DNA from: Candidatus Zhuqueibacterota bacterium
GTDB lineage: Bacteria > Zhuqueibacterota > Zhuqueibacteria > Thermofontimicrobiales > Thermofontimicrobiaceae
Length of the DNA stretch: 64,000 nucleotides
Direction of reading: 5' to 3'
Assembly (NCBI GenBank): GCA_049322915.1
Contig: JBMOPW010000034.1
Location: forward strand, 488,567 to 552,566
Numbering within the stretch: position 1 is the stretch's first letter; the number at the start of each line of letters is the position of its first letter. Position numbers and translations under genes: made by a program. Under the pieces are notes generated by a model that did no database searches, had not been told where the DNA came from, and saw only the letters and a list, made by a program, of their open reading frames with translations. Of this stretch, positions 1 through 64,000 are shown one piece after another.

Positions 1-775
1 AAATCTGGGGCTGTTCACGAATTTCAGACTTTGGCCGTGTTCCTCTCACATAAACAGGAGTGTTGAGCACAGCTTTCATTTCATCCTCGCTGAGCATTCT
101 GGAATTATGCATCAGCCGCAGAATGCGAGCCTGGCGCTTTCGGGCGCCTGAAAAATTTTTGAATAAATCCAATTCGATGGGATTGGGCAAAATGGCGGCC
201 AACAGCGTGGACTCCGCCAGATTCAGGCTGGCTGCTGGCTTGTCAAAATAATACCGCGCCGCTGCTTCGGCGCCATACACATTCCTTCCCCATTCCACGA
301 TATTCAGGTAATACTCCAGAATTCGCTGCTTGGTCCACACCTTTTCAATGCGCTGCGTGAGGATGATCTCTTTGACTTTTCTTGTCACCGTCTTTTTCTT
401 GTGCAAAAATGCATTCCGCGCCAACTGCATGGTGATGGTGCTCGCGCCGCGGGCATAGCGTTTCTTCTGCATATTTTCCTGAAATGCCTTTTTCATTTCC
501 GTCATGTTAATTCCGGCGTGATGAAAAAATGCATCATCCTCGCTGATGATGACCGCGCTCCGCAATTCCGGCGAAATCTGAGAAAGCGGCACGTACTTGC
601 GCACCGGCGCCACAGCATCCCGAGTCCAGTCGAATCCGTTGAAATGAGTCACCGTGGTCTCCGGGCGATATTTCTTGATCGTCGCTTCATTCGGCAGACT
701 CGAGACAAGGTAAAAATAGCCAACAGCAATGATGGCTAAAAAAAAGAGCAGAATTTTTATCGAGTTGTTCTTCAT
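1..775 (-). CDS. mtgA: Monofunctional peptidoglycan transglycosylase (GT51); 3' end runs off the window
   Basis: Not in the ORF track. Manual translation from ATG 775 gives MKNNSIKILLFFLAIIAVGYFYL (membrane anchor), then YVPLSQISPELRSAVIISEDDAFFHHAG, GASTITMQLARN and KQRILEYYLN (GT51 motifs). Confidence 0.9.
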   Translation of the reverse strand, partial: MKNNSIKILLFFLAIIAVGYFYLVSSLPNEATIKKYRPETTVTHFNGFDWTRDAVAPVRKYVPLSQISPELRSAVIISEDDAFFHHAGINMTEMKKAFQENMQKKRYARGASTITMQLARNAFLHKKKTVTRKVKEIILTQRIEKVWTKQRILEYYLNIVEWGRNVYGAEAAARYYFDKPAASLNLAESTLLAAILPNPIELDLFKNFSGARKRQARILRLMHNSRMLSEDEMKAVLNTPVYVRGTRPKSEIREQPQI

Positions 776-960
776 TGGTGCCGTTGATTTTTTGTGTCAG
801 GTTACTGGAAATGGTTGTAACAGCACGACGCTCAGGCGCCTTTTGCAATACGATGCATCTTCGCTGAAGTTGCCCTGCAGGAAACCGCCCAAAAATATAT
901 ACATCCTTGTCACCATTTTCAAGCGAAATAATTGCCGGCCGATCTTCCCGATGGGCCTGG

Positions 961-2094
961 CTAATCGATATCCCTCACGGTTTTGCGATAGTGAATATTC
1001 TTCGCTTTCTGATAATCGAGGACAAATTGGAAACATCCCTCGTCCGCGCCGACGAACTCCGGCGGATTGATTCCCACGCGGGCGAAACGTTTTGCGAGGA
1101 TTAATCGCGCCACCGCTGTACAGGGGTAGCCGGTCGTGCGCGCCATGGAACTGATTTGCGTCGTCGGGTCGAACCGATCCAGAAGATCGTAAACATATTC
1201 TCTTCGGACGCCACTCTCCTGTCCAGCGATTTTAATCTTCATCACGGTGAATTCCTGCTCGTCCGCACCCAATTTCCAGAATGGGAACAACAATCGGGTG
1301 GTGAGATCGAGCGGACGAATGGCGCATCCGTTGACTTCAATAGTCTGCTTGGAGAAGAAACCAATCTCCCGGAGAACCCTCATCTTCTCAATATGCCCGG
1401 GATAGCGCAGCGTTTTCTCCTTCATGTTGGGGACGTTGATGGTTTTCAGCAGGGTGCGCAAACCATCGGTATTGAAGGACTCCAGCGTGCCGATCTCCCC
1501 GAAGTGCACCAATTCAGGTTCGGACAATGCCGGTCGCGTGTGAATTTTTCCGTCGATCAAAATTTTCGCCGGACGAATGTATTCTTCAATTACGTCGATG
1601 GGTGAAAAAGGCGCTTTGTACTCAAACGGCCAGCTTCGAACCAGCGGAAGTCCGCCCACCGAACACTCGAAACTCTCCACTTCCATGGTTGAATTGTGAT
1701 AGCCCAGGAACAGATTGCTCATCCCCGGGGCAACGCCACAATCCATCACAGCGACAACATTGTGCTTCTTCGCTAAGGCATCGAGTTCGAACGGGTCCTC
1801 TTCAAAAAATGAAATATCCACACTATTCTTCCCGGCTTCAATGACCGCCTGCAAGGTTTTAAAACCCATAAATCCAGGGACCGCGCCAATGACCAGATCA
1901 AAATCAGCGACCAGTTTCTTCACCGCAGCCGGATCGGATAGATCCGCTTCAATGGTATGAACGGATGCCTGCTGAGCTAACCGGGATAGATTTTCCGAAT
2001 TGACATCCACCGAAGTGACATCCACATCTGCGGTTAAATCTTTTGCCATCGCTGCGCCCACCATGCCAGCGCCTAAGACAACAACTTTCTTCAT
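961..2094 (-). CDS. Saccharopine dehydrogenase / lysine 6-dehydrogenase family protein
   Basis: Rossmann motif VLGAGMVG; DCGVAPGMSN, FNTDGLRTL and KTLRYPGH motifs. Confidence 0.85.
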   Translation of the reverse strand: MKKVVVLGAGMVGAAMAKDLTADVDVTSVDVNSENLSRLAQQASVHTIEADLSDPAAVKKLVADFDLVIGAVPGFMGFKTLQAVIEAGKNSVDISFFEEDPFELDALAKKHNVVAVMDCGVAPGMSNLFLGYHNSTMEVESFECSVGGLPLVRSWPFEYKAPFSPIDVIEEYIRPAKILIDGKIHTRPALSEPELVHFGEIGTLESFNTDGLRTLLKTINVPNMKEKTLRYPGHIEKMRVLREIGFFSKQTIEVNGCAIRPLDLTTRLLFPFWKLGADEQEFTVMKIKIAGQESGVRREYVYDLLDRFDPTTQISSMARTTGYPCTAVARLILAKRFARVGINPPEFVGADEGCFQFVLDYQKAKNIHYRKTVRDID

Positions 2095-2320
2095 GCGAAT
2101 CCTCCAACGAAAATGAATTGAGACCTTGAGTAATTGGTAATTTGAGAGCTGCGAATCAGCAAGTTCAAGCGCCAGCTAACCCTTTTTTCAGCGTCATGGT
2201 CGTGTTAGTGATGAAGTCTTTGTTGGACTTCATCTTCGCCAAAATAATCCTGTTTTGATGGGAGCTAAATAATGTCTGAACATCCAAAGCAATGCAGCGT
2301 TTAGCGGCTTATAGTTATGG

Positions 2321-3505
2321 CTAATTGAAAATAGTAACAACCACTTCCTCTTCATTCTCTTCAATCTGAAGTTCAGGATTACCATTCTCTTTTAGCCATA
2401 AATTTGCCATCAGCACACCCTGACCAAGCATTTCGACAATGCCATAATAGGCAAAAAATTGTGCCAATATTGGATTGCGATGATACTTGGCACCGCTCTT
2501 CATTTTTTCAATTGAAATAGTATTTGGAAGCCGTCCTGGACTGGATATTTCGATTCGATCTTCAAAAATCCAAACCATAATCTCTGACCCGGCAATAGTA
2601 TAATCCCGATGAATGCAGGCATTGGCCAATATTTCACGGAAGACTTTATCTGGATAATCAAATTTGTCAATTCGATTCTTTCCGTCAATTCGGTAAGTCT
2701 TTGCGTTATGTATTTTGAAGAAGTTCCAGGCGTTATTAAAATTGGCGAACAAATTTTCATTAAAAAATTTATGATCGATCTTTTGGTCTGTTTTTGATTG
2801 TCCGTTTATTTTTATACTGGTTATTCCAACCTGTGGTAAGAACTTTTTGATTTCACCTTTTCCGAAAAGCAGCAAACCGGCAATAGTGGGTTGCAGCCCC
2901 TTTTCTGTTTCAACCAGCAAGTCGAGATTTTTGAGAGCCGTTTCCGGATTTCCTGAAGCAATTGAAACCTGTCTGATATTTTTATTCAGAAAATCAGTTG
3001 CAAAATCCAAATCAAAATTTTCCATACTCGCATAAGCGACGGGAATAATCTCATAATGAATATGCGCTGAAGCTTGAAACAGCCGTTGTAATTCATCTCT
3101 GCTTTTCAACTTGCGTGATTTGCTTCCCTGGCGAATATATATTTCATCCGGATTAAATTTCTTTTCCGCGCCTTTGGGTATACAATAGGGCTTATTGCTT
3201 CCAACTTCCAATTCAATAATAGCAATCTTAGTTTCACCAATGTTGGTTTCGTAATAGGTCGGAAACACTGTCGGGAAGACCAAATCATCACAGATATTCA
3301 TGATTCTTTCTTCGTTGTCTTCCCGGGTCAAGCCTACGATTTGTTTATCATCAGAAACACCAAGAAAAAGATAGCCGCCTTTATGATTACTTAAAGCGAT
3401 AACCTCCTCCGCCAAATCTCTATTGGCGATCCGATCATCCTTAAATTCTACAAATGAGTTTTCACCGTTTTCGATCATCCTTAAGATTTCTATCTCTGTG
3501 AGCAT
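2321..3505 (-). CDS. Schlafen/AlbA_2 domain + HATPase_c_4 (RecG C-terminal-like) protein
   Basis: GENSFVEFK...ALSNHKGGYLFLGVSD at the N-terminus; REILANACIHRDY, DRIEISSPG, RNPILA at the C-terminus. Start set at ATG 3505, 10 bp after the upstream stop. Confidence 0.85.
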   Translation of the reverse strand: MLTEIEILRMIENGENSFVEFKDDRIANRDLAEEVIALSNHKGGYLFLGVSDDKQIVGLTREDNEERIMNICDDLVFPTVFPTYYETNIGETKIAIIELEVGSNKPYCIPKGAEKKFNPDEIYIRQGSKSRKLKSRDELQRLFQASAHIHYEIIPVAYASMENFDLDFATDFLNKNIRQVSIASGNPETALKNLDLLVETEKGLQPTIAGLLLFGKGEIKKFLPQVGITSIKINGQSKTDQKIDHKFFNENLFANFNNAWNFFKIHNAKTYRIDGKNRIDKFDYPDKVFREILANACIHRDYTIAGSEIMVWIFEDRIEISSPGRLPNTISIEKMKSGAKYHRNPILAQFFAYYGIVEMLGQGVLMANLWLKENGNPELQIEENEEEVVVTIFN

Positions 3506-3515
3506 TAGCTTCTCC

Positions 3516-6203
3516 CTAATAACCGTACTTTTCCCTTCTTTTATTAAACGCCTCTTTACCACCTTCCAGCAATTTTTCCACTTCTATTTTTACTTTTGCA
3601 TCATCGATAGACGCGCCTGTGATGCACTTCATTAGCGAAACCGACTTGTCGCTGGCATGAAGAACGATCATCTGCTCAGCATCGCCCAGTACCGCCAGAT
3701 TGGCATCATGAGTGGCGACAATAAATTGCCGTTTTTCTTTCTCTCGCCTTAGTTTGGCTACAATATCACTGAAGATGAAACTCTTATCCAGGTCGTCCTC
3801 AGGTTGATCGATGATAAGCGGCTCATTATTCTCCAGTAAAATTAACGAAAGCAAAGCCGTACATTTTTGACCGACCGACAAATCATTTGTGGTTTTAAAA
3901 TTGGGTTTTTCTTTTGTACCGACATTTAAGGAAATGGTGATCTTTGTCGGAATCTCAAATTCCTCAAGATTGAAAAGCGCATCATCATCCAGTTTTTTGT
4001 AAAGCTGGGATGCTGCTGCCTCGGTAATTCCAAAGTTATGCATTAAAGAAGCTTCGCCTTCCCGAACAATATTGACAAAAAAGTCTGGCGTAAAGTTTTG
4101 ATGCTCGGTAATTCGGGCCAACTGCTGCTGATGAGCGCCTGTTTTATAGGACGCAAGAAGAATTACAAAATCATCCTTTAAACCCATGAAATCCAGTTTC
4201 ACTTTTAAAATACCCTGCAACATCATGTTGATTCGTTCTTCACAGATTTGGTCTTGCCTTCTGAAAATCTCACTCCGTTTCTCATTCAACTTCTGAAGAA
4301 GTGCAGCGCGTTCATGTTGCTTTTCTCTATACTGGTCTTGATACTTTTTTAAAGTTTCCTTTGTTTTTTCCTTTAACCGAATATCCTGTTCCAGTTTGAT
4401 ATATTCATCAGGGCTGAAGGTCTTCTCAATTTTTAATTCACGCAATTTCTGGTTATAAGCTTCTTCTTGTCTCTGGTAATTATCCTGCCACGCGTCCTTT
4501 AGCGTTTTTATCTTTTCCAGAGATAACAATGAGTTAATTTCTGATATCTTTTCATTTATCCTGCTTTCCGCGTCCGTTACATTTTCTTTTACTTCATCCA
4601 ATAGTGTTTTATTGATGAGATCGTTGCCCATTAAGTTAATAGCCGAAAAAAATTCTCTTCGAGACAAGTCGTTGAAGATATCCCTTGCTTCAGCCAGTTC
4701 TTCCTCAAACTCACTCCAGATCTCTTTTTCTTTTTCATAAATATTTTTTTCCCTGAAATGCTTTTCAATTTCCGAATCTTTGAACTTGTTCAGTCTCTGT
4801 TTGAGCTCCGCCAGATTGGAAATTTCCGATTCATACTCGGCGAACAATTTCTTGTTTTTTTGAATGTCAGCCCTGTTGGTTGCCAGCCTGGATTGTAACC
4901 TGTTTTTCACATCTTCAAGCTCTTTAATCTCAGCACTGTAAAATCGCTTTATCAAATTCAGTTGCGCTGATTGATCTTTGGAAAGTTCGAGTATTTCTTT
5001 CTGGCGGTAGATATCTATCTGTGGCAACAAATTTGTAGCAGCTATTCCATCAAAAATCTTCCTGGTGACAGGGTCTTTTACGATAGGACGGGATGGGTAC
5101 ACAGCTTCAACTAAATATTGGCGGTTCATCAGCCTGCTGTCCACAATTATCGAAACCTTTGAACCGGGCTTAAAAACTTCCTTTAAAATTTTATCGCTTT
5201 CATTGTTCAACGTTTCAACATCATTTTTATGCCCCAGAGCATATTTTAAAATCTCCAGAATGGTTGATTTACCCGTTCCCTTTCCACCAATGATACAATT
5301 CAGGCTATTGTTAAAATGGATTCCCAATCCATCGGTAAAACCGCCCTCTATTTTCATAGCGATTATCCGGGAATACTTTTCAGGATGATATCTTGATTGA
5401 TGACGAATACGGGATTCGGGATCGAGAAAAGCCTGACGTAAGCCTTCAATCGTTGGCGAACTCAATTTAAGATGGGAAGTACGCTTTCCAATATCATCCA
5501 AAGAACGAGCATCACTGGCTTCAATCACCGCAACCGCTTTATTGCCATAATTGGGATCTTTTCCTTCCAGAATTGTTTTCACACCAGCGTCGAGTTTTTC
5601 ATAGTGCGTGTTTACCTGGACAACAATCAGTTTTTCATAGTCATAATAGGAAGGCCGTTTCAGATTGCCCAGTAAACCATTAATTTTCTGCTCCACATGG
5701 GCAGGGATAATCAGCGCGTTGTAATTTTTTGCATCGTCCCGGTTTTGACAATATTCATCTTCAACTAATTTATATAGTTCATCAATAGTTTTAGAAGAAG
5801 GTTTAGGGGAACCGCTACCGTCAAAAGGTGTTTCAAGACCAATTTTAGCCAGAAACTTATTTATTCTTCCTTCATCGAAATCCCTGTCAAACAGCACCAA
5901 TAAATGAATACCTTCCTTTGTTGCGATTTCCAGTCCCGGAAATATAATGAGTTGTTGGTATTTACCCTCCAGATTCAGTTTCTGAAAAATGGAAAACCAG
6001 GAAGCCGTATTGTGATCGGTAATAGCAATGATGCCAATGTTTTCCTCCAACACTTTGTCTAAAAATTTTCTGGCAAATACCTTTTTTCTTTCTTCTGAAA
6101 TTAACGGCTCACCGGCTTTAAATTGCGCATCAGCCGGACTGTGCAAATGCAAATCAGTCTTATAAAAATTAGCGCCGTTCCTTAGTTTCAGGATTTCATC
6201 CAT
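3516..6203 (-). CDS. PHP-domain + SMC/ABC-type ATPase fusion (TrlF/Ppl-like, probable anti-phage protein)
   Basis: PHP motifs DLHLHSP, AITDHN, IPAHVE; Walker A GGKGTGKST; long coiled coil; signature LSVGQK; Walker B IIDQPEDDLD; H-loop ATHD. Confidence 0.85.
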   Translation of the reverse strand: MDEILKLRNGANFYKTDLHLHSPADAQFKAGEPLISEERKKVFARKFLDKVLEENIGIIAITDHNTASWFSIFQKLNLEGKYQQLIIFPGLEIATKEGIHLLVLFDRDFDEGRINKFLAKIGLETPFDGSGSPKPSSKTIDELYKLVEDEYCQNRDDAKNYNALIIPAHVEQKINGLLGNLKRPSYYDYEKLIVVQVNTHYEKLDAGVKTILEGKDPNYGNKAVAVIEASDARSLDDIGKRTSHLKLSSPTIEGLRQAFLDPESRIRHQSRYHPEKYSRIIAMKIEGGFTDGLGIHFNNSLNCIIGGKGTGKSTILEILKYALGHKNDVETLNNESDKILKEVFKPGSKVSIIVDSRLMNRQYLVEAVYPSRPIVKDPVTRKIFDGIAATNLLPQIDIYRQKEILELSKDQSAQLNLIKRFYSAEIKELEDVKNRLQSRLATNRADIQKNKKLFAEYESEISNLAELKQRLNKFKDSEIEKHFREKNIYEKEKEIWSEFEEELAEARDIFNDLSRREFFSAINLMGNDLINKTLLDEVKENVTDAESRINEKISEINSLLSLEKIKTLKDAWQDNYQRQEEAYNQKLRELKIEKTFSPDEYIKLEQDIRLKEKTKETLKKYQDQYREKQHERAALLQKLNEKRSEIFRRQDQICEERINMMLQGILKVKLDFMGLKDDFVILLASYKTGAHQQQLARITEHQNFTPDFFVNIVREGEASLMHNFGITEAAASQLYKKLDDDALFNLEEFEIPTKITISLNVGTKEKPNFKTTNDLSVGQKCTALLSLILLENNEPLIIDQPEDDLDKSFIFSDIVAKLRREKEKRQFIVATHDANLAVLGDAEQMIVLHASDKSVSLMKCITGASIDDAKVKIEVEKLLEGGKEAFNKRREKYGY

Positions 6204-6605
6204 GTTTATCTCCGCTTGACTGGCGACTTTTGTTCATATCGAAAGGAATTTTTAGCTCCTGAAGAACATAGATAAATGTCGCATCATTCAAAAACACGCT
6301 TCTCACTTTACTGAACCCGTTCTAAACCAACTGGCACTCAGCACGGCAAACATCATTCTTTTCTTCCTCACTCTGGTTTAACATTCCGCACCATTCACCC
6401 AGCGCCGCAGTCGGGACAATGTTTCGTTGTATCTTCCAGAAGTTATCTTTCTAATTCATCTGGCGCAAACCATATCAAGGATTTCCATTTCTTTTCGTAT
6501 TCAGAAAAATTGATGATCAGTGTAATCCCAATTCTTCGGCTGCCAATTTTTCCTTCGAGGCGTCAGGCCCGGCATTGCTCGGCGCGAATGACCCGACCGA
6601 TTGGC

Positions 6606-7970
6606 TCAGCACTCCTGTTTCAGTTTATATTTTATTATTTTATCGTACAACGTCTTTCGGTCAATTCCCAATATCTGCGCGGATTTCGTCCTGTTCCATT
6701 GCGTCTGCTCCAGCACATTCAAAATGTGGGATCGCTCGACCTGATCCAGGCGTTGTAAGTCCGACCGTGTCACAGACTCGGTTGGTTTCTGGCTGCGAAG
6801 ATGCGACGGCAGACTGGATGGCGAAATTACGTCGCAATCTTCAATGACCACCGCCCGCTCCACGACATTCTCCAGTTCCCGCACGTTGCCGGGCCAGGCA
6901 TAGTCCATGAATACTTTTTCCACGACAGGGGAAAAACCCTGAAAATTACGTCGCCGTTTGTGATTGTACCTGGCCAGAAAATGCTCTGCCAGCGCCATGA
7001 TGTCATCCTTCCGCTCCTTCAACGCGGGCAGGTGAATCGGGATCACGCTGATTCGGTAGAACAGGTCTTCGCGAAACGCACCTTGCTCCACTGCCTGGCG
7101 CAGGTCTTTGTTCGTAGCGGCAATCACCCGGACATCCACCTTGATCGTCTCCGTGGCGCCGACGCGCTTTATCTCTTTCTCCTGAATAGCTCGCAATATT
7201 TTGGCCTGAATGTTGAGCGAGATATTGCCTATCTCGTCGAAGAAGAATGTCCCGCCATTCGCCAACTCAAAGCTGCCATGCTTGGTCGCGATCGCGCCGG
7301 TGAACGAGCCTTTCACGTGGCCGAATAATTCGCTCTCGAACAACGTCTCCACCAGACTGCTGCAATCGACGGTGAGAAACGGTTTATCCCGGCGCAGGCT
7401 GTTGAAATGGATGGCCCTGGCGATCAATTCTTTGCCGGTCCCGGTCTCGCCGCTGATCAGAACGGTGCTGTCCGTCGGCGCGACTTTTTGCACCAGTTCA
7501 TAGATTTCCATCATCCGCGCGCTCTCCCCGATGATGGTCTCCACCTGGCCGTCCCGATGAAATTGAAGCGGCTGAGCGCCCCCGCTATTCAGAATGCCAT
7601 TCTTCTCGACAATCTTGTCGATGATCTGCCGGATGCTCTCCAGTGAAAACGGTTTTGAAATATAGTCGTAAGCGCCATTCTTGATCGCAGAGACGGCTGT
7701 CTCCACGGTGCCGTACCCGGTGATGATGACCACATCGGTGCGCGGATGATTCTTTCGAATGAAATGAAGCACGTCCATCCCTCCCATCTTTGGCATTTTC
7801 AAATCAATAAATGCCAGATCAAACGGAAGCTGCGCCATCGCATCCAGCGCTTGTTTTCCGTCCGACACGAGAGTGCTGCGATGATGATCCTTTTCAAATA
7901 CTTTTTTCAACGAAAAACGAATGGACTCATCGTCGTCGGCGACCAATATATTCAAGCCATTTTTCATCAT
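6606..7970 (-). CDS. Sigma-54-dependent NtrC-family response regulator
   Basis: Receiver domain, GETGTGKE, ELFGHVKGSFTGA, WPGNVREL, C-terminal Fis-type HTH. Confidence 0.95.
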   Translation of the reverse strand: MMKNGLNILVADDDESIRFSLKKVFEKDHHRSTLVSDGKQALDAMAQLPFDLAFIDLKMPKMGGMDVLHFIRKNHPRTDVVIITGYGTVETAVSAIKNGAYDYISKPFSLESIRQIIDKIVEKNGILNSGGAQPLQFHRDGQVETIIGESARMMEIYELVQKVAPTDSTVLISGETGTGKELIARAIHFNSLRRDKPFLTVDCSSLVETLFESELFGHVKGSFTGAIATKHGSFELANGGTFFFDEIGNISLNIQAKILRAIQEKEIKRVGATETIKVDVRVIAATNKDLRQAVEQGAFREDLFYRISVIPIHLPALKERKDDIMALAEHFLARYNHKRRRNFQGFSPVVEKVFMDYAWPGNVRELENVVERAVVIEDCDVISPSSLPSHLRSQKPTESVTRSDLQRLDQVERSHILNVLEQTQWNRTKSAQILGIDRKTLYDKIIKYKLKQEC

Positions 7971-8162
7971 ACCTGCGATCAATTAAAAGACACCAGGTTC
8001 ACCTATCGACCCCGGTGTGTATGCTGCCATGATTTCTGCCGACGCGCACGTCGGTTTCTCCCTATCCCGAAACGTCTGCGTCTCTGCAATTCGAATACTC
8101 CCCCGCGGACCGCCGCTGCCGCAACGCGAAAGATCCGCCGACGGAGTATTAAAATTGAGCAG

Positions 8163-8519
8163 TCATCGTTTGGGTTCGCAACCGGCCACAATCTTGTGGG
8201 TGCGTTTTTCAGGCAAAAGCAGTTCGTTCTGCTCCACCTGGTCGCGCACCTGGGTGATGATTTTATTCATCTTTCTGAATCGCACTGTCCCAATATATCC
8301 GGTGATCACGCCGGCTGGAATGCAACTGATGCCAAATATCCAGAACCAGAACGCTACGGAGAAATGCATGATCGTCACACCGGCAATAACCAGCGCCATA
8401 CCGGAGCGAAGATATGCCAGTAACGTCCTCTCATTGGCCAGCAATGTCCGATCCAATGCCAGCTCGTCCCGAAGGATTAAATCATTTCGGTCGAATCGCG
8501 AATAGGGTGTATCTTTCAT
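8163..8519 (-). CDS. DUF202 (YidH-like) small membrane protein
   Basis: LRDELALDRTLLANERTLLAYLRSG motif followed by two hydrophobic segments. Confidence 0.85.
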   Translation of the reverse strand: MKDTPYSRFDRNDLILRDELALDRTLLANERTLLAYLRSGMALVIAGVTIMHFSVAFWFWIFGISCIPAGVITGYIGTVRFRKMNKIITQVRDQVEQNELLLPEKRTHKIVAGCEPKR

Positions 8520-8769
8520 AACAACCTCACCTCCCCAAATTACTTCCTCACCCGCTTTCTGAAATTGGAAAACAGCGGTACAACTATCATTGTTACGGTC
8601 GCGGCTGAAGTGTCGCTGCCGCAGCGCTCTCCTTTAAAGTCTCACTCCAAAACACTCATTATTAAAGTGAAATACCTGTCGTGAATCCCTGGCTTTCATC
8701 CAGGGGCGAGCCAATGAAACGCCAACCCATCTTCATAAACAGCGGGACTGGACGGGCATCATGACCATC

Positions 8770-10761
8770 TCACTGTTTTATATTAATATTGACCACCGGG
8801 ATCTTTATCGTAAATGTCGTCCCCTCGTTTTCTTTACTTTTAACCGTCATGCGTCCGTGATGTTTCGTGACAATGCCGTAAGCAATAGCCAGTCCGAGGC
8901 CGGTGCCTTCGCCCACTTCTTTGGTTGTGAAAAACGGATCGAAAATTCTATCGATGAGTTGCTCGGGAATGCCGATGCCGTTATCCGTCACTTCGATGAC
9001 GACCATATCATTTTTCTGATCATGTTGGGTGGTGATCGTCAATACGCCGATTTCCTTCATCGCCTGCACCGCATTGAGAATGATATTCATAAAAACCTGT
9101 TGCAGTTGCGAGCCGTCGCCCAGAATATGGGGCAGGTCATTGGCTAACAATTTTATAACTTCGATATTGTGAAACAGAGCCTGCTTTTCGATCAGCGACA
9201 GCGTATTGTTCAGCACGTCATTAACCTGGACGTACTCTGTCTTGCCCTCTTCCTGACGGGAGAACTGGAGCAGCCCTTTGACGATATCGCGGCAGCGCAT
9301 GGTCTGTTTGATCACTTCCTGCAAATTCTCCCGGTGCGGGTCGTCGGACTTCATGTCTTCCAGCGCCAGGGAACTCAGCACCAGAATCCCGCCCAGCGGA
9401 TTGTTGATTTCATGAGCAATGCCCGCCGCCAATTTTCCCAGGGACGCCAATCGCTGGGATTGCATCAGCGTATTTTGCATCACCGCCAGTTCTTCGGTTC
9501 GCTCTTTCACTTTTTGCTCAAGCAAATTCCCCCACTCTTCCAACTCCAGCCGCATCTTTCGCAGTCGCGTGACCATCTGATTGAACGATTGTCCCAGATG
9601 CCCAATCTCATCGGCGGATTCGATCTTCACCTCGCGGTCGAGATCGCCCATTCCGATGGATTTTGTCACTTCCACCATTTCACTCAACGGTCGCGTGATG
9701 GATCGCGTGAGCAGGTAGCTAATCACAATGATCACGACAAAACCAACGGTGGCAATGCTAAAAAACGCCAGGATCACCTTGTTGCGGACAGAGATGTAGG
9801 TCTTTTCCAACTGGCCGACATGCATGATGCCGATGATATTTCCCTCGTAATTGCGAATGGGTTCATAATCGCAGAGATACCAATCATCCACCACAAACGA
9901 GCGGCCTGTCCACAATCTCCCCTGGTGCAAGACCGACTGCGCCACATCATCCGGGACTCGGGTACCCACGGCGCGCTGCCCTTCGGCGCTTTTCACATTG
10001 GTCGATATTTTCACATCATTCATAAATATGGTGACAGTGCCGATCTCGGTATTCTGAAATTTCCCCCCTTTGTACACCAATTCCCAGGTGCGGTCGACGA
10101 TTTGAAAATTATTGTTCAGTAAAATACCGCCGTAAAGCGCGCCCCTCGCTCCCTGTGCATTGAATCGCACCGGCGAAGCAGCAATGAGCGTGAGTCCGGA
10201 GGTCTCTTCGGTTTGGCCCGGAACCTGATTATTGGGTGATGACGGAATTTTTATGACGGACTGTGCGGCGAGCGATGGATCTTCATTTTTCAGCACTGTC
10301 TGCGGCAAGATTTCTGTCGAAGTCACGATATCGCCGTGCAATGCGGCGCGCACCGGAGAAAGCGATAATACATCATCGCCGAGCACGGCCGAATTAGGCG
10401 TTCGAAGCAGCACCTGTCCCTTTGAATCTGTCAATGTCAAAAAATCGAGGTGATATTCGTTGCGGATTCTTTCCAGATACTGAAGCAATTCATTCTTTTG
10501 AATTTCGGAAAAGGCGTCCGGCAGGGTTCGTTCGTAAAGCGCAAGATGAACTGCATAAGAAATTTTTTCCAGTTGTTGCTGATACACCATTCGCGCCGTA
10601 TCCAGATCGCGGTGGACTTTGCTCATGGCCTGATTAAAAATGGTCGTGGTGACGATGTTCGTTCCGACATACGACGTGATGATACCGCCGGCGCCCATGA
10701 TGATGACATAGATGATCGAAATTCTGACGCGAAGGGAAAATTTAGTCAAGAGCGATAGCAC
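8770..10761 (-). CDS. Membrane sensor histidine kinase (Cache, HAMP, HisKA, HATPase)
   Basis: Two TM helices, HAMP ([11 protein letters not shown]), [30 protein letters not shown] before GTG start. Confidence 0.95.
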
Positions 10762-10809
10762 AAATGAACTCCTTGAAATTGAATTGTTTCGTACAATGAA
10801 AGACGATAA

Positions 10810-11925
10810 TCATAGAACCTGAGCGGGTAATTTCACGATGAATATGGTGCCAACTCCCTTCTTGCTTTTTACATCGATACTGCCAGCTAATTCTTTGGCG
10901 ATTTTTTTACAGATCGGCAGTCCCAACCCGGTACCGGGGATATTCTTTGTATTCTCGTCCTTCACCCGATAGAACTCTTCGAAAATCAGGGGAAGCTGGT
11001 CTTCGGAGATGCCAATCCCATTGTCTTCGACGCAGATGGTTATTTCATTGCCATTGCACTCGCCATAGATTCTGACAGATCCATCCCGGCGACCATATTT
11101 TATCGCATTGACAATGAGATTCGAGAACAGCATTTTGAGGCATTCGGTCTGCGCGTTCACCGCTGGCAGGTGCTGATCCAGTTGCGAGAGCAATGTGATA
11201 TTCGCTGCCCGCGCTTGTTCATTGTACGTTAGCAATATTTCATCGATCAACGGAGGAATCGACACGGCGCTCAGGCAAGCGACAAATTGGCCGCTCTCGA
11301 TTTTGGAGATGGTGAGCCAATCCCGGATCATGCAAAGCAGTTCCTGCACCCGAACCGTGGAGCGTTCTATCCATTCTCGCTGCAACGTTGCTTTATTCGG
11401 GGTATCGGGCAAATGCAGCAGGACATCCAGATATTGCTGCACCGCCACCAGTGGAGATTGTAATTGGTGAGAGACAAAGGTAATGAAGCGGCGTTCCAGG
11501 TTCTCCTTCTCTTTTTTCAATTGCCTGGATCGTTCGGCCAACTGACTTCGCTCGATGCCTCGATTGACAATGAGGCGTAATTCGTCCGGAGTAAAAGGCT
11601 TGGGCAGGAAGTCGTATGCGCCTGTTTTCATCGCCTCGACGGCCGTGCCAATTGTGGCATACCCGGTGATGACAACGATACAAATATTCGGGTCCATGCT
11701 GTGAACGCGGGCAATCACCTCCAGCCCACCAATTTTCGGCATTTTCAAATCCACAACCAGCAGATCCGGCTTTTGTACCTGGATGCGCTCCAGTCCCAAA
11801 ATGCCATCTTCGAACGTCTCGACCGCGAATCCTTCTTTTTCCAATATTTTCAAACAAGAGAGTCGCATGACAGGATCATCATCGATCACGAAAATCCTGA
11901 CTTTTTCATTTTGCTCATGTTTCAT
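10810..11925 (-). CDS. Receiver-domain + histidine kinase hybrid
   Basis: N-terminal receiver (IDDD, DLKMP, KPF), SHQLQSPL H-box, NAIKY, GTGLGL. Confidence 0.9.
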   Translation of the reverse strand: MKHEQNEKVRIFVIDDDPVMRLSCLKILEKEGFAVETFEDGILGLERIQVQKPDLLVVDLKMPKIGGLEVIARVHSMDPNICIVVITGYATIGTAVEAMKTGAYDFLPKPFTPDELRLIVNRGIERSQLAERSRQLKKEKENLERRFITFVSHQLQSPLVAVQQYLDVLLHLPDTPNKATLQREWIERSTVRVQELLCMIRDWLTISKIESGQFVACLSAVSIPPLIDEILLTYNEQARAANITLLSQLDQHLPAVNAQTECLKMLFSNLIVNAIKYGRRDGSVRIYGECNGNEITICVEDNGIGISEDQLPLIFEEFYRVKDENTKNIPGTGLGLPICKKIAKELAGSIDVKSKKGVGTIFIVKLPAQVL

Positions 11926-12004
11926 GAATCGTATCTCAACCTATCGTTAACTCGCGGTTCACCTGAACAACAACGAGGCGTTCTATTGTGCCCAACTAAT
12001 AATT

Positions 12005-12141
12005 ATATGAATGACCAGTTAAAATTTCAGCGCCTACATTTTTATTAATGGACATACGCGTCGTGGACGGTCGCCACCGTCCACTACAGATACAAAAAAG
12101 TATCCAATTTATTGCACATGCTTTCAACTGGTCATTCATAT
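12005..12141. mobile_element. 137-bp MITE-like element with an internal GTAG-type REP hairpin
   Basis: Perfect 16-bp terminal inverted repeat ATATGAATGACCAGTT / AACTGGTCATTCATAT; internal GTGGACGG-tcgcca-CCGTCCAC-TAC at 12063-12087. Confidence 0.6.
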
Positions 12142-12333
12142 TAATTCGAGAATGTAGTTGTTAAACAACAATCTTCAGTTACCGGGTTTCATTCATTTGG
12201 TGACAGGATAATTCCATCTGAACATGCTGATTTTCTTGTCGCTGAACGCGAATCGCTTCTTTCAGCTATTAGTTATCTGTGATTCAGATATCGTTTTTTG
12301 GAATTTGCAGCATTTCAATTTACAAATTCAGGT

Positions 12334-12741
12334 CTACTGGTTCAATAGTTTTTCTATCAGGCTCAGGAATTTCGGAATGTCCACTGGCTTGGTGAAATAA
12401 TAGTCCGGCATGATCATATCCACCTGCCCGGCAGCAGCCGGGAAGCGGGAGAGCGGATCCTCCTGAATTGAAGACACCATCAGAATGGGCATGTTTTTGA
12501 AATCTTCATATTCCTGTTGAAATTTAATCACCTGGTTCAGCAGGTATCCCTCGTCAATCGTCTCCATCATAATGTCCAGAATGATGAGGTCCGGTTTGTC
12601 AGATTTTAGACGTTGCAGACCCTGCTTCCCGGATTCCGCTTCAGTGACCTTGTAGTCATTACTTTCAAGAAGAGTGCGAATGGAAATACGAAAATCTTCA
12701 TCATCATCGATGATTAATATTTTTTTACGTTCAGCCATCAT
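12334..12741 (-). CDS. Single-domain response regulator
   Basis: IIDDD, ILDIMM, FTKP; GGAG RBS. Confidence 0.9.
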   Translation of the reverse strand: MMAERKKILIIDDDEDFRISIRTLLESNDYKVTEAESGKQGLQRLKSDKPDLIILDIMMETIDEGYLLNQVIKFQQEYEDFKNMPILMVSSIQEDPLSRFPAAAGQVDMIMPDYYFTKPVDIPKFLSLIEKLLNQ

Positions 12742-12770
12742 GGTCTCCAATGTTTGGTACGGTTATTTAT

Positions 12771-13133
12771 TTATTGATCAGCCCATTTTAAGGCGACTAA
12801 AAGCCGAGCCAGTTCACGGTCCTGCGCGTTGACACAGTGCTTTTCGCAGGCAGCCATGGTATCCCGCGTATTGCAATGCTCATTGCATTGCTCTGTGCCA
12901 TAGAGATCCTGGGTGTATTCAAATTCTCGCCTCAGCAGATGACGGAGCTTCGGTGTTAAAACAGAAATAGTGCTTCCACACCCGCGATGCTCAAAAATAA
13001 TGCAGTTCGCATCCGGGTGACCGGGAATCACTTGTAGCCATAACACTTTTACATCTTTATCATAGATAAAATCATCGACTGTATTCCATACGTGCTTACA
13101 TGCGCCGCAGGTTTTGAATGGTTTATTTGCCAT
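12771..13133 (-). CDS. Cys/His-rich hypothetical protein
   Basis: CxxC near the N-terminus, HxxC, and C-x3-C-x8-C-x3-C near the C-terminus; first gene of the signalling cluster. Confidence 0.75.
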   Translation of the reverse strand: MANKPFKTCGACKHVWNTVDDFIYDKDVKVLWLQVIPGHPDANCIIFEHRGCGSTISVLTPKLRHLLRREFEYTQDLYGTEQCNEHCNTRDTMAACEKHCVNAQDRELARLLVALKWADQ

Positions 13134-13307
13134 CTATTTACGGTCTACTCGCGATTTGGTAAATTTCATCAGGCTTTGGCGGCGGTTCATTTTTTCATCG
13201 GAACAGCATATTTATCCATTTCCCGATTCCGTCGTCTTGAAATGATTGCAGATATATCACTGAAAATCTAACTGCTCGACCAGAATTCGTTTCTTTTCGT
13301 TCGAAAA

Positions 13308-13336
13308 AAAATACTTAATAAATATGAAAAAGTCAA
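13308..13336 (-). promoter_or_regulatory. Putative sigma70-type promoter for the signalling cluster
   Basis: TTGACT-N17-TATTTT on the minus strand. Confidence 0.5.
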
Positions 13337-13444
13337 GGTATTTTAAGGGTCTAACCGCACTTTTTTCAAGCGCTCCAGCGCGGCTATTTCACCAATTCCG
13401 GCATGGAGAAGCGCGTCGAACTGGATCAATGATTTTTTCACATC

Positions 13445-13485
13445 AAAAAAAATGACCAATCACAAAAATGCTGTGACTGGTCATT
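13445..13485 (-). terminator. Rho-independent terminator
   Basis: Minus strand AATGACCAGTCACA...TGTGATTGGTCATT followed by a U-tract, just after the 13517 stop. Confidence 0.7.
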
Positions 13486-13516
13486 CGAAACAGCCCCATG
13501 AAAAAGCGAGATCGAA

Positions 13517-15934
13517 TCAGCGCGCTAAAATCATTTTGCCACTGGCCTGGAACTCGCCTGCCTCCATGCGATAGAAGTAAATCCCGCTGTAGGCATTCCG
13601 GCCGAGATCATCCTGGCCATTCCAGGTGAGCTGATATTTGCCGGAAGAGTAGAACTGGTTGGTCAGCGTCTTCACCCTCTCACCGAGCAGATTGTAGATG
13701 ACAATGGTCACCTGCCCATCTTTCGGGATTTGGAAAGCGATCTCCGTGGATGGATTGAACGGGTCCGGGAAATTCTCGCCCAATTGATAGGTCTCGGGCA
13801 CATCCTTTTCTCGCGATGCATTTACATCGCTCGTGGTGACTGCTATTTCACCGGAAATCGAGCGATTGTGGGCGTCATCCTCGACAGCCACGCGGTAGTA
13901 AATGGTCTCGATATTCGACACCGATTCATCGCGGAAATGGGTGTCCGATGTCTGGCCAATCATGTTTTGCAGGGTAGGTGAAAATCCCGGCGTCGTGCTC
14001 CTGAAAATGGAATACAGGGTCACATCCGGATGGGGATTCACATTCCATTTGAGTTCCACGGCCATTGGCACAGCTTCGGCAAGGACATCCGGCGCCGGCG
14101 GCGTCAGGTTATCAATCGAGTAGCCGCTATCAATAGCAGAATAATAAAAATTATGATAATCCGAACAATGCGCCACCACGACGAAATAGGAGTAGTAAAT
14201 ACCCTTTGCCGTGGAATCCCCCAATGTTGGCGATACATAGGAATAGTAAGGCAGCTTGATCGCCGGGACAGTGGTGATGAAATCCCAGATAAAATTCATA
14301 TCTTCCATGCGCGCCGGCAGTTCTTTTCCGGCATCGGAGAGGACTTCGAGTGCAGTTTTCTCGGCCGGCTTTTTTTCCTTTGAATTCGTCGGTATGGCAT
14401 CGAGAGCCAGCTTGCGCGGCGTCAATCTCCAGACGCTGTATTGCAGGATCGGCATGCCGTGGTACTCGCGCGAATCAAAAGACGAGTTTTTCCATGAGAC
14501 GCGCGCCTGCAATCCCTGATCATTAGGGATATCGCGAATGGCTTCAAGCTTCGGCTCAGGCATCGCCTGGATGATATTGAAGTCCACATACTGATCGCCC
14601 GGCGCAGCCTGGCGCATATTGCCACCTTCCACAATCATCTCGGGCGGGAAGTAATTCATGTTCAATGTGACATTCCATTTAGGAGCGAGCGAAGAAACAG
14701 CCATCACATAGAAACCGTTCATATCCGTCTGGGCATAGCCGTAGCCAAACATGTGGCCTTCATCCATGCCATTGACTTCGATGTTCGGCACAGGATTCAT
14801 TCCGAATTGCGTCACACGGCCCGAAATCGTCGCATCCGTTGGGTAAAGCACAAAATTAACATCCCTCAGTGTATCCCCGGATGCAATGTTCACAAATCGT
14901 TCATATGGATTCACATACCTGGGCGTGACATTATGGACATAGATATCATAATTGCCTTCAGTGACAGAAATGCGGTACTTGCCGCTGTCCACCTGGCCGT
15001 CTATCCACATACCGGTTTGTTGGTTGCGCGCGCCCACATACATTTGTAATAAACTCCCTAAATCATCTTTGGGCAGTTGGCCCAGATAATCAAGGATCGT
15101 CCCTTTGACGAGCGCCGACGCTTTTACGAAGGTGAAATTCACTTCATTGACATTCGTATTGACCCGGATTGTTATCCACTCCGGCGGAATATAGCCGGGG
15201 ATGAGATTGAAGGCATCGAAGGCCCAGACTTGCCAATCCCGCTCGACATCATCCGGGATGAACATGTGATAATCGCCGTTTGAATCGGTCAACGCGGCAA
15301 ACATGAACTCTTTCTGGTCGTCATTAGCCGTTGATAGAATTTTTTTATTGGGCAATTTACTCTGCAACGAGAAGGGTTCAATAGCGCCTCCGGAAGCGCC
15401 TGCATCGTCACCCGGCTGATTGTTATACACCGGCATGGCCTCAATCATGAGAAAGGGCTGATTTTTCGGTTCATCGACACGGCCTGAGATGGAAAACGAG
15501 GATTGAATCTGCTCCACCGTCAGCGTGGCCATATCTGCGCCGCCATTGTCGTAGACAACGAAAATATAGTGCACGTCGGCGATGCTCCAGAAATCCGTAA
15601 CTGTCAATAAAAATGCCCCGTTACGCTGAAAATCCTGATCTTCCCATCCCCCATCAACAAGCGGCTGGCCTTCATGTTCTGAACTAAAGCCGAATATATC
15701 CTTCAAACTGTCGATGACGCCGTTTTTGTTCACATCCAGCCATACCAACACATTGGCCAGACTATCGCCAGGGCTGAAATCGAACGACACGGTGAACGAA
15801 TCGTTCACGGTGATCGTTGCATTTTTTTGACCATTGATGTAAAAATTATGAGCGCCAAAGGCCTGACTCATGCTGAAAATGCAGATCAGTCCAAGAAGTG
15901 CAGCGCCAACTTTGTAGCTGTTGCGAGTTTTCAT
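13517..15934 (-). CDS. Secreted multi-beta-sandwich protein with T9SS type A / FlgD-Ig-like C-terminal domain
   Basis: Signal peptide; repeated ISGRV-type carboxypeptidase-regulatory-like modules; FN3-like region; C-terminal NFPDPFNPSTEI...WNGQD...SGIYFYRM...KMILAR. Confidence 0.8.
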   Translation of the reverse strand: MKTRNSYKVGAALLGLICIFSMSQAFGAHNFYINGQKNATITVNDSFTVSFDFSPGDSLANVLVWLDVNKNGVIDSLKDIFGFSSEHEGQPLVDGGWEDQDFQRNGAFLLTVTDFWSIADVHYIFVVYDNGGADMATLTVEQIQSSFSISGRVDEPKNQPFLMIEAMPVYNNQPGDDAGASGGAIEPFSLQSKLPNKKILSTANDDQKEFMFAALTDSNGDYHMFIPDDVERDWQVWAFDAFNLIPGYIPPEWITIRVNTNVNEVNFTFVKASALVKGTILDYLGQLPKDDLGSLLQMYVGARNQQTGMWIDGQVDSGKYRISVTEGNYDIYVHNVTPRYVNPYERFVNIASGDTLRDVNFVLYPTDATISGRVTQFGMNPVPNIEVNGMDEGHMFGYGYAQTDMNGFYVMAVSSLAPKWNVTLNMNYFPPEMIVEGGNMRQAAPGDQYVDFNIIQAMPEPKLEAIRDIPNDQGLQARVSWKNSSFDSREYHGMPILQYSVWRLTPRKLALDAIPTNSKEKKPAEKTALEVLSDAGKELPARMEDMNFIWDFITTVPAIKLPYYSYVSPTLGDSTAKGIYYSYFVVVAHCSDYHNFYYSAIDSGYSIDNLTPPAPDVLAEAVPMAVELKWNVNPHPDVTLYSIFRSTTPGFSPTLQNMIGQTSDTHFRDESVSNIETIYYRVAVEDDAHNRSISGEIAVTTSDVNASREKDVPETYQLGENFPDPFNPSTEIAFQIPKDGQVTIVIYNLLGERVKTLTNQFYSSGKYQLTWNGQDDLGRNAYSGIYFYRMEAGEFQASGKMILAR

Positions 15935-16493
15935 CTCGTACCTCCAGTTGAAAAATTCAAAAGTTACTGTTTATCCTACTATATCGAATTATTCGTGAAA
16001 GTTCTTAACTGGCAGGACGCATAGAAAAAATGTCTTTTTGCAATATGTGTGACAGCATTTTATTTCGCGGCCATCGGTGATGGGAACACTGCGGCTCTTG
16101 CTCGTGGCAATACCATGTATCAGCCTGCCGGCGAACTGAAATTTCGACAGGACGAATTCACTGCGTCGGATTGAATTGCTCAGGGATACATGTTGGGCGC
16201 TGGAAAGGCAATGGGAAGCAGCGGGATTCTCAGGAGGAATTGCAGAATGGCGGGACGCCGGATTCCCTGTACAGCCATTCGGTTTACGACAGGGACAAAG
16301 CGGCACGCTTTTATTGTCAAAAAAAAAGCTCCAATAATATCGAATTATTGAAGCTGTTCAAATCAATCGGCGCGGCCGGATGTTTCGGCAGTTCGGGCCT
16401 TTTCAATTTACCTGAACGAATGGAGGAATGCGCGGAGCCACTTGTAATTCCTCTGAGTGTCGGTACAAGGCGCGTTCTTCTCATTGCGCTGTA

Positions 16494-17036
16494 TCATTCA
16501 ACTCGTTTGAAAATGTGGTAGCCCACGCTGGATTTGACCACATCGCTGATCTGACCCACATTCAACGAACTGAGCGCCTTATCCAGTTCAGGAAGGAAAT
16601 CGCCTTTATTGATGATTCCAAGATCGCCGCCGTTTTCAGCATTGGGTCCAATGGAACGCTCCTTGGCCAATTGCTTGAAATCTGCACCGCCATCGAGCAG
16701 CGCTTTGATTTCTTTGGCCTCGGCATCTGTTTTGACCATGATATGCAGCGCCCGCATATTGAAACCGGGGATGTCAAACCGGGAATTTGTGAGCGATCCT
16801 TTCCAGATATACCCAACCAGATGAACGGCGACCCAGCCGCTCTCCTCTTCGATGGCGATCACCTTCGAGCCCTGGGGCAATTTGCATATCACTGTCCCAT
16901 TGGGTGATAGTCGTAAATTTTCCGACTCCGCTTTGATGTAGAGTTCATCCCCTTGCTGGAGTTTCAATTGAGCGAGACTGACAACCGGAAGCATCATCAG
17001 CGCAAAGAAAGCAAGTCTGATACCGATATGTTTCAT
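16494..17036 (-). CDS. Exported SH3-like + parvulin (PpiC) peptidyl-prolyl isomerase
   Basis: Signal peptide, NLRLSP SH3b-like segment, HIMV...FKQLAKERS...GGDLG...GYHIFK. Confidence 0.85.
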   Translation of the reverse strand: MKHIGIRLAFFALMMLPVVSLAQLKLQQGDELYIKAESENLRLSPNGTVICKLPQGSKVIAIEEESGWVAVHLVGYIWKGSLTNSRFDIPGFNMRALHIMVKTDAEAKEIKALLDGGADFKQLAKERSIGPNAENGGDLGIINKGDFLPELDKALSSLNVGQISDVVKSSVGYHIFKRVE

Positions 17037-17059
17037 TTTTTCCTCTCCTTAAACCTGTT

Positions 17060-17965
17060 TTAATGTGTATCAAGAAATAGATTAACTTTTTCAATTGTCG
17101 GAATGCCGAGCCTGCCGCCGATGGACTGGCATTTGATGGCCGCTGTTGCGCTGGCGAATTTCAGGATTCGGGGCAGCGGCCACTGTTGTACCAATCCAAA
17201 CGTGAACGCGCCGTGAAATACATCGCCTGCGCCCGTGGTGTCGACGACATCCACGGCAAACGCCGGTTGATGAAAGTAGTTACGTCCATCGCCGGCGTGG
17301 CAGCCTCTCGCGCCGAGCGTTACCACCGCAGCGGTCGCGCCGAATTCCAGCAATGCATCGATGATTTTTTTCGGCTCGGTCGTTTGAAAAAATGACGCCC
17401 CGAACGACTCGGATACAACCGGATAATGCACCCGGCGCAACAATTCGGTCATCTTCGCGCGCGGGCTTCCTGCGTCCAGGACAATCTGCGCGCCCTTCTC
17501 TTCTGCCCATTCAATCAATCGAAACGTCGCTTCTGTGTCGCGCCCGTCGATGAGCAGATAGTTGAAGCGGCGGATGAGTGCTGTCTTCAGTTCGTCGATT
17601 TGAACCGGGCGATAGCCATGGCTGTTGAGCACGATGGATTTTTTGCCGGATCGCTGATCGATCCAGATGAACGCCTGGTTCGTTGGCATGGCTTCGTCGA
17701 TGATGAGGCCGCGAATATCGACTCCTTCGCGCTGGAATTGTTCCTGCACAAATCGGCCATTCACATCGTTGCCAACTTTTCCGAGAAAGCATGTCGAACT
17801 ACCCAACCGAGCCAGGGTCACCAGCGCGGTTGCAGCCGGACCTCCGCCCTGAAAGGAGAATTGCCGCGCTTCAGTCTTTTCATCCAGCGCAGGATAGGCC
17901 GGGACAATGCACAGATAATCGGCGGCGCAAATCCCAAAGCCGACGCAGTCGAACTGGTCGTTCAT
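17060..17965 (-). CDS. PfkB-family carbohydrate kinase
   Basis: GGGPAATA and DTTGAGDVFHG signatures. Confidence 0.9.
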   Translation of the reverse strand: MNDQFDCVGFGICAADYLCIVPAYPALDEKTEARQFSFQGGGPAATALVTLARLGSSTCFLGKVGNDVNGRFVQEQFQREGVDIRGLIIDEAMPTNQAFIWIDQRSGKKSIVLNSHGYRPVQIDELKTALIRRFNYLLIDGRDTEATFRLIEWAEEKGAQIVLDAGSPRAKMTELLRRVHYPVVSESFGASFFQTTEPKKIIDALLEFGATAAVVTLGARGCHAGDGRNYFHQPAFAVDVVDTTGAGDVFHGAFTFGLVQQWPLPRILKFASATAAIKCQSIGGRLGIPTIEKVNLFLDTH

Positions 17966-19651
17966 CTACGCCTGTTTCGATTCGATTTTCCGGGTGACAA
18001 TCGCCAGTATATCCTCCTGCGATTGCTGCGCCCGTTCCAGCAGCGAGGACACTTCCGCTATTTTTTCCGCCACGAATGACGCATCGGTGATGCCTGGCAG
18101 ATTTATTTTCACATTCAATCCGGCGCCGTGAACGGCCGCGCGCGCCATGAGGGCGGCGACGCCGGCATCGCTGGCTGCGTTTTCGTTGCCGTGGAGCGCT
18201 ACAGTCCGGGCAAGCTCCATCACGATGAGAGAATTTTTCATGACGCTCAACGGCACAAGACAGGCGCCTTTGGTCGCCGACTGAATCGCTGACTCGCGCT
18301 GAGAGGCCTGGTCCCCGGTTTTCTTCGGCAGGCCAAATGCCGCCATCAGCGTGTTGAAAGCTTTGGTGTCTTCATCCACGGCGCGCAGCAATGCGTCTTT
18401 CAATTCCTGTCCCCTGACTGCGACGTTCCGCATCGGTTCCCACTGGCTTTCATAGCCTTTTTTCCCAACGGTCAAATTGGCGACCATGGTTGAAAGGGCT
18501 GCACCCAGGGCGCCGGCAAGAGCGGCAACGCTTCCCCCGCCCGGCGCCGGCGATTCGCTGGCCAGCTCATTGGAAAAATCGCGAAGGTCTTTTTTCACCA
18601 GGGGCCCTTTCAACTCACGGACCTGGTATTCGATGATCTTCTTTGCCGGATCGAATGGCGTCAAATCGCGCAGCCCCAGTGAAACGACCGCAGATTCGAC
18701 AAGCTCCTCTTCGGAGACGCCGGGGGATTTGCCCTGTTTCAGCAGATAGTACCGACCGGCGTCCAGCATGGCCTGCAGCGGGATCAATCCGACGAGCTCG
18801 CTGCCGGTCACTCGCAGGCCGCGTTTGTTGGCTTCGCTGCAAATGACATCGAACGCCACGTGCGGCGGTGTAATTTTATAATTGATAAAATTGATCGAGA
18901 CCTGCGCCAGGCCATACGTATCGATGTACCAGCCCACGGCGCGCGTTGCCGGCAGCAGTCCCGGTTCCATCACCGGCACGCCATGTTCATCGCGCACGAA
19001 TTTTCCATCAGCATCGCGCTTGTTCCGTCCGCTCTCCCGCACGGACAGCGCGATGTCGTGAGCCAATTTTTTATCCTTCGTATTCAAATTAACATTGTAG
19101 GCGATTAAAAACTCGCGCGCGCCGATCACGGTTGCCCCTGATTTTTCATTGAACACAGGCTCGCCGAAATCAGGCTTCCAGTTCGGATCGTTCAATTTTT
19201 CGGCCAGTCCCTCATATTCGCCCGACCGAATTGTGGCAAGACTCCGTCGCTCCGGCGTGGTCGCGGCTTCTTCGTAAAGATAAACAGAGATGTTCAACTC
19301 GTCCGCGACGCGTTTGCCCAGATCTCTGGCAATTTCCACGCATTCCGCCATGGTCACGCCGGATACCGGCACAAACGGACACACATCTGTCGCGCCCATT
19401 CTCGGATGCGCGCCTTTATGCTCGCGCATATTGATCACTTCAGCCGCTTTCTTTATCGCCCGGAACGCGGCCTCTTTCACGCCTTCCGGCGAGCCGATGA
19501 ACGTGACCACCGTGCGATTGGTGTCCGCCCCCGGATCGACGTCGAGCAGCTTCACGCCTTCAGTGCCTTCAATCTCATTTGTGATGAACTGAATCACATC
19601 TTTGTTTCGTCCCTCACTGAAATTCGGAACGCATTCAACCAGCTTCAGCAT
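17966..19651 (-). CDS. ftcd: Glutamate formimidoyltransferase / formimidoyl-THF cyclodeaminase
   Basis: LVECVPNFSEGR, HPRMGATDVCPF, C-terminal SPAPGGGSVAAL cyclodeaminase domain. Confidence 0.95.
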   Translation of the reverse strand: MLKLVECVPNFSEGRNKDVIQFITNEIEGTEGVKLLDVDPGADTNRTVVTFIGSPEGVKEAAFRAIKKAAEVINMREHKGAHPRMGATDVCPFVPVSGVTMAECVEIARDLGKRVADELNISVYLYEEAATTPERRSLATIRSGEYEGLAEKLNDPNWKPDFGEPVFNEKSGATVIGAREFLIAYNVNLNTKDKKLAHDIALSVRESGRNKRDADGKFVRDEHGVPVMEPGLLPATRAVGWYIDTYGLAQVSINFINYKITPPHVAFDVICSEANKRGLRVTGSELVGLIPLQAMLDAGRYYLLKQGKSPGVSEEELVESAVVSLGLRDLTPFDPAKKIIEYQVRELKGPLVKKDLRDFSNELASESPAPGGGSVAALAGALGAALSTMVANLTVGKKGYESQWEPMRNVAVRGQELKDALLRAVDEDTKAFNTLMAAFGLPKKTGDQASQRESAIQSATKGACLVPLSVMKNSLIVMELARTVALHGNENAASDAGVAALMARAAVHGAGLNVKINLPGITDASFVAEKIAEVSSLLERAQQSQEDILAIVTRKIESKQA

Positions 19652-19743
19652 ATCACTCCCCTGCATATTTTTCATGAACCATGTTTCAAAACGCTATCTG
19701 TAAAAATCTAACCATCTGTTCGCGCGCCCACCACTATGTTCTA

Positions 19744-20916
19744 TCAAACAACAATCAATTCCCTCTGGGGGGAAGATAAAAATTCACAGCCATGTTCGGT
19801 GACGACTATTTCTTCTTCGATGGTGGCCACGCCATACCCTGGCACCGTCAGGCGCGGCTCCAGCGTGTAAACCTGGCCCTTCTCGACTTTCAAATAGGGC
19901 AGCCGGCCGTAACGTTCCCAGCGCGGACACAATACCCCGGCGCCATCGTGGGCTACCCTTCCCACCTGATGTCCCAGCGCGTGCGGATATTCCTCGAATC
20001 CGCGGGAAACGATGTAGGATCGGGCGACGTCATCCACCTGCCAGCCTTCCACGCCTGGTTTGATGAACGCTGCGGCTCTGGCGATGGCGTCGCGCACCGT
20101 GTCAAATCCCTTTTTCACCTCGGCCGGGGCGTCGGTTTCGCCCGGGCGCAGGAAATACCACGTCCGCTGCAAGTCGGACACGTAGTCATCGATTTTAACG
20201 CCGAAATCGATATTCATGATATGCCCCGATTTGATGACTCTGTCCGTCGGGCTGTAATGGGCGCCGGCCGTATCCGGCCCTGAAAACACCGAGGGGCAGG
20301 TGGCCCGGTCCCACGAAACTTCGATACCGCGTTTTTCGACCTGATTCAAAATGAACTCAGCGACCTGCGCCTCAGTCAATCCCGGTTTGACAAACCGGGT
20401 CACTTCATCGAAAATATCGAGGGTGATCCTGATAGCATGTTTCAGCCGTTGAATTTCAGCCGGCGATTTTCGCCCGCGAAGCGCGGAGATGATGTCTTCG
20501 GAGGAAACCATGCGATTGATAAAAGGAGTTTCTTGCAAATAGCTCTGCAGCAGAAGGAACATGCCGTGAGTCAGACCATCCGCGGTGAAATCGCTGGCGG
20601 AGTAATTGATAGCGATGGAATTGGGATTGATCGATTGAATAGCAGATACCAGAACGTCTTTGATGGAGGCTTTGTAACTGATGGTCTCGTAATAACCGAG
20701 ATCCTTGATTGCGGCATAATCCAGATTGCCGACGATGGCGATTTTTTTCCCGGTCGCTGAAATCAGGAACGCAGATTGCCAGGTGCAGCTTGCGTTGAGA
20801 ATCAGCGGCAGACAGGGATCTGTGACGGTGTGGCTCTCGCGGACAAAGGTCAGCCACAGGTCGATGTTTCTCTCTTTCAGAATGTCGATCGCCTGCGTTA
20901 TTTTTTCGTTCACCAT
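19744..20916 (-). CDS. Xaa-Pro peptidase family (M24) protein
   Basis: IDFG...SDLQRT, HALGHQVG..HD, TLEP, IEEE metal ligands. Confidence 0.9.
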   Translation of the reverse strand: MVNEKITQAIDILKERNIDLWLTFVRESHTVTDPCLPLILNASCTWQSAFLISATGKKIAIVGNLDYAAIKDLGYYETISYKASIKDVLVSAIQSINPNSIAINYSASDFTADGLTHGMFLLLQSYLQETPFINRMVSSEDIISALRGRKSPAEIQRLKHAIRITLDIFDEVTRFVKPGLTEAQVAEFILNQVEKRGIEVSWDRATCPSVFSGPDTAGAHYSPTDRVIKSGHIMNIDFGVKIDDYVSDLQRTWYFLRPGETDAPAEVKKGFDTVRDAIARAAAFIKPGVEGWQVDDVARSYIVSRGFEEYPHALGHQVGRVAHDGAGVLCPRWERYGRLPYLKVEKGQVYTLEPRLTVPGYGVATIEEEIVVTEHGCEFLSSPQRELIVV

Positions 20917-20951
20917 ACCCGAACCTCTCGATTGAATTGGTGCGATTAGCC

Positions 20952-20983
20952 AAAAAGAAACCGAGATGGTGTTCTCGGTTTCT
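20952..20983 (-). terminator. Rho-independent terminator after mdh
   Basis: AGAAACCGAGA / TCTCGGTTTCT stem with a U-tract on the minus strand. Confidence 0.7.
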
Positions 20984-21021
20984 GGTAGACTTGATAAATG
21001 TTTGACGATTCAATCATCAAA

Positions 21022-21987
<966 letters not shown>

Positions 21988-22097
21988 TTATTTTGAACTG
22001 AAATTAGCGTCTACTGTAACGTGCTATGCGCACTGCTCTCGATTCTGGAAATGTCATTGAGTCGCTGCACCCGTAAATTAAAGCGCAAGGATACGGA

Positions 22098-22352
22098 TTA
22101 CGCTTCGACGATGTGAACCACTTTTTTGTCCTTGCCGCTTGTCGCGAACTTCACGACGCCATCGACTTTGGCAAATAATGTGAAATCATTGCCAACGCCG
22201 ACATTCTTTCCCGGATGGATTTTCGTGCCACGCTGACGGACCAGGATGCTTCCTGCAGAAACCTTCTGTCCGCCAAAACGTTTGACACCCAGCATTTGCG
22301 GATTGCTGTCCCGTCCATTCTTCGAACTGCCAACACCCTTCTTATGAGCCAT
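22098..22352 (-). CDS. rpmA: 50S ribosomal protein L27
   Basis: [16 protein letters not shown]...[13 protein letters not shown]. Confidence 0.98.
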
Positions 22353-22376
22353 GATTACTTCCTCCAAAATCCTGAT

Positions 22377-22691
22377 TTAATTCACGATGATATCATCAAT
22401 TTTTATACGAGTCAAATGTGCGCGATCACCGCGCAGACGTTGATACTCTTTCTTGCGTTTCTTTTTAAAGACGATAACCTTTTTGCCTTTTTCGAAATTT
22501 AAAATCGTCGCTTTGACCTGTGCGCCAGGCACAACAGGATCGCCAATTTTGACTTCATTGTCCAAAGCGGCGAACAACACATGATCCAATTCAATTGTTT
22601 TTCCGACTTCGCCTTCCATATTCGGGGCCAGAATCACATCATTTTTGGATACTTTAAATTGAATCCCACTTATCTCCACGATAGCGTACAT
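22377..22691 (-). CDS. rplU: 50S ribosomal protein L21
   Basis: MYAIVEISGIQFKV...KVIVFKKKRKK; adjacent to rpmA. Confidence 0.97.
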   Translation of the reverse strand: MYAIVEISGIQFKVSKNDVILAPNMEGEVGKTIELDHVLFAALDNEVKIGDPVVPGAQVKATILNFEKGKKVIVFKKKRKKEYQRLRGDRAHLTRIKIDDIIVN

Positions 22692-22923
22692 GAAATAGTC
22701 CTCCAGACAAGCTTACACAGACAATTTTAATTAGGCCATCATCATGCGAATCGGTTCCGGCTGACACAGTTCGGATCTCATTCTCGCGCAATCTCCGACC
22801 GGCAGATTGCGCTCGAACATTATCCTGAGCAGCCGTCATTTCTGACTCCGGCGCCTTAATAATTTTTCAATAACTACTTTTCAAACATTACAGACCATTT
22901 TTTCGCTGGAAAAAACAGGGCTA

Positions 22924-22952
22924 AATATACTAATTTTTAGTATATTTGTCAA
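22924..22952 (-). promoter_or_regulatory. Sigma70-type promoter for rplU-rpmA overlapped by a perfect palindrome
   Basis: TTGACA-N17-TATATT on the minus strand; 11-bp inverted repeat AAATATACTAA-ttt-TTAGTATATTT at 22923-22947. Confidence 0.65.
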
Positions 22953-24466
22953 GAGTTAAATTGGTCAGTAATATTGCTATTCGATTTTTTTGAATAAAAC
23001 TGAATCTCATCGACTTCCAGATTTTCGTCAGGCTGCAAGTCAATTTTAATTTTCTGCTTCCACATGATTCGCCGAATCGGGCTGCGAATTCCCTGAGTCA
23101 AATAGGATTTGGTCTCAGGATGGACAACCAGCCGCAAGCTCCGTTCGCGTGACGCCGCTCTGAATCGTTTCACCCATCGCTCAATTTTCGTGAGAATGGT
23201 GCTTTTGGATGGCACGCGTCCCAGGCCTTTGCAGGTAGGACATGTCTCGCTGAACGTGAACAGCAGGCTTGGCCGGATCCGCTCCCGCGTCATTTCGATG
23301 AGCCCGAATTCGCTGATCGGTGTGATATTGGACTGGGCGCGATCTTTCAGCAGCTCCTTTTTGAACGCATCGTGCAGCGCCCGTTTGCTTCGTTCTTCAC
23401 GCATGTCGATGAAGTCGATCACGATAATTCCGCCCATATCCCGCAGCCGCAGTTGCCGGGCGATCTCTTTGGCCGCTTCGAGATTGATCCGCAGTGAATT
23501 CTGTTCGTGATCCCTTCGCCCGATGAATTTACCGCTGTTCACGTCGATGGCCGCCAGCGCTTCTGTCTGATCGAAAATGATGGTGCCGCCGCTTTTCAGC
23601 CACACCTTACGCGAAAGGCCCTTTTCGATCTCGGTTTCGACATTGAAGTAATCGAAAATCGGGGTATTGCCGCTGTAATATTCCACGGCATCGACCAGAC
23701 CACGGGCCACATCCTTCAGGTAGGTGACCACTTCCCGATACAGCTTTCGGGAATCCACGACCAATTTTTCGACGTCCTTGGTGAATAAATCCCGAATCAC
23801 ACTGGAGGTCATGCCCATATCTTTGTACACAAGCATGGGCGGCTTGGCTTTTTGCAGCTTCTTCTCCAATTTGCGCCAGACAGCCACCAGCGACATAATA
23901 TCCGCTTTTAAAACCTCTTCGCTCCGGCCCTCGGCAACGGTACGAACGATGACGCCAAATCCTTCAGGGCGAACGCTGCGCGTGAATTTTCGCAACCTGC
24001 GCCGCTCCCGTTCACCGTCGATTTTCTTGGAAACCCCAACCATGGATGAGTTGGGAACCAACACACAAAAACGCCCCGGGATCGAAATCTGGGTCGTCAA
24101 ACGCGAGCCTTTGGTATTGATCGGCTCTTTGATGATTTGCACTAAAATTTCCTGTCCAACCTGAATGCGGTTGGGTGGAATCGCCTCTTCAATCGGCGCT
24201 TCAGGATCTTTATCGATCAATGCGCTAACCGTGTAAAACGACTCCCCGATGTCAGAGAAATGTAAAAAAGCATCCTGTTTATGGCCGATATTCACAAACG
24301 CGGCCTGCATGCCTTTTACAACGTTGACAACCTTGCCGAGATAAATATCGCCCACCATTCGTTCGCTCTCTGGCTTCTCGACAAATAACTCGACAAGTTT
24401 CTTTTCTTCTAAAATTGCAATTCGGGTTTCGCTGATCGATGAATTGATAATAATTTCTTTTTTCAT
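22949..24466 (-). CDS. rng: Ribonuclease E/G family
   Basis: S1 domain (VGDIYLGKV), IDVNSG, RQLRLRDMGGIIVIDFIDM, CPTCKG. Confidence 0.92.
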   Translation of the reverse strand: MKKEIIINSSISETRIAILEEKKLVELFVEKPESERMVGDIYLGKVVNVVKGMQAAFVNIGHKQDAFLHFSDIGESFYTVSALIDKDPEAPIEEAIPPNRIQVGQEILVQIIKEPINTKGSRLTTQISIPGRFCVLVPNSSMVGVSKKIDGERERRRLRKFTRSVRPEGFGVIVRTVAEGRSEEVLKADIMSLVAVWRKLEKKLQKAKPPMLVYKDMGMTSSVIRDLFTKDVEKLVVDSRKLYREVVTYLKDVARGLVDAVEYYSGNTPIFDYFNVETEIEKGLSRKVWLKSGGTIIFDQTEALAAIDVNSGKFIGRRDHEQNSLRINLEAAKEIARQLRLRDMGGIIVIDFIDMREERSKRALHDAFKKELLKDRAQSNITPISEFGLIEMTRERIRPSLLFTFSETCPTCKGLGRVPSKSTILTKIERWVKRFRAASRERSLRLVVHPETKSYLTQGIRSPIRRIMWKQKIKIDLQPDENLEVDEIQFYSKKSNSNITDQFNS

Positions 24467-24505
24467 AAGTCCTATCTTAAAAATTTGTTGTGATAACAGG
24501 GTTAA

Positions 24506-27121
24506 TTATACGTTCAGAGGGGTTGCTTTCACTTCGCCGAATTGAATCAACAGATCCTGGCGATGGACCTTGCAGAGCGCAACTTCCTCTTCACGCAGTG
24601 ATAACATTGCCTCGAGAATTTCAGAAACACGAGCCGTCTTGCCCTCAATGAATGACAGCGACAGGCACAGTCGATTTTCCCCCTCATCGAAACAGATTTT
24701 TTCGATGAAGGGCCGAATGTCCACTGACTGATTATCGTTGCCGCGATCGCGCAGCACAACAATCTGCTCCTGTTTCAAAAAGTCGGCAATTTTTTGGTTA
24801 AGATAGGATTGGTCAAATTTTTTCCCTGGTATGATTTCGTATTCCGCCCGGTTAATGATGGATGCCAAAGAACGCGCTTTACCGAATAACTCCCTGCTGT
24901 CCAAAATTCGCAATCCATCTGGCAGGTTTAAATTTAAACTGGTCACTATGTCATAACTCTTGTCTCGAAAATATTGCACATCCATATACTCTGCACTGCT
25001 GGTATAGCCCATGCCCAGCGGCGGGCCGTAGGCAATTCGCGGATGAGGATGAAATCCCTGGGAATAGACAAGCTTTATTCCCGCGCGCCTGAAGGTGCGT
25101 TCAAAGATTCGGATCAAATCCAGATGCGACGTAAAGCGCATGGGATCCATTTTTTCGTACTTCAACCGCACCATGCGGGGCACTGGTTCCTCCACCTGCT
25201 TCACGCGCTTCCGCGTTCGGCCGTACAGGTCTTCGGAGAGGCCATCCGAATTCTCATCCGTTGCCAGAGTTTTCAGAGGCTTTCGTTGATGGAGAATATC
25301 CTGACACACCGGCTGCGACATCATTCCGCATGCATTGCACTCTGTTTGACGGCAATCAAACGTTGGCTGCCCTTCCATCGCCAATCGATGTTGGCGTTGG
25401 AGATATTGTTTCGTCACGCCTTTGGAGATGTGATCCCAGGGCATAACTTCATCCAGTCGCCGCTCCCGCGTATAATTCTCGGGATTGACGGCATTGTATT
25501 TGAACGCTTGTTGCCAGATTCCAAACTTGAATTTGTCGCTCCAGGCATCGAATTTTGCCCCCAGCTTCCACGCTGAAAAGATGACTTTGCACAGGCTTCT
25601 GTCGCCGCGCGCAATGACTGCTTCGATGAACGAGACCTCCGGTTCACGCCAATTGAATTTAATCCGCCCATTGGACAGCCTGTCTTTCAAATAAAAGATC
25701 TTGTCTTTTAACGTCGATACCGGGCTTTGCGCCACCCATTGAAATGGCGTATGGGGCTTGGGAGAAAACGGCGATATGGAGACGGTGATCGATTTGCCGC
25801 GATAGGCATGGCTCAACTTCAATACGCCGTGCAGCAGATTGATGATGCCGTCCAGATCCGTCTGTGTTTCGCCGGGCAGGTCGATCATGAAATACAACTT
25901 AACCTTTTCCCACCCTTCATCAAAAGCAATCTTCACCGCCCGAAGCAGATCCTCGTCACGATTGTTTTTATTGATCACGTTCCGCAACCGTTCGGTCCCG
26001 GCTTCCGGCGCCAGCGTCAGGCCTGATTTTTTCACCTTTTTGGCGTACTTCGCCATCTCCGCTGTGAACGATTCCGTCCGCAACGATGGAAAGGACACAT
26101 TGACCATCATCGGCTCCAGCACTCGAGAGAGGCGATTCATCAGAGCGACCAGATCGCTGTAATCAGACGTGGACAACGAGGCCAGTGAGATTTCATCGTA
26201 TCCGGTGTTCCGAATGACGGCCTGTACCTGCTCGACGATTTCGTTCACCGTCCTTTCTCTGACCGGGCGATAGATCATTCCAGCGTTGCAGAAGCGGCAA
26301 CCCTGGGTGCAACCGCGCATTATTTCCACAGAATAGCGATCGTGCGTGGCTTCAGTGAGGGATACCAGAGGTTTGTGAGGGTAATATTCGGGTTTCAGTC
26401 GCTCAATGGTTTGAGCGACAATTTCGTCAGGCGCCTCCTTTACGTTTTTTGAGAGAAATCCTGTTCCCGCTTTTCCGCTTCGCTGCAGGGTGTACAATTT
26501 GGGAACGTAAATTCCGGGCAATCGGGAGAGTTGATCCAGGAGGTCCTTTCTTGTCCCTCCTTTTTCTTTCCTTTCTTTGACAAGGTGCAGAATCTCCTTG
26601 ACAATCTCTTCCCCATCGCCAATGACAAAAGCATCCATAAAATCAGCCAATGGCTCAGGGTTAAACGCGCATGGGCCACCGGCAATTACCAGGGGTGTAT
26701 GATCATTTCGATCCCGTGAGTAAATTGGTATTCCACCAAGATCCAAAATATTGAGCACGTTGGTATAATGCAATTCATATTGCAACGTAAACCCAAGTAT
26801 ATCAAAAGATGATAAGGGCTGTTTTGTTTCAAGGGAAAAAAGGGGGAGTTGGGATGATCGGAGTCTTTCTTCCAAATCCTCGGCCGGCGCGTACACGCGC
26901 TCAGCCACAACGTTTTTCATCGAATTGAGGACATGATACAATATTTCAAAACCAACGTGGGACATGCCAATCTCATAGAGATCAGGAAAAATCAATGCAA
27001 ATGTCACTTCACATTTTGACCAATCCTTTTTAATTACGTTTAATTCATTTCCTGTGTATCTCCCCGGCTTGTTCACCAGCGGGAAAATGTGATCATACAG
27101 TTTTTGTTCAAGTTCTGTCAT
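24506..27121 (-). CDS. B12-binding radical SAM protein (TIGR03960-type) fused to a DUF2344/TIGR03936-like domain
   Basis: KPGRYTGNE, FPDLYEIGMSH, CxxxCxxC (RGCTQGCRFC); C-terminal RFTSHLD...YSQGFHPHP; usual position upstream of rng. Confidence 0.9.
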   Translation of the reverse strand: MTELEQKLYDHIFPLVNKPGRYTGNELNVIKKDWSKCEVTFALIFPDLYEIGMSHVGFEILYHVLNSMKNVVAERVYAPAEDLEERLRSSQLPLFSLETKQPLSSFDILGFTLQYELHYTNVLNILDLGGIPIYSRDRNDHTPLVIAGGPCAFNPEPLADFMDAFVIGDGEEIVKEILHLVKERKEKGGTRKDLLDQLSRLPGIYVPKLYTLQRSGKAGTGFLSKNVKEAPDEIVAQTIERLKPEYYPHKPLVSLTEATHDRYSVEIMRGCTQGCRFCNAGMIYRPVRERTVNEIVEQVQAVIRNTGYDEISLASLSTSDYSDLVALMNRLSRVLEPMMVNVSFPSLRTESFTAEMAKYAKKVKKSGLTLAPEAGTERLRNVINKNNRDEDLLRAVKIAFDEGWEKVKLYFMIDLPGETQTDLDGIINLLHGVLKLSHAYRGKSITVSISPFSPKPHTPFQWVAQSPVSTLKDKIFYLKDRLSNGRIKFNWREPEVSFIEAVIARGDRSLCKVIFSAWKLGAKFDAWSDKFKFGIWQQAFKYNAVNPENYTRERRLDEVMPWDHISKGVTKQYLQRQHRLAMEGQPTFDCRQTECNACGMMSQPVCQDILHQRKPLKTLATDENSDGLSEDLYGRTRKRVKQVEEPVPRMVRLKYEKMDPMRFTSHLDLIRIFERTFRRAGIKLVYSQGFHPHPRIAYGPPLGMGYTSSAEYMDVQYFRDKSYDIVTSLNLNLPDGLRILDSRELFGKARSLASIINRAEYEIIPGKKFDQSYLNQKIADFLKQEQIVVLRDRGNDNQSVDIRPFIEKICFDEGENRLCLSLSFIEGKTARVSEILEAMLSLREEEVALCKVHRQDLLIQFGEVKATPLNV

Positions 27122-27497
27122 TAATTAATTATAGAAAATTCCAATACAAGCATTCGAGTTTATTAATTCCCGGCTAATGTCGCCTGGCGCACTTTGCCCC
27201 CCGACTACCGCTTCGGCGCATCAACGAGTTCTGATAATTTCACTTCAAAAAAAATCTGACTATTCAACGTGTTGGAAAATTAAAAGTTCCTGTTCGATAA
27301 AAAAAGCCTGGTTCCGCGCAATTTTCAGGTGTATTCACAGAGTAACGCGAGTTCAAACATTTGCCCGATTGCATCCTGTCACGCTGGCCATAATCGGACT
27401 CGGTTTCAAACGACAAATCGGGCAGTGCGATTTTCTGCCCGATTTTCAGATTACGATGCATCGACCAGGGATTCAATCTGTCATCGTCCAATCGGCA

Positions 27498-28931
27498 TCA
27501 GGCATAGTGTTCCCGAATGAAGCGGGCGCCTTCTTGGATGGCCTTGACATTGACATCGACCAAATTTTTCTTTTTCAGATTCGCCGTGATGCTGTGGGTC
27601 ATCGCTTTCAGATCGAAAACCTTGCTGTATTCCAGATAGGCGCCAAGACAGACCATATTGGCAACGCGCGTGTTTCCCAGATTGGAAGCCATTTCGGTCA
27701 GCGGAATGTACAGCACGCGCACATCCGTGCGGTTCACTTTTCTGTCAACAATCGAAGAATTGATAATGATCAATCCGTCTTTGGTAACACTATCTTCAAA
27801 CGCATCCAGCGACGGGCCGTTCATGGCGATGAGCACATTGGGATTGGTTGTCAGCGGCGAGCCAATTCGTTTGTTGGAAAGAATCACGCTGCAATTTGCT
27901 GTGCCTCCGCGCATCTCCGGGCCGTACGATGGTATCCAGCTCACCTGGAGATTTTCATCCATTGCCGAAGCCGCCAATATCACGCCGGCCGTGAGCACGC
28001 CCTGGCCGCCGAATCCGGCTATCTTCAGATTCTGCTCCGGGAATTTCGAGAGAAAATCCGAGTTGGCTTTCCTGACTTCTCCTTTATCGGACAGGTTCAA
28101 TACTTCAAGCACTTCTTTGTCAGAATATTCTTTGTGTACGACTTTCAGCGGTTCGGCCTGCTCCGAATTATCCTTGAATACCTGGACCGGGAAATACGGC
28201 ATCATTTTATCTTTGATCCACTTCTGGGATTCCACCGGTGTCACTTTCCAGCCGGTCGGGCAAGGCGACAGGACTTCCACGAACGAAAAGCCTTTGTTCT
28301 CAATCTGATTTTGAATCGCTTTCCGAATGGCCTTCCGCGTGCGGTTAATTGTCTTGTAGTCGATCATTGCCGTCCGTTCCACGTAGACCGGCGCTTCCAG
28401 GGTGCTGATGATTTCGCACATCCGAATGGGGAATCCCTCATTGGAAGCGGAGCGGCCATAGGGGCTGGTGCTGGTTCGCTGACCAATCAATGTCGTGGGA
28501 GCCATCTGTCCGCCGGTCATCCCGTAAATGGCATTGTTGACAAAAATGACTGTGATTTTCTCCCCTCGGTTCGCGGCGTTGATGATTTCAGCGCCGCCGA
28601 TTGCCGCCAAATCGCCATCGCCCTGATACGAGATAACGATGCTCTCCGGATTCCCCCGTTTGAGGCCGGTCGCTACCGCCGGCGCCCGACCATGCGCCGC
28701 CTGCACATTCCCGACATCGAAATAATAGTAGGCAAATACCGAGCAGCCGACCGGTGAGACAAGGATCGTACGGTCGCTGATACCAAAATCATCCAGCGCT
28801 TCGGCCAGAATTTTATGGATGTTCCCGTGTCCGCAGCCGGGACAATAGTGGGTCGTCTCCATATTCGTTTTACCCTTGCGCTCGAATTTATCATAAAAGG
28901 CTTTTGGCTTCTGCAATACGTTCGCCTTCAT
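27498..28931 (-). CDS. vorA: 2-oxoacid (2-oxoisovalerate-type):ferredoxin oxidoreductase, fused beta-gamma subunit
   Basis: YCPGCGHG, GDGD TPP motif, YGMTGGQ; C-terminal gamma domain AGFGGQG, SYGPEMRGG. Confidence 0.85.
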   Translation of the reverse strand: MKANVLQKPKAFYDKFERKGKTNMETTHYCPGCGHGNIHKILAEALDDFGISDRTILVSPVGCSVFAYYYFDVGNVQAAHGRAPAVATGLKRGNPESIVISYQGDGDLAAIGGAEIINAANRGEKITVIFVNNAIYGMTGGQMAPTTLIGQRTSTSPYGRSASNEGFPIRMCEIISTLEAPVYVERTAMIDYKTINRTRKAIRKAIQNQIENKGFSFVEVLSPCPTGWKVTPVESQKWIKDKMMPYFPVQVFKDNSEQAEPLKVVHKEYSDKEVLEVLNLSDKGEVRKANSDFLSKFPEQNLKIAGFGGQGVLTAGVILAASAMDENLQVSWIPSYGPEMRGGTANCSVILSNKRIGSPLTTNPNVLIAMNGPSLDAFEDSVTKDGLIIINSSIVDRKVNRTDVRVLYIPLTEMASNLGNTRVANMVCLGAYLEYSKVFDLKAMTHSITANLKKKNLVDVNVKAIQEGARFIREHYA

Positions 28932-28995
28932 AACAGCTCCTCTATTTCAAAATGGTTCGAATTGTTCAATTGATTTGATCATAAAATCAGCCCGA

Positions 28996-30045
28996 TTAAA
29001 TGTATTTTCTGGCTTGATCCGTCAGTTCTTCCACCGATGGAATGGCGCCGCCCATTCGCGAGTAAAAGACCACCTCGCTGGCGCCATTGAGGGCCAGGCG
29101 AACATCATCGATCATTTGCCCATTGCTCAATTCCACGACCAGGAATTTTTTGGCGAGCGTGCCCAGTTCTTTGATCTGCCTGGATGGGAATGGGAACAGC
29201 GTGATTGGCCGGAACAGGCCGACCTTTTTACCTTCGGCGCGAAGCGTTGACACCACATTTTGAAGCAGTCTGGAAACAATCCCGTATCCCACGAGGATCA
29301 ATTCAACATCATCGGTGAGCATGGTTTCGTAGCGAACTTCGTTGCGTTCCATGGTGTGATATTTTTCCTGCAGCATTTGATTATGCCGCTCCAGCAAGTC
29401 CGTGTTCATCAGAATGGAGGTAACGAGATTCTTCTTGCTGCTGGCGTCTCCGTACACGGCCCAATCGTGGCGCTGGATTTTTTTGCGCTTGTCCGGAAAT
29501 TCGACCGGCTCCATCATCTGCCCGATGTAGGCGTCGGTGAGCACAATGGCCGGGTTGCGGTATTTCTCCGCCAGGTCAAAGGCCAGCATGGTGAGATCGC
29601 ACATCTCCTGGGCTGAATTCGGCGCCAGGACAATCACGCGATAATTACCGTGACCGCCGCCTTTGACGATCTGGTTGTAATCGCTCTGCTCCGGCCAGAT
29701 ATTTCCAAGCCCCGGGCCGGCGCGCATCACGTCCACAATCACGCACGGCAGTTCTGAACCGGCGCAATACGATATTCCTTCCTGTTTTAAACTTAATCCC
29801 GGTCCGGAAGATGCGGTCATCGTCCTTCTCCCGGCGGATGATGCGCCGTACACCATGTTGATGGAAGCGACTTCGCTCTCCGCCTGTACGAACGTTCCTC
29901 CCATCATGGGGAAATAAAAGGCAGCCGCTTCCGCGATTTCACTGGCTGGCGTGATAGGATAGCCAAAGTAATGAGTGCACCCCGCAAGCAATGCGCCTTT
30001 CACGACAGCTTCATTGCCCTTGATCAGTTCCTTTTGCATGGTCAT
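28996..30045 (-). CDS. vorB: 2-oxoisovalerate:ferredoxin oxidoreductase alpha subunit
   Basis: [28 protein letters not shown]. Confidence 0.88.
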
Positions 30046-30293
30046 TCTCCCTTCGCTTTCTTGTACACTTTGATAGCGCCAGGTTCAGGGCAACAATAGA
30101 AGCAGATACCGCATCCAGTGCAGCCAGTCCCTTTGTACTTCGCATATTTATATCCAAGCTCATTAAAACTGTTTGAAAACTCAATCACATCCTGAGGACA
30201 ATGCTCAATGCAAAGGCCGCATCCTTTGCACAGATACGTAACAACCTCCATGCTGGGTAACTCGAACTCAACCTCTACGACAGAATCGCGCAT
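30042..30293 (-). CDS. vorC: 2x[4Fe-4S] ferredoxin (delta subunit)
   Basis: [12 protein letters not shown] and [24 protein letters not shown] before ATG 30293. Confidence 0.85.
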
Positions 30294-30394
30294 GAATTGC
30301 CTCCTTAATATCATTCAACTTTTTTGTATTTTTTTAAAATCTTCTTTGGCAATTTATTACTTTTTCATTATATGATAATTGATTTATAAGTTTT

Positions 30395-30423
30395 ATTATA
30401 ATGATTTTTTTTATATTTTGCAA
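30395..30423 (-). promoter_or_regulatory. Sigma70-type promoter of the vor operon
   Basis: TTGCAA-N17-TATAAT on the minus strand in an AT-rich region. Confidence 0.65.
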
Positions 30424-30894
30424 GGATTTTTTCCAGTATATCCGGGGCAGCATACGCATCTCCTGTCGCCTCGCCGCCCTATTTCATGGCACTGATGCAA
30501 TGGGGCTGTCAGGCAGGGCAATCAAACCCTGCCCGAATTGCACCGGCGCATCTTCGTCTGTTCCGTGAGAATTTATTGAACAAGCCATGAAATAATTTTC
30601 ATTTTCTCCTTGACTCATGAGATTTTTTTTCATAAGTTATCACGGCTTAAAAATTCGAATCGCGCCACGGCAACCCTGGCCCGGGACTACATTATAATCA
30701 GCCCCGATGCGAATATGCCGCAGTGCGCATGTTTCTCCACGCAATCTGTCCGGCAGGACAGGTTGACATTTGAAATCTTACTCGATTTTAGTTTCAGCAT
30801 GTTTTGACCCCAGTCCAGTTTTAGCATGATAGCAGCGAACATAAACAGGTAGCAGTTTCCCAAATTCATTATTCACGTTAACTGTGGAGCGGAT

Positions 30895-32217
30895 ATGGTT
30901 AAACGTATCTTCGCCCTGATTTTATTCTGCTTAATCCTGGTATTGCCCTCTGTCTTTTTCTCTCAAACTTCACAAATCCACCATACCCGACGTCAGCAAA
31001 TTCTTCACACCATGCCTCAGAACAGCGTCATGATCCTGCAAACCCCGACCCGCGGGCATCGTTTTGGCTATGGATTTCAGCAGGACAGCGATCTCTATTA
31101 CCTGACAGGGCTGAACACCAGCGGCATCATTTTGATCCTGTCCAAAAATGGGATCAGCATCCCTGAAAAACAGGCGCCCATTCACGAAATACTGGTCACC
31201 GAGCCGGTCGGGCTGTCGCTGGCCATGCGCGCGGATTATTATCGCGCGACCGAGGACAGTCTCCGATACGATCTGGTGTGCGGCCGGAAGGATCTCCGCA
31301 AAATTTTAGACCAGACGCACCCGCTGGAAACGCTTTACACCGAAGTAATTTCGACAAATCAAAAAGAGGGCGCATCGATTCTGGAGAAACGGCTCATTGA
31401 ACTGGCGGACAAATCGCCGAATTTGGCCATCCTCTCCCCGTCCGCGCTGACAGCGCCGCTGCGACGCGTGAAGGATGAACTGGAGCTTTCTGCCATGCAG
31501 CGAGCGATCGACATCACCCTCGACGCCCAGAGAGAAGCGTTCAAATCCATGGCGCCGGGGCTGTACGAATACCAGATCGAAGCGGTGATTGAATACATTT
31601 TCAAGTTCAACGGTTCGCACCAGCTTGCCTTTGACACCATCATCGGCGCCGGCCCCAACAGCCTGGATCTCCATTACAGCGATGGGCTGCGGAAAATGCA
31701 ATCCGGCGACATGGTCGTCATGGACATCGGTTGCGAGTACCAGCACTACTGCGCGGACATCACCCGCACCATTCCGACCAACGGTATTTTCACGCCGGAG
31801 CAAAAAGAGATTTACACTATTGTGCTGGAGTGCCAGCAGGCGGTCATCGCCATGCTGAAACCGGGGGTGACGCTGGCGCAGATGGATTCCACGGTAATAG
31901 CTGTGGCGACGAAACACGGTTTTGAAAAATATATCCGCCACGGCTGCACCCACTACCTCGGATTGGATGTTCACGACGTGGGCGATACTCGCCAGCCGCT
32001 GGAACCGGGCTGCGTGGTCACAGTGGAGCCGGGATTGTACATTCCGCCCAAATCCGATTTGCCGGAAGCCTATTGGAACATCGGCGTGCGGATCGAAGAC
32101 GACGTGCTGATTACCGCTGACGGCAGCCGCGTGCTTTCCGGCGCGCTGATGAAGAACATCGAGGACATTGAAAAATTCATGAAACAGGATGGGCTGGCGC
32201 AACGCTTGTCGAAATGA
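30895..32217 (+). CDS. Aminopeptidase P family (M24B) protein with signal peptide
   Basis: AMP_N-like FQQDSDLYYLTG; DIG...ADITRT, HYLGLDVHD, TVEPGLY, GVRIEDD. Confidence 0.9.
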   Translation: MVKRIFALILFCLILVLPSVFFSQTSQIHHTRRQQILHTMPQNSVMILQTPTRGHRFGYGFQQDSDLYYLTGLNTSGIILILSKNGISIPEKQAPIHEILVTEPVGLSLAMRADYYRATEDSLRYDLVCGRKDLRKILDQTHPLETLYTEVISTNQKEGASILEKRLIELADKSPNLAILSPSALTAPLRRVKDELELSAMQRAIDITLDAQREAFKSMAPGLYEYQIEAVIEYIFKFNGSHQLAFDTIIGAGPNSLDLHYSDGLRKMQSGDMVVMDIGCEYQHYCADITRTIPTNGIFTPEQKEIYTIVLECQQAVIAMLKPGVTLAQMDSTVIAVATKHGFEKYIRHGCTHYLGLDVHDVGDTRQPLEPGCVVTVEPGLYIPPKSDLPEAYWNIGVRIEDDVLITADGSRVLSGALMKNIEDIEKFMKQDGLAQRLSK

Positions 32218-32478
32218 CGGATTGACAATTCATAATTGGTCGTTGACAATTCACAATTTATTTCATTCACCAATTGTCGACGTACCAGATCGCCTTTTTC
32301 CGTCCCATACATGAAATGACAGTGGTTCCTATTCTGCTGATTGATGTTGCATATTTAATTATCGGGCTGGCATTGATTTTGATAGCTGGCTTCTATGTTA
32401 ATAAAAATAGTGGATAGTATTTTCAGGAAAAGTGAAAATGACTAAGGACACATTATCTCAGCTAAGGGGAAATTGACA

Positions 32479-33045
32479 ATGCAAGAACTATCACCTACGA
32501 TAAGGCTCGATAGTATACAAACAAGAATAAGTGTATCAAAAGGTAAAGCTAAGCAATTGATGGAAACATGTGTTTGGTGCTTACTTTATTGTGATCATTC
32601 GAATGGAGTAAGATTAAATGTTGAAGATGATGGGACATCGCTTGAATACAGTGTAGTTTGGCCCACTGAGAATCTTGATATAGAAGCTATAATTCGTAGT
32701 TACAATAAAAGTGATGCGATAGAAGATGGAGCTGAAGCCATCGCATTGTTAGTTTCTATTGAGCGTACAGAATATAATTGCGTCGAAAGAGCAATAACAT
32801 CGACAGGCATAGATTACTGGTTAGGATTTAAGGAGCGTAATCCGAATTATCCATTTCATCGTGCAAGTCGATTAGAAATCTCAGGAATTATGAGTGAAAA
32901 CGAAAATAACACAGTAAGGAGTAGAATTCGTCAGAAGTTAAATCAAACGAAGCTTTCTGATTATACAAGTTTTCCAGTATATGTTATAATCGTTGAATTT
33001 AGTAAACCTTATGCAATCATGGTGGTAAAAAATGTCAACAGTTGA
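32479..33045 (+). CDS. Hypothetical protein, possible PD-(D/E)XK-like fold
   Basis: AT-rich; acidic helix DAIEDGAEAIA followed by TGIDYWLG...RLEISG; AAGGGG RBS. Confidence 0.7.
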   Translation: MQELSPTIRLDSIQTRISVSKGKAKQLMETCVWCLLYCDHSNGVRLNVEDDGTSLEYSVVWPTENLDIEAIIRSYNKSDAIEDGAEAIALLVSIERTEYNCVERAITSTGIDYWLGFKERNPNYPFHRASRLEISGIMSENENNTVRSRIRQKLNQTKLSDYTSFPVYVIIVEFSKPYAIMVVKNVNS

Positions 33046-34189
33046 TGAGTTACATCCAATTGCTATAGACCTAGCAGAACAAGCTTTTCTATTTCGTCGT
33101 AAGGGTAACGAAAATAAAGCGAAAGAGCTTTTTCTCGAAGCTTTAAAAATTGAGCAACAAGCAGCGTTCTTACTACCTCCAATTCAGGAATCGGAACCTT
33201 CCAGATCCATTCTATTTCGAAGTGCTTCATCAATAGCTTACAATGCAGGTAATTATGAAAAAGCTGATTGGTTAATATCAAATGGTCTTGCTGGATTTCC
33301 CCCAATAGAGATTAAAGAAGAGCTAAAGAATCTTTATGAAGATGTAAATTTTATGAGGCATCTCAATTTAAAAGGTGTTGAATTAAGTAAGAGAGATTGG
33401 TTGATGACTATTTCTGGAAATGCTACAAGTTACGGTAGCACAGCTGCTGACTTGCTGATGACAAGAGTTGATAAATTAAGTTTGCTTTATTATAGAACTG
33501 TCGAAAGATTATTGAAATTGCCTTATAGAACGACTGGGGGAGTTAGTTCTGAAATAAAAGAAAAATACGGACTATACATAAATGCATTTTTGCCAGGTAG
33601 TTTTGCTGTATCCTTTCAGGTCGGAAAGCCCGATCCACAATTACCTTTATTTCCAAACTCAGATCCAAAAGTTCCTATCGATCCTGAAACAATCATTGAT
33701 GAACTACTGAATTGTTTTAAGATTTTAGAAAGCAATCATCCTAGTGATTTAATAGAAAATTTCGATGATAAAACTTATTATGATAATTTTATCGGATTAG
33801 CTAAACAAATTGCACCTGATGGTGATAAAGTAAAATTAGTCGGATTTAATGTCAGCAGAGATGGCAAAGAACATCCGATAGCTTTGAGAAAAAATCAAAA
33901 ACAATTGAGAGAAACTTCTGAACTTACAACCGAAAAAATTAAGAGCGATGAAAGCATTCCTTCAAAATCATTAATAGGTATTTTAATGCATGCCAATACA
34001 CCGAGGCGGAAGAAATTTGGAACTGTTAAATTAACCGAAACGTCATCAGGTCAAATTTTTACGATTCGAGTTCCCATATCTTTAATGAAAGATGTAGTAC
34101 AACCTTTTTACGAAGAAAAAGTCTCGATCATTGTTACTGAGAAAAAGGGGAAAATGTACTTAGAAGAAATTGAAATATCAAATTCATAA
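33032..34189 (+). CDS. Hypothetical protein with N-terminal TPR-like helices
   Basis: AT-rich 385-aa ORF overlapping the upstream gene by 14 bp; helical N-terminal ~110 aa; beta-rich C-terminus. Confidence 0.75.
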   Translation: MSTVDELHPIAIDLAEQAFLFRRKGNENKAKELFLEALKIEQQAAFLLPPIQESEPSRSILFRSASSIAYNAGNYEKADWLISNGLAGFPPIEIKEELKNLYEDVNFMRHLNLKGVELSKRDWLMTISGNATSYGSTAADLLMTRVDKLSLLYYRTVERLLKLPYRTTGGVSSEIKEKYGLYINAFLPGSFAVSFQVGKPDPQLPLFPNSDPKVPIDPETIIDELLNCFKILESNHPSDLIENFDDKTYYDNFIGLAKQIAPDGDKVKLVGFNVSRDGKEHPIALRKNQKQLRETSELTTEKIKSDESIPSKSLIGILMHANTPRRKKFGTVKLTETSSGQIFTIRVPISLMKDVVQPFYEEKVSIIVTEKKGKMYLEEIEISNS

Positions 34190-34387
34190 TTTTTTCAGCT
34201 GATTGCAGAGCTAAGTAATAAATTGAATTTTAGACTTAAAAGTTAAATCTTTAATTTTCGAATTTGATTTTTATTTGTACTCTGTCATTTGTTATTAATT
34301 TTTTAAGTAGAAGAACATATTTTCCTTTCATGAAATTTCAATTTGCCAGCGCACATGGCCCTGATTCACATTACCGGAGGAAGCTCA

Positions 34388-36055
34388 ATGCACAGTGACA
34401 AGACGAAAAACCAGGTGGAACAACTTCAGAAAATATGGGAAGAAAAAGCCCGGAAATCAAAAACCATCGATAAAAAATATATCACCGTCTCCGGCGAAGA
34501 GGTGAATCCGCTGTACACGCCACTGGACACGGAACACATCGATTTCGGGAGAGACATCAATTTCCCCGGCGAATTTCCATACACCCGCGGCGTGCATGCC
34601 ACCATGTACCGCGGCAAGCCGTGGACCATGCGCCAGTTCGCCGGCATGGGGAACGCTGAGCAAACCAACGAGCGCTACCATTACCTTCTCAAGAGCGGGC
34701 AGACCGGTCTCTCCGTGGCGTTCGATTTGCCCACGCTCATGGGCTACGATTCCGACCATGTCCGGTCACTGGGTGAAGTCGGGAAATGCGGTGTGGCAGT
34801 GGACTCATTAGCGGACATGGAAGTGCTGTTCAAAGGCATTCAACTTGATAAAATTTCAACCTCCATGACCATCAACGCCCCGGCTTCGATCCTCTTTGCC
34901 ATGTATGTGGCAGTCGCTGAGAAACAGGGCGTGTCATCGGAGAAGCTCACCGGCACCATTCAAAATGATATTTTGAAGGAATACATCGCGCAGAAGGAGT
35001 GGATTTACCCGCCGGAACCTTCCATGCGGCTGATCACCGATACCATGGAATTCTGCGCCAATCACGTGCCCAAGTGGAATACCATCTCCATTTCCGGCTA
35101 TCACATCCGCGAGGCAGGCGCCACGGCGGCGCAGGAGCTGGCGTTCACCCTGGCTGACGGTTTTGCCTACGTGGAAGCCGGCATCGCTGCCGGGCTGGAT
35201 GTGGATGTGTTCGCGCCCCGGCTCTCTCATTTCTTCAATTCCCATCTCGACTTCTTCGAAGAGATCGCTAAATTTCGGGCGGCGCGACGGATCTGGGCGC
35301 GTCGCATGCGGGATAAATACAAGGCCAGGAATCCGGCGTCATGGTTGCTGCGGTTCCATACCCAAACGGCCGGTTGCAGCCTAACGGCGCAGCAGCCGGA
35401 GAACAATATTGTTCGAACCGCGTTCCAGGCGCTGGCCGGCGTTTTAGGCGGGACCCAAAGCCTGCACACCAACTCCATGGACGAAACGCTCGCCTTGCCC
35501 TCGGACCACGCGGTCAAAATTGCTCTGCGCACCCAGCAAATCATCGCCCATGAAATCGGCGTGGCCAACACCATCGATCCGTTGGCCGGATCTTATTACG
35601 TGGAATCCCTGACGACCAAAATTGAAGCGCAGGCGGAGAAATATTTCGAGGAAATCGACCGTCGCGGCGGCGTGTTGAAGTGCATCGAGCAGGGCTTTTT
35701 CCAGCGGGAAATCGCCGCATCGGCCTATCGCTATCAGAAAGAAGTGGAAGCGCTGGATCAGATTGTCGTCGGCGTCAATGACTACGTGGAAGCGAACAAA
35801 CAGATCAAAATTCCCATCCTGCAGATTGACCCGCAGGTGGAAGAAGGCCAGCGCGCCGCCCTGAAGAAAATGCGGGCGCAGCGCGACAACGATAAAGTGC
35901 AGCGTTCGCTGGATAACCTGCGCAAAGTAGCCGAAGGCACGGAGAACACCGTCCCGGCCATTCTCGATTGCGTCCGTTGCTACACCACCGAGGGCGAAAT
36001 GGTGGATGTGTTGCGCGCTGTATTCGGTGAGTACCAGGAACCGCCAATTTTTTAG
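34388..36055 (+). CDS. icmA: B12-dependent acyl-CoA mutase large subunit with isobutyryl-CoA mutase signature
   Basis: [51 protein letters not shown] before ATG 34388. Confidence 0.8.
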
Positions 36056-36212
36056 AGCTTGCAGCTTTGAGCTATCAGCAGTCAGCCGTCAGCGGTCAGC
36101 AAAAAGCTTTTATCCAGTCGGTTTTGTTAAGGATATGATGATAGCTTCAAACACAAAAAGTGATTGCCTTATTTCATAGCTGAAAGCTGAGCGCTGATAG
36201 CTAACAGCTCCT
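36053..36212. repeat. Inverted pair of heptamer arrays
   Basis: About 8 NNNAGCN units at 36053-36108 and about 5 complementary NGCTNNN units at 36178-36212. Confidence 0.7.
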
Positions 36213-36270
36213 ATCTAAACAATGTCAAATCAAGATATACTTGTAACTAAAATACAATCCGAGGAAATTA

Positions 36271-36666
36271 ATGAATCGCAAAATACGAATTCTGTTGGCC
36301 AAACCAGGATTGGATGGTCACGACCGTGGAATCATTGTCATTGCATCTGCCCTGCGGGACGCCGGGATTGAAGTGATTTATACCGGGCTCAGGCAAACGC
36401 CGGAGCAGATCGTCAATGCCGCCATTCAGGAGGATGTCGACGCCATTGGCATGAGCATTCTCTCCGGCGCGCACATGACGCTGTTCCCGGCTGTGCTCGA
36501 TTTGCTGCGACAGAGCCACGCGGAGTCCATTGTTCTGTTCGGCGGCGGCATCATTCCCGAGGATGATATTGAAAAACTGTATGAAAAAGGCGTGGACAGG
36601 CTCTTCACGCCGGGCGCTTCCACTGAGGATATTGTGAAATTTATTTTTGAGCGCTTCGGTCACTGA
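36271..36666 (+). CDS. icmB: Acyl-CoA mutase small (cobalamin-binding) subunit
   Basis: [10 protein letters not shown] (DxHxxG), SILSGAH, GGIIP. Confidence 0.8.
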
Positions 36667-36789
36667 TGATTTTTCGTTTCTGTTCCTACGAATAAAATTT
36701 CTCATGGAGTGCATTCCTCACTTGAAGTGCAATGATGCGATGCCCTCCCAGTTCCTGTATCGTGACCATAAAGGTTACAAAATTAATCC

Positions 36790-38136
36790 ATGAATTCCAT
36801 CGGAACTTCGTCCAGCAAAGCTAAAATTACCCGTAATGTCATCGTCCTCGGGCTCGTCAGCCTGTTCACCGATGCCTCCAGCGAAATGATTTATCCGCTC
36901 GTCCCGATTTTCATCACCTTTCTGGGCTCCGGCGTTTTCATTCTGGGGGTTATCGAAGGGGTGGCGGAGACGACAGCTTCCCTGGTCAAATTGTTCAGCG
37001 GCATTATCTCCGACAAAATCCGAAAGCGAAAATTGCTGATTGTCATCGGCTACGGCGTCTCCACACTCTTTCGGCCATTGACCGGCATGGTGACCGCGGG
37101 CTGGCAGATCGTCATCATCCGAATGATCGATCGGATTGGCAAGGGCATTCGGAGTGCGCCGCGCGATGCGCTGATTGCGTCCTCCGTCGATGACCGGATC
37201 CGGGGCAAGGCCTACGGATTCCATCGCGCCATGGATCATACCGGCGCTGTTGCCGGCCCGCTGCTGGCGCTGCTCTGCCTCGTTGTCCTCATTATCGGCT
37301 TTGAAATGCGGGATACGCTTCTCACCCTTCGATACACATTCCTGCTCGCTTTACTGCCCGGGCTGCTGGCGGTGATCGCGCTGGTCGGCTTTGTCCGGGA
37401 GAAAGTGGACAGCGCTCCGGCCGCGAAAATCAATCTGTCGCTCAAACGATTCGACAAAAATTTCATCGCGTTTTTATCCATCATTGTGCTGTTCACGCTC
37501 GGCAATTCGTCCGATGCATTTTTGCTGTTCCGCGTTCAGCACGTCATCCACGAGAGCCAAACGCTGCACGCCCTTGTCTATTCGACGCCCCTCATCGGCG
37601 ACATGATTTCCGGCATCGGCCCGGCTGAGGCGCAACAAAAATTTATCGAGATCCTTTTTATCCCGCTGGTCTGGGCTTTTTTCCACGTGATAAAAGCCGT
37701 GTTTTCCATGCCTATGGGCGCGCTGTCCGATAGAATCGGGCGCAAGCGAGTGATCACCTTTGGCTGGGCGATTTACACTTTTGTCTATGTATCGTTCGCC
37801 CTGCTGGATCTGCTGCCGGGTCGGCTCCAGATCATCGCCACGTTCGTCCTGTTCGCGATTTATGCCCTGTATTACGCGTTCACCGAGGGAGCGGAGAAAG
37901 CGTTCATCGCGGACGTCGTTCATCCCGAGGTCCGCGGCAGCGCCTTTGGGCTGTATAATTTCGCCATCGGTCTGGGCGCGCTGCCGGCGAGCATTATATT
38001 TGGCCTGATCTACCAGTATTACGGCGCTCCGGTAGCGTTCGGAACCGGCGCCGCCATTGCCGGCATTTCAATGCTCTTGCTCAGCCTTTTCGTCAGTGAG
38101 AAAAAACCGCGAGCTGCGGCAGCGCAGCCATCCTAA
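36790..38136 (+). CDS. MFS transporter
   Basis: About 12 TM segments; DRIGKGIRSAPRDAL, LSDRIGRK. Confidence 0.92.
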   Translation: MNSIGTSSSKAKITRNVIVLGLVSLFTDASSEMIYPLVPIFITFLGSGVFILGVIEGVAETTASLVKLFSGIISDKIRKRKLLIVIGYGVSTLFRPLTGMVTAGWQIVIIRMIDRIGKGIRSAPRDALIASSVDDRIRGKAYGFHRAMDHTGAVAGPLLALLCLVVLIIGFEMRDTLLTLRYTFLLALLPGLLAVIALVGFVREKVDSAPAAKINLSLKRFDKNFIAFLSIIVLFTLGNSSDAFLLFRVQHVIHESQTLHALVYSTPLIGDMISGIGPAEAQQKFIEILFIPLVWAFFHVIKAVFSMPMGALSDRIGRKRVITFGWAIYTFVYVSFALLDLLPGRLQIIATFVLFAIYALYYAFTEGAEKAFIADVVHPEVRGSAFGLYNFAIGLGALPASIIFGLIYQYYGAPVAFGTGAAIAGISMLLLSLFVSEKKPRAAAAQPS

Positions 38137-38189
38137 GCAGGATAGCCGGGATGTGTTTTTTTTAATTAAACAATCTTTTCTGAAGCGCC

Positions 38190-38816
38190 ATGAATTTGAA
38201 AAATCTGACAATCGCTCTGATCATCGCTCTTGTTTTTGAAGTTACTCTCAAGCTGAGCCATAGACTCGCGCCGTTCATTTTCGAAATCCCGCTTCTCGTA
38301 AATATCACTTCATTACTGAAAGTGCTGACCGGCGTGCTGATCATTTTGTTTCTTTTCTATTTTCTTCAGACAGAAAAAGACGGCGGGACGGTGGAACTGG
38401 CGTTGAAAATAACGCTGGGGGTGGTCATCCTGGCTTTCCTTTACCGGTTGCCTCTGCCGCATAGCGTGAATGACTTCAAGACATTTCGGTTCATCGGAGG
38501 AATTTTAAGCGTAGCCGGTTCGGCGCTATTTTTCCTGCTTGTGCTGATGTACCGGAAAAAGATACCTCAAAGCGCCGGACCATTTCTTCAGGCGATCACC
38601 CTGGTCAGCGTCGTCTTTGCCATTGACATTTTGAAAAATCTGTATTCGCTGATAACTTTGGTGCGGTTCATCATGTTCGGCGCCATTGTCGATTTTCCGT
38701 TCGCGATTCATCGGGCGATGTTTGTGCTCTTCATATTCGGGCATCTTGCTTTGATCTATTTCCTGTACCAGTTTTATCGATTCAACGTTAGTTCAAACCG
38801 GACGGAACAGGGATAG
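38190..38816 (+). CDS. Hypothetical polytopic membrane protein
   Basis: About six hydrophobic segments; no recognised motif. Confidence 0.7.
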   Translation: MNLKNLTIALIIALVFEVTLKLSHRLAPFIFEIPLLVNITSLLKVLTGVLIILFLFYFLQTEKDGGTVELALKITLGVVILAFLYRLPLPHSVNDFKTFRFIGGILSVAGSALFFLLVLMYRKKIPQSAGPFLQAITLVSVVFAIDILKNLYSLITLVRFIMFGAIVDFPFAIHRAMFVLFIFGHLALIYFLYQFYRFNVSSNRTEQG

Positions 38817-38876
38817 CGCGACCTATCCACGTTTCCGGACTATACAACGATGTTATTCGAAAAAGGTCTCCCACTC

Positions 38877-40427
38877 ATGACACTTGATCCCAAATTAGAC
38901 AGGCTTTACAAGCTGCGCGAGCAGGCCAGGCTGGGCGGCGGCGTCAAGCGCATCGCGGACCAGCACAACAAGGGCAAACTCACTGCGCGCGAGCGCATCG
39001 ATCTCCTGCTCGACGAAGGCACTTTCGAAGAAATGGACATGTTCGTCCGGCACCGCTGCACCGATTTCGGCCTGGAGCGCGAGAGCTATCCGGGCGATGG
39101 CGTGATTACAGGCTACGGCCAGATCAACGGGCGGCTCGTGTTTGTGTTCTCCCAGGACTTCACCGTATTCGGCGGCTCGCTCTCCGAGAGCTACGCGCGA
39201 AAGATATGCAAAATTATGGATCTGGCGCTCAAAGTCGGCGCTCCGGTCATTGGCATCAACGACTCCGGCGGCGCGCGCATCCAGGAGGGCGTGGACAGTC
39301 TTGGCGGCTACGCGGATATTTTTCTGCGCAATACGCTCTGCTCCGGCGTCATCCCGCAGATCAGCATCATCGCCGGGCCCTGCGCCGGAGGCGCGGTCTA
39401 CTCGCCAGCCATCACCGATTTCATCTTCATGGTGAAGCATACCAGCTATATGTTCGTGACCGGGCCCAACGTGGTGAAAACCGTGACCCACGAGGACGTC
39501 AGTTTCGAGGATCTGGGCGGCGCGAACACGCACAGTTCCAGGAGCGGAGTTTCCCATTTCGCCTGCGAAAATGAGATCGAGACGATCAACTGCGTCCGTC
39601 AATTGCTGAACTACCTGCCGCTGAACAATCTCGATGATCCACCCTATTTTGAGCCGACCGATCCCATCGACCGGCTGGATGAAGGGCTGAACTCCATTGT
39701 CCCGGAGAATCCCAATAAACCGTACGACATGAAAGACATCATCACCCGCGTGGTGGACGACGGCGAGTTTTTTGAAGTCCACAAAGACTGGGCGCAAAAC
39801 ATCATCATCGGATTTGCGCGGCTCGGCGGTTACTCGGTGGGCATTGTGGGCAATCAACCGGCGGTGCTGGCCGGGGTGCTGGACATCGATTCATCGTGCA
39901 AAGCCGGGCGCTTTGTCCGCTTCTGCGACTGCTTCAACATCCCGCTCATCACGTTCGAAGATGTGCCGGGATTTCTGCCGGGCACAGCCCAGGAGTTTGG
40001 CGGCATCATCAAGCACGGCGCAAAACTGCTCTACGCCTTTTGCGAAGCCACCGTGCCCAAAATAACCGTGATCACGCGAAAAGCTTACGGCGGCGCCTAC
40101 GACGTCATGAGCAGCAAGCACATCCGCGGGGATTTCAATCTGGCCTGGCCATCGGCGGAATTAGCGGTGATGGGACCCAAGGGCGCAGTGGAAATCATTT
40201 TCAAAAAGGAGATCGCTACGTCCGAGAATCCGGAAAAAGCGCTGGAAGACAAGCTGAACAAATTTATCAATGAATTTGCCAACCCATACAAGGCTGCCGA
40301 GCGCGGCTACCTGGATGATGTGATCGAGCCGAAATACACGCGGCCCAAGCTGATCCGCGCGCTGCAGATGCTGGAAACCAAGAGCGATACCAATCCCAGG
40401 AAGAAGCATGGGAATATTCCTTTGTAA
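38877..40427 (+). CDS. pccB: Propionyl-CoA/acyl-CoA carboxylase carboxyltransferase subunit
   Basis: [28 protein letters not shown]-terminal KKHGNIPL. Confidence 0.92.
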
Positions 40428-40470
40428 CCGCTAATGACGCGAATGAAAAATCATTAGCGGAATTAGCGGT
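40427..40470. repeat. Short inverted nonamer array
   Basis: ACCGCTAAT GACGCGAAT ... ATTAGCGGA ATTAGCGGT. Confidence 0.55.
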
Positions 40471-40505
40471 CTGTATTTCTTGATTCAAGCTAAGATTAAC
40501 GATCC

Positions 40506-40698
40506 ATGGGTCGACTCTGAAACGCCTTAAAAGGCTTTGATACGTTGGGTATTACAACTTTTCCACGTCATAAATGACGTGGCAATTCAATTGAAAAAAT
40601 TATATGTTAGATAATTTGAATAGCCCCGACTTTTAAGTCGGGGAACAGAAATTTACCTGTGGGTTTTGGGCTTTAGCCCCTTTTGGGAACGGACTCAT
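40506..40698. mobile_element. MITE/REP-cluster element family A, copy 1
   Basis: Collinear similarity to 43116-43472; imperfect TIR ATGGGTCG / GGACTCAT; hairpins CCACGTCATAAATGACGTGG, CCCCGACTTTTAAGTCGGGG, GGGCTTTAGCCC. Confidence 0.75.
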
Positions 40699-40722
40699 CC
40701 ATTAAAAAAGAAAATAGCCATC

Positions 40723-42228
40723 ATGTTCAAAAAAATCCTCATCGCTAATCGCGGCGAAATTGCCATTCGTGTGATGCGCGCCTGCCGCGAAATGAATATC
40801 GCCACTGTGGCCGTGTATTCGGAAGCGGATCGCACGGCCCAGCACGTGCGTTACGCGGACGAAGCTTATCTGTTGGGACCGGCCGCTGCCAGTGAAAGCT
40901 ATCTGGTCAAAGAAAAAATTATCGACGTGGCAAAGCGCTCCGGCGCCGAAGCCATTCATCCCGGCTATGGCTTTTTGGCCGAGAACGCGGACTTCGCGCA
41001 TATGGTTCAACAAAGCGGATTGGTCTTCATCGGCCCCAATCCGGACACTATCCGGCTGCTCGGCGATAAAATGGCCGCGCGCGACACCGTGTCCCGCGCC
41101 AACGTGCCTATTGTTCCCGGCGTCAAGGAAGCGATTTCCTCGTCGGAAGAGGCGCAGTCCATCGCCGAAACGATTGGCTATCCCGTACTCATCAAAGCGG
41201 CTGCCGGCGGCGGCGGCAAAGGCATGCGCATTGTTCAGAATAAAAAGGAACTGCCCCAGCTTTTCAAAATGGCGCGCTCCGAAGCCAAATCCGCTTTTGG
41301 CGACGACCGCATCTACATTGAAAAATACCTGGAATCGCCGCGCCACATCGAGTTTCAGATCATCGCTGACACGCACGGGAATGTGGTGCATCTTGGGGAA
41401 CGGGAATGTTCCATTCAGCGCCGGCATCAGAAAGTGATCGAGGAATCGCCCTCCCCCATCGTCGATGCGGAACTTCGGTGCATCATGGGTGAAACAGCCA
41501 TCCATGCGGCCCGCGCTGCCGGCTACGTCAATGCCGGGACCGTGGAGTTTCTGATCGACCGCCATAAAAATTTTTACTTTCTGGAAGTGAACACCCGGCT
41601 TCAGGTGGAGCACCCGGTCACGGAAATGGTGACCGGCATCGATCTGGCGCGCGAGCAAATCCGCATCGCTGCCGGTCTCGAACTCAGCTTCAGCGCCGCG
41701 GACATTCGGATGTCCGGCTCAGCCATTGAATGCCGCATTTACGCTGAAGATCCGGAGAACAATTTCATGCCATCCATCGGCGTCATTCAAAGCTACCGCG
41801 AACCCAATGGCCCGGGCGTTCGCGTGGATTCCGGTCTGGCGCGGGGCGATCAGGTTTCCATTTACTACGATCCCATGATTTCCAAATTGATCTGCTGGGG
41901 CCGAACCCGCACCGAGGCCATCGAGCGGATGCGACGCGCACTGGAGGAATACACCATCGCCGGCGTCAGTACGGCCATTCCGTTTCACAAGCAGGTGATG
42001 AATCACCCCAATTTCATTGCCGGTAATTTATCGACGCATTTCATCAATGAAAACAAGCAATTGTTGGAATTGGACGATACCATTCCGGAGACCGATTTGC
42101 GCATGATGGCGGCGTTGACCTGCCTTTACGATTTCAAACACAAGCAGCGAAAAAACCAAATCGCATCGCCGCCAAAGATGACTTGCTGGAAACAGGAGAG
42201 CCGGCGCCGCAGGCTATCCGGTTCGTGA
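40723..42228 (+). CDS. accC: Biotin carboxylase subunit (PCC-associated)
   Basis: MFKKILIANRGEIA, HPGYGFLAEN, GGGGKGMR, RLQVEHPVTE. Confidence 0.92.
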   Translation: MFKKILIANRGEIAIRVMRACREMNIATVAVYSEADRTAQHVRYADEAYLLGPAAASESYLVKEKIIDVAKRSGAEAIHPGYGFLAENADFAHMVQQSGLVFIGPNPDTIRLLGDKMAARDTVSRANVPIVPGVKEAISSSEEAQSIAETIGYPVLIKAAAGGGGKGMRIVQNKKELPQLFKMARSEAKSAFGDDRIYIEKYLESPRHIEFQIIADTHGNVVHLGERECSIQRRHQKVIEESPSPIVDAELRCIMGETAIHAARAAGYVNAGTVEFLIDRHKNFYFLEVNTRLQVEHPVTEMVTGIDLAREQIRIAAGLELSFSAADIRMSGSAIECRIYAEDPENNFMPSIGVIQSYREPNGPGVRVDSGLARGDQVSIYYDPMISKLICWGRTRTEAIERMRRALEEYTIAGVSTAIPFHKQVMNHPNFIAGNLSTHFINENKQLLELDDTIPETDLRMMAALTCLYDFKHKQRKNQIASPPKMTCWKQESRRRRLSGS

Positions 42229-42315
42229 GAATCGAACAGGCCGTCCCGAGCTTGACAGGCAATAAGGCAGCTTTTTCTGATGCCGCCTCGTCCGTACCAA
42301 AATGACAGGAGAATC

Positions 42316-42822
42316 ATGAAATACGTAGCCCGCATTCACAACAAAGAATTCAGCATCGAACTGGAAGACCGCGGTGGCGAAGTGGTGGCGATTTTCGAAG
42401 AAGGAACCTATCCGATACAACTCAACGAAATCGATGGCAGCCGTATCTTTTCGGCGCTTATCGGCAATCGTTCGTTCGAAATAGAGATCAACCGGAATTC
42501 GACCGGCTACCTTGTCTCGCATCAGGGTCGGAGCCTGAAATGCACGGTCGAAGACGAACGGCTGGTTCGGCTGAAACGGGCCATGGGCAGCCAGGTTGTG
42601 GATCGGCAGGAAAAAGAGCTGCGCGCGCCCATGCCGGGGCTGGTCGTCGTCGTGGAAGCGACGCCAGGCCAGCGCGTCAAGCCCGGCGATGGATTGCTGA
42701 TCATCGAAGCCATGAAAATGGAAAATGAGATCAGAGCGAAGTTCGAGGGGACTGTGAAAGAAATAAAAATTCAGCCTCGTCAGCCAGTGGAAAAGAATCA
42801 GGTGCTGATGATTTTCGAATAA
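42316..42822 (+). CDS. Biotin carboxyl carrier protein
   Basis: RAPMPG...EAMKMENE. Confidence 0.92.
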   Translation: MKYVARIHNKEFSIELEDRGGEVVAIFEEGTYPIQLNEIDGSRIFSALIGNRSFEIEINRNSTGYLVSHQGRSLKCTVEDERLVRLKRAMGSQVVDRQEKELRAPMPGLVVVVEATPGQRVKPGDGLLIIEAMKMENEIRAKFEGTVKEIKIQPRQPVEKNQVLMIFE

Positions 42823-42980
42823 TTTTTTGCTTGATTTAAAATGATGGAATATTTATCTTGTTCTGTCGCGACAACGCCGGGACATGTTGTCCCCCCCATG
42901 CGATGCAGATAAGGCTTCCACGTGCGTTGACGCCTGGTTTCGCTGATCAATTTCATGCGGAGACAATTATTTTAAAAAGG

Positions 42981-43091
42981 AGCTTTTGGCTTTTGGCTTT
43001 TGGCTATTGGCTTTCGGCGGCGGGAAAAACTTATTTTCGTTCAGACCTCCGCGTTGTCTTTCAAAGAGCTGATGGCTGAATGCTGATCGCT
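42981..43091. repeat. Inverted pair of heptamer arrays
   Basis: (A/G)GCTTTT-like units at 42981-43018 and NGCTGAN units at 43067-43091. Confidence 0.6.
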
Positions 43092-43115
43092 TCTCACTCA
43101 ATTTAGTTTATAAAA

Positions 43116-43472
43116 ATGGGTCGACTCTAACCTGAATTATTCATGAACTTGCTCAGAATTTGAGTCAACATTCAGATTTTCAACTAGCTAAAAACTAAGC
43201 TATTTTGAAATTCAGTTTTTGTACGTTTATTCTAAAAAGAGCACCATTCAGGTTAGCCAGCCTCCTTTAAAAATACTATGAATAATGCAGGCTAAAAAGC
43301 CTTAAAAAAACTTGATACGTTGGGTATGGTATCTTTACCACGTTATAAATGACGTGGCTATTTAACTGATAAAAATATAAGTTATATAATTTGAACAGCC
43401 CCGACTTTTGAGCGGGGAACAGAAATTTACCTCTGATTTTGGGGCTTCAGCCTCTTTTTAGAGTGGACTCAT
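43116..43472. mobile_element. MITE/REP-cluster element family A, copy 2 (interrupted)
   Basis: TIR ATGGGTCGACTCTAA / TTAGAGTGGACTCAT (13/15); body matches 40506-40698. Confidence 0.75.
43131..43291. mobile_element. 161-bp MITE nested in family A copy 2
   Basis: TIR CCTGAATTATTCAT / ATGAATAATGCAGG (13/14); 4-bp direct repeat CTAA at 43127-43130 and 43292-43295; absent from copy 1. Confidence 0.8.
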
Positions 43473-43494
43473 TATAGCCACAGAAATCGACACC

Positions 43495-44730
43495 ATGACA
43501 TTTCGAACAACTGAACCATTGCAGCCACGACCTTATGTATTGACAAATAAAATCCAGCCGTATGAATGGGGCAGCCGGGGATCGCTGGCATTTATTCCGA
43601 ACCTCCTCGGGATCGCGCCCGTACCGGACAAGGCGTATGCGGAAATGTGGATGGGCGCTCATCCCGGCGCGCCATCGACCATTCGGCTGGATGATGCGGA
43701 TGTGCCGCTGACCGATGTGATCGGACAATTTCCTGAACAGTGCCTGGGGCCACGGGTTCAGCAACGGTTCGCCGGAAAATTGCCCTTTCTTCTCAAAATT
43801 CTCTCCGCCGAAAAAGCCCTTTCCATTCAAGCCCATCCCAATAAAAAACAGGCGGAGCAATTGCACCGATACCATCCTGAGCATTACCCGGACGATAACC
43901 ACAAGCCGGAAATTGCCATTCCACTCGATTCATTGACCGCCCTCGTGGGCTTTAAATCCATCGCCGATCTGGCCGCCACGTTTGAAACATACCCTGAAAT
44001 AGCGACCTTCATCGGCGATGATTTGCCGGCGCAATTCCAGCCCGGACGGACGGATTCGGCGCTATTGAAAGCCATGTTCGCCCGGTACATTCGCAACGCC
44101 ACGGCCGATCCGCGGCAATTAGCTCAAACCACCGATGCGCTGGAAAAGCGCCTATCCATTTCATCCGCCAGTCTGTCGGACGAAGCGCGATTGTTTTTAG
44201 AACAAAAACGGCTCTACGACAGCGCCGATGTGGGCCTGATTTCCATCTTTCTGCTCAACCTGGTTCACCTGCGACAGGGCCAGGCAATTTTTCTGGACGC
44301 CGGAATTCCTCACGCCTATATTCGGGGGAACATCGTCGAATGCATGGCCAATTCGGACAACGTGGTGCGCGCCGGCCTCACGCCGAAGTACAAAGACGTG
44401 GCGACGCTGGTGGATATTCTGACCTATCAGTCAGGGCCGGTCCCGATACTTCAGCCCGACGAACAGGGCGACGAGACCGTCTACCGCGTGCCCATTTCCG
44501 AATTCGAAATTCGTCGCTGGCGATTGGCTGCCGGCGGCCGTAAAGTCCAGACGAACAATCGATCGCCGCAGATTGTGTTGATCACCGACGGCCGGATCGA
44601 ACTGAGTTGGAAGGATTCGGTTGAAATCCACAGCCGCGGCGAGTCGCTTTTCATTCCGGCAGCGTTACATCAATTCAGCATTACTGCCAGCGAAGAGGCG
44701 ACTGTTTTCAACGTGGCGGCGCCGGTTTGA
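43495..44730 (+). CDS. manA: Mannose-6-phosphate isomerase, class I
   Basis: YEWGS, AEMWMGAHP, LSIQAHP, DDNHKPE, ECMANSDNVVRAGLTPK. Confidence 0.95.
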   Translation: MTFRTTEPLQPRPYVLTNKIQPYEWGSRGSLAFIPNLLGIAPVPDKAYAEMWMGAHPGAPSTIRLDDADVPLTDVIGQFPEQCLGPRVQQRFAGKLPFLLKILSAEKALSIQAHPNKKQAEQLHRYHPEHYPDDNHKPEIAIPLDSLTALVGFKSIADLAATFETYPEIATFIGDDLPAQFQPGRTDSALLKAMFARYIRNATADPRQLAQTTDALEKRLSISSASLSDEARLFLEQKRLYDSADVGLISIFLLNLVHLRQGQAIFLDAGIPHAYIRGNIVECMANSDNVVRAGLTPKYKDVATLVDILTYQSGPVPILQPDEQGDETVYRVPISEFEIRRWRLAAGGRKVQTNNRSPQIVLITDGRIELSWKDSVEIHSRGESLFIPAALHQFSITASEEATVFNVAAPV

Positions 44731-44891
44731 ACAGCGCCCTGTCCAAGCACCCTGAAGATAGAGCACGATGACTTTCTGTCTCTGCATTCCATCGAGGGAA
44801 TGCGCTCCAGATGATTTTTTTCAGAGGTAAGACTCACTCGGGACTTCGTTGAATTAAAACATAGCGAAGTAAACTTCAAAGTAAAACATAG

Positions 44892-44955
44892 AACGCGGAT
44901 GACACTGATAATCCGCCAAAAAGATGGCGGACATTCCGCACGGATTTACACGGAT
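44892..44955. repeat. Nonamer/hairpin repeat arm
   Basis: AACGCGGAT GACACTGAT, TCCGCC...GGCGGA hairpin, CACGGAT TTACACGGAT; direct-orientation homolog at 46393. Confidence 0.6.
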
Positions 44956-45057
44956 AAGATTTTATTTTCAATTTCAAAAACCGAAAAGTTTACAATGATT
45001 TTATCAAATTTACCTATGAATAAAATGAAAAATTAATGGCAGGAAGGATGTGAGAAC

Positions 45058-46362
45058 ATGCGAACCGAACATGAATTAAATCGACGAAGTTTCGTGTCGA
45101 GATTATTGGGTGGAATTGCCGGCAGCGCGCTGGGATTTGCTGCGCTGGAAGAACGTCTCGCAACGGCAGCCTCTGCGGCGCCGCTGCCCAAGCTCAATGG
45201 AAGTCTCGATGAAAATTTTTGGAAGATGGTGAAAAATCAATTTTTATTGCAGAGCGATAGAATTTACATGAATACCAGCGGCCTGGGTCCCTGCCCGCGC
45301 GGGGTCATCGATACGCTGATAAAATCCACGCTCGACCTGGAAGAGGAGGGCGAACACGGCCATCATCTGGTGTATGACGTGAACAGGAAAGCGGCTGCAT
45401 TTTTGGGCTGCCTGCCCGAAGAGATCGCCATCACGCGGAACACCACGGAAGGGATGAACATCATCGCGCGCGGCCTGCCCCTGAAAAAGGGCGACGAAGT
45501 GCTGATGACCACCCACGAGCATCCCGGCGGCGCAGTCCCCTGGCTGGGACTGGCCAACGACATCGGGCTTAAAATCAAACTGTTCGAACCGGGCAATTCG
45601 CACCAGGAAATGATCGATCTGGTGAAGCAGAACATCACAAAGAAGACGCGGGTGCTGTCGGTCTGCCACATCCCCTGCACCGTGGGTTTCATTTACCCGG
45701 TGAAAGCGCTGGCCGAAATTTGCCGCGATAACAATATCTTCTTCGTGCTGGACGGCGCCCATCCGCCCGGCATGATTCCGTTCAGCCTTCATGATACCGG
45801 CGCGGATTTTTACGCCATGAGCGGCCACAAGTGGCTGTTGGGTCCCAAAGGCACCGGGCTTCTCTATATTCGCAAAGAGATGTTCGAGGTCTGGAAGCCG
45901 GCTCAGGTGGGCGCTTATTCCGAGAAAAAATACGAATTTGAAAATTTGATCTTTCAACACAAGCACGAAGCCAATGCCACCGAATACGGCACGCGGAACG
46001 CATCCCTGTCGCTGGCGCTGGGCGCGGCCATCGATTTTATCGATACCATCGGCATCGAGCACGTCGCTGCGCGTGGCAAGGCCATGGCCGATTACTTCCT
46101 GGCGGAGCTGCTCAAAATGCCGGAACTGGTGACTGTGCTGACCCCGCTGGACGAGAACGTGCGCGCATCGGTGATCACGTTCAAACCGAAAAACATGCTC
46201 TACACAGACCTGCAAAATAAAATCAGCGAGCAAGCCAACATCCGGCTGCGGGGCATCAACGAACACAATCTCAACGCGATCCGATGCAGTTTTCACGTGT
46301 TCAACAATTTCGAAGAAGTGGATAAATTAGTGTTCACCATTAAAAAAATTCTGAGCGCCTGA
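45058..46362 (+). CDS. Class V PLP-dependent aminotransferase-family protein with Tat signal
   Basis: NRRSFV twin-arginine motif, TRNTTEG, DGAH, SGHKWLLGPKGTG. Confidence 0.9.
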   Translation: MRTEHELNRRSFVSRLLGGIAGSALGFAALEERLATAASAAPLPKLNGSLDENFWKMVKNQFLLQSDRIYMNTSGLGPCPRGVIDTLIKSTLDLEEEGEHGHHLVYDVNRKAAAFLGCLPEEIAITRNTTEGMNIIARGLPLKKGDEVLMTTHEHPGGAVPWLGLANDIGLKIKLFEPGNSHQEMIDLVKQNITKKTRVLSVCHIPCTVGFIYPVKALAEICRDNNIFFVLDGAHPPGMIPFSLHDTGADFYAMSGHKWLLGPKGTGLLYIRKEMFEVWKPAQVGAYSEKKYEFENLIFQHKHEANATEYGTRNASLSLALGAAIDFIDTIGIEHVAARGKAMADYFLAELLKMPELVTVLTPLDENVRASVITFKPKNMLYTDLQNKISEQANIRLRGINEHNLNAIRCSFHVFNNFEEVDKLVFTIKKILSA

Positions 46363-46392
46363 CCTGGACAGGCCGAACCAAAAAAGAAACAG

Positions 46393-46526
46393 AACGCGGA
46401 TGCCACGGATGATCCTCCTAAAAATTAGGCGGACGCTCCGCGCTGATCCACGCGGATTTTTTATCTGAGCAAACAGTGTCATCTGTACGGCGTGTCCGCC
46501 TTTCGTTTGGCGGATCATCCGTGTTC
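46393..46526. repeat. Inverted nonamer/hairpin repeat pair
   Basis: AACGCGGAT GCCACGGAT...CACGCGGAT left arm; TCCGCC...GGCGGATC ATCCGTGTTC right arm. Confidence 0.6.
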
Positions 46527-46659
46527 GAGTCAGAAATGGCATTGAAATACTTTTTCAAAAATGGTCAGTGAATTTCTTACAACTCCGAAATAGATGGATC
46601 ACATTTCCGAGTATGGCGCTTCAGTTAAAATTCATTTCATAACTTAAGAGGAGATTTCA

Positions 46660-47673
46660 ATGGATACACGAGAAAACTCCGTTTCATCCGAAGATGAAAT
46701 ATTGGACGAGTTTCAGAAAATTCGAAAGCAAATGAAATCAAACCCGAAATTAAGTACTGATGAGCAGATTGCCGCGGCTCAGAAAGAAAGTCAGGCCATC
46801 CTTGAGGTTTCAACCAGCTACACGGCAGAACATATTGTGAAAAGTCTGGCGAATCTTCAATTAGATTTCAACAGGACGATCGACGACATCTCGCGCAAGA
46901 TGCTGGATGAATCGGATAAGCTGGAAACGTGTCGAAAAGCGATTGCCATCCAGCAGAACAATCTCAGGGATTTGAACAATATTAAATCCGCACTTGGCGC
47001 GTTGAATTTGCTCAAGCAGAACCACCGATTGGAATTGGAAACGCTGGAAGCGGAATGGAAACAGCAGATGTCTCAGTTGCAGGTTGAAATCGCTGCAACT
47101 CGGCTCAAGTGGAAGAATGAGCAAAAAGAATTTGAGACCGCTGTGAAGGAACAGAAGCAGCTCCAGGCCAAGGATCGGAAGAAGAAAGAAGCCGACTATC
47201 AGTACGAGATTGATCGGAAACGGAAGCTTGAACTGGATGCGCTGCTGATGAAAAAGCAGGCGTTGGAAAAATCGCTTCTGGAAAAAGAACAGGAATACGC
47301 AGAGGACTGGCTGAAGCGCGAAGCGCGATTGGACCAACAACGCGCCGCAGTGGAGGAACTGAAAAGCAAAGTCGCGGCGTTCCCCAATGAAATTGAACAA
47401 GCCGTGAATTCCGCCCGAGCGAATCTCATTGAGGAGCTTCAGGTAGATGCCAGGATAAAGGCGGAATTATTCGAAAAGGACGTGGAGGCAAAAAACAAAT
47501 TATTCCTCGTCCAGATTCAATCACTCGAAGAAAATATTCAACATCAACGGAAACAAATCGAAGACCTATCCCGCCAATTGCAAGCCGTTCTGAAAGAAAA
47601 TCAAAGCATGGCAAATACGACGGTTGAAGGTTCTAAAAAAATGAGTCAGTCGCGTGGGGTAGACAATGAGTGA
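46660..47673 (+). CDS. Coiled-coil protein (paralog 1)
   Basis: E/K/Q-rich heptad pattern over nearly the whole length; GAGGAG RBS. Confidence 0.8.
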   Translation: MDTRENSVSSEDEILDEFQKIRKQMKSNPKLSTDEQIAAAQKESQAILEVSTSYTAEHIVKSLANLQLDFNRTIDDISRKMLDESDKLETCRKAIAIQQNNLRDLNNIKSALGALNLLKQNHRLELETLEAEWKQQMSQLQVEIAATRLKWKNEQKEFETAVKEQKQLQAKDRKKKEADYQYEIDRKRKLELDALLMKKQALEKSLLEKEQEYAEDWLKREARLDQQRAAVEELKSKVAAFPNEIEQAVNSARANLIEELQVDARIKAELFEKDVEAKNKLFLVQIQSLEENIQHQRKQIEDLSRQLQAVLKENQSMANTTVEGSKKMSQSRGVDNE

Positions 47674-47719
47674 TATATTTTCAGTCAACTTCCATAAAAT
47701 TTTATAAGAGGGCAATGTT

Positions 47720-48835
47720 ATGGAAAAAAAAGTTGGTACCCGAAGTACAAAGACAGAATTGCTTCAAGAGTACGACGAGCTTTTCGACGAACATACCCGG
47801 CTCACCCGGGAATTGGAGCAGTTGATGAAAGAGAAATCTGAATGGAAAAAAAAGGAATTGCCGCCGACCATGCCAAAAACAACAATCGCCAGGAAAGCTG
47901 AAAATACGATGGAATCGCCAAAAGAAAAAGCGCCGATCGTTTCCACTGCGCTGGAAAATATCGTCCAAAATTTGAAAGCCCAGCGGATTCAAGTCGGGAC
48001 GGCCATTAACGACCTCTCCGCTCAATTGGTTTCCGAAGCATCCCAACTATCCGAAATCACGACTGAGTATCATCAGGCAAAACAGACTCTGGAATCAGCG
48101 CACACCATCCAGATAGAACTATCCACACTGGAAAAGCTGATGAAGGAGTACGATGAAAAATCAGAGTTATTTCAGCAGGAACTCCAGCAAAAGAATCAGG
48201 AATTTGGAGAGAAGCTACTCAGCCTGAAACGATCGTGGCAGAAGGAGCAGGAGGAATATGCCAGAACCATTCAGGAACGGGACGACAGCGAAAAATCAAA
48301 TACCCAACGCGAGGCCGAAGAATATAGATATGAACTGGCACAAAAGCAAGAAGCGGAAAATCAGACTCATTTTCAGAAAGTGAAAGATCTGCAGAAAGAA
48401 CTCGCTAAAATTGAATCGACTAAAAAAATAGAGTGGGAGACTCACGAGCAGCGTATTTCAGAACAAGAGCACGAACTGGATGCATTAAAATTTCAGGTGG
48501 ATAATTTCGACACGCACCTTGAAAACCAGATCAAGGCGATGGAGGAAAAAACTCGCGCTGCCCTGAAAAAAGAACTTCAACTGAAAGCAGAATTGAGAGC
48601 CAAAGAGGTCAATGGCGATTTTCAAATTCATACGACAAAGATTCAGTCGTTGGAAGAGATCATCAAAAAACAGGATTTGCTCATCGAAAACCTCAATGCC
48701 CAACTGAACGCTTCGTTGAAGCAATCTCAGGAACTCGCGTTGAAGGCCATTGAAGGCGCTTCCAATGCGCGTTCTTATCTTTCGATCAAAGAGATCGCTA
48801 TGGAACAAGCGAAGAACGTTCCGAAACGACAGTAG
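47720..48835 (+). CDS. Coiled-coil protein (paralog 2)
   Basis: E/K/Q-rich; C-terminus aligns by eye with paralog 1. Confidence 0.8.
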   Translation: MEKKVGTRSTKTELLQEYDELFDEHTRLTRELEQLMKEKSEWKKKELPPTMPKTTIARKAENTMESPKEKAPIVSTALENIVQNLKAQRIQVGTAINDLSAQLVSEASQLSEITTEYHQAKQTLESAHTIQIELSTLEKLMKEYDEKSELFQQELQQKNQEFGEKLLSLKRSWQKEQEEYARTIQERDDSEKSNTQREAEEYRYELAQKQEAENQTHFQKVKDLQKELAKIESTKKIEWETHEQRISEQEHELDALKFQVDNFDTHLENQIKAMEEKTRAALKKELQLKAELRAKEVNGDFQIHTTKIQSLEEIIKKQDLLIENLNAQLNASLKQSQELALKAIEGASNARSYLSIKEIAMEQAKNVPKRQ

Positions 48836-48998
48836 GCAGACGGCTCTTTTTTCAACGCGCTTTTGGGCAGTAGAGCTTCAGTCTGCCGGCGGATGCAGCA
48901 TGGTTCGATTTCGATAAAATTTAAATATTTTTCTGACGGAATGGTTTTCAGATTGTATCCCCTGCGAAGGCTCACAGCCTTCACACGGATTAATAAGT

Positions 48999-49203
48999 TT
49001 CGTAACGGCTCAGGTGTCAAATATTTTGAAATGTAACGGAAGCCGCTGAAGCGGCTAAATTCTTTACGCGCATCGGATCTCACCATGCTGAAGCATGGCG
49101 CTGGTTCAACATTGTACCAACACCACGATTTATCGAGGTGCAACCCGCCAGCGAACCAGCCGCTTCAGCGTCTTCTGGAGCGCATGAGTTGAGTCGTTAC
49201 GAA
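48999..49203. mobile_element. MITE/REP-cluster element family B, copy 1
   Basis: TIR TTCGTAACGGCTCA / TGAGTCGTTACGAA; hairpins AGCCGCTGAAGCGGCT, CCATGCTGAAGCATGG, CACCACGATTTATCGAGGTG. Confidence 0.75.
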
Positions 49204-49272
49204 GTTTCAATCCGAGAGCCACTTCGGCTTGATAAAAATAACAACCCATTCACAAAAAATGAGGGTAAATCT

Positions 49273-50319
49273 ATGGCAGGAATTGTTGGTTATGGTGCGT
49301 ACATCCCCAGATTTCGGATTAAGGTCGAAGAGATAGCCAAAACATGGGGAGCCGATGCGCCGAGTTACAAGAAAGGCCTGCTGCTGCAGGAGAAATCCGT
49401 TCCTGGTCCGGATCAGGATACCATTACCATGTCCGTGGAAGCCACCCGGAATGCGCTGGATCGCGCCGGCATTGACGCCCGGAAAATTGGCGCGGTGTAC
49501 ATCGGATCGGAATCCCATCCCTACGCCGTGAAACCGAGCGGGACCGTTGTCGCTGAAGCGATCAATGCGGTGCCGGACTGTCATACGTCCGATCTCGAAT
49601 TTGCCTGCAAAGCCGGAACCGAGAGCATGTTCATCTGCCTGGGACTGGTGGATGCCGGATTGATCGAATACGGTCTGGGCATCGGCGCCGATACCTCGCA
49701 GGGCGCTCCCGGCGATGCGCTGGAGTATTCCGCGGCCGCCGGCGCAGCAGCATTCATCATGGGCAAAAAGGATATCATCGCCGAAGCGGAACTCACCTAT
49801 TCGTACATGACCGACACGCCCGATTTCTGGCGTCGCGAGCATCAGTTCTATCCCAGCCATGGCGGCCGATTCACCGGCGAGCCGGCCTATTTCAAACATG
49901 TGGTGGGCGCGGCGACTGGCATCATGGAACGCGCTGGCAAAAAACCCTCAGATTTCCGATATGTTGTTTTTCATCAGCCCAACGGAAAATTCCCGCTCCG
50001 GGCCGGCAAAATGTTAGGATTTGAAAAGGAACAGATCGAGACCGGCCTGCTCTGCCCGTCGTTAGGCAACACCTATTCCGGCGCGTCGCCGTTAGGGTTG
50101 ACCGCCATTCTGGATGAAGCCGCACCGGGCGATCTCATCCTCATGGTTTCCTACGGCTCCGGCGCCGGCAGCGATGCGTTCATCTGGCGAACAACTCCGC
50201 AAATTACCCAAGTGCAGGGCAAAGCTGTGAAGACGTGGGACATGTTGAAAAATAACAGACACTATCTCGACTATGGCACCTACGCCAAGTATCGGGGTAA
50301 AATTTTGAAAAAAGAATAA
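49273..50319 (+). CDS. Archaeal-type HMG-CoA synthase (AcaA-like)
   Basis: GIVGYGAYIPRFRI, GSESHPYAVKP (Glu), EFACKAGT (Cys), FHQPNGKFP (His), GNTYSG. Confidence 0.92.
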   Translation: MAGIVGYGAYIPRFRIKVEEIAKTWGADAPSYKKGLLLQEKSVPGPDQDTITMSVEATRNALDRAGIDARKIGAVYIGSESHPYAVKPSGTVVAEAINAVPDCHTSDLEFACKAGTESMFICLGLVDAGLIEYGLGIGADTSQGAPGDALEYSAAAGAAAFIMGKKDIIAEAELTYSYMTDTPDFWRREHQFYPSHGGRFTGEPAYFKHVVGAATGIMERAGKKPSDFRYVVFHQPNGKFPLRAGKMLGFEKEQIETGLLCPSLGNTYSGASPLGLTAILDEAAPGDLILMVSYGSGAGSDAFIWRTTPQITQVQGKAVKTWDMLKNNRHYLDYGTYAKYRGKILKKE

Positions 50320-50334
50320 TCTCAGGAGGTTTCT

Positions 50335-51495
50335 GTGAATAAAGAAGTTGCCATAATCGGTGTCGGTATGAATAAATGGGGCGAGCTTTGGGAGAAGTCC
50401 ATCAACGACATTTTCACCGAAGCAGCCCTGGAAGCCATGGATGACGCCGGCCTGGACCACATCGACGCCATGTACGTCGGCGCCATGTCCAGCGGACTGT
50501 TCGCCGGCCAGGAACACCTGGCGTCTCTGTGCTCCGACTATTTGGGAATGGGCCCCATCCCGGTCACCCGCGTGGAATCAGCGTGCGCCTCTGGCGGATT
50601 GGCCGTAAAAAGCGCTGTGCTGGACGTTTTATCCGGTGAACATGACATTGTGCTGGCCGCCGGCGTGGAAAAGATGACCGATGTCAGCGGCGACCAGGCC
50701 ACATTTGCGCTGGCCACAGCCGCTGATCAGGAATACGAAGTGTACCAGGGCGTCACCTTTCCGGGATTGTACGCCATGATGGCCCGCGCGCACATGTACA
50801 AATACGGCACGACGCGCGAACAGATTGCCGCTGTGGCCGTGAAAAATCACCTGAACGGCTCGCTCAATCCCCTGGCGCAATTCCCGCAGAAAGTCACCAA
50901 AGAAGAAGTGATGACATCCGTGATGATCGCCGAACCGCTCCGCATTCTCGACTGCTCGCCCATCACTGACGGCGCTGCGGCAGTCATCGTATGCTCCCTG
51001 GAAACGGCGAAACGTATCTGTAAAAAACCGATCGTCAAAGTCATTGGATTCGGCCATGCCACTGATACCATCGCCCTCCATTCCCGCGCGGATTTGACCA
51101 CGCTCAATGCGGTGAAATTGGCCGGAGAAAAGGCCTTCAAAATGGCCGGAAAGACGCACGACCAGATCGACCTGCTTGAAGTTCATGACTGCTTCACCAT
51201 CGCTGAAATTATTGTCACTGAGGCATTGGGATTTTTCAAATCGGGTCAGGGCGGACCGGCAGCGGAATCCGGCGCCACGGCGCGCGACGGGAAAATTCCT
51301 GTGAATGTCAGCGGCGGCTTGAAGTCCAAAGGCCACCCGGTCGGAGCCACGGGCGTGGCTCAAATTGTTGAACTCACCAAACAGCTTCGCGGCGAAGCCG
51401 GAAAACGTCAACTCAAAAAAGCCCGCGTGGGCATGGCCCAGAACATGGGCGGCAGCGGAGGCAGTTCCGTCGTACATATTTTGGAGGTAGCCTGA
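50335..51495 (+). CDS. Archaeal-type acetoacetyl-CoA thiolase (AcaB-like)
   Basis: [30 protein letters not shown]. Confidence 0.92.
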
Positions 51496-51884
51496 TGTCA
51501 GTCCCCAGTTATCAAAGAGCAATGCCGCAGCGTTATCGCTATGAAGCGGCCAAATGTACCTCATGCGGTAAAATCTTTTTCCCACCGCGATTGATTTGTG
51601 ACCAGTGCAAATCCCGAAGTTTTGAGACCATATTTTTGAAACGCGAAGGCGTTCTGAAAACGTTCACTGTCATCCACGTCGCTCCCAGTTCCTTCGTCGA
51701 CCAGGCACCCTATGCCATTGGCGTCGTTGAATTGAAGGACGGCGTGAGAATTCTCAGTCAGATCGTGGATTGCGAATTTGATAATTTGAAGATCGATATG
51801 CCGCTGCGCCTGGAATTCAGGAAGGTCTCCGAAGACGGAAAAGGCGGCATCATCCATTACGGTTACAAATGCGTGCCGGCCTGA
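51495..51884 (+). CDS. DUF35 Zn-ribbon/OB-fold protein (AcaC-like)
   Basis: CTSCG..FFPPR..CDQC, PYAIGVVEL, YGYKC; start overlaps the thiolase stop. Confidence 0.9.
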   Translation: MSVPSYQRAMPQRYRYEAAKCTSCGKIFFPPRLICDQCKSRSFETIFLKREGVLKTFTVIHVAPSSFVDQAPYAIGVVELKDGVRILSQIVDCEFDNLKIDMPLRLEFRKVSEDGKGGIIHYGYKCVPA

Positions 51885-52286
51885 TGCCTGGCTGATGGTT
51901 CAGGCCTTCATTGTCACATTGTATTTCATTCTGTGCCACCCGAAGTTATTTCAAAAGGATGCGGCGCCGGGTTATCCCATAGCAGGTTCGAATGCGGCGC
52001 ATCGCCCATCTGTTCGACCGATGGACGCTTCATGGCCGCGCCCGCTGATGAATTGAGTTCAGCATCAATACTCCGGCGCTGTATTCGCGTCACTTTCAAT
52101 TGAAAACGCGCTTCGGATTCGTGCAGAGCACTCTCAGGTAACGCGATGCATGCTGTCGCCATGGGACTGCCTGTCTATTGCGCGTCCTTGTTAATCAGGC
52201 CCATGGCCCACGCCGGCTCAAAAGGGCTTCAATCAATCCGATTGAGAAATCGATTATGATTCAATTAACTGTTCAATACGACCAGG

Positions 52287-53561
52287 ATGACCAAAGAAAA
52301 AATACTCCAGTGCCGGAATGAATTGGAGTCGCATCTGACAAAAGAGCTACTCCCCTTCTGGCTCAATCGCTGCAAAGACAATTCCTACGGTGGATTCATC
52401 ACGCACTTCGACGCGCGCGGCAATGACACAGGGGAAGATCAAAAATCGCTGATCGCGCAAACGCGCACGGTGTTCAGCATGTCCCTGGCGCATCGCGCCG
52501 GCTATGGCAACGGCATCTGCGCCGACTATGCGTCCCACGGCGTGGATTTTCTCATCGATAAAATGTGGGATGAAAAACACGAAGGATTTTTCTGGACCGT
52601 GGATCGAAAAGGCGCGGTGCAAATCGATAAGAAAATTGCCTATGGCCTGAGCTTCGCCATTTATTCGCTGAGCGAATACACGCTGGCCACCGGCGATCCC
52701 CGCGGCATCGTTTATGCAATAAGGACCTTCGACCTGCTGCAGAAGTACGCCGCAGACACCATGTATGGCGGGTATTTTGAAATGTTCAAGCGCAACTGGG
52801 ACATCTGTTCCCCGGGCAGCGCCGGCGGCGACAGGAAAACGCTGGACGTCCACATGCATTTGATGGAGGCGTTCACGACGCTGTACGAATGCAGTCAGGA
52901 GCAAGTGCACCGCAGGAAGTTGAAGGAAATTATGGCGCTGCTGACGAACCGCGTCCTGCATCCGGAATACGGCACCGGAATCCCTCAGTTCTGGGAAGAC
53001 TGGCGCGTTGCACCTCAGATCAAATTCGATATCGTCTGGGGTTGGGATCGCTTCGCCGAAGGTGGACAAAAGCCTAATGCTAATGACAATACATCGTATG
53101 GCCATAATGTGGAATTTGCCTGGCTGCTCCTGCATGCGCTGGATATTCTGAATGAAAAGAAAGCGCCCTATCAGGAGATCATTCTCAAACAGTTGAACCA
53201 TGCCCTGGCCAACGGCATTGACGTCGACTATGGCGGCGTTTACGTGGAAGGTCCCCACAGCGGCGGTGTTTACGATCAGGAGAAAGAATTCTGGCAACAG
53301 GCGGAAACAATGATCGGGATGCTGGAGGCGTGCATTCGGTTCGATCTGAAAACGTACTGGCCGGCCTATGAAAATGTCCACCGTTTTGTGTACGATAAAA
53401 TGATCGACCACGCCGTGGGCGAATGGCGACCGCTGTTGACGCGGGAAGGCGCGCCCATCTGGACGCACATGAGCCATTCGTGGAAAGTGAACTACCACTC
53501 GATTCGCGCCACGATTGAGAGCATCAAGCGGCTGGATAGACTATTGAAAATCATCGCATAA
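52287..53561 (+). CDS. AGE-family epimerase (cellobiose 2-epimerase-like)
   Basis: LLPFW, QTR, HMHLMEA, SYGHNVE, FWQQAE, WKVNYH. Confidence 0.88.
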   Translation: MTKEKILQCRNELESHLTKELLPFWLNRCKDNSYGGFITHFDARGNDTGEDQKSLIAQTRTVFSMSLAHRAGYGNGICADYASHGVDFLIDKMWDEKHEGFFWTVDRKGAVQIDKKIAYGLSFAIYSLSEYTLATGDPRGIVYAIRTFDLLQKYAADTMYGGYFEMFKRNWDICSPGSAGGDRKTLDVHMHLMEAFTTLYECSQEQVHRRKLKEIMALLTNRVLHPEYGTGIPQFWEDWRVAPQIKFDIVWGWDRFAEGGQKPNANDNTSYGHNVEFAWLLLHALDILNEKKAPYQEIILKQLNHALANGIDVDYGGVYVEGPHSGGVYDQEKEFWQQAETMIGMLEACIRFDLKTYWPAYENVHRFVYDKMIDHAVGEWRPLLTREGAPIWTHMSHSWKVNYHSIRATIESIKRLDRLLKIIA

Positions 53562-53590
53562 CATGCATCACGGAGAATCGGAACTGGTCC

Positions 53591-54610
53591 ATGCAATTTG
53601 AACGTCTGCACGAAATTTTGGAGAAGATAAAACGCGTCAGGATCGCTGTGTACGGTGATTTCTGTCTGGATGCCTATTGGTTCCTCGACCCGAAGGGCGG
53701 TGAAATTTCCGCTGAAACCGGGCTGCACTCCCGGGCCGTTCGCACCCATTATTATCGATTGGGCGGCGGTTCCAACGTCGTCGCCAATGTGGCAGCGCTG
53801 GCCCCGGCGCAGGTGCAGGTTATCGGCGTGATTGGCAATGATATCTTCGGCAGAGAAGTGATGCGGCAGATGCAAGAGATCGGCGTTGATATTTCATCGC
53901 TGTTCATTCAGGAACAAGATTTTCACACGGTCACTTTTTCAAAAATAATTCTTGAGAACAAGGAGCAGCCGCGAATCGATTTTGGCTTTTTCAATGCGCG
54001 CACCGAGAAGACGGATCAGTTGATCCTGCAACGCCTGCGCCAGGCCATGGAATCCATGGATGCGCTCATTTTCAACCAACAGGTGCCGGGAAGCCTGGCC
54101 CGAGATCTTTTCATCAATGGCGTGAATCAACTGCTGGATGAATTTCATGATAAGATTGTGCTGCTGGATTCGCGGCATTATGGGCGCCGATTTAAAAATA
54201 TTGTTCGCAAGACCAATGAAGTCGAGGCCGCCTGTCTGGCCGGTAAAGAATCGCATGTGCTGGATCAAATTCCTCTCGACGAGACCAAAATCCACGCGCG
54301 TCAGCTTTTTGCCGAATCGGGGAAACCCGTATTTGTCACTCGCGGTCATCATGGCATTCTGGTCGTTGACAGGGACGGTTTGCACGATGCGCCGGGTGTA
54401 AAAATATCCGGCCCACTGGACACGGTCGGCGCCGGCGACACAGTGGTCAGCGCTCTGGGCCTGTGTCTTGCCGCCGGGGTATCTCCGGCCGAAGCAGCGG
54501 AGTTCGCCAATCTCGCCGCCGGAGTCACCGTTCAAAAATTGTTCATGACTGGAACTGCGACCGGCGAGGAAATTATGGAGGTCTGGGGAAAAGCGCATTC
54601 GACTTTTTAA
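53591..54610 (+). CDS. RfaE/HldE domain I-like PfkB sugar kinase
   Basis: VYGDFCLD, LGGGSNVVANV, DTVGAGD, ANLAAG. Confidence 0.85.
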   Translation: MQFERLHEILEKIKRVRIAVYGDFCLDAYWFLDPKGGEISAETGLHSRAVRTHYYRLGGGSNVVANVAALAPAQVQVIGVIGNDIFGREVMRQMQEIGVDISSLFIQEQDFHTVTFSKIILENKEQPRIDFGFFNARTEKTDQLILQRLRQAMESMDALIFNQQVPGSLARDLFINGVNQLLDEFHDKIVLLDSRHYGRRFKNIVRKTNEVEAACLAGKESHVLDQIPLDETKIHARQLFAESGKPVFVTRGHHGILVVDRDGLHDAPGVKISGPLDTVGAGDTVVSALGLCLAAGVSPAEAAEFANLAAGVTVQKLFMTGTATGEEIMEVWGKAHSTF

Positions 54611-54634
54611 AAAAAATATTCTAAAAGACACTAT

Positions 54635-54832
54635 TACTCAGCGCACGTATTCCGGAAGCCGCTGGTTAGCTGGCGGGTTGATTTTTTAACACCACGATAA
54701 ATCGTGGTGTTGGTACAATGTTGAACCAGCGCCATGCTTCAGCATGGTGAAAGTCGATGCGCCCAAAGAATTCAGCCGCTTCAGCGGCTCCGATGACATT
54801 TCAACATAGTAAATACCTGAGTCATTACGAAA
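54635..54832. mobile_element. MITE/REP-cluster element family B, copy 2 (inverted, one end degenerate)
   Basis: 54695-54750 is the exact 56-bp reverse complement of 49080-49135; ends in TGAGTCATTACGAA. Confidence 0.75.
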
Positions 54833-54896
54833 TTTGTTTTTTACTATCAGACTTTTGCCGAAACTTCTTTCAATCAAATAAAACAGAGGGTCATCC

Positions 54897-56504
54897 ATGT
54901 ACCGAATCGAATCGAAAATTGATACCAAAAGTCAGGAATTCCTCAATAATAAAAAATCGATGGAAGAGCAGGTAGCGCTGCTGCGCGAACGAGTGGAAGC
55001 GATCAAGCAGGGCGGCCCGGAAAAAGCGCGCGAGGTTCACACGTCGCGGGGCAAATTGCTGGTCCGGGACAGGGTCAAGAAACTTTTCGACCGAAACACG
55101 CCGTTCGTGGAATTCTCGCCCCTGGCCGGGTACGATATGTACGATAACGAAGCGCCTGCTGCCGGCGTCATCACCGGCGTGGGCGTTGTGCATGGCCGGG
55201 AAGTGCTGGTCGTGGCCAACGACGCCACGGTGAAAGGCGGCACCTATTTTCCCATGACCATCAAAAAGCATGTGCGCGCTCAGGAAATCGCCCTGGAAAA
55301 CCGGCTGCCCTGCGTGTACCTGGTGGATTCGGGGGGCATCTTTCTCCCCCATCAGTCCGGCACGTTTCCGGATCGCGATCATTTTGGCCGTATTTTTTAC
55401 AACCAGGCGCGACTCTCGGCCCAGCGCATCGCACAAATTTCCATTGTGCTGGGGTCGTGCACAGCCGGCGGCGCGTACGTTCCGGCCATGAGCGATGAAA
55501 CAGTCATTGTCCGCAAGCAGGGCACCATTTTCATCGGTGGGCCGCCGCTCGTGAAAGCCGCCACAGGCGAGGAAGTCACCGCCGAGGAATTGGGCGGCGC
55601 CGACGTCCATTGCCGCATTTCCGGGGTGTCCGACCATTATGCGCTGAATGACGAACACGCGCTCGAAATCGCCCGCAACATCATCGAAAATCTGGATGCG
55701 CCGAAACGATTCGAGCTGGAAAAATCTGCGCCGGAAGAGCCTTATTACGATCCCGCCGAGATTTACGGCATTGTCTCCCGCGATCTGCGCAAGCCGTACG
55801 ATATCCGGGAGATCATTGCGCGACTGGTGGATGGCAGCCGATTCCATGAATTTAAAGAATTGTACGGGCCCACGATTGTGTGCGGTTTCGCCAGAATCTT
55901 GGGCTACCCGGTGGGCATATTGGGTAACAACGGCGTGCTCTTCTCCGAAAGCTCGAAAAAGGCCGCCCATTTCATGAACCTCTGCACGATCCGAAAAATC
56001 CCGCTCATCTTTCTGCAGAATATCACCGGGTTCATTGTCGGCAAGCAGTACGAGCATGGGGCCATTGCCAGCGACGGCGCGAAAATGGTGCACGCCGTGG
56101 CCAACGCCGATGTGCCCAAATTCACGGTGATTGTCGGCGGCTCTTACGGCGCCGGCAACTATGCCATGTGCGGCCGCGCCTATGGACCGCGTCTGCTCTG
56201 GATGTGGCCCAATTCCAAAATTTGCGTCATGGGCGGCGAACAGGCTGCCAGCGTGTTGCTGCAGGTGAAGAAATCCGCGTTGCAGAAGAAGGGCATCGAA
56301 ATGACGCAGGCGGAGCAGGACGCTTTTATGAAACCAACGCTGGAGAAATACGAACACGAGGCTTCGGCTTATTTCAGCACATCCAATCTCTGGGATGATG
56401 GCATCCTCGATCCGCTGGATACCCGAACGGCGCTTGGCCTGGGAATCGCCATGTCGCTGAACGCGCCCATTCCGGATCAGCGGTTTGGCGTGTTCAGAAT
56501 GTAG
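54897..56504 (+). CDS. mccB: 3-methylcrotonyl-CoA carboxylase carboxyltransferase subunit
   Basis: [41 protein letters not shown]-terminal FGVFRM. Confidence 0.92.
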
Positions 56505-56576
56505 TCCGGGATTCCATCAATCGGATTCATCTTTCGAAATCAATGGAAGTAATTATTGAAAAAATGAGGAGAAGGA

Positions 56577-57371
56577 ATGGCTCACGAAATGGTCTGCAAA
56601 ACGATCAAGTATTCATTTCAAAATAAAGTTGCCACCATCACGCTCAATCGGCCGGAGATACACAACGCGTTCAACGAAGCGATGATCAGCGAATTGCTCG
56701 ATTTGTATCGGGAGATCGCTGACATGGAGCACATTCGCGTCGTGGTCATCGCCGGCGAAGGCAAGTCGTTCTGCGCCGGCGCGGATCTCAAATGGATGGG
56801 CGACGTCATCAATTATTCGTTCGAGCAAAATCTGAACGAATCGCTCCAGTTGGCCGAGCTCTTTTACACCATGTACACGCTGCCGAAACCGACCATCGCC
56901 AAAGTCAACGGCGCGGCCATCGGCGGCGGGACCGGGCTGGTCGCCGTGAACGACATTGTCATTGCCAGCGATCGCGCCAAATTCAGCCTCAGCGAAGTGA
57001 AGCTGGGATTGGTGCCGGCGTGCATCTCGCCGTACGTGATCAAACGCGTCGGCGAACGGGGCTGCCGCGAATTATTCCTCACCGGCCAGCGCATCGATGC
57101 CGGGCAGGCGCTGAAATTTGGATTGGCCAATCAGGTGGTGCCCGAAGCTGAACTGGATTCGGCCGTGGAAAAATTGATCGCTCAACTCATCACCAGCGGC
57201 CCCAATGCGCTGAAAATTTGCAAGGACTTGCTGGAAAAAGTGCCGCAAATGAGCCTGGACCAGGCCAAGACCTACACCGCCGAATCCATCGCCGCGTTGC
57301 GCATCAGCGACGAAGGCCAGGAGGGCATGAGGGCGTTTTTCGAAAAACGACCGCCGAAGTGGAGTGAATAA
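56577..57371 (+). CDS. liuC: 3-methylglutaconyl-CoA hydratase (crotonase family)
   Basis: HNAFN, FCAGADLKWM, AIGGGTGL, SEVKLGLVPACISPYV; follows mccB. Confidence 0.85.
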   Translation: MAHEMVCKTIKYSFQNKVATITLNRPEIHNAFNEAMISELLDLYREIADMEHIRVVVIAGEGKSFCAGADLKWMGDVINYSFEQNLNESLQLAELFYTMYTLPKPTIAKVNGAAIGGGTGLVAVNDIVIASDRAKFSLSEVKLGLVPACISPYVIKRVGERGCRELFLTGQRIDAGQALKFGLANQVVPEAELDSAVEKLIAQLITSGPNALKICKDLLEKVPQMSLDQAKTYTAESIAALRISDEGQEGMRAFFEKRPPKWSE

Positions 57372-57374
57372 TTT

Positions 57375-57579
57375 GTAACCGATAACAGGGTGAATAAACA
57401 AAAACCGCTGAAGCGGTTTCAGGAGTTCTTTTGAGATGATTATAACACCACAATGAATTGTGGTGTTAGTTCAACTCCCCTTTGAATCAACACCATGATT
57501 CATCATGGTGTTTACTGTATGAATGAAACATGTCCGAAGCCGTTTCAACAGCTACTATCTACATCCCGTGATCGGTTAC
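57375..57579. mobile_element. MITE/REP-cluster element related to family B
   Basis: TIR GTAACCGATAAC / GTGATCGGTTAC; hairpins AACCGCTGAAGCGGTT, AACACCACAATGAATTGTGGTGTT, AACACCATGATTCATCATGGTGTT. Confidence 0.7.
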
Positions 57580-57629
57580 CATAATTTTAATATAAGATTC
57601 AAATTAGAATCATTCTCACGATCATATTG

Positions 57630-58388
57630 TTCGCCGGAGACAAGATGAAACAGATCGACATGCTATTCGACCGGATGGATGCTTGGCGGCACTTCCCGAA
57701 CTACCAGCTTGAACGCCGGGCGGACATCTTCTTTGCGCTGTATCTTCCCGAAGTGCTGGAGGCCACACTTGATTTCCCCGTGAGATCGGAACTGGCTCCG
57801 GAGTTTCCTGTCCGCATCGGCACGATTTACCCCACCATCCCCATCGATAAGTCATACAAAATCGACTACGTCGCCTTGTCGGTTGCCGCCGACAAGGCCG
57901 TTCTCGTGGAACTGAAGACGGAAGGGCTTTCTCGCAGACCAGAACAGGACAAGTACCTGTTGGCGGCGCAGAAGGTTGGACTGCCCGCGCTGCTCGGAGG
58001 ACTGCTGGACATCTTCAGGGCGACCAATGCGAAACGGAAGTATTTCTGCCTTCTCCAGCATCTCGAAAGCATGGGACTGCTTCGCATCCCCATGCAGGTG
58101 AAGGACATCATGGCCGGGGGTGCCCTTCAGGGCGCGACCGACGGCTCGCGCCAGATCGAAATCACAGCCAAGACAACTGAAACCCTGATTGTGTACGTGC
58201 AACCGAATGGGAACGGCCCGGACATCATCTCATTCCGGAAATTCGCGGATGTTGTCCGACGGCATGATGATCCAGTGTCTCAACGGTTTGCCGTGTCGCT
58301 GTGCGAGTGGGCAGAGATTCAAGCGGGAGAGAAGCACCGGCGAACCAGCACCTGAACGGTACGGCTTCGCCGCCCGTTAGGCGCGGCG
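57630..58388 (+). mobile_element. Integron gene cassette; no integrase in window
   Basis: Begins G|TTCGCCGG (57629-57637), the exact complement of CCGGCGAAC (58337-58345); ends at the G|TT of attC. Confidence 0.8.
57645..58355 (+). CDS. Cassette-encoded hypothetical protein with PD-(D/E)XK-like motif
   Basis: PEFP...KIDYV...LVELKT; GGAG RBS directly after the core site; stop codon lies inside attC. Confidence 0.75.
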   Translation: MKQIDMLFDRMDAWRHFPNYQLERRADIFFALYLPEVLEATLDFPVRSELAPEFPVRIGTIYPTIPIDKSYKIDYVALSVAADKAVLVELKTEGLSRRPEQDKYLLAAQKVGLPALLGGLLDIFRATNAKRKYFCLLQHLESMGLLRIPMQVKDIMAGGALQGATDGSRQIEITAKTTETLIVYVQPNGNGPDIISFRKFADVVRRHDDPVSQRFAVSLCEWAEIQAGEKHRRTST

Positions 58389-58394
58389 TTATAC
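58339..58394 (+). other. attC recombination site
   Basis: R'' GGCGAAC; L'' CACCT(G)AACGG pairs with L' CCGTTAGGCG leaving one extrahelical base; CGGC-TTC-GCCG terminal hairpin; R' GTTATAC; 56 bp. Confidence 0.8.
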
Positions 58395-58529
58395 CATATA
58401 TTTTTAGTATACAATTAACCCTACAACGTCATTTAGTAAATTTATCACAATATGTTGAGTTTTTCATCTATCAAAAATACAACGATAAAAAATCTATGTG
58501 ACGTAGTAGGGTTAAGTTGGAATGGAATC

Positions 58530-58719
58530 CTGGACTCACTGAAAGAAGCAACTATTGAAACGATTAAACGATTAAACGATTACCGGATGGTTGCTCAATT
58601 GAAGATATCATGTTTGAAATCAATTTCATTGCTCGGGTAAAGAAAGGCCTTAAGGAGCCGAGCAGGGAAATCTGATTACAATAGAAGAACTTTTAAAAAG
58701 AGTGGAACTTCAAACGTGA
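58530..58719 (+). pseudogene. Decayed small antitoxin-like gene
   Basis: Removing one copy of the triple 8-mer AAACGATT (58558-58581) and adding 1 nt near 58656 gives xDSLKEATIETIKRLPDGCSIEDIMFEINFIARVKKGLKxAEQGNLITIEELLKRVELQT; no ATG start. Confidence 0.55.
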
Positions 58720-58801
58720 TAGATTACATGAACTTCCATCGTATTATTTTATTTTAAAATTGAAAAACCAAAGATAGAAAAATAAAATCGGACGGAAAAA
58801 A

Positions 58802-60301
58802 ATGTTCAAAAAAATTCTCATTGCCAATCGTGGCGAAATTGCTGTGCGCGTGATGAAAGCGTGTCAGGAACTGGGCATTAAAACCATTGCAGTGTATTCG
58901 GAAGCGGATGAAAAAGCGCTGCACGTGCAGCTTGCCGACGAAGCCGTCCTTCTGGGGCCGCCGCCGCCGCTGGAAAGCTACCTCAACATCGATAAGGTGA
59001 TTGCCGCTGCTCACGAGCGGGGCGCTGACGCCATCCATCCCGGCTACGGATTTTTGGCCGAGAATTCGAAATTTGCCGAACGCTGCGAGCAGGAAGGCAT
59101 TGCCTTCATTGGCCCCGGTTCCCGGTCCATGGCCCTGTTGGGTGATAAAATCCGCTCGCGGCAAACCATGGCGGCCGCAGGCATCCCCATCATCCCGGGC
59201 ATGCATCAGCGCGTGGACAGTCTCCAACAGTTGCGCAGCGAGGCCGAGAAAATAGGCTACCCGGTTCTGATCAAAGCGTCGGCCGGCGGCGGCGGGAAAG
59301 GCATGCGCGTTGTTCGTTCTCCCGAAGAATTGAAGGATGCCATGGAAGCCGGCATGCGCGAGGCCAAATCCGCTTTTGGCGATGAATCGGTTTATCTGGA
59401 AAAATATATCGAGCAGCCGCGCCACGTGGAATTCCAGGTCATCGCCGACCAGCACGGCCATGTCGTGCATCTCTTCGAACGGGAGTGCTCGATTCAGCGC
59501 CGCCATCAAAAGATTGTCGAAGAGTCCCCCTCGGTCGCGCTGGATGCGACGCTGCGCAATGCCATGGGCGAGACCGCCAAACGGGTGATTCAGCAGAGCA
59601 ATTACACCAATGCCGGCACTGTGGAATTTCTGCTCGACAGAAACAAGAATTTCTATTTTCTGGAAGTGAACGCCCGTATCCAGGTCGAGCACCCGGTCAC
59701 GGAGTTGGTGACTGGCATCGATCTGGTGAAACTGCAAATCCGCATCGCGGCCGGCGAACCGCTGCCGTTCACACAGGAGGATTTGAAGCAAAAAGGTCAC
59801 GCCATCGAGTGCCGAATTTATGCGGAAGATCCGGAGAACAATTTTCTGCCGTCGCTGGGAACCATCCATTTTTGCCAGGAACCGACCGGGCCGTGGATCC
59901 GCAACGATTCCGGCATTTTCTCAGGCATCGAGGTATCTATGTTTTACGACCCCATTCTGGCGAAGCTCATTGTGTGGGGAGAGAACCGCAACGACGCCAT
60001 TCAGCGCATGAAGATGGCCCTGGAAAATTATATCATTCTGGGGATCAAAACCCAGATCCCATTTCTGAAGCAGGTCATCGACCATGACCAGTTCCGGCAG
60101 GGCAATACGACGACTGACTTTCTCCAGAAATTTTTCCCGAATTGGCAATTGGAAACGCCATCCGAAGAGGAGCGGAATCTGGCTCTGGCCGCGGCAGCAA
60201 TTTATCGAATGAATAAAAAAAGCCCGGTATCGGCCAGTGGAAAAATGAAGCACGAATCTCCCTGGACGACCACCGGCGCATGGGAAATACTAAAATCATG
60301 A
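58802..60301 (+). CDS. Biotin carboxylase subunit (MCC-associated)
   Basis: MFKKILIANRGEIA, GGGGKGMR, RIQVEHPVTE. Confidence 0.92.
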   Translation: MFKKILIANRGEIAVRVMKACQELGIKTIAVYSEADEKALHVQLADEAVLLGPPPPLESYLNIDKVIAAAHERGADAIHPGYGFLAENSKFAERCEQEGIAFIGPGSRSMALLGDKIRSRQTMAAAGIPIIPGMHQRVDSLQQLRSEAEKIGYPVLIKASAGGGGKGMRVVRSPEELKDAMEAGMREAKSAFGDESVYLEKYIEQPRHVEFQVIADQHGHVVHLFERECSIQRRHQKIVEESPSVALDATLRNAMGETAKRVIQQSNYTNAGTVEFLLDRNKNFYFLEVNARIQVEHPVTELVTGIDLVKLQIRIAAGEPLPFTQEDLKQKGHAIECRIYAEDPENNFLPSLGTIHFCQEPTGPWIRNDSGIFSGIEVSMFYDPILAKLIVWGENRNDAIQRMKMALENYIILGIKTQIPFLKQVIDHDQFRQGNTTTDFLQKFFPNWQLETPSEEERNLALAAAAIYRMNKKSPVSASGKMKHESPWTTTGAWEILKS

Positions 60302-60484
60302 TGTCAGCAGGTTGGGTGTTTCCAGGCCATCGCCGTCTGGAGGTGGATATACATCCAGCGCGCGTCATGGCTGGGACGTCTGTCCCGGAAAAGGCGCACC
60401 GTTCGGGATGAATATCCCGAGCGATGAGAACAGTGAAACGTTGGCGAATCCTAAATTTTCAAGTATTAACAAAAAGGAAATTCT

Positions 60485-60994
60485 GTGGACTTAGAATTCA
60501 AAATCGACCAGGATGAGTATCAGATAATAGCCCAAAAAAAGGATGCTCGCTATCAGCTAAAAATCAACGGTCAGCCGCTCGATTGCAGCGCCTCTCTGCT
60601 GGCGCCGCATTGTCTTTTGATCGAAGATAAGCAGCGTCGGCAGCGCATTTATCTGGCGGAAGGCAAGGACAGGACATTTGTTTTCATCAATGGCAGGCAG
60701 CTTGTCCTGGAATGCATGGATGCCTCGTCGCGGGCGGCTGTCCGGCATGGCGATGATTTGCACGATGGAGGCTCAGAAATACGCGCGCCCATGCCCGGGA
60801 AAGTGCTGAAAATTCTTGTGGAGGTCAATCAGGAGGTGCAGCCCAAACAGTCGCTCGTGATTGTCGAAGCGATGAAAATGGAGCACAATATCACAGCGCC
60901 AAAAAAAGCTGTGGTCACCCGGATTCACTTCAAAGAGGGCGATGTGGTGGATGCCGGTCAGCAGCTTTTGGAATTGCAGGTGGTTGCGGAGTAG
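60485..60994 (+). CDS. Biotin carboxyl carrier protein (MCC-associated)
   Basis: RAPMPG...EAMKMEH; AAGGA RBS before GTG. Confidence 0.9.
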   Translation: MDLEFKIDQDEYQIIAQKKDARYQLKINGQPLDCSASLLAPHCLLIEDKQRRQRIYLAEGKDRTFVFINGRQLVLECMDASSRAAVRHGDDLHDGGSEIRAPMPGKVLKILVEVNQEVQPKQSLVIVEAMKMEHNITAPKKAVVTRIHFKEGDVVDAGQQLLELQVVAE

Positions 60995-61033
60995 CGCCCC
61001 ATCTGACTGCTTACCCTTAACCATATCTTTTCT

Positions 61034-61246
61034 AACGCAGAGGTCGCAGAGACCGCAGAGGTACGCAGCGTTTTGGTATTGAAAAAAAGCTGTTTGCAAA
61101 CTCATGAAACCAGGTATTCTCCTGGTTATTTTGGTCTTCTGTTACTAGTGGTGAACATGATTTTCATTGTTTGATTGAAAATTTTAAAATCACTCTGGCC
61201 AATTCAACGCTGGTCATTTCTCTGCGCCCTTCGCGACCTCTGCGTT
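61034..61246. repeat. Inverted pair of nonamer arrays
   Basis: AACGCAGAG GTCGCAGAG ACCGCAGAG ... CTCTGCGCC CTTCGCGAC CTCTGCGTT. Confidence 0.7.
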
Positions 61247-61443
61247 TCATTTGATTTGTGAATATCCCCCAACTTATGGGTAAGGGTTAGATCTGGCTGA
61301 GGAGAACCCGTTCGAAGCGAACGAAATTCAACGGATGCCTAGTCGTCAGGCGATACAGAGACAGACTTGTTTTCAGGTTGAAACCGATTTTAAATTTGAA
61401 ATAATCATACGTTACACAGCATAAACATTGCACAGGAGGACAT

Positions 61444-62217
61444 GTGGAATATCGAAATATTCTCGTTGAACTTTTGCCGCAGGTCGGCATACTCAAAATC
61501 AATCGCCCAGAAAGCCTGAATGCGCTCAACAATGAGACGTTGGGTGAAATCAGAGAAGGCATCAAAGCGCTGAACAACAATGACGATGTCAGAGTCATCA
61601 TCATCACCGGCGAAGGCAAGGCGTTCATTGCCGGCGCGGATATCAAGCTCATGAAAGATATGAATGAGACCGAAGCGCGGGAATTTTGTCAAACCGGCCA
61701 GAAATTATTCGATCTCATCGAAAACCTGGATAAGCCCGTTATCGCCGCGGTGAACGGATTCGCTCTGGGCGGCGGCTGCGAACTGGCCATGGCCTGCGAT
61801 TTTCGCATTGCCAGCGAAACTGCCAAATTTGGTCAGCCGGAAGTGAACCTGGGCATCATTCCCGGCTTTGGCGGCACGCAACGTCTGCCGCGGCTCGTTG
61901 GCACCGGTCAGGCCAAGGAACTCATTTTCACCGGCGATGTCATTGACGCCAACACCGCGCTGCGAATCGGTCTGGTGAATCGCGTGGTGCCGCCCGAAAA
62001 CCTGATGGAGATGGTCGTGGCCATCGCGCAAAAAATCGCAGGCAAAGGACCGGCCGCGGTGCTGATTGCCAAGAACGTCATCAATCGCGGCATGGAAACG
62101 ACGCTCGCCAAGAGCTTTTCCATCGAACAGGATGGATTTCTACAGTGCTTCGATTCCGGCGAGGCCAGAGAAGGCATGACTGCCTTCGTTGAAAAACGCA
62201 AACCAGACTGGGCGTGA
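61444..62217 (+). CDS. crt: Short-chain enoyl-CoA hydratase (crotonase)
   Basis: NRPESLNALN, AFIAGADI, GFALGGGCELA, GQPEVNLGIIPGFGGTQRL. Confidence 0.85.
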   Translation: MEYRNILVELLPQVGILKINRPESLNALNNETLGEIREGIKALNNNDDVRVIIITGEGKAFIAGADIKLMKDMNETEAREFCQTGQKLFDLIENLDKPVIAAVNGFALGGGCELAMACDFRIASETAKFGQPEVNLGIIPGFGGTQRLPRLVGTGQAKELIFTGDVIDANTALRIGLVNRVVPPENLMEMVVAIAQKIAGKGPAAVLIAKNVINRGMETTLAKSFSIEQDGFLQCFDSGEAREGMTAFVEKRKPDWA

Positions 62218-62227
62218 GAACAGCCAT

Positions 62228-62268
62228 AAAAAAACCTCCCGGGATTGCATCCTCGGGAGGTTTTTTTT
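62228..62268. terminator. Bidirectional Rho-independent terminator
   Basis: A7-CCTCCCG...CGGGAGG-T8 between convergent crt and pmbA. Confidence 0.85.
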
Positions 62269-62289
62269 CAGGCAGATATTTGTAAAAAA

Positions 62290-63624
62290 TTATTGGCCGG
62301 CTATGGTCATTTCAGCGATTTTAATGGTCGGCCCGGCAATGGAACTGTTGAACCGCAGATCGTTCCCGATCATCTCGATGTTTTTCAGCATGGTCGCCAA
62401 ATTCCCAGAGATTGTAATTTCAGCAACCGGATAAGCGATTTCTCCATTTTCGATCCACATGCCAAAGGCGCCACGGGAAAAATCGCCGGTGACCGGATTG
62501 GTCCCCTGCCCCATGGTGCTCGTGAGCAGTAAGCCATTCTGCACCGACCGAATGATGTCCTGCTGCGAAAAAGCGCCCTTTTCCAGATAGAAATTATTCG
62601 CCCCGGAAGCGTTGCCCGTCGATTTCATGTCGAGCTTGCGCCCGGCATAGGTATCGGTCAGGTAGGTTTTCAACACGCCATTTTCCACCACGACATTCTT
62701 CCGAACGGGCACACCTTCGCCATCGTAGGGACGAGTCCCCGGCGCGCCGGGCATCAGCCCATCATCGACGACTGTAATGAAATCATTGGCGATTTTCTCC
62801 CCTATTTTTCCAACGAGGAATGACTGCTTCATGTAGATGGCGTTGCCATTCAGACACTGGTACAGGAACGACAGGATGCTGCGCGCCATTTTCGGCTCCA
62901 GCACCACCGGGACATTTTGAGTCTTCACTTTTTTAGCGCCGATCAAACGGGTGACGCGATGGACAGCCATTTCAGCAATCTGCTCCGGCGTCCAGAGCTT
63001 TCCAAAATAGCAATTGCTCTCGGACCAGCCATCTTCCACCTTTTCGTCGCCCTGCCCGGCCTGCAAGTACACGCTCAAGCCGGCAGTTGTGCGGCGATAC
63101 GATCCGCTGAAGCCATTGGAATTCACCAGGATGGACAATCCGGCGTAATCGCCGAAGCTGGCACCGTAGGAATTTGTGATCCGCTGATCCTTCAGGCATA
63201 TCTCTTCCAGCCTCTTTGCCAGCGCAATTTTTGATTCGGGTTTTACTTCGGCCAGGGAAGGATCGTAAATATTCAATTTGTCCGAATCGACAATCGCCAT
63301 GTCCTTTTCATATTCAGGAAGACCAGCAAAAGGATCCGCGCTGGAATTTTCTGCGCGCCTGATGGCATTGTCTACCAGCCGATGCAGCGTCTCCGCGTCA
63401 AAATCAGAGCTGCCAGCCGTAGCGGTCTTCTTGTCTTTGATGATGCGGATTGCAAGTGATTTGGAGCCGGCTTCCACCAGCTTTTCAATTTGACCGTTTC
63501 GAACATCAACTGAAAATTCCGTGCCCTGTCCCAGACTGACTTCCGCCTCATCCGCGCCCTGCTTTTTCGCGTACGCCACCAGAGATTCCGCGAGACCAGT
63601 TAATTCATTCTTTTCCCGATTCAT
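62290..63624 (-). CDS. pmbA: TldE/PmbA family protein
   Basis: YDGEG, TGNA, NPVTGDFSRGAFG..IENGE, TISGNL; ATG overlaps the tldD stop. Confidence 0.9.
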   Translation of the reverse strand: MNREKNELTGLAESLVAYAKKQGADEAEVSLGQGTEFSVDVRNGQIEKLVEAGSKSLAIRIIKDKKTATAGSSDFDAETLHRLVDNAIRRAENSSADPFAGLPEYEKDMAIVDSDKLNIYDPSLAEVKPESKIALAKRLEEICLKDQRITNSYGASFGDYAGLSILVNSNGFSGSYRRTTAGLSVYLQAGQGDEKVEDGWSESNCYFGKLWTPEQIAEMAVHRVTRLIGAKKVKTQNVPVVLEPKMARSILSFLYQCLNGNAIYMKQSFLVGKIGEKIANDFITVVDDGLMPGAPGTRPYDGEGVPVRKNVVVENGVLKTYLTDTYAGRKLDMKSTGNASGANNFYLEKGAFSQQDIIRSVQNGLLLTSTMGQGTNPVTGDFSRGAFGMWIENGEIAYPVAEITISGNLATMLKNIEMIGNDLRFNSSIAGPTIKIAEMTIAGQ

Positions 63625-64000
63625 TTTCTCCCTCCTACAGTCATTCGTTCTATCTTCAATGTCGGTGTGCCAGCAGTCACCGGGACGGATTGACCCTCTT
63701 TGCCGCATGTTCCCAGAAAATATCCCATATCATTTCCGACCATAGTAATATTTTCCAGAATCTGCACATTGGTTCCAATCAACGTGGCGTTCTTGACCGG
63801 CCGCGTCAATTTGCCATCCTCGATTAAATAGCCCAGGTTGACGGAGAAAACGAATTTGCCGGTATCTTCCACCTGACCACCCTGGTAGGTCTTCGCGTAA
63901 AAACCATTCCTCACGGACGCGATGATTTCATCTGGTTCGCTATTGCCCGGGGCTAAAACCGTATTGGTCATGCGCGGAATAGGGTTGTAATAAAAGGACT
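63621..64000 (-). CDS. tldD: TldD family metalloprotease, C-terminal part; start lies outside the window
   Basis: PIPRMTNT, GGQV, CGKEGQSVPV. Confidence 0.9.
   Translation of the reverse strand, partial: SFYYNPIPRMTNTVLAPGNSEPDEIIASVRNGFYAKTYQGGQVEDTGKFVFSVNLGYLIEDGKLTRPVKNATLIGTNVQILENITMVGNDMGYFLGTCGKEGQSVPVTAGTPTLKIERMTVGGRK

Follow-up and report, generated by a model that had tools for sequence, protein, structure and literature searches.

A probable single-attC integron cassette with a PD-(D/E)XK-fold gene in the leucine-breakdown operon of a KSB1-like bacterium

The spacer between liuC and the biotin carboxylase gene

The DNA analysed here is a stretch of 64 kb (the window) from the genome of a KSB1-like bacterium that is 96% complete. 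Within it, the spacer between a liuC-like gene and the gene for the biotin carboxylase subunit of a methylcrotonyl-CoA carboxylase (leucine-breakdown) operon holds a single small gene that runs into an attC site. The features of the region are as follows.

56577..57371, + strand: liuC-like enoyl-CoA hydratase (Pfam ECH_1, 209 bits), the gene 5' of the spacer
57375..57579, no strand: MITE-like repeat A, with 18-nt terminal inverted repeats at 57375-57392 and 57562-57579; outside the cassette
57580..57629, no strand: left flank, AT-rich and unique in the genome; its last base, G57629, ends the left target half ...ATATTG|
57630..58388, + strand: very probable integron gene cassette, 759 bp, from the TT past the crossover point through the G of the R' GTT
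57636..57639, + strand: Shine-Dalgarno sequence GGAG, inside the cassette, 5 nt before the ATG
57645..58355, + strand: ORF of 236 aa (from translation), a PD-(D/E)XK-fold protein of an unnamed family
58339..58394, + strand: attC, 56 bp (covariance models R1 and R2, bottom-strand fold, near-identical metagenome copies)
58339-58345: attC box R'', GGCGAAC
58351-58359: attC box L'', CCTGAACGG
58360-58373: attC loop
58374-58381: attC box L', CCGTTAGG
58388-58394: attC box R', GTTATAC, with the crossover point between G58388 and T58389
58389..58413, no strand: right flank, unique in the genome; right target half |TTATAC...
58414..58515, no strand: MITE-like repeat B, with inverted arms at 58415-58446 and 58484-58515; context, outside the cassette
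58539..58707, + strand: frameshifted antitoxin remnant of a ParE-type toxin-antitoxin pair; context, outside the cassette
58802..60301, + strand: biotin carboxylase subunit (Pfam CPSase_L_D2, Biotin_carb_N, Biotin_carb_C), the gene 3' of the spacer

The cassette is flanked on either side by the MITE-like repeats A and B, and the decayed antitoxin gene lies downstream of it. Repeat A recurs in its own genome, on five or more further contigs, and in many related genomes, and repeat B gives 189 BLAST matches in its own genome and has a very high contig depth in sequencing run X1. In three frames, the antitoxin remnant matches a 71-aa protein of the related genome G013 (L025:980-1195; 71-79% identity, E 3e-15, tblastn), whose partner is a ParE toxin (PF05016, 73 bits). 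The corresponding spacers of G009 and G013 carry a 362-aa ORF, which was compared with the 236-aa protein as a possible relative, without any real similarity between the two (hhalign probability 3.8%).

The cassette points in the same direction as the operon and has its own ribosome-binding site, so that it may be expressed by read-through from the operon. A scan for promoters and terminators between 57200 and 58900 gave no excess over shuffled sequences (3 vs 2.1 and 3 vs 2.2), and counts at the shuffle level thus carry no evidence on cassette expression.

The attC site and the ends of the cassette

The attC site was evaluated with a covariance model (R1) whose seed, alignment A4, consists of 11 attC sites of homologous cassettes from elsewhere, with the window site left out. 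The model was built in this way because a MAFFT alignment of eight attCs that included long ones (A1) was inconsistent with the structure and was dropped, and because a three-sequence alignment (A3) set the window site one column off register. In the R1 seed, 78.9% of the cells are paired, a value reached by 0/500 shuffles, and double-sided changes are seen in 9 of the 14 pairs. The match of R1 lies at exactly 58339-58394, with 47.2 bits and an E-value of 2.2e-10, against 16.6 bits for the runner-up among the 21 matches listed for the 64-kb window, and model R2 gives 44 bits at the same position. A second significant attC was not found in the window with either model, the next-best match being 9 kb away. 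An attC-like match at 49150-49202 is regarded as a chance match (16.6-17.6 bits; E 0.03-0.04 in the window and 3.1 genome-wide).

The preliminary description of this DNA, which had proposed an attC with an extrahelical base in the L box, is borne out by the secondary structure of the bottom strand. Without constraints, the 56-mer folds into one imperfect hairpin of -13.6 kcal/mol with a single bulged base on its 3' arm. This base is a C, the complement of G58354, which is the middle base of the stop codon; the extrahelical base of classical attC sites is a G, unlike the C found here. The bottom strands of attCs at five homolog loci (L005, L006, L003, L043 and L045) adopt this hairpin too, likewise with a single bulge in the 3' arm. 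When 3-4 bases of the flanks are included, however, another fold becomes more stable than this hairpin, and the stability is not unusual (z-score only -1.5).

The ends of the cassette agree with what had been described for them. The ATG at 57645 is 16 nt past G57629, and the TGA stop codon (58353-58355) falls within the attC. The cassette starts with GTTCGCCGG at 57629-57637, and CCGGCGAAC on the R'' side at 58337-58345 is its exact 9-nt reverse complement. The core, GTTCGCC, is indeed non-canonical, and both junctions of the cassette read G|TT. Since 33 inverted pairs are present within 1.6 kb, a lone inverted match of 9 nt is unremarkable, and the decisive evidence for a cassette is therefore comparative.

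Such evidence comes from loci elsewhere that harbor homologs of the gene. At 18 of the 41 homolog loci there is an exact 7-nt core complementary to R'', and there the core and its R'' complement covary in four variants (GTTCGCC, GTTCGCT, GTTCGAT and GTTAGAT). In three cases (L035, L036 and L046), the same gene and attC are present and the sequences diverge directly after the GTT. A true integron integrase (IntI; 351 bits, cut-off 265) is encoded at another locus (L045), where the homolog occupies the first cassette position beside it. There are 50 attC matches across the homolog loci, several of them at one locus in L005, L006, L009, L036 and L003, and a GGAG or GAGG is conserved at the equivalent position across the homologous cassettes. 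The family crosses phyla at 70-94% identity and has a patchy distribution. These sequence comparisons support the view that homologs of the cargo gene are carried on cassettes, as one would expect from the preliminary description. The window attC is unlike the attCs of the closest protein relatives (L003 and L035), so that the gene and its attC do not share one simple common history.

Foreign DNA also resembles the window up to the cassette ends. In two sediment runs, contigs match the cassette from 57629/57630 on, though they reach further upstream, and near-identical copies of the attC in two other metagenomes (a cave run and a sediment run) stop matching at 58390. Runs X2-X4 cover the stretch only partially and were used solely where contigs bridge the cassette ends or stop there. 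In its own genome, the cassette is present as a single copy.

For the empty target, each unique flank was compared by BLAST with its own genome, and the flanks were compared with the liuC-accC spacers of G001, G007, G009, G011 and G013; both searches gave only chance words. Because the spacers of the relatives are too diverged and no empty site was recovered, the sequence before insertion is derived from the two junctions only, and the uninterrupted target spacer would read ...ATATTGTTATAC...

Origin of the insertion

In agreement with the preliminary description, which had seen neither an intI nor an upstream attC, there is no integron integrase in the window, nor is there one in the whole genome, where the best match to TIGR02249 has 79 bits (cut-off 265). 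The cassette had also been called solitary. This is correct for the locus, which has one attC, but not for the genome, which contains at least three other dispersed attC loci, all without an integrase (C19:90457-90515, 51.9 bits; C28:32879-32936, 42.1 bits; C14:539137-539208, 32.7 bits, with a second attC upstream as judged by eye). This count is a lower bound, since the genome-wide scans scored 150 of about 1,600-1,800 first-look candidates. Among the relatives, 14 of 40 have an IntI above the cut-off, and integrons thus are common in the clade. The gene itself is absent from this locus in the relatives: in G001, which belongs to the same genus, the liuC-accC spacer is a plain 235 bp without an attC, and a homolog of the cargo is found in only one of the 40 relatives, as a partial match.

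We consider it very probable that positions 57630-58388 are a complete integron cassette, now a SALIN (single attC lacking integron-integrase), that was inserted at a genomic GTT. In the proposed mechanism, a circular cassette with a folded attC bottom strand would have been recombined by an integron integrase, which acted in trans or has since been lost. Its partner would have been a double-stranded genomic 5'-GTT-3' (attG-type) site, ...ATATTG|TTATAC..., within the spacer that separates liuC from the biotin-carboxylase gene and that is AT-rich and dispensable, and the event would have left G|TT at both junctions.

This reading has to be weighed against others. One could imagine that an integron or CALIN once occupied this locus and decayed there, its integrase and other cassettes being deleted and this cassette being all that is left. 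Other integrase-less attC loci do exist in this genome (C19, C28, C14), integrases are common among the relatives (14/40 above the cut-off), and loss of intI figures in the account of Cury et al. (PMC4889954) as one accepted source of integrase-less cassettes. However, the operon is conserved, the spacer of the same-genus relative has 235 bp and no attC, and no integrase remnant above 79 bits is left in the genome. Furthermore, the 50 nt to the left of the cassette are unique and devoid of an attC or an attI-like hairpin, and on the left the cassette joins AT-rich DNA through nothing more than a G|TT, which is what an attG insertion should leave. In view of these points, decay in place appears very improbable. 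That the similarity to an attC is fortuitous, and that a vertically inherited gene without any mobile element merely ends in a terminator or chance hairpin sharing 9 nt with its 5' leader, is an explanation whose probability we regard as close to nil. It could draw on the frequency of 9-nt inverted matches in 1.6 kb and on the fact that, with short flanks, the minimum free energy fold uses CGGCGAA...TTCGCCG across the stop codon. But it leaves unaccounted for the covariance-model E-value of 2e-10, the covariation between the start and its R'' complement in 18/41 loci, the likeness to foreign DNA that starts and stops at the G|TT points and the lack of the gene in 39/40 relatives; moreover, no run of T follows the hairpin, and the terminator scan is blank at this position.

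A different question is whether the integrase acted in this genome at all, or whether the segment 57580-58413, the cassette with its flanks between the two repeats, came, or goes, as one block, for instance through recombination with foreign DNA in which the cassette was already inserted, such that the integrase event took place in another genome. The genome lacks an integrase, and in run X1 there is one contig in which 57579 is directly followed by 58413, without the 833 bases in between. No other assembled locus accounts for this joint, because no assembled copy of repeat A is followed by repeat B. Yet it is found in a single contig with 20 letters on its shorter side, which is under the trust limit, and both sides are high-copy repeats. 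Furthermore, the sequencing depth of the cassette (67.5) equals that of its flanks (60-62), and the two repeats, being unrelated to each other, should not recombine by homology. Transfer as a block therefore seems very improbable to us, and insertion of the cassette at the genomic GTT in this spacer is the reading that we prefer.

Insertions of this type have been reported before. Loot et al. (bioRxiv 10.1101/2022.09.11.507474) describe SALINs as well as insertion into attG sites with the consensus GWT, and their preprint gives 622 of 2,469 SALIN genomes as having more than one SALIN site. The present locus resembles the SALINs of that account in that it consists of one coding sequence and one attC, without an integrase and without any other significant att site within 9 kb. 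Its G|TT junctions fit the GWT consensus, its host genome holds more than one attC locus, and the insertion is intergenic and oriented such that a host promoter might drive it. It differs in its host, which here is an uncultured KSB1-like bacterium and in the account of Loot et al. a proteobacterium, and in its attC, which has the core GTTCGCC instead of GTTRRRY and a bulged C on the bottom strand. With the attCs of CALINs and complete integrons it shares the arrangement R''/L''/L'/R' and the AAC...GTT ends given for them, and homologous cassettes do occur in arrays (L005, L006, L009, L036) and beside an IntI (L045). Cury et al. 2016 (PMC4889954) call a locus a CALIN only from two attCs upward and set single sites aside as possible false positives; the site described here, in contrast, is a single attC that is backed by homology and not by a score cut-off.

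The locus thus would provide a natural example of a cassette that has left the integron system and settled in a housekeeping operon of an integrase-less genome from a poorly known phylum. It bears on the question how many of the predictions of a single attC, which usually are discarded as false positives, are real. The three or more further attC loci of the host, together with the frequent integrases in its relatives, suggest that cassettes have spread beyond integrons in these lineages.

The encoded protein and its possible role

The preliminary description had pointed out a PD-(D/E)XK-like motif in the cargo protein, and this holds for the fold as well as for the motif. In the AF2 model of the 236-aa protein (pLDDT 95.9), a helix (residues 22-42) is followed by three strands (46-57, 70-79 and 84-90), by helices and by a further strand (179-186), which corresponds to the alpha-beta-beta-beta-alpha-beta core of PD-(D/E)XK enzymes. 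Seven residues (E23, R25, D27, E53, D74, E89 and K91) do not vary across 97 sequences of the family. D74 lies in the second strand, and E89 and K91 are at the end of the third, in the D...(D/E)-x-K arrangement. These three residues form the predicted catalytic triad (D74 / E89-x-K91); the protein also has an ERRxD helix near its N terminus and, besides the nuclease core, a helical insertion (residues 99-170). From fold and motif, the cargo most likely is a Mg-dependent DNA nuclease. In eight pairs, dN/dS is between 0.06 and 0.12, which indicates purifying selection. The family is large, with 1,145 or more clusters at 50% identity, and its members come from archaea as well as from many bacterial phyla. 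Longer forms are limited to two proteins of 427-429 aa without a Pfam match; the forms of 350-358 aa with DUF6504 or a glyoxalase domain look like read-through into a neighbouring cassette.

By sequence, the protein has no match in Pfam or NCBIfam, and PADLOC-DB 2.0 yields 0 families at E-values up to 1. A profile search of the PDB gave nothing below E 0.58, and in PHROGs the protein matches no family, while any one family is matched by at most two of the 97 relatives. The ESM Atlas returned only unnamed clusters; the nearest named families there, RE_HindVP (0.82) and PDDEXK_18 (0.79), are under the trust level. By structure, PD-(D/E)XK nucleases make up nearly the whole set of neighbours at Z 5-7.6, and none of them stands out; no structure matches at Z 8 or at a Foldseek E-value of 0.001, and Z-scores below 8 may reflect the shared fold alone. 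The top Z-scores belong to archaeal proteins of the AF1548 and NucS-EndoMS types (1y88, 7.6 over 100 residues with an rmsd of 3.6; 2vld, 7.4 over 89 residues with an rmsd of 2.7). These have no sequence relation to the cargo, align with it only in the catalytic core, and lack a counterpart of its helical insertion (residues 99-170).

The best Foldseek match is chain A of the Shedu protein SduA (PDB 8ps4_A; E 0.01, probability 0.82). It shares the PD-(D/E)XK core, and its nuclease domain aligns with the cargo protein at Z 6.5 over 151 residues. However, the cargo protein has neither SduA_C (DUF4263) nor a PADLOC match to Shedu, is 236 aa long as compared to about 400, and is without the N-terminal sensor domain. 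It thus does not qualify by its domains as a member of Shedu (SduA), and the similarity is at the level of the superfamily only.

Phage-defence systems are known among the genes of integron cassettes (bioRxiv 10.64898/2026.03.17.712381). An anti-phage role of the nuclease-fold protein, as proposed in the preliminary description, is plausible, its support being the restriction or defence genes next to several homologs outside cassettes. The present cassette is small, promoterless and limited to one gene with a fold of the nuclease type, which is the kind of cargo where screens such as those of Kieffer et al. 2025 and Darracq et al. 2025, both cited in that preprint, find defence genes. The cassettes of those screens are reported to stem from Vibrio and mobile integrons and not from sediment lineages. 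As a tentative function of the cargo, we put forward that it defends against foreign DNA on its own, to which we assign somewhat more than one chance in three. The cassette has one ORF only and thus does not encode the methyltransferase partner of a type II restriction-modification system; methylases are found near some homologs (dcm in L037, an adenine methylase in L036), and none is a fixed partner. With no methylase inside the cassette, the likeliest mode of defence, if any, would be one that depends on modification or otherwise spares the host's own DNA.

The competing view is that the cassette is real and its cargo is something other than a defence gene, i.e., an enzyme of repair or recombination, a nuclease that is selfish or addictive, or a protein that binds DNA without catalysis, that was carried along because cassettes sample genes of all kinds. 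Repair and resolution enzymes are among the best structural neighbours (the NucS-type 2vld at Z 7.4, Hjc, VRR-NUC and Bax1), PADLOC gives zero matches, the cassette has no methylase or immunity partner, and three homologs outside cassettes (L007, L010, L013) have purely metabolic or housekeeping neighbours. Against this stand five independent contexts outside cassettes that are restriction or defence loci: the homologs L060/L016 are directly downstream of a type I hsdR, L037 adjoins dcm and vsr, L014 is near HNH and vsr genes, L044 follows a PDDEXK_13/REase-ARP gene, and L011 adjoins a Schlafen/AlbA_2 gene. At five further such homologs, the neighbours are without any Pfam match. Weak matches within the 97 family members also point away from a role outside defence, namely to SduA_C (11 members, below the threshold, best E 1.6e-4), to HSDR_N_2 (11 members) and to PDLC04824 (PDC-S02), the commonest PADLOC model among these relatives (six members, weak, best E 2.3e-4). 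Moreover, the patchy spread across phyla at 70-94% identity suits an accessory gene of the conflict type better than a housekeeping gene. On this evidence, we give a non-defence cargo a little under an even chance.

As a strongly conserved, widely transferred and unannotated gene with a nuclease-fold product, the cargo is worth considering as a candidate for a new defence system made up of one gene. A more far-reaching proposal, which we regard as rather unlikely, is that the family constitutes a minimal, stand-alone PD-(D/E)XK system against phages or plasmids that is encoded by one gene and travels as a promiscuous sediment cassette, and that the liu/mcc spacer is a hot spot. If this were true, the cargo could for example be a modification-dependent restriction enzyme or a Shedu-like nuclease without a sensor, and the liu/mcc spacer of this KSB1-like family would be a small hot spot that collects the cassette, a ParDE pair and MITEs.

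A lone cassette in the liuC-accC spacer

The cassette (57630-58388) lies in the 1,430-bp spacer between a liuC-like gene and the biotin carboxylase gene accC, inside a methylcrotonyl-CoA carboxylase cluster as annotated with Pfam. The spacer is mainly AT-rich, with a single segment at 52-58% G+C that contains a single ORF (57645-58355), encoding a protein of 236 aa (P0001). Every sequence detail of the preliminary description proved correct when we inspected the window. GTTCGCCGG occupies 57629-57637 with the ATG 16 nt after its first base, and CCGGCGAAC at 58337-58345 is its exact complement. The L'' box of the attC site contains the TGA stop of the ORF, and the middle base of this TGA, G58354, is the unpaired base. 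The host genome has one copy only of the cassette with its immediate flanks.

Features of the locus
56577-57371: enoyl-CoA hydratase gene, liuC-like, upstream of the spacer (Pfam)
58339-58394: attC site, 56 nt, with R'' GGCGAAC, L'' CCTGAACGG, loop, L' CCGTTAGG and R' GTTATAC
58802-60301: biotin carboxylase gene, downstream of the spacer (Pfam)

This kind of element has already been described. Loot et al. (bioRxiv 10.1101/2022.09.11.507474) define SALINs, single attC sites lacking an integron-integrase, and count 3,400 such elements across 2,469 RefSeq genomes. In their experiments, integrases inserted cassettes at attG sites, which are genomic, double-stranded and share a GWT consensus; from such a site a cassette can be expressed, and it can also be excised. 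Cury et al. 2016 (PMC4889954) reserve the term CALIN for no fewer than two attC sites, setting aside 431 single sites as possibly false. The element in the window shows the features of an integron cassette and, in having a single attC and no integrase, those of a SALIN, and its non-canonical GTTCGCC core is consistent with Frumerie et al. A lone cassette at a secondary site, as proposed from the sequence, is supported. Its interest is that of a well-validated SALIN in a little-known phylum, carrying a nuclease-fold family that is unnamed and widely mobile.

The spacer has received other material as well. A MITE-like repeat of ~205 bp (57375-57579) is bounded by terminal inverted repeats of 18 nt and contains two internal palindromes; it recurs on at least 5 other contigs of the host assembly, and many genomes from the host's family and order carry it too. 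An unrelated palindromic repeat of ~102 bp with 32-nt arms (58414-58515) is very abundant, with 189 BLAST matches in the genome and very high depth in a source-like sequencing run. The stretch 58539-58707 is what is left, after frameshifts, of the antitoxin gene of a ParE-type toxin-antitoxin pair; the pair is intact at the same position in the related genome G013 (L025:980-1195 and 1183-1482), and no remnant of the toxin was found in the window. At one of the antitoxin's frame breaks lies AAACGATTA, a unit of 9 nt that overlaps itself three times with 8-nt spacing (58558-58582). In two other genera of the family, G009 (L026:352-1440) and G013 (L025:1-948), the same spacer holds an ORF of 362 aa that matches no Pfam family and whose D...ELE motif resembles that of P0001 only locally (hhalign probability 3.8%). 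Across the family, the spacer length ranges from ~25 bp to ~2.1 kb. Given these repeats, the antitoxin remnant, the 362-aa ORF and the variable length, the spacer is dispensable and repeatedly colonised, and seems to be a hot spot where accessory genes gather.

An empty target site was not recovered in the host genome or in the spacers of five relatives; from the two junctions, the pre-insertion sequence would have read ...ATATTG/TTATAC.... In the public run X1, a single contig joins 57579 to 58413 and so omits 833 bases, among them the cassette and the unique flank on either side of it. This joint has only 20 letters on its shorter side and the assembly contains no such junction; a repeat artefact or a minority allele may account for it.

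Identity and boundaries of the attC site

Folded alone as DNA, the bottom strand of the 56 nt forms, as expected, one hairpin only, whose 3' arm has a single bulged base (-13.6 kcal/mol), and attCs behind homologous genes at five other loci (L005, L006, L003, L043 and L045) fold likewise. If 3-4 bases are added at both ends, a rival hairpin is preferred and the energy is unremarkable (z -1.5); folding alone is therefore insufficient to settle the identity of the site. A covariance model (R1) was built from 11 attC sites 3' of homologs of the gene in other organisms, with the window excluded. In its seed alignment 78.9% of cells conform to the proposed pairs and 9 of 14 pairs changed on both sides, values reached by none of 500 shuffles. 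Run unfiltered on the 64-kb window, R1 matched 58339-58394 end to end with 47.2 bits (E 2.2e-10), the next-best match scoring 16.6 bits. A second model, R2, made from 50 attC matches in fetched loci, gave the site 44 bits. In the alignment of these 50, which is biased towards the model that collected its members, 10 sites have C at position 4 of R', and 34 have G as the bulged base of the top strand. A weak attC-like match at 49150-49202 (16.6-17.6 bits), which begins AGCGAACCAG and lies 8.4 kb upstream of the cassette, was treated as chance, its genome-wide E being 3.1.

The boundaries can be followed in contigs of four public runs compared with 57200-58900. In two sediment metagenomes, contigs that reach further upstream resemble the window from 57629 or 57630 onwards (records 17, 18, 19 and 25), and in record 25 the likeness, with 40 differences, continues as far as 58333. 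Copies of the attC that differ from it by no more than 1-2 bases, unlinked to the cassette gene, are present in one cave run and one sediment run (records 12, 13 and 26); two of them stop at 58390, where the GTT has its final T, and one at 58379, and the sequence beyond differs. The run containing 92% of the words of the stretch gives the cassette contig a depth of 67.5, equal to that of its flanks (60-62).

Homologs, relatives and the host genome

A word-indexed search returned 742 relatives of P0001 at E<=0.001 among 1,500 candidates scored, the best 120 having 67-93% identity, and an exhaustive search found at least 1,145 representative clusters. From 16 genome and 38 metagenome loci fetched, we excluded twelve with a partial gene match (L018, L046, L057, L058, L061, L062, L065-L067 and L069-L071) and L041, which has too little downstream DNA, leaving 41. 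In 18 of these, a GTTNNNN word stands 15-26 nt 5' of the start codon and its exact reverse complement at the stop codon. The two words covary in four forms: GTTCGCC/GGCGAAC, GTTCGCT/AGCGAAC, GTTCGAT/ATCGAAC and GTTAGAT/ATCTAAC. R1 found 50 attC sites in 60 sources searched, often several per locus. L035, L036 and L046 have gene and attC in common and diverge right after the GTT of R' (GTTGGGT, GTTAGGC and GTTCGAC), while upstream the likeness among the window, L003, L035, L036, L043 and L064 begins exactly at GTT. At L045 the homolog is the first cassette, divergent from and adjoining an integron integrase (351 bits against a curated threshold of 265). The covarying words and this last locus bear out that homologs are cassette-borne. 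An exact complement of the core was not seen in the other 23 loci, among them Chlorobium-type, archaeal and several planctomycete homologs (54-64% identity), and the family therefore also exists outside cassettes; by eye, a near-match can be made out in L039, L068 and L052 at least.

One Desulfosarcinaceae genome carries two copies on two contigs (L008 and L009), each 64% identical to P0001 and each with a GTTCGAT core, which differ in attC and in surroundings, one being part of an array and the other having IS1182 and IS110 transposases nearby. Two longer homologs, P0030 (358 aa) and P0172 (350 aa), have a DUF6504 or glyoxalase domain behind the nuclease part, and look like read-through fusions with a neighbouring cassette.

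In the host genome (6.25 Mb, 96% complete) no integron integrase was found; the best scores, 79 and 66 bits, do not exceed those of ordinary Xer-type recombinases in control genomes. In a relative of the same genus, G001, liuC (86% nucleotide identity) and accC (81%) are separated by just 235 bp, and the cassette is absent. A protein search of 40 relatives gave one partial match (G023, 37% identity) and no homolog in genomes of the same family. Vertical inheritance of the gene at the locus, which the preliminary description had named among the things that would speak against a cassette insertion, is contradicted by both results. Integrases above threshold occur in 14 of the 40 relatives, including 3 of the 13 of the same family, and integron machinery is therefore common in the clade. 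The nearest named relatives of the neighbouring carboxyltransferase belong to candidate division KSB1 (83-87% identity), and on these grounds the host is taken to be KSB1-like.

Applied to the whole genome, R2 gave three further attC matches, listed below, and three weaker ones; these counts are lower bounds, as 150 of ~1,800 first-look candidates were scored.

Further attC matches in the host genome
C19:90457-90515 (L074 1501-1555), minus strand: 51.9 bits
C28:32879-32936 (L078 1501-1558), minus strand: 42.1 bits
C14:539137-539208 (L075 1501-1572): 32.7 bits

The C19 site is a second lone cassette: it lies 3' of a 261-aa ORF with a receiver-domain-like N-terminus, with GTTGGGG 9 nt before the ATG, R'' CCCCAAC and R' GTTAGCT. 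A weaker attC-like match lies 3 kb away (C19:87390-87449). The C28 site is canonical (GTCTAAC...GTTAGGC) and 3' of a 264-aa ORF of no assigned function; no exact complementary core was seen upstream. The C14 site (GCCTAAC...GTTACCC) and a second, longer attC recognised by eye ~700 bp upstream (L075 ~675-787, ending GTTCGGC) bracket two small membrane-protein-like ORFs, and would together form a two-site cluster without integrase.

The cargo protein and its possible role

P0001 has no match in Pfam, NCBIfam or PADLOC, and a PHROG search likewise returned no family. Its AlphaFold model is very confident (pLDDT 95.9, pTM 0.91) and predicts a helix, three strands, helices and a strand, with D74 on the second strand, E89-x-K91 at the end of the third and a helical insertion at about residues 99-170. 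E23, R25, D27, P52, E53, P55, D74, E89, L90, K91, T92 and F215 are invariant in an alignment of 97 sequences. Pairwise dN/dS against eight homologs is 0.06-0.12 (two pairs were unusable, L042 with saturated dS and L044 misaligned). The protein is therefore under purifying selection and keeps an intact nuclease-type active site.

Foldseek gave nothing at E<=0.001, its best match being E. coli SduA (Shedu; E 0.01). An independent search placed AF1548 (Z 7.6), a NucS-type endonuclease (7.4) and the SduA nuclease domain (6.5, 151 residues) nearest. The remaining neighbours are nearly all PD-(D/E)XK proteins (Card1/Can2, TnsA, type I/II/IV restriction enzymes, VRR-NUC, Hjc); no match stands out, every score being below the tool's level for a specific one, and a viral structure library gave the same picture. 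Weak matches among the 97 relatives are to SduA_C (11), HSDR_N_2 (11), VRR_NUC (7) and the PDC-S02 model PDLC04824 (6). The family is distinct from any named one.

With respect to a role, non-cassette homologs have neighbours of several kinds. In one Chlorobium-type lineage (L060, L016) the gene stands directly behind a type I restriction R subunit; at L037 its neighbours are dcm, an unknown gene and vsr, and at L014 an HNH endonuclease and vsr are nearby. The L044 homolog follows a PDDEXK_13/REase-ARP protein, and that of L011 adjoins a Schlafen/AlbA_2 ATPase and a serine recombinase. L007, L010 and L013 have metabolic or housekeeping neighbours, and those of L050, L051, L055, L056 and L063 gave no Pfam match. 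Integron cassettes are reported often to encode defence genes (bioRxiv 10.64898/2026.03.17.712381). Given this neighbour pattern, the patchy spread across phyla and the published defence cassettes, defence, guessed earlier in the form of an anti-phage function, is the single most likely reading, which we hold tentatively and at somewhat less than an even chance; the sum of other nuclease roles is roughly as probable. The cassette is without a methylase, which makes a classical type II enzyme unlikely; at L036 an adenine methylase lies two cassettes from the homolog.

The host genome also encodes a divergent full-length paralogue (C28:64712-65326; L002:1501-2115) with 33% identity, which retains the ERRAD, PEFP, D and ELKT motifs. 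No attC was called there by the models, and the gene adjoins an IS200-type Y1 transposase.
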